NCBI GenBank assembly: GCA_964016885.1 | Contig: OZ024741.1 | Location: 368,280,001-368,344,000, forward strand | Direction: 5' to 3' | Length of the DNA stretch: 64,000 bases | Source of the DNA: Eledone cirrhosa | Taxonomy: Eukaryota | In this document: one piece after another, positions 1 through 64,000 of the stretch | Layout: every line of letters begins with the position of its first letter | How positions within the stretch are numbered: position 1 is the stretch's first letter | Made by a program: the position numbers and the translations under genes | Notes under the pieces: model-generated | What the model was told of the DNA's origin: nothing | Databases searched by the model: none | What the model saw: only the letters and a program-made list of their open reading frames with translations

Positions 1-35565: not shown

Positions 35566-36852
35566 ACTAGGGCTTTAACACCCCAGTTGCCGATTTTGCA
35601 ATGGGTAACCCCTGCTTGCCAAGGAAGACGTAAGATCTTCTTTGTATTCTTTTATCGCATCCTTTATTTCCTTCCCCCCTCTCTCCTTTGTCCTTCTACC
35701 CCAGCTCTTCTCCTTTGTCGGCGTCTTTTCTCGCCCACCCGAGGCTGCCCTTTGGCCCCATGTAGCCTTAGTACCCCCACTCCCCCCTCCCCTAGTCTTT
35801 GATAGATTTGGCGGACTCCGCCCTTTATAGCAGTTGGCTTAGACCCCGGATACTTGCCCCCCTTTTCCGACCGCTCCCACTATTCTCTGTGCCCTCTTTA
35901 TTTCTTAGTGGCACTTATGCCCTATTTCTTCGTTTCAGTATTTCTTGCTTCGCTTTTCTTCTGGGCGGGGTGGATTCTGAACTTATTTCTCCGTATTCTA
36001 CCTTTATTTCGTACGAACTTTCATGTAGCTTGTTTTAGATCTTTTAGAGTTAGCATTAGTATATATTTTTCCCGGGACTCAGAATTATTATGTCGTACAA
36101 GTTCACTTTGCTGCACTGGGTCGTTGCTGGCCCGGGATGGAAACCTTTATTGTTTATTTCGTGGTAGTCTCTTTAGTATTTTGGCCCCTTTTGTTGACCA
36201 GTCACCGTATCATTTACGTACTTATACCTCTTAAAAGGGTCCTTGCTTAATTCGTCCCACCTAGTTCTTTTACTTATTTCCTTATTTATTTATTTATTTA
36301 TTTATTTACTTCTTTCTTTCTTTCTTTATTTTATTCTCGCCTAACAATAGCCTGACACCTAGGTCGTAGAATTTAATTTTTTCTTTACACTTTTTTGCTT
36401 TTCTTCACTCTCAGTATTTTTTCTTTCCTATTTTTACCCCCCATTGTTCTACCTACCGTTCCGACTTCCTCCCCCTCCCCCTCCCCTGTATCTTCTTTGA
36501 CCTCATGCCCAGCTGTAGCTGGCACTACCAACGCTTGATTGGGTCTACTCCACCCCCTCCCCTCTTTCTCCTACTGGCAGGTTTAGCCACCATCTCCCCT
36601 ACTAATTTGCAACCACAGAATTACTACTGATTTTTGACAATCACTTTGACCATATATGGAATTACCCCTTGAGAAGATCGGCTATTTAAATACCAGGATA
36701 AATGTTCATTTAGTCCAGAATTAGCCGTCGAAACGGCTTGAGCTCAGCTGTCGGGGTCTTACTGGTTCCTATTACCCACTCTACTACCTCAAGTATTGAG
36801 TACTTTGGTGCGTTATGGTCCACCTGGTTCCTTACCACATTTCCTTCGTTAT

Positions 36853-37297
<445 letters not shown>

Positions 37298-37463
37298 TAA
37301 CTGCTCTGTAAAACAACTGATGTTATTACATTGAGCTATTTATCTTACTGATAATAGGATAGTAATTAATGACTATCTTTCACTATTTAGGGTTTGTATA
37401 TATAATATATTACCATTAAAGGTTTTATTGCATACATAACCATAAATAGTACCCTTAATACTA
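37298..37463 (+). ncRNA. Stand-alone structured ~165-nt tail element (homolog of 41376-41540)
   Basis: Colinear with 41376-41540 (taactgctctgtaaa...cataaccataaatagta...taatacta); three hairpins. Confidence 0.6.
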
Positions 37464-37467
37464 TATG

Positions 37468-37540
<73 letters not shown>

Positions 37541-37611
37541 GAACTTTTTTTGTTTAATATAAGGAACTGTTTCATTGTTTTATTCATTATTTTTTTAATA
37601 TTTTATATATG

Positions 37612-37664
<53 letters not shown>

Positions 37665-37685
37665 GTATCTATATACATATATATG

Positions 37686-37740
<55 letters not shown>

Positions 37741-37749
37741 ATGTATATA

Positions 37750-39278
37750 TGTATTTTGTTAGAGATGCCTACTGGCTGGAGTAGGTTTTACTATATATTT
37801 AGGTAAGGCGGGTCTTCTCTGTTACTGAGTACCGCCAAAGGTCTCGGTCCAGTGACATTGTCTTGGAGAGGTGTAAGTGTGTGATGTCGGAGTTTATCAG
37901 CTCGTCCCAGGTTTTTCTAGGTCTGCCTATTCCGTGACTACCGTCTATCTTTATTGCCCTGCACTTTGTTATACAGCTATCGACTTTCATGCGCATCACG
38001 TGTCCATACCAACGTAGCCTTCTCTCGAGTAAACAACATCTGATCCCTCTTATCTCTAATTTTTTCCTTAGTTCGTTTATGCTTTGCCGTTCACGTATAT
38101 TACTGTTACACATCCAGCGGAGCATGCAAGCTTCGTTCCTCTCTAGTCTGCGTATATCCTCTGCACACAATGCCCAGGTCTCACTGCCATGCAGCATTGC
38201 TGTTCGTATGCAGGCATCGTACAACCTGCCTTTCATTTTTAGTGAGAACCCTTTAGCAGCTAATAGTGGTATAAGCTCTCTGAACTTTTTCCAACCAGTT
38301 CTGACTCTAGCTACAGTACTTTCAGAGCACCCTCCCCCACTGCTGATTTTATCGCCCAGGTAACGGAAGCTGTCCACTATTTCTATAGAACCCTCTGCGC
38401 AATTGAAAGAGCTAGTAGTTTGTGGGCACTTGCTGCTACTTATTGCACCAGAGCACCGGCCACATGTAAAATCTATGTTCTTAGTTAGCTTACCTGTGAT
38501 CCCACTACATCTTTTATGCACCCATACTTTGCATTTAGGACATAAAATGGAGTTTCTACCTACGCCTTTCCTACACACCGAGCACGACCATTTCCCAGAA
38601 GGGACCGCCGCCTTGTTTTCTTTCCTACAAACTAGTACTTTGGTCTTAGCCAGGTTAATTTTAAGTCCTTTTGACTCTAGGCCGTGCTTCCATGTTTGGA
38701 ATTTCTTCTCTAGCTCGGCCATTGATTCCGCTATGAGTGTCAGGTCGTCTGCGTATAGGAGTTCCCATGGGCAGCCTGTCTTGAACTCCTCTGTTATAGC
38801 CTGAAGGGCAATAATAAATAGTAGTGGACTGAGAACAGAGCCCTGATGGACGCCGACTTTTACGCTAAACTCTTCACTATATTCGTTGTTAATTCTAACC
38901 TTGCTGACTGTTTCTTTATACATGGCTTGTATAGCCCTCACAAGCCATTCGTCAACGCCTAGTTTTCTAAGAGCCCACCAGATAATGGAGCGGGGGACTC
39001 TGTCGAAGGCTTTCTCCAAGTCGACAAAAGCTAAGTAGAGGGGTTTACCTTTAGCTAGGTACTTCTCCTGTAGTTGTCGTACTATGAAAAGAGCGTCTGT
39101 GGTACTTTTGCCTGACACAAACCCGAACTGCATTTCATCTAGGTCAATTCTCTCTCTGATTAGTTGCGCTATTACTCTTTCCGTGACCTTCATGACCTGG
39201 TCGATTAATTTAATGCCTCTATAGTTACTCCTATCTAGGGCGTCTCCTTTACCCTTATAACAGTTAACGATGATGCTA
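37750..39278 (-). mobile_element. RTE LINE copy, truncated at both ends; RT ORF open 37799-39277
   Basis: Protein near-identical to 52805 and 61580 copies; lacks most of 3' UTR. Confidence 0.93.
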
Positions 39279-39304
39279 TATATATATATATGTATATATA
39301 TATG

Positions 39305-39401
<97 letters not shown>

Positions 39402-39496
39402 ATATGTATGTATATATGTATATATGTATATATATGTATATATGTATATGTATATATGTATATATGTATATGTATATATGTATATATTTATATATG

Positions 39497-39569
<73 letters not shown>

Positions 39570-39604
39570 ATATATATATATGTATATATATATATGTATA
39601 TATG

Positions 39605-39635
<31 letters not shown>

Positions 39636-39840
39636 GTATTTATATATATGTATATATATATATATGTATTTATATATATGTATATATATATATATGTATT
39701 TATATATATGTATATATGTATATATATATATGTATATATATATATGTATATATGTATATATATATGTATATATGTATATATATGTATATATGTATATATA
39801 TGTATATATGTATATATGTATATATGTAAATGTATATATG
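39279..39840. repeat. (TA)n tract, TG-type
   Basis: Direct. Confidence 0.97.
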
Positions 39841-39877
39841 TATGAAATATAAGAATCAAAGAACTGTTCAAAACATT

Positions 39878-39930
39878 ATTGTGCTTACAGCTGTTTCCTC
39901 CAAACCGAGGTTTGGATTCTTCGGAGCAAT
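39878..39930 (-). ncRNA. Minimal hammerhead ribozyme (U4C variant), left arm
   Basis: Reverse complement of 41286-41338. Confidence 0.75.
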
Positions 39931-41285
39931 TTATTAATGCATGGACAGTTATATGACCTCCTTTTCAGCCGAGAGACATACCAATACATATTCAAACATT
40001 GTGGGTCAACATTCATTACAGAATTTAGAGTGGCAGTACACACTTCGAGATTACATTTATATTAATAGGTACAATCAAAAATCAAAGATATAGGTTAAAG
40101 TACAACATGAAGATAAGTGGTTATATAGTGCAAATGTTATATGTGTGGCACGCATGTGCGTCTTGTTTATATAGTGTGGCAGAGAGATATGTGTGGTAGA
40201 GGCACTTAGGTAGGTAAATAAGAGTGTTAGGTTGGTAGATCTGGTGGCAAAGTCTTTATATGATTGATATAGTCTGTGTGTGGAGAAATATTATAAGCAT
40301 TAAAGATAGTGCAAGCATTAAAAGTGTTATAAGTATTGGAGATGCACAGCGCAGGGATGTCAAGTAATTCATGTACTTCGGCATTTTCATGGTCAAGGGA
40401 GTGTATATTTCGATTATATGCCTTTCACATAATCCACGACAATCCAGTTAGAGATCGTAGTCTGGTGTTCTTTAGTTCGATACAGGAGGTTGTTACGTTT
40501 CGAGAAACGCCATTGAATACCGGAAGTGTGTGTGGCTAAGGGGAGTTAATGCATGCGGGGAGGTAACTCTGGGGTTTCTATATCTAGCCATTAAAATGTG
40601 TCCCAATATAGACCCTAAATTCTATGGTGAGGTGCACCTTCCAAGAGAGACTTTTAAAGCATAAAGTGTACTAACTATAGAGTAGTTTAACTAAATTATG
40701 CTGAAGGTGATCATATTATTATTAAGGTGGATTAACCCATCATAAGGTGCTACAAATGGAAATTATAGATGATGAGCGAGGATTCTAAATTAATGATCTC
40801 TGTGGTTGTAGTCTGCTCATATGACCAGGCGCGGTGATTGCAGGATTGCTTCAGGACCCAATGATCTCTGGTAAGATCTGGGTCATCACTTGCTACATTG
40901 GATGTCGAAAGATAATCGTCCCCAGGCAGGCCAAAGGTCAATCCGCAGTCCTCGCGGATCTACCAACCTAACACTCTTATTTACCTACCTAAGTGCCTCT
41001 ACCACACATATCTCTCTGCCACACTATATAAACAAGACGCACATGCGTGCCACACATATAACATTTGCACTCTATAACCACTTATCTTCATGTTGTACTT
41101 AAACCTATATCTTTGATTTTTGATTGTACCTATTAATATAAATGTAATCTCGAAGTGTGTACTGCCACTCTAAATTCTGTAATGAATGTTGACCCACAAT
41201 GTTTGAATATGTATCAATGTTTGAATATGTATTGGTATGTCTCTCGGCTGAAAAGGAGGTCATATAACTGTCCATGCATTAATAA

Positions 41286-41338
41286 ATTGCTCCGAAGAAT
41301 CCAAACCTCGGTTTGGAGGAAACAGCTGTAAGCACAAT
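41286..41338 (+). ncRNA. Minimal hammerhead ribozyme (U4C variant), right arm
   Basis: tgct-CCGAAGA-a-tccaaacc(tc)ggtttgga-g-GAAA-cagctg-TA-agca; palindromic stem III as in dimeric PLE hammerheads. Confidence 0.78.
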
Positions 41339-41540
41339 AATGTTTTGAACAGTTCTTTGATTCTTATATTTCATATAACTGCTCTGTAAATCATCTGATG
41401 TTTTTACATTGAGCTACTTAACTTACTGGTAATAAGGTAGTAATACATTACTGCCTACCACTATTTAGGGTGTGTGTAAAATACTTACAACTGCTTAAGG
41501 TTTTGTGTTTACATAACCATAAATAGTATAACTAATACTA

Positions 41541-45940
<4,400 letters not shown>

Positions 45941-47029
45941 TAATAATAATAATATTGAAGACTAAAATCCAAAGAGGGCTCGATAAGGAAAATATATATC
46001 AAATATATAAGAACCGTAGAGCAAATATTTATTAAAATAACAGATTAAAGTTTAAGCAAAGAATCGCTGCTTTCACCCTTAACGGGATCTTCTGAAACTA
46101 ACAAAGTCAATCTGTAAACGCAGAACTGGATATTTCATAAAACGTTGCAACCGTAGGAAGACAGGAAGACGATACTTTGGTTCGTGGTAACATTCGCTGC
46201 CAAAGAACGGGAAAAAACGAATAATACGTCATTAATAGGAGCGGTGAAAAACAATTACGCGCAAAGACAGAACCACGTTTATGGTATAAAAGAGGTCGTA
46301 GACTAATGTTCTCTTAGGTGGTGCATAGAGACGTTCTCTGGCAATGAACGAAAAAACGAATATAATAAGTCATATGTGGAGCGTGGAGAACAATAGCACG
46401 CAAAGACAAAACCACGTAAATGGTATAGCAGAAGTCGTAGACTAAAATTCTAACTAGGAGACCAAATGAATCTCCGCTACAGAGTTAAGAACAAAGTAAA
46501 TAAATACAATACAGAAGTAATAGAAACAAATAAATACATACACGCAAACAGATACGTACATACACAAGCATATGCAAAACCTTACCATAGGTATACAAAA
46601 CCACGCACATATAAATGTGTGTGTGTGTGTGTATGCTTGTGTACAAATAAATAAATAATTATATAAACGTATATAAGTAAATAAATACGTATATAACAAG
46701 CGCACACACATACCTACATATAAATACATGAATGTTCGGAGACGTAAGTCAACTAAAACAAGAAGTACACATATACACACACCCACCATACGTACGAACC
46801 TGCATACTCACGCAGACGCAAAACTCCCGTATACACATAGCCAAACCCTAAATACCAGAATATGTAAAAATTATACGCCATAACAGTCAAATATACGTAC
46901 GAGAAGGTATACATACCTTCACAAAACATACGGGTAATATATACTTACCTATGCAAATAAGTAAAGGAATAAACAAAACATATACTTAGCTCCCACATCA
47001 AGACGTAAAATATCCACGTATAGATCGTG

Positions 47030-49128
47030 CTATCCGTTGGGGTATAACTTGGGGCTGTAATACAGGAAAGTTTTGTGCAATTTATGTTTACAAGCCGAAA
47101 TTGCCTCAGATGTTTTGTTTAAGATGTGGTCTGTGGCGTAGAGTATTTCCAGGGCCTCAGCGGCACAGAGGTCACATGGTCTTTTATTTCCGTTATACAA
47201 TCTAGCCCTAGCTAGGATCTCCCAGTGTAACTTATATTGGGTGTGGTTGTCTTTTAGACTCCAGATATAAGCTGAAAGTGACGTCATATTCCTTCTTAGA
47301 GGGTAACGAAAAGAATGGGTATGCATGTAAAGACGCTGCTTGAAACTATTGGCGGTTAACCCTATGTAGGCCCTACGGGACGTGGGTGTTACAACCTTAC
47401 ATTTGTAGACAATGTTACTAGAGAGGCATTTCCCGGATAGGGAGCAATCAGCCCGATTCCTACAATTACAGTTAGTACTAACTACAGGGTTGCACGTGTT
47501 CCTACGGCTAGGTAGTTTAGCTAAATTTGAAGCTGTGATGTTATGTGCAAGGTTAGGAGTCGTAGAGTAAGAAATTTTAATAGTATTTCTATTAAAGATT
47601 TTACTATATTTATGTGTAGGGGGAAAATGCTTCGTAATAAGGGAAAGAAAGATCTTAGCTAATGGTGTGGCCACCTCCATATTATATGGTGGGTTAAACC
47701 AACAAATGCGACGAGATCTATTTCTTCTAGGTCTATTTTCGTACTCTGTATATGCTACCTTATCGACAAATCCACTTCGAGCAAGAGCTTCATTGTAATA
47801 AGTGGAATGGTCGTTGAAAATGCGCTCGTTGGTGGAAAGACGGGAAAGCCTCAACGAAACGTTTCTTACCAGGTTCTTGGTTATGCTGGCAGGATGGTTG
47901 GAATGCTTACTTATGTAATTAAGCGTATCATTCGGCTTTCTATACGGGTAATACAACCCATTCAATAAATTGAGGGTAACGTCGAGGTAATTAACGACCG
48001 AGAGATTGGCCTCAACCTGTATAGAGAGGTTGAAGCCTTTAAAGAAGGCTGTGAGTTCTTTTCTGAACCTGTCGCAAGCGCGAGGTCCGCACTTAGTCAT
48101 GGTCAAAAGACCATCGTCACGGTACAAACCACCGCCTGCGTAGGGGAATTCGTCCTTGATAGAGAAAAGAAGGAAAAGGCCAATAAGATCAGTAACCTCC
48201 GCAGAGTCACTGGCGCCCATACTCACGTCGAATGGGGTACTATTGGATTTTTTAATCCAAATAGAGTCGTCGAAATTAATCACCCACTTTCGGGCATTAA
48301 GGATGACATCAACTTCAAAATCCTTAACCACTGTGAGTGTTTTAGCGAAATTTATAGCTCTAAGGAGATGATGTCGAATTGGATAAAACGGGAATGTTCC
48401 TTGTTACATATGCCGTTGAACCAATCAATCACCGCGAAAGAATTGTTCCACAGTGCGAGAGGGGCCAAACTTCTAATTTCAGGTATAATTCTATCAAGAA
48501 TCGTTTTACTAAGTCTACCTAAATCGGACTTCGTAGGGTTAATAAGCCGAATAGAGGGGCTGTTCGGAAAATTGGATTTGTGATCCTTCAGGGTAAAGTG
48601 GGGAGAGATAGGGTCCAGAGGTTCGGTCCGGTCCAGGATGTTGAGATCAGATGTGATTTTAAACCCAGCATCGTTGATTTCATTGATGACGCACCGATTA
48701 GTTTTACGGTAATCCTTAGTTACAGCATTATGTAGTAGTTGATGGTAAGTACTGCGCTCCACTTGATATAGGTTGCCAGTTTTGTCGGAATGGACGTGCA
48801 CGGCGTTAGAATCCTTAATAGAACGAATTCTATTCTTCAGGTTTTGCTGGAAGGAATTGCTCCTATTCCGAAATTTGATATTCCGAATGAGTTCCAAGAC
48901 ATCATTTTCGAAGGGTAGCAATGCTGGGTTCCACGGAGAGTTATTATAGGTTTCAAATCCAAATTTATCCTGTTTGTTGTCTGCTTTTCGCAGATTATCG
49001 AAATAAAAGGCACGCCAACGCAACCTTTTAATGAACGCGTCTGTTTTCTGTATCAGGAGTTTTAGGTATGTTTTCCTGCTTGGTACGGGTATGTTCTTTG
49101 TAGAAATATTCAGATGTTGTTTCTGCAT
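47030..49128 (-). pseudogene. Naiad-B full-length ORF broken by a small frameshifting deletion near 48365
   Basis: N-terminus STKNIP.P..Y..LI.K...FIKRLRWRA; QFDI lacks the following YYxSI segment; GLYRDD, WFNPP, YIGLT, CDLC. Confidence 0.92.
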
Positions 49129-50254
49129 GATGAATATAAGTCAGTAGAGTGCTCAACGGAAGGAGCCAAATAGTAATAATAATAAAATTGAAGACTAAAA
49201 TCCAAAAAGGGCTCGATAAGGAAAATATATATCAAATATATAAGAACCGTAGAGCAAATATTTATTAAAATAACAGATTAAAGTTTAAGCAAGGAATCAC
49301 TGCTTTCACCATTAACGGGATCTTCTGAAACTAACAAAGTCAATCTGTAAACGCAGAACTGGATATTTCAAAAAACGTTGCAACCGGAGGAAGACAGGAA
49401 GACGATACTTTGGTTCGTGGTAACGTTCGCTGGCAAAGAACGGGAAAAAACGAATAATACGTCATTAATAGGAGCGGTGAAAAACAATTACGCGCAAAGA
49501 CAGAACCACGTTTATGGTATAAAAGAGGTCGTAGACTAATGTTCTCTTAGGTGGTGCATAGAGACGTTCTCTGGCAATGAACGAAAAAACGAAGATAATA
49601 AGTCATATGTGGAGCGTGGAGAACAATAGCACGCAAAGAAAAAACCACGTAAATGGTATAGCAGAAGTCGTAGACTAAAATTCTAACTAGGAGACCAAAT
49701 GAATCCGCTACAGAGTTAAGAACAAAGTAAATAAATACAATACAGAAGTAATAGAAACAAATAAATACATACACGCAAACAGATACGTACATACACAAGC
49801 ATACGCAAAACCTTACCATAGGTATACAAAACCACGCACATATAAATATGTGTGTGTATGCTTGTGTACAAATAAATAAATAATTATATAAACGTTTATA
49901 AGTAAATAAATACGTATATAACAAGCGCACACGCATACCTACATATAAATACACGAATGTTCGGAGACGTAAGTCAACTAAAACAAGAAGTACACATATA
50001 CACACACCCACCATACGTACGAACCTGCATACTCACGCAGACGCAAAACTCCCGTATACGCATAGCCAAACCCTAAATACCAGAATATGTAAAAATTATA
50101 CGCCATAACAGTCAAATATACGTGCGAGAAGGTATACATACCTTCACAAAACATACGGGTAATATATACTTACCTATGCAAATAAGTAAAGGAATAAACA
50201 AAACATATACTTAGCTCCCACATCAAGACGTAAAATATCCACGTATAGATCGTG

Positions 50255-51484
50255 CTATCCGTTAGGGTATAACGTGGGGCTGTAATACAGGAAAGTTTTG
50301 TGCAATTTATGTTTACAAGCCGAAATTGCCTCAGATGTTTTGTTTAAGATGTGGTCTGTGGCGTAGAGTATTTCCAGGGCCTCAGCGGCGCAGAGGTCAC
50401 ATGGTCTTTTATTTCCGTTATACGATCTAGCCCTAGCTAGGATCTCCCAGTGTAACTTATATTGGGTGTGGTTGTCTTTTAGACTCCAGATATAAGCTGA
50501 AAGTGACGTCATATTCCTTCTTAGAGGGTAACGAAAAGAATGGGTATGCATGTAAATCGCTGCTAGAAACTATTGGCGGTTAACCCTATGTAAGCCCTAC
50601 GGGACGTGGGTGTTAAAACCTTACATTTGTAGACAATGTTACTAGAGAGGCATTTCCCGGATAGGGGGCAATCAGCCCGATTCCTACAATTACAGTTAGT
50701 ACTAACTACAGGGTTGCACGTGTTCCTACGGCTAGGTAGTTTAGCTAAATTTGAAGCTGTGATGTTATGTGCAAGGTTAGGAGTCGTAGAGTAAGAAATT
50801 TTAATAGTATTTCTATTAAAGATTTTACTATATTTATGTGTAGGGGGAAAATGCTTCGTAATAAGGGAAAGAAAGATCTTAGCTAATGGTGTGGCCACCT
50901 CCATATTATATGGTGGGTTAAACCAACAAATGCGACGAGATCTATTTCTTCTAGGTCTATTTTCGTACTCTGTATATGCTACCTTATCGACAAATCCACT
51001 TCGAGCAAGAGCTTCATTGTAATAAGTGGAATGGTCGTTGAAAATGCGCTCGTTGGTGGAAAGACGGGAAAGCCTCAACGAAACGTTTCTTACCAGGTTC
51101 TTGGTTATGCTGGCAGGATGGTTGGAATGCTTACTTATGCAATTAAGCGTATCATTCGGCTTTCTATACGGATAATACAACCCATTCAATAAATTGAGGA
51201 TAACGTCGAGGTAATTAACGACCGAGAGATTGGCCTCAACCTGTATAGAGAGGTTGAAGCCTTTAAAGAAGGCTGTGAGTTCTTTTCTGAACCTGTCGCA
51301 AGCGCGAGGTCCGCACTTAGTCATGGTCAAAAGACCATCGTCACGGTACAAACCACTGCCCGCGTTGGGGAATTCGTCCTTGATAGAGAAAAGAAGGAAA
51401 AGGCCAATAAGATCAGTAACCTCTGCAGAGTCACTGGCGCCCATACTCACGTCGAATGGCGTACTATTGGATTTTTTAATCCAA
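50255..51484 (-). pseudogene. Naiad-B upstream 5'-truncated copy with nonsense mutation
   Basis: TANSF* at 50563 where the downstream copy reads SFK. Confidence 0.9.
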
Positions 51485-51778
51485 CGGGAAATGCCTCTCT
51501 AGTAACATTGTCTACAAATGTAAGGTTTTAACACCCACGTCCCGTAGGGCTTACATAGGGTTAACCGCCAATAGTTTCTAGCAGCGATTTACATGCATAC
51601 CCATTCTTTTCGTTACCCTCTAAGAAGGAATATGACGTCACTTTCAGCTTATATCTGGAGTCTAAAAGACAACCACACCCAATATAAGTTACACTGGGAG
51701 ATCCTAGCTAGGGCTAGATCGTATAACGGAAATAAAAGACCATGTGACCTCTGCGCCGCTGAGGCCCTGGAAATACTC

Positions 51779-51871
<93 letters not shown>

Positions 51872-52005
51872 GTATATATATGTATATATGTATATATATA
51901 TATCTATATATATGTATATATATATATATATGTATATATATGTATATATGTATATATATATATATATGTATATATATATGTATATATATATATATGTATA
52001 TATAT

Positions 52006-52350
52006 GGAGGCACATGGCTTAGTGGTTAGAGCATTGGCCTTGCAATCGAAAGGTTGTGAGTTCAATTCTCAGACCGGGTGGTGTGTTGTTTCCTTGAGCA
52101 AGACACTTTATTTCAAATTGCTCCAGTTTACTCAGCTGTAGAAATGAGATGATAGGGACTGAGGTCCCTATCATTCCACTGCAAAGTGGTCGTGTAGGTG
52201 CCACGGCAAAAAAGCACCCAGCACTCACTGTAAATGAGGTTGGTGTTAGGAAGGGCATCCAGCTGTAGAAATCAAGCCAGAATCAGTTCCCGTCCCACCC
52301 TTGCAAGCAGGGAAAAGCGGACGTAAAATGAAATGATGAATGATGATGAT
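52006..52350 (+). mobile_element. Full-length tRNA-derived SINE with RTE 3' tail
   Basis: A box TGGCTTAGTGG 52015-52025, B box GAGTTCAATTC 52058-52068, central ccttgagcaagacacttt, tail homologous to RTE 3' UTR, (GAT)n end. Confidence 0.92.
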
Positions 52351-52421
52351 ATATATGTATATATGTATATATATATATGTATATATATATATGTATATAT
52401 ATGTATATATATGTATATATA

Positions 52422-54668
52422 TCATCATCATCAACGTTTAACGTCCGTGTTCCACGCTTGCATGGGTTTGGACGGGGGTAGTCCCACTTGAGGCAAGAGT
52501 GATTGTCTTGCTCGCATAGGACTGTCTGGCAGGTTTTCTACAGTTGGATGCCCTTCCTAACACCAACCACATTTACAGTGTGGGTCTGGGAGGTTTTTAC
52601 CGTGTTGCCTACACGGCCACATTACAGCGTGGACTGTGTGTTTTTTTGTCGTGACACCTACACGATCTCATTTGTTTCGGCCTCGATGGCGCGGCACCAA
52701 CATAACTTTACATAGAACGGGGTGGTGTGGATCGGGTGGGGGTGGTGGGACGGGGTGTATTTTGTTAGAGATGCCTACTGGCTGGAGTAGGTTTTACTAT
52801 ATATTTAGGTAAGGCGGGTCTTCTCTGTTACTGAGTACCGCCAAAGGTCTCGGTCCAGTGACATTGTCTTGGAGAGGTGTAAGTGTGTGATGTCGGAGTT
52901 TATCAGCTCGTCCCAGGTTTTTCTAGGTCTGCCTATTCCGTGACTACCGTCTATCTTTATTGCCCTGCACTTTATTATACAGCTATCGACTTTCATGCGC
53001 ATCACGTGTCCATACCAACGTAGCCTTCTCTCGAGTAAACAACATCTGATCCCTCTTATCTCTAATTTATTCCTTAGTTCGTTTATGCTTTGCCGTTCAC
53101 GTATATTACTGTTACACATCCAGCGGAGCATGCAAGCTTCGTTCCTCTCTAGTCTGCGTATATCCTCTGCACACAATGCCCAGGTCTCACTGCCATGCAG
53201 CATTGCTGTTCGTATGCAGGCATCGTACAACCTGCCTTTCATTTTTAGTGAGAACCCTTTAGCAGCTAATAGTGGTATAAGCTCTCTGAACTTTTTCCAA
53301 CCAGTTCTGACTCTAGCTACAGTACTTTCAGAGCACCCTCCCCCACTGCTGATTTTATCGCCCAGGTAACGGAAGCTGTCCACTATTTCTATAGAACCCT
53401 CTGCGCAATTGAAAGAGCTAGTAGTTTGTGGGCACTTGCTGCTACTTATTGCACCAGAGCACCGGCCACATGTAAAATCTATGTTCTTAGTTAGCCTACC
53501 TGTGATCCCACTACATCTTTTATGCACCCATACTTTGCATTTAGGACATAAAATGGAGTTTCTACCTACGCCTTTCCTACACACCGAGCACGACCATTTC
53601 CCAGAAGGGACCGCCGCCTTGTTTTCTTTCCTACAAACTAGTACTTTGGTCTTAGCCAGGTTAATTTTAAGTCCTTTTGACTCTAGGCCGTGCTTCCATG
53701 TTTGGAATTTCTTCTCTAGCTCGGCCATTGATTCCGCTATGAGTGTCAGGTCGTCTGCGTATAGGAGTTCCCATGGGCAGCCTGTCTTGAACTCCTCTGT
53801 TATGGCCTGAAGGGCAATAATAAATAGTAGTGGACTGAGAACAGAGCCCTGATGGACGCCGACTTTTACGCTAAACTCTTCACTATATTCGTTGTTAATT
53901 CTAACCTTGCTGACTGTTTCTTTATACATGGCTTGTATAGCCCTCACAAGCCATTCGTCAACGCCTAGTTTTCTAAGAGCCCACCAGATAATGGAGCGGG
54001 GGACTCTGTCGAAGGCTTTCTCCAAGTCGACAAAAGCTAAGTAGAGGGGTTTACCTTTAGCTAGGTACTTCTCTTGTAGTTGTCGTACTATGAAAAGAGC
54101 GTCTGTGGTACTTTTGCCTGACACAAACCCGAACTGCATTTCATCTAGGTCAATTCTCTCTCTGATTAGTTGCGCTATTACTCTTTCCGTGACCTTCATG
54201 ACCTGGTCGATTAATTTAATGCCTCTATAGTTACTCCTATCTAGGGCGTCTCCTTTACCCTTATAACAGTTAACGATGATGCTGCTATGCCAGTCCTTCG
54301 GAACAACCCCGTTCTGTACGACTTGGTTAACTATGCGGGTGACCATGGTGTGTCCCACCGTGCCAGATGCCTTCAGCATCTCAGCAACTATTTCCGAAGG
54401 CCCAGCCGCCTTACCAGTCTTCATATCCTTGATTGCCTTACTTATTATACTCCCCTCGACTAACACTGCTGGTCCCTCTATTGGGTCGATATGGGGGAGA
54501 CTGCCTTTCTCCCAATTATTCTCCTCATTTAGAAGCCTTTCATAGTGACACTTCCAAGCTACCTTCTTATCAGCGTCGGTGATGGCAAGTGTGCCATCGT
54601 CGTTTAGTACACACTTCTCCCCGACAATATCACGGTTGTACACACTTCTCCCCGACAATATCACGGTT
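52422..54668 (-). mobile_element. Young 5'-truncated RTE LINE; RT ORF open 52805-54637
   Basis: RT motifs, full 3' UTR, (GAT)n tail. Confidence 0.94.
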
Positions 54669-55647
<979 letters not shown>

Positions 55648-58373
55648 AAATTTAGGTATAATACAATGTAGTGATAATATATCGTTACGTTAGATGAACA
55701 GCGTACGTGCAGGTTTGCTCAACGAGTATAAATTATATTCCGGAGAAATATAGAAAGGATGAATATAAAATGAAAGTGCTTTTGTTAAAAAAGGAATTTA
55801 TTAGGTATTGACATATGTTTCTGTAATAGACCGAATACCTATGTATCGCTGCTTGCGTAATCATATAATGATAGCAAGTATTCGAAAGCAAATGTATAAT
55901 CAGTTGTCACTTCTTCAGAGATTTTGGATAAACTGGATAAAATCGATTTTGGATAAACTGGATAAAATCGATACTAACCCTAATATTAGACTTATATGCC
56001 CCTCTAAATCTGATATAGGTAAAATTAGCAAATATATACTAGACAGAATTATCCCCCAAGTTAAGGTTAAAGTAGAGATTAAACTATGGGGTAACACTCA
56101 TGAAGCAATAAGATGGTTTAACAACATTACTGATAAGAAAAAATCAAATTTATTCAGTTTGATATTGATGAATATTATTCCTCAATTTCACCTGATACTC
56201 TACATGAAGCTCTTTCGTTCGCTAAGGATAATTCCGACCTTACGGATGCTGAAATTAAAATTATTATGGAAGCGAGAAAAACTATAGTTAAATTCGATGA
56301 TAGCTCCTGGGTTCGCAAAGATAGACCTTCTAATTTTGATATCACTATGGGTTCTAATGATTCGGCGGAAGTAACAGATCTTGTGGGAATTTATATCACC
56401 CACAGATTACAAGGAAAATTCAAGGATCTCCACGGTGGAATCTACCGTGACGATGCGCTCCTATTAGTTAAGCATATGAATAACCAGAATTTAGAAAGGA
56501 TGCGTAAAAATATCAGAAAACTTTTTAAAGAACTAGGATTAAATATTACATTTGAATATAACCTCAAAGAGGTCAATTTCCTTGATGTTACTTTCAATCT
56601 CAATACAGATACGATTAAACCGTTCCACAAACTAAATGAGAACCTTAAATATGTAAATACGAGTTCTAACCATCCACTCTCTATAATTAAATCCATCCCT
56701 AGAAATGTTTCTCTTAGAATCTCCCGCCTATCGTCCAACCAACAAACCTTCAAAGAACATGCCGAGTATTATGATGATGCACTTAGGAAAGCCGGTCACC
56801 TAGATAATATAGAATATATAGTCAATGAACACCAAAACACCCAAAATAAATCACATAGGAGTAGAAATAGCACAGAATCACCACCATACATACACTACCG
56901 CAATAGACACAATAATAGTCGCACACCACCAAACAGAAGGCGATGTAAGGAGTATATCTGGTACAACCCGGTCTATAACAAATCTATTAAAACCAATCTA
57001 CCCTCAAAATTCTTTCGATTAGTTAGAAAACACTTTCCAACATCACATAAATATAATAAAATCTTAAACCCTAACACTATTCAACTTTCATATTCAACCG
57101 CCCCTAATATTGAACAACATATAAAAAAGCTTAACGCAAAACGGTTGTATAAACGCCTTCCAACACATAACAATACACGTAAAACATTAGCTATAACATC
57201 ACAAAACAACAAACAACATCCTGTCCTACATAAGCAACCTCATCAACCCATCCATGGCAATACAACAACGCAAAATTGTAATTGCAACTGTATCCAACCA
57301 GGAATGTGTCCGTTGAACAATCAGTGTCTTGAACGCAACATCGTATACAAATGTACTATCGAATCAGATAGACAGAAGTGGTACTATGTGGGATCTACAG
57401 CCACCTCCTTCAAATCACGCCTTTATAGACATCGTTATTCGATAAAACATGAAAACCAGCGTTATGTAACAACACTCGCAGACAAGGCTTGGCAGCTGCG
57501 TGAAAATAACCAACAATTTCACCTAAAATGGGATATAATAGCGACTGCCCCCCCCCCCCCCCCCCCCCCCCATATTCCAATGGACAGGAATTTTGTAAAT
57601 TATGTAATGTAGAATTATTTTGTATTATGAAATCCAAAAACATTTTATTAAATAACAGAATAGAGCGATCGTTATACTGTAACCATCGCTTAAAATCTAC
57701 ATTTTCATATTATTATAAATACTACCAGGATTGAACGCCTGTCTCTATCCCCGTTTGATTGTCAAAATAGATATGAACATTCTTTATTAGTCTTAATTCT
57801 ATCAACTCTTCTATTATTTACCTTTTAATACAAACTGCTATAGATAAAATGAGATTTCTGATTTCTTGATTCAATTCCCTAGTGCATATACCAGCTGGCT
57901 ACTAGCATTGATGTTATTTAGTAGCAATCGAAATCTCCCCCTTCCCCAATTGACACTTTATAATTAATACTACTGCACCAAATGACCAGCCCTGTCCACT
58001 GTCCAGTTGGTCAAGTAGAGATTAAAATTGGCACTCCCAAAATTCTTATTTAGATTTACTCATGGTATTCTCATTAAAAACCCATTATATACTTGTTTAG
58101 CAGTAAATTATTTTACCATCTGTCATATTCTATCCCCTCTGTTCCTTCCTCTTTTACTAATATAAATACTTCAATTTTTCTGATTTTATCCAGTTTATCC
58201 AAAATCTCTGAAGAAGTGACAACTGATTATACATTTGCTTTCGAATATTTGCTAACATTATATGATTACGCAAGCAGCGATACATAGGTATTCGGTCTAT
58301 TACAGAAACATATGTCAATACCTAATAAATTCCTTTTTTAACAAAAGCACTTTCATTTTATATTCATCCTTTC

Positions 58374-58378
<5 letters not shown>
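55648..58378 (+). mobile_element. Naiad-type PLE C with ~197-bp inverted terminal arms
   Basis: 55748-55944 inverted versus 58182-58378; unpaired tail 55648-55747. Confidence 0.9.
55970..57734 (+). pseudogene. Naiad-C RT + GIY-YIG, frameshifted at an A-run (~56140) and a C24 run (57548-57571)
   Basis: IRLICPSKSDIGKISK, FDITMGSNDSAEV, GIYRDD, IWYNP, CNC..CPL..C..NIVYKC..YVGST, CKLC. Confidence 0.9.
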
Positions 58379-58436
<58 letters not shown>

Positions 58437-58450
58437 GTATATATGTATAT

Positions 58451-59655
58451 ATTCATAGCTGAATCAATGGCCGAGCTAGAGAAGAAATTCCAAACATGGA
58501 AGCACGGCCTAGAATCAAAAGGCCTTAAAATTAACCTGGCTAAGACTAAAGTTCTAGTTTGTAAGAAAGAAAATAAGGCGGCGGTACCCTCCGGGAAGTG
58601 GCCATGCGCAGAGTGTAGGAAAGGTGTAGGTAGAAATTCCATTTTGTGTCCCAAATGCAAAGTTTAGGTGCATAAAAGATGTAGTGGGATCACAGGTAAG
58701 CTAACTAAGAACATAGATTTTACATGTGGCCGGTGTTCTGGGGCAATAAGTAGCAGCAAGTGCCCACAAAATACTAGCTCTTTCAACTGCGCAGAGGGTT
58801 CTATAGAAATAGTGGACAGCTTCCGTTACCTGGGTGACAAAATCAGCAGTGGGGGAGGGTGCTCTGAAAGTACAGTAGCTAGAGTCAGAACTGGGTGGAA
58901 AAAGTTCAGAGAGGTTATACCACTATTAGCCGCTAAAGGGTTCTCCCTAAAAATGAAAGGCAGGCTGTACGATGCCTGCATACGAACAGCAATGTTGCAT
59001 GGCAGTGAGACCTGGGCATTGTGTGCAGAGGATATACGCAGACTAGAGAGAAACGAAGCTTGCATGCTCCGCTGGATGTGTAATAGTAATATACGTGAAC
59101 GACAAAGCATAAACGAACTAAGGAAAAAATTAGAAATAAGAGGGATCAGATGTTGTTAACTAGAGAGAAGGCTACGTTGGTATGGTCACGTGATGCGCAT
59201 GAAGGACGATAGCTGTATAACAAAGTGCAGGGCAATAAAGATAGACGGTAGCCACGGAATAGGCAGACCCAGAAAAACCTGGGACGAGCTGATAAACTCC
59301 GACCTCACACACTTACACCTCACCAAGGCAATGTCACTGGACCGAGACCTTTGGCGGTACTCAGTAATAGAGAAGACCCACCTTACCTAGATACAAAGTA
59401 AAACCTACTACAGTCAGTAGGCATCTCTAACAAAATACACCCCTGTCCCACCCCATCCACACCGCCCCCTTCTATGTAAAGTTATGTTGGTGCCACACTA
59501 TCCAGGCCGAAACAAATGAGATCGTGTAGGTGTCACGACAAAAAAACACACAGTCCACGCTGTAATGTGGCCGTGTAGGCAACACGGTAAAAACCTCCCA
59601 GACCCACACTGTACATGTGGTTGGTGTTAGGAAGGGCATCCAACTGTAGAAAACC
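58451..59655 (+). pseudogene. RTE LINE fragment with nonsense mutations, lacking terminal tail
   Basis: ORF pieces 58419-58667, 58668-59159, 59190-59390; UTR stops at ctgtagaaaacc. Confidence 0.92.
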
Positions 59656-59666
59656 CCTCGGGGGGG

Positions 59667-61080
59667 GGGGTGTATTTTGTTACAGATGCCTACTGGCTGT
59701 AGTAGGTTTTACTATGTATTTAGGTAAGGCGGGTCTTCTCTGTTACTGAGTACCCGCCAAAGGTCTCGGTCAAGTGACATTGTCTTGGAGAAATGTAAGT
59801 GTGTGAGGTCGGAGTTTATCAGCTCATCCCAGGTTTTTCTAGGTCTGCCTATTCCGTGGCTACCGTCTATCTTTATTGCCCTGCACTTTGTTATACAGCT
59901 ATCGACTTTCATGCGCATCACGTGTCCATACCAACGTAGCCTTCTCTCGAGTAAACAACATCTGATCCCTCTTATTTCTAATTTTTTCCTTAGTTCGTTT
60001 ATGCTTTGCCGTTCACGTATATTACTGTTACACATCCAGCGGAGCATGCAAGCTTCGTTCCTCTCTAGTCTGCGTATATCCTCTGCACACAATGCTCAGG
60101 TCTCACTGCCATGGAACATTGCTGTTCGTATGCAGGCATCGTACAACCTGCCTTTCATTTTTAGGGAGAACCCTTTAGCAGCTAATAGTGGTATAAGCTC
60201 TCTGAACTTTTTCCAACTAGTTCTGACTCTAGCTACTGTACTTTCAGAGCACCCTCCCCCACTGCTGATTTTATCACCCAGGTAACGGAAACTGTCCACT
60301 ATTTCTATAGAACCCTCTGCGCAATTGAAAGAGCTAGTATTTTCTGGGCACTTGCTGCTACTTATTGCACCAGAGCACCGGCCACATGTAAAATCTATGT
60401 TCTTAATTAGCTTATCTGTGATCCCACTACATCTTTTATGCACCCATACTTTGCATTTAGGACATAAAATGGAGTTTCTACCTACGCCTTTCCTACACAC
60501 CGAGCACGACCATTTCCCAGAAGGGATCGCCGCCTTATTTTCTTTCCTACAAACTAGAACTTTAGTCTTAGCCAGGTTAATTTTAAGGCCTTTTGATTCT
60601 AGGCCGTGCTTCCATGTTTGGAATTTCTTCTCTAGCTCGGCCATTGATTCCGCTATGAGTGTCAGGTCGTCTGCGTATAGGAGTTCCCATGGGCAGCCGG
60701 TCTTGAACTCCTCTATTATAGCCTGAAGGGCAATAATAAATAGTAGGGGGCTGAGAACAGAGCCCTGATGGACGCCAACTATTACGCTAAACTCTTCACT
60801 ATATTCGTTGTTAATTCTAACCTTGCTGACTGTTTCTTTATACATGGCTTGTATAGCTCTCACAAGCCATTCGTCAACGCCTAGTTTTCTAAGAGCCCAC
60901 CAGATAATGGAGCGGGGGACTCTGTCGAAGGCTTTCTCCAAGTCGACAAAAGCTAAGTAGAGGGGTTTACCTTTAGCTAGGTACTTCTCCTGTAGTTGTC
61001 GTACAATGAAAAGAGCGTCTGTGGTACTTTTGCCTGACACAAACCCGAACTGCATTTCATCTAGGTCAATTCTCTCTCTG
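59667..61080 (-). pseudogene. RTE LINE fragment, truncated at both ends, stop at 60096
   Basis: ORFs 60096-61080 and 59712-60092. Confidence 0.92.
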
Positions 61081-61134
61081 TATATATATATGTATATATA
61101 TATATATGTATATATATATATGTATATACATATG

Positions 61135-61172
<38 letters not shown>

Positions 61173-61180
61173 CATATACA

Positions 61181-63979
61181 TATCATCATCATCATCATCA
61201 TCATCATCAGCGTTTAACGTCCGTGTTCCACGCTTGCATGGGTTTGGACGGGGGTAGTCCCACTTGAGGCAAGAGTGATTGTCTTGCTCGCATAGGACTG
61301 TCTGGCAGGTTTTCTACAGTTGGATGCCCTTCCTAACACCAACCACATTTACAGTGTGGGTCTGGGAGGTTTTTACCGTGTTGCCTACACGGCCACATTA
61401 CAGCGTGGACTGTGTGTTTTTTTGTCGTGACACCTACACGATCTCATTTGTTTCAGCCTCGATGGCGCGGCACCAACATAACTTTACATAGAACGGGGTG
61501 GTGTGGATCGGGTGGGGGTGGTGGGACGGGGTGTATTTGTTAGAGATGCCTACTGGCTGGAGTAGGTTTTACTATATATTTAGGTAAGGCGGGTCTTCTC
61601 TGTTACTGAGTACCGCCAAAGGTCTCGGTCCAGTGACATTGTCTTGGAGAGGTGTAAGTGTGTGATGTCGGAGTTTATCAGCTCGTCCCAGGTTTTTCTA
61701 GGTCTGCCTATTCCGTGACTACCGTCTATCTTTATTGCCCTGCACTTTGTTATACAGCTATCGACTTTCATGCGCATCACGTGTCCATACCAACGTAGCC
61801 TTCTCTCGAGTAAACAACATCTGATCCCTCTTATCTCTAATTTATTCCTTAGTTCGTTTATGCTTTGCCGTTCACGTATATTACTGTTACACATCCAGCG
61901 GAGCATGCAAGCTTCGTTCCTCTCTAGTCTGCGTATATCCTCTGCACACAATGCCCAGGTCTCACTGCCATGCAGCATTGCTGTTCGTATGCAGGCATCG
62001 TACAACCTGCCTTTCATTTTTAGTGAGAACCCTTTAGCAGCTAATAGTGGTATAAGCTCTCTGAACTTTTTCCAACCAGTTCTGACTCTAGCTACAGTAC
62101 TTTCAGAGCACCCTCCCCCACTGCTGATTTTATCGCCCAGGTAACGGAAGCTGTCCACTATTTCTATAGAACCCTCTGCGCAATTGAAAGAGCTAGTAGT
62201 TTGTGGGCACTTGCTGCTACTTATTGCACCAGAGCACCGGCCACATGTAAAATCTATGTTCTTAGTTAGCCTACCTGTGATCCCACTACATCTTTTATGC
62301 ACCCATACTTTGCATTTAGGACATAAAATGGAGTTTCTACCTACGCCTTTCCTACACACCGAGCACGACCATTTCCCAGAAGGGACCGCCGCCTTGTTTT
62401 CTTTCCTACAAACTAGTACTTTGGTCTTAGCCAGGTTAATTTTAAGTCCTTTTGACTCTAGGCCGTGCTTCCATGTTTGGAATTTCTTCTCTAGCTCGGC
62501 CATTGATTCCGCTATGAGTGTCAGGTCGTCTGCGTATAGGAGTTCCCATGGGCAGCCTGTCTTGAACTCCTCTGTTATGGCCTGAAGGGCAATAATAAAT
62601 AGTAGTGGACTGAGAACAGAGCCCTGATGGACGCCGACTTTTACGCTAAACTCTTCACTATATTCGTTGTTAATTCTAACCTTGCTGACTGTTTCTTTAT
62701 ACATGGCTTGTATAGCCCTCACAAGCCATTCGTCAACGCCTAGTTTTCTAAGAGCCCACCAGATAATGGAGCGGGGGACTCTGTCGAAGGCTTTCTCCAA
62801 GTCGACAAAAGCTAAGTAGAGGGGTTTACCTTTAGCTAGGTACTTCTCTTGTAGTTGTCGTACTATGAAAAGAGCGTCTGTGGTACTTTTGCCTGACACA
62901 AACCCGAACTGCATTTCATCTAGGTCAATTCTCTCTCTGATTAGTTGCGCTATTACTCTTTCCGTGACCTTCATGACCTGGTCGATTAATTTAATGCCTC
63001 TATAGTTACTCCTATCTAGGGCGTCTCCTTTACCCTTATAACAGTTAACGATGATGCTGCTATGCCAGTCCTTCGGAACAACCCCGTTTTGTACGACTTG
63101 GTTAACTATGCGGGTGACCATGGTGTGTCCCACCGTGCCAGATGCCTTCAGCATCTCAGCAACTATTTCCGAAGGCCCAGCCGCCTTACCAGTCTTCATA
63201 TCCTTGATTGCCTTACTTATTATACTCCCCTCGACTAACACTGCTGGTCCCTCTATTGGGTCGATATGGGGGAGACTGCCTTTCTCCCAATTATTCTCCT
63301 CATTTAGAAGCCTTTCATAGTGACACTTCCAAGCTACCTTCTTATCAGCGTCGGTGATGGCAAGTGTGCCATCGTCGTTTAGTACACACTTCTCCCCGAC
63401 AATATCACGGTTTTCCTTGACGCATTGCCTAGCAATCCTGAACACCTCACGTTTTTGGTCATCGCGTTGTAGAACATGCTTGAACTTTCTTTCCTCAGCT
63501 TCCCTTCTTGCTAAGTACACTTGTCTCCTAGCTTCCCTCCTGGCCACTTGATAGTCCTCTCTACTTCCCCCATCCCGCCATACTTTCCAAGCCTGCTTTT
63601 TGGCCTTAATTGACCCCTCCACCTTACTGTTCCACCACCATGTTACTCTCCTCCTGCCTACAGGCCTGCTCCAGCCACAGACCTCGTCTGTCGCCAACAG
63701 CAGGTTTGCTTTCAGAAATTCCCACTCTCCCTCTATATTGTCCGACTCTAAATGTTCTTCCTTACTGTCGAAAGCATCAAGTAATATGCTTTGAAATTTA
63801 TTCCTGGCTGTGGGGTCCTTTAACTTCCATATTTTCCTCCTGAGGATAGTCCTCTTCTGTTGTCGAGTACGTCTCGTCCTGACTATGAGGTCGCTAATTA
63901 TCAGTCTATGTTGGGAGGTGCATTCTTCATGGGGGAGGGATTTAGTGTTAACAACAGACACTCTGTCACGTCTTCTGGT
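61181..63979 (-). mobile_element. Young RTE LINE, longest copy, 5'-truncated within the endonuclease
   Basis: (GAT)n tail, 3' UTR, open ORF, TA tract after 63979. Confidence 0.94.
61580..63961 (-). CDS. RTE ORF (AP-endonuclease C-terminus, RT, PHD-like finger), 793 aa open
   Basis: SQHRLI (APE SDH-like motif), WWWN, NYRGIKL, DLEKAFD, YADD, CSVC..CPKC..HKRC..CGRC. Confidence 0.94.
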   Translation of the reverse strand: MSVVNTKSLPHEECTSQHRLIISDLIVRTRRTRQQKRTILRRKIWKLKDPTARNKFQSILLDAFDSKEEHLESDNIEGEWEFLKANLLLATDEVCGWSRPVGRRRVTWWWNSKVEGSIKAKKQAWKVWRDGGSREDYQVARREARRQVYLARREAEERKFKHVLQRDDQKREVFRIARQCVKENRDIVGEKCVLNDDGTLAITDADKKVAWKCHYERLLNEENNWEKGSLPHIDPIEGPAVLVEGSIISKAIKDMKTGKAAGPSEIVAEMLKASGTVGHTMVTRIVNQVVQNGVVPKDWHSSIIVNCYKGKGDALDRSNYRGIKLIDQVMKVTERVIAQLIRERIDLDEMQFGFVSGKSTTDALFIVRQLQEKYLAKGKPLYLAFVDLEKAFDRVPRSIIWWALRKLGVDEWLVRAIQAMYKETVSKVRINNEYSEEFSVKVGVHQGSVLSPLLFIIALQAITEEFKTGCPWELLYADDLTLIAESMAELEKKFQTWKHGLESKGLKINLAKTKVLVCRKENKAAVPSGKWSCSVCRKGVGRNSILCPKCKVWVHKRCSGITGRLTKNIDFTCGRCSGAISSSKCPQTTSSFNCAEGSIEIVDSFRYLGDKISSGGGCSESTVARVRTGWKKFRELIPLLAAKGFSLKMKGRLYDACIRTAMLHGSETWALCAEDIRRLERNEACMLRWMCNSNIRERQSINELRNKLEIRGIRCCLLERRLRWYGHVMRMKVDSCITKCRAIKIDGSHGIGRPRKTWDELINSDITHLHLSKTMSLDRDLWRYSVTEKTRLT

Positions 63980-64000
63980 ATATATATATATATATATATA

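Follow-up and report, generated by a model that had tools for sequence, protein, structure and literature searches.

The 64,000 nt of Eledone cirrhosa DNA analysed here (GCA_964016885.1, contig OZ024741.1, positions 368,280,001 to 368,344,000; hereafter the window) contain two diverged copies of a sequence of about 165 nt, one standing alone and one following a hammerhead-like motif, raising the question of what this module is and why it occurs in both settings. A first-pass annotation had read it as a novel structured RNA, possibly for RT binding or priming, that can be retroposed by itself as a minimal non-autonomous element. On sequence grounds, we identify the module instead as the optional 3' tail of two sister autonomous Hydra-clade PLE families (families A and B) that insert in (TA)n, so that the supposed novelty is a known type of PLE tail, here long, belonging to ORF-bearing elements.

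Two structured copies in a stack of TA-targeting elements

The two copies (37298-37463 and 41376-41540) are colinear, share common ends and are about 79% identical. Both are structured, each folding better than its shuffles (z -3.65 for copy 1 and -2.82 for copy 2), and of the three helices proposed, H1 (GCTC-TGTAA / TTACA-TT-GAGC), H2 and the base of H3 are all present, although only H1 is widely conserved. The features in question are as follows.

37298 to 37461, plus strand: solo tail of PLE family A, from site 1 to site 2, amid TA tracts (from sequence matches)
37303 to 37336, plus strand: hairpin 1 (H1) of family A, with GCTC stem, upper stem, TT bulge and GAGC (from the fold; a clade-wide motif)
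37357 to 37378, plus strand: H2, in families A and B only, with one double-changed pair (from the fold and tail alignment)
37382 to 37450, plus strand: H3, a long stem in families A and B only, conserved at the base and variable in its upper part (from the fold and alignment)
39841 to 40956, minus strand: inverted arm of a family B insertion, with 3' UTR and hammerhead, stopping at site 1, no tail
40957 to 41538, plus strand: direct arm belonging to that family B insertion (39841-41538), 5'-truncated, tail included, stopping at site 2
41289 to 41333, plus strand: a minimal hammerhead-like motif of type I with CCGAAGA as its core and a palindromic stem III (read from the sequence)
41376 to 41538, plus strand: tail of PLE family B, from site 1 to site 2 (from the junction at locus L098; 5' UTR in tandem elements)
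41381 to 41414, plus strand: hairpin 1 of family B (from the fold)
41435 to 41456 and 41460 to 41527: H2 and the base of H3 in copy 2 (from the fold)
36770 to 36849, plus strand: 80-nt tail of family C, a third Hydra-type family
36778 to 36801: hairpin 1 of family C, its first pair A-U, not G-C
49145 to 49263, minus strand: tandem junction of family D, the fourth family, with both hairpins (49205-49263 and 49145-49174) before the start codon
Near 45938: end of the main copy of family D, past hairpin 1 (45972-46030)

Copy 1 is indeed solitary between TA tracts, its first base lying exactly at the internal TA site, and differs at one position from a family A tail embedded in a longer element. 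Copy 2 is likewise the tail of a hammerhead element as first described, with the hammerhead-like motif 42 nt upstream; the family B insertion that it closes is a head-to-head pair of truncated ends and contains no ORF.

The window belongs to a 3.0-Gb genome, and the surroundings of both copies are a stack of TA-targeting mobile elements. In the family C insertion (31888-36849), an inverted arm stops at site 1 and the direct arm consists of part of the ORF and the 80-nt tail. Family D forms a partial tandem (45938-51778); its 3' UTR contains a 139-bp repeat, and the two hairpins lie at the junction near 49173. In a fifth Hydra-type family, E (55753-58373), inverted arms stop at one common point; no tail or hairpin of family E was seen within the window. 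Pieces at 37754-39276, 52422-54637, 58453-63412, 22330-24277 and 17145-18629 are presumably from a LINE-type RT element, RTE-like by its motifs; they range from near-identical to diverged and lie in TA tracts too, some with inverted arms. Broken pieces on the minus strand at 7439-9071, 9663-11531 and 2228-4160 we take to represent a different type of PLE, a pol of the LTR type and one more LINE RT.

The module belongs to two Hydra-clade PLE families

Genome-wide, at least 40 sequences match each copy at 98-100% identity, and a pattern for the tail end has 4,089 matches, so the module is not limited to the two copies in the window. Among the loci fetched for copy 2, 30/30 extend upstream into a common body; for copy 1, 25/30 do so, four begin exactly at its TA and one begins a few bases before. 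In a first sample, one locus continued beyond the module into an ORF. The tail, a second hairpin and the ORF were found in succession at 41 junction-pattern matches in family A and at loci L098-L101 in family B, in units of 4,697 and 4,199 bp, respectively. Long stretches of these loci run through the module into the PLE ORF; the module therefore constitutes the 5' UTR of tandem copies and an optional 3' tail of inserted ones. The autonomous RT ORF that the first-pass annotation had suggested looking for is thus linked to the module in both families. SECIS elements and the ends of DNA transposons or Helitrons were set aside, as the module runs on from the upstream hammerhead to the downstream PLE ORF.

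The family B ORF (locus L098) is a single ORF of 819 aa, with an RT and, at its C terminus, a GIY-YIG EN. It contains YRDD at 354, VIY at 697 and YVG at 712, the Y and G being invariant across 100 relatives; RWR at 38, in an alignment column with K 70 and R 27; and DKT, not DKG, at 123. The CxCX5C linker (C678-N-C680-x5-C686) and the C776-xx-C779 and C804-x-H806 motifs near the end of the EN are all 99-100% conserved, and an internal CCHH is absent, judged by eye from a list of Cys and His residues. Sequence searches of Pfam and PDB with this ORF returned nothing significant, and the assignment to the Hydra clade is by motifs and architecture: the ORF, RWK/DKT, linker, CxxC/CxH, a hammerhead motif in the pLTR and insertion in (TA)n. 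The clade's size limit (<3 kb, which is general, not strict) is exceeded by families A and B because their 3' UTRs are long. As expected of a PLE tail, the module is an optional extension at one end, equal to the sequence between pLTR and ORF.

The hammerhead-like motif (41289-41333) scores below the Rfam gathering score and does not fold as a monomer; its architecture matches that described for PLE hammerheads in PMC4209133. In the A/B group its core reads CCGAAGA instead of CUGANGA and is conserved from one subfamily to another. For the module itself, Rfam gave no match at gathering score within the window, and in six junction loci it gave only sub-threshold matches, all in one locus (L062) and away from the tail. 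The order along the element RNA is hammerhead, TA site 1, hairpin 1, spacer (containing H2 and H3 in families A and B), TA site 2, hairpin 2 and start codon.

A twin hairpin is conserved across the clade

The H1 hairpin, a GCTC stem with a 2-nt bulge before GAGC, has two copies in the stretch from the hammerhead to the start codon. In families A and B its short form recurs just past the 3' end of the module as hairpin 2, about 20-40 nt ahead of the start codon, and both hairpins were also found in families C and D (window and genome).

We identified relatives in a metagenome scan, which is marine-biased and yielded at least 78 loci; 55 of these 78 matched near the ORF start, 46 had N-terminal anchors and, with one duplicate removed, 45 were used. 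The strict pattern GCTC...T[TCA]GAGC had 62 matches in the 45 distinct upstream regions, against a background of 0.01 for each shuffled region and two matches across 86,912 nt of ORF. The outer four GCTC/GAGC pairs were used for selection, and their invariance is therefore circular; the independent evidence lies in the inner pairs, the spacing and the TA offset. The fifth pair is C-G in 48 hairpins and U-A in 14, and pairing with the 2-nt bulge holds for 61/62, other registers giving 0-16. The covariation score of the inner pairs is 0.299, against 0.111 when shuffled, and none of 500 shuffles reached it. The hairpin alignment (A4) comprised 57 of the 62 hairpins and four from the window, five with long loops or short flanks being left out, and a model built on these hairpins recovers the motif in loci outside its training set. 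Among the hammerhead-bearing UTRs of relatives (n=21), 17 contain two hairpins, three contain one and one contains none, with the twins spaced 58-83 nt apart. Hairpin 2 alone is no stabler than shuffles (z +0.37 to -0.81), and changes in the upper stem (G-U 11 versus A-C 8) do not fix the strand on which the hairpin acts.

H2 and H3, by comparison, are confined to the A/B group; neither families C and D nor the relatives have them. We aligned 41 tails (39 representatives of 133 full tails, and the two window copies), in which 98.1% of cells in H1-H3 are paired, mostly via G-U changes (96-99% per helix), and one-sided changes mostly retain the pair on the sense strand. The A-U to G-C change noted in H2 is real (A-U 18, G-U 9, G-C 9, unpaired 5). 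Compensatory change across the whole module, also claimed, was not borne out: a double change occurs in one of 27 pairs, shuffles give 0.9, and 355/500 shuffles reach the observed value. The proposed double change in the upper extension of H3 (tgtat/ataca versus tgtaa/ttaca) falls in an indel-rich AT region, and this extension is not retained in the consensus fold. H2 and H3 are thus local to families A and B and covary weakly. A role in RT binding or priming remains probable for this structured RNA, with the signal residing in the H1 hairpin and not in a three-helix unit of 165 nt.

We additionally observed a further family, G (L103, L123 and L127), with one long hairpin of the same type, about 115 nt, and a single end site in the loci seen. 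It is possibly a single-site, tailless variant.

Element ends lie at hairpin-linked TA sites, one site per end

TA steps ahead of the hairpin peak at -6 (28/60), and a TA lies within -5 to -10 of the hairpin in 52/56 cases, compared with 22/56 for a control window. Copies terminate at these hairpin-linked TA sites, joined to (TA)n, in families A, B, C, D and G and in two relatives (L230 and L244). Among the first 100 listed matches to site 1 of family A, 52 stop and 48 read on, and single ends of family C split 52:48 likewise. Among 11 read-through copies of family A, all eight that could be resolved end in TA at site 2. Of the first 100 of the 4,089 tail-end matches, none continues into the ORF, each passing at site 2 into either TA or a short reiteration.

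In head-to-head pairs, the two sites are divided between the two ends. Of the family A pairs, 22/24 have one end at site 1 and a second that continues through the tail (p ~2e-5; 21/23 without one possible duplicate), and family C has one site per end in 33/35 pairs (p ~2e-8). An arm resembles its partner within the insertion more closely than it resembles the arms of other insertions in 14/15 tests in family B and 5/7 in family A, covering pairs that share at least 100 nt and have enough comparators (15 of 19 pairs in B and 7 of 12 in A). This likeness fits derivation from one RNA, and equally from two RNAs of one source locus, or gene conversion.

The site-1 pattern of family C has 14,737 matches genome-wide, and most of the pairs listed are tiny and head-to-head, 65-117 bp apart. 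At site-1 ends (among them those of L020 and L100), family A often adds (CT)n and family B repeats the last 7-9 bases before the TA run, which suggests slippage during priming.

Solo tails are by-products of site 1

Genome-wide, a strict pattern identified 92 solo tails against 4,089 tail ends, a share of about 2% that is rough, as the two patterns differ in reach. We found 28 solo tails to be intermixed with 105 embedded tails of several subfamilies, without forming a lineage of their own, and 8/28 have 0-1 differences from an embedded tail. At a control TA-rich site within the tail there were seven matches, two of them true junctions; the matched-subfamily estimate for site 1 is about 34 solos (92 x 11/30), against the two at the control. 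Since they are both intermixed with embedded tails and enriched over the control site, the solos are a favoured by-product at site 1 and not a family. The first-pass view of copy 1 as a minimal non-autonomous element is not supported: as judged from their sequences, solo tails look like independent, dead by-products, because they lack hairpin 2 and each is nearest to the embedded tails of a different subfamily.

Proposed initiation at the hairpins and alternative readings

We propose that the module is the tail between two alternative ends and that the hairpin after each probably sets the start of reverse transcription at a TA 5-10 bases upstream. It is somewhat less certain, with the chances close to even, that the duplicated hairpin serves to load two RTs on one transcript, so that the two ends of a double-strand cut would each have their own start site. 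Under this model the GIY-YIG domain would cut both strands within a TA tract, two RT molecules would occupy the two hairpins of one RNA, and each would prime from one DNA end, aided by TA pairing. Joining of the two truncated cDNAs would then produce an inverted repeat with the tail on one side only. Where the site-2 cDNA stopped or was joined at site 1 and the site-1 cDNA was missing, a solo tail like copy 1 would result, which is likely to be dead. A likely role of H2 and H3, in families A and B, is to fold the long spacer, which would keep the two hairpins near each other.

Given the internal starts of the Poseidon PLE of Anolis (Frangieh et al. 2024, PMC11167929) and the end-pairing counts obtained here, this two-RT model is the simplest. 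According to that paper's account, the RT starts internally at two sites bounding the tail, RNA 3' of the start sites is required, both DNA strands are cut and extended, and a dimer is predicted; by analogy, RT binding, priming and a dimer may be expected of the elements studied here. Fold-back of a single cDNA was rejected: of the two arms in the window, the one without a tail measures 1,116 nt and the one with a tail only 582 nt, and each contains sequence missing from the other.

An alternative, which we consider unlikely, is that the hairpins act on DNA, the GIY-YIG nuclease recognising them in cDNA or a circular intermediate and cutting at the upstream TA, so that ends and tails reflect nuclease resolution. 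The tail was ascribed to EN-mediated resolution by Craig et al. 2021 (PMC8557442), and the Drosophila Penelope EN needs the tail, as stated by Frangieh et al. (PMC11167929); the nuclease must in any case prefer TA, because the targets are (TA)n, and the G-U counts leave the hairpin strand unfixed. Poseidon's two ends, however, are RT start sites in vitro (PMC11167929), the slipped reiterations often seen before the TA run at site-1 ends are expected of priming slippage, and the mostly sense-strand retention of pairs in H1-H3 suits a fold of the sense RNA.

Slightly less probable again is that the hairpins, within the 5' UTR, are bound by protein in assembling the RNP or controlling translation, with ends falling nearby merely via pairing of TA with (TA)n. 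The closeness of hairpin 2 to the start codon and the TA at both sites, able to pair with the target, would accord with such a role. It would leave the one-site-per-end rule unexplained, however, and among the first 100 of the 4,089 matches no 3' end lies at another TA-rich spot of the tail, while the distance from TA to hairpin is fixed across families with spacings of 58-165 nt. Finally, selection of the whole 165-nt, three-helix RNA as one module, also copied alone as a minimal element, is very improbable: the recurrence of solos starting exactly at site 1, their excess over the control site and the high pairing of each helix agree with it, whereas the scatter of the 28 solos among several subfamilies largely refutes it, the solos lack hairpin 2, a hammerhead and any known promoter, and families C and D and the relatives lack H2 and H3.

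Comparison with known systems

Initiation of two RTs at marked sites, as proposed here, resembles LINE-1 twin priming in that both target ends prime one RNA, giving an inversion. In LINE-1, annealing of the second primer takes place at an internal site set by chance, and the two arms have no overlap. Here, by contrast, the second site has a fixed, marked position, and the same region is present in both arms.

With Poseidon, our proposal has in common a tail between two starts, a need for 3' RNA, AT-rich DNA cut and extended on both strands, and a dimer, which for Poseidon is a prediction. The Poseidon sites are described in PMC11167929 as adjacent and within a stem-loop that is AC-rich, inside the ORF, with no target homology and no strand difference in vitro. 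The sites identified here, by contrast, are 58-165 nt apart in the UTR, each with a TA and its own copy of the hairpin, and within an insertion the site used at one end differs from that used at the other.

Families A and B share with the Hydra clade, as characterised by Craig et al. (PMC8557442), the RWK/RWR, DKT, CxCX5C linker and CxxC and CxH motifs around the end of the EN, the pLTR hammerhead, (TA)n insertion and a partial tandem and inverted structure. They differ from that description in size (4.2 and 4.7 kb, versus <3 kb) and in the tail (about 165 nt, versus 30-40 nt). According to the same authors, the PLE tail is often at only one end. In consensus sequences of the supplement to PMC8557442, hammerhead, hairpin 1 and spacer form the end of Hydra-2_Amil, and both hairpins stand at the start of Hydra-1_Ajap; the words 'hairpin' and 'stem-loop' are absent from that supplement.

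Non-LTR retrozymes and other non-autonomous PLE derivatives (bioRxiv 10.64898/2026.07.22.740005; MRC1, PMC8557442) are, like the solo tails, short, ORF-less sequences derived from the pLTR. In those accounts they keep a hammerhead or form tandem arrays and spread as families (10.64898/2026.07.22.740005; PMC8557442); the solo tail, unlike them, lacks a hammerhead, occurs in no array and does not constitute a separate family.

The clade, the hammerhead (PMC4209133), the tail, two start sites and non-autonomous PLE derivatives (10.64898/2026.07.22.740005) are thus already represented in the published accounts cited here. We could find no published description of the twin hairpin or of the one-site-per-end rule in a search of literature other than older Penelope papers, Repbase notes and bioRxiv supplements. 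Inverted repeats with a one-sided tail were flagged in the text of Craig et al. (PMC8557442) as a question needing a mechanism.

The twin 30-nt motif, its fixed TA offset and the one-site-per-end rule give exact mutations for the existing in vitro assay. The RTs of PLEs are the sister group of telomerase, and an RNA element that sets the template start would be of wider interest through this kinship, with possible use in RT-based insertion tools. If our reading is true, programmed twin priming would explain the inverted pseudo-LTRs, one-sided tails and solo tails of PLEs, and internal initiation by a telomerase-related RT would have a portable 30-nt signal in the hairpin.
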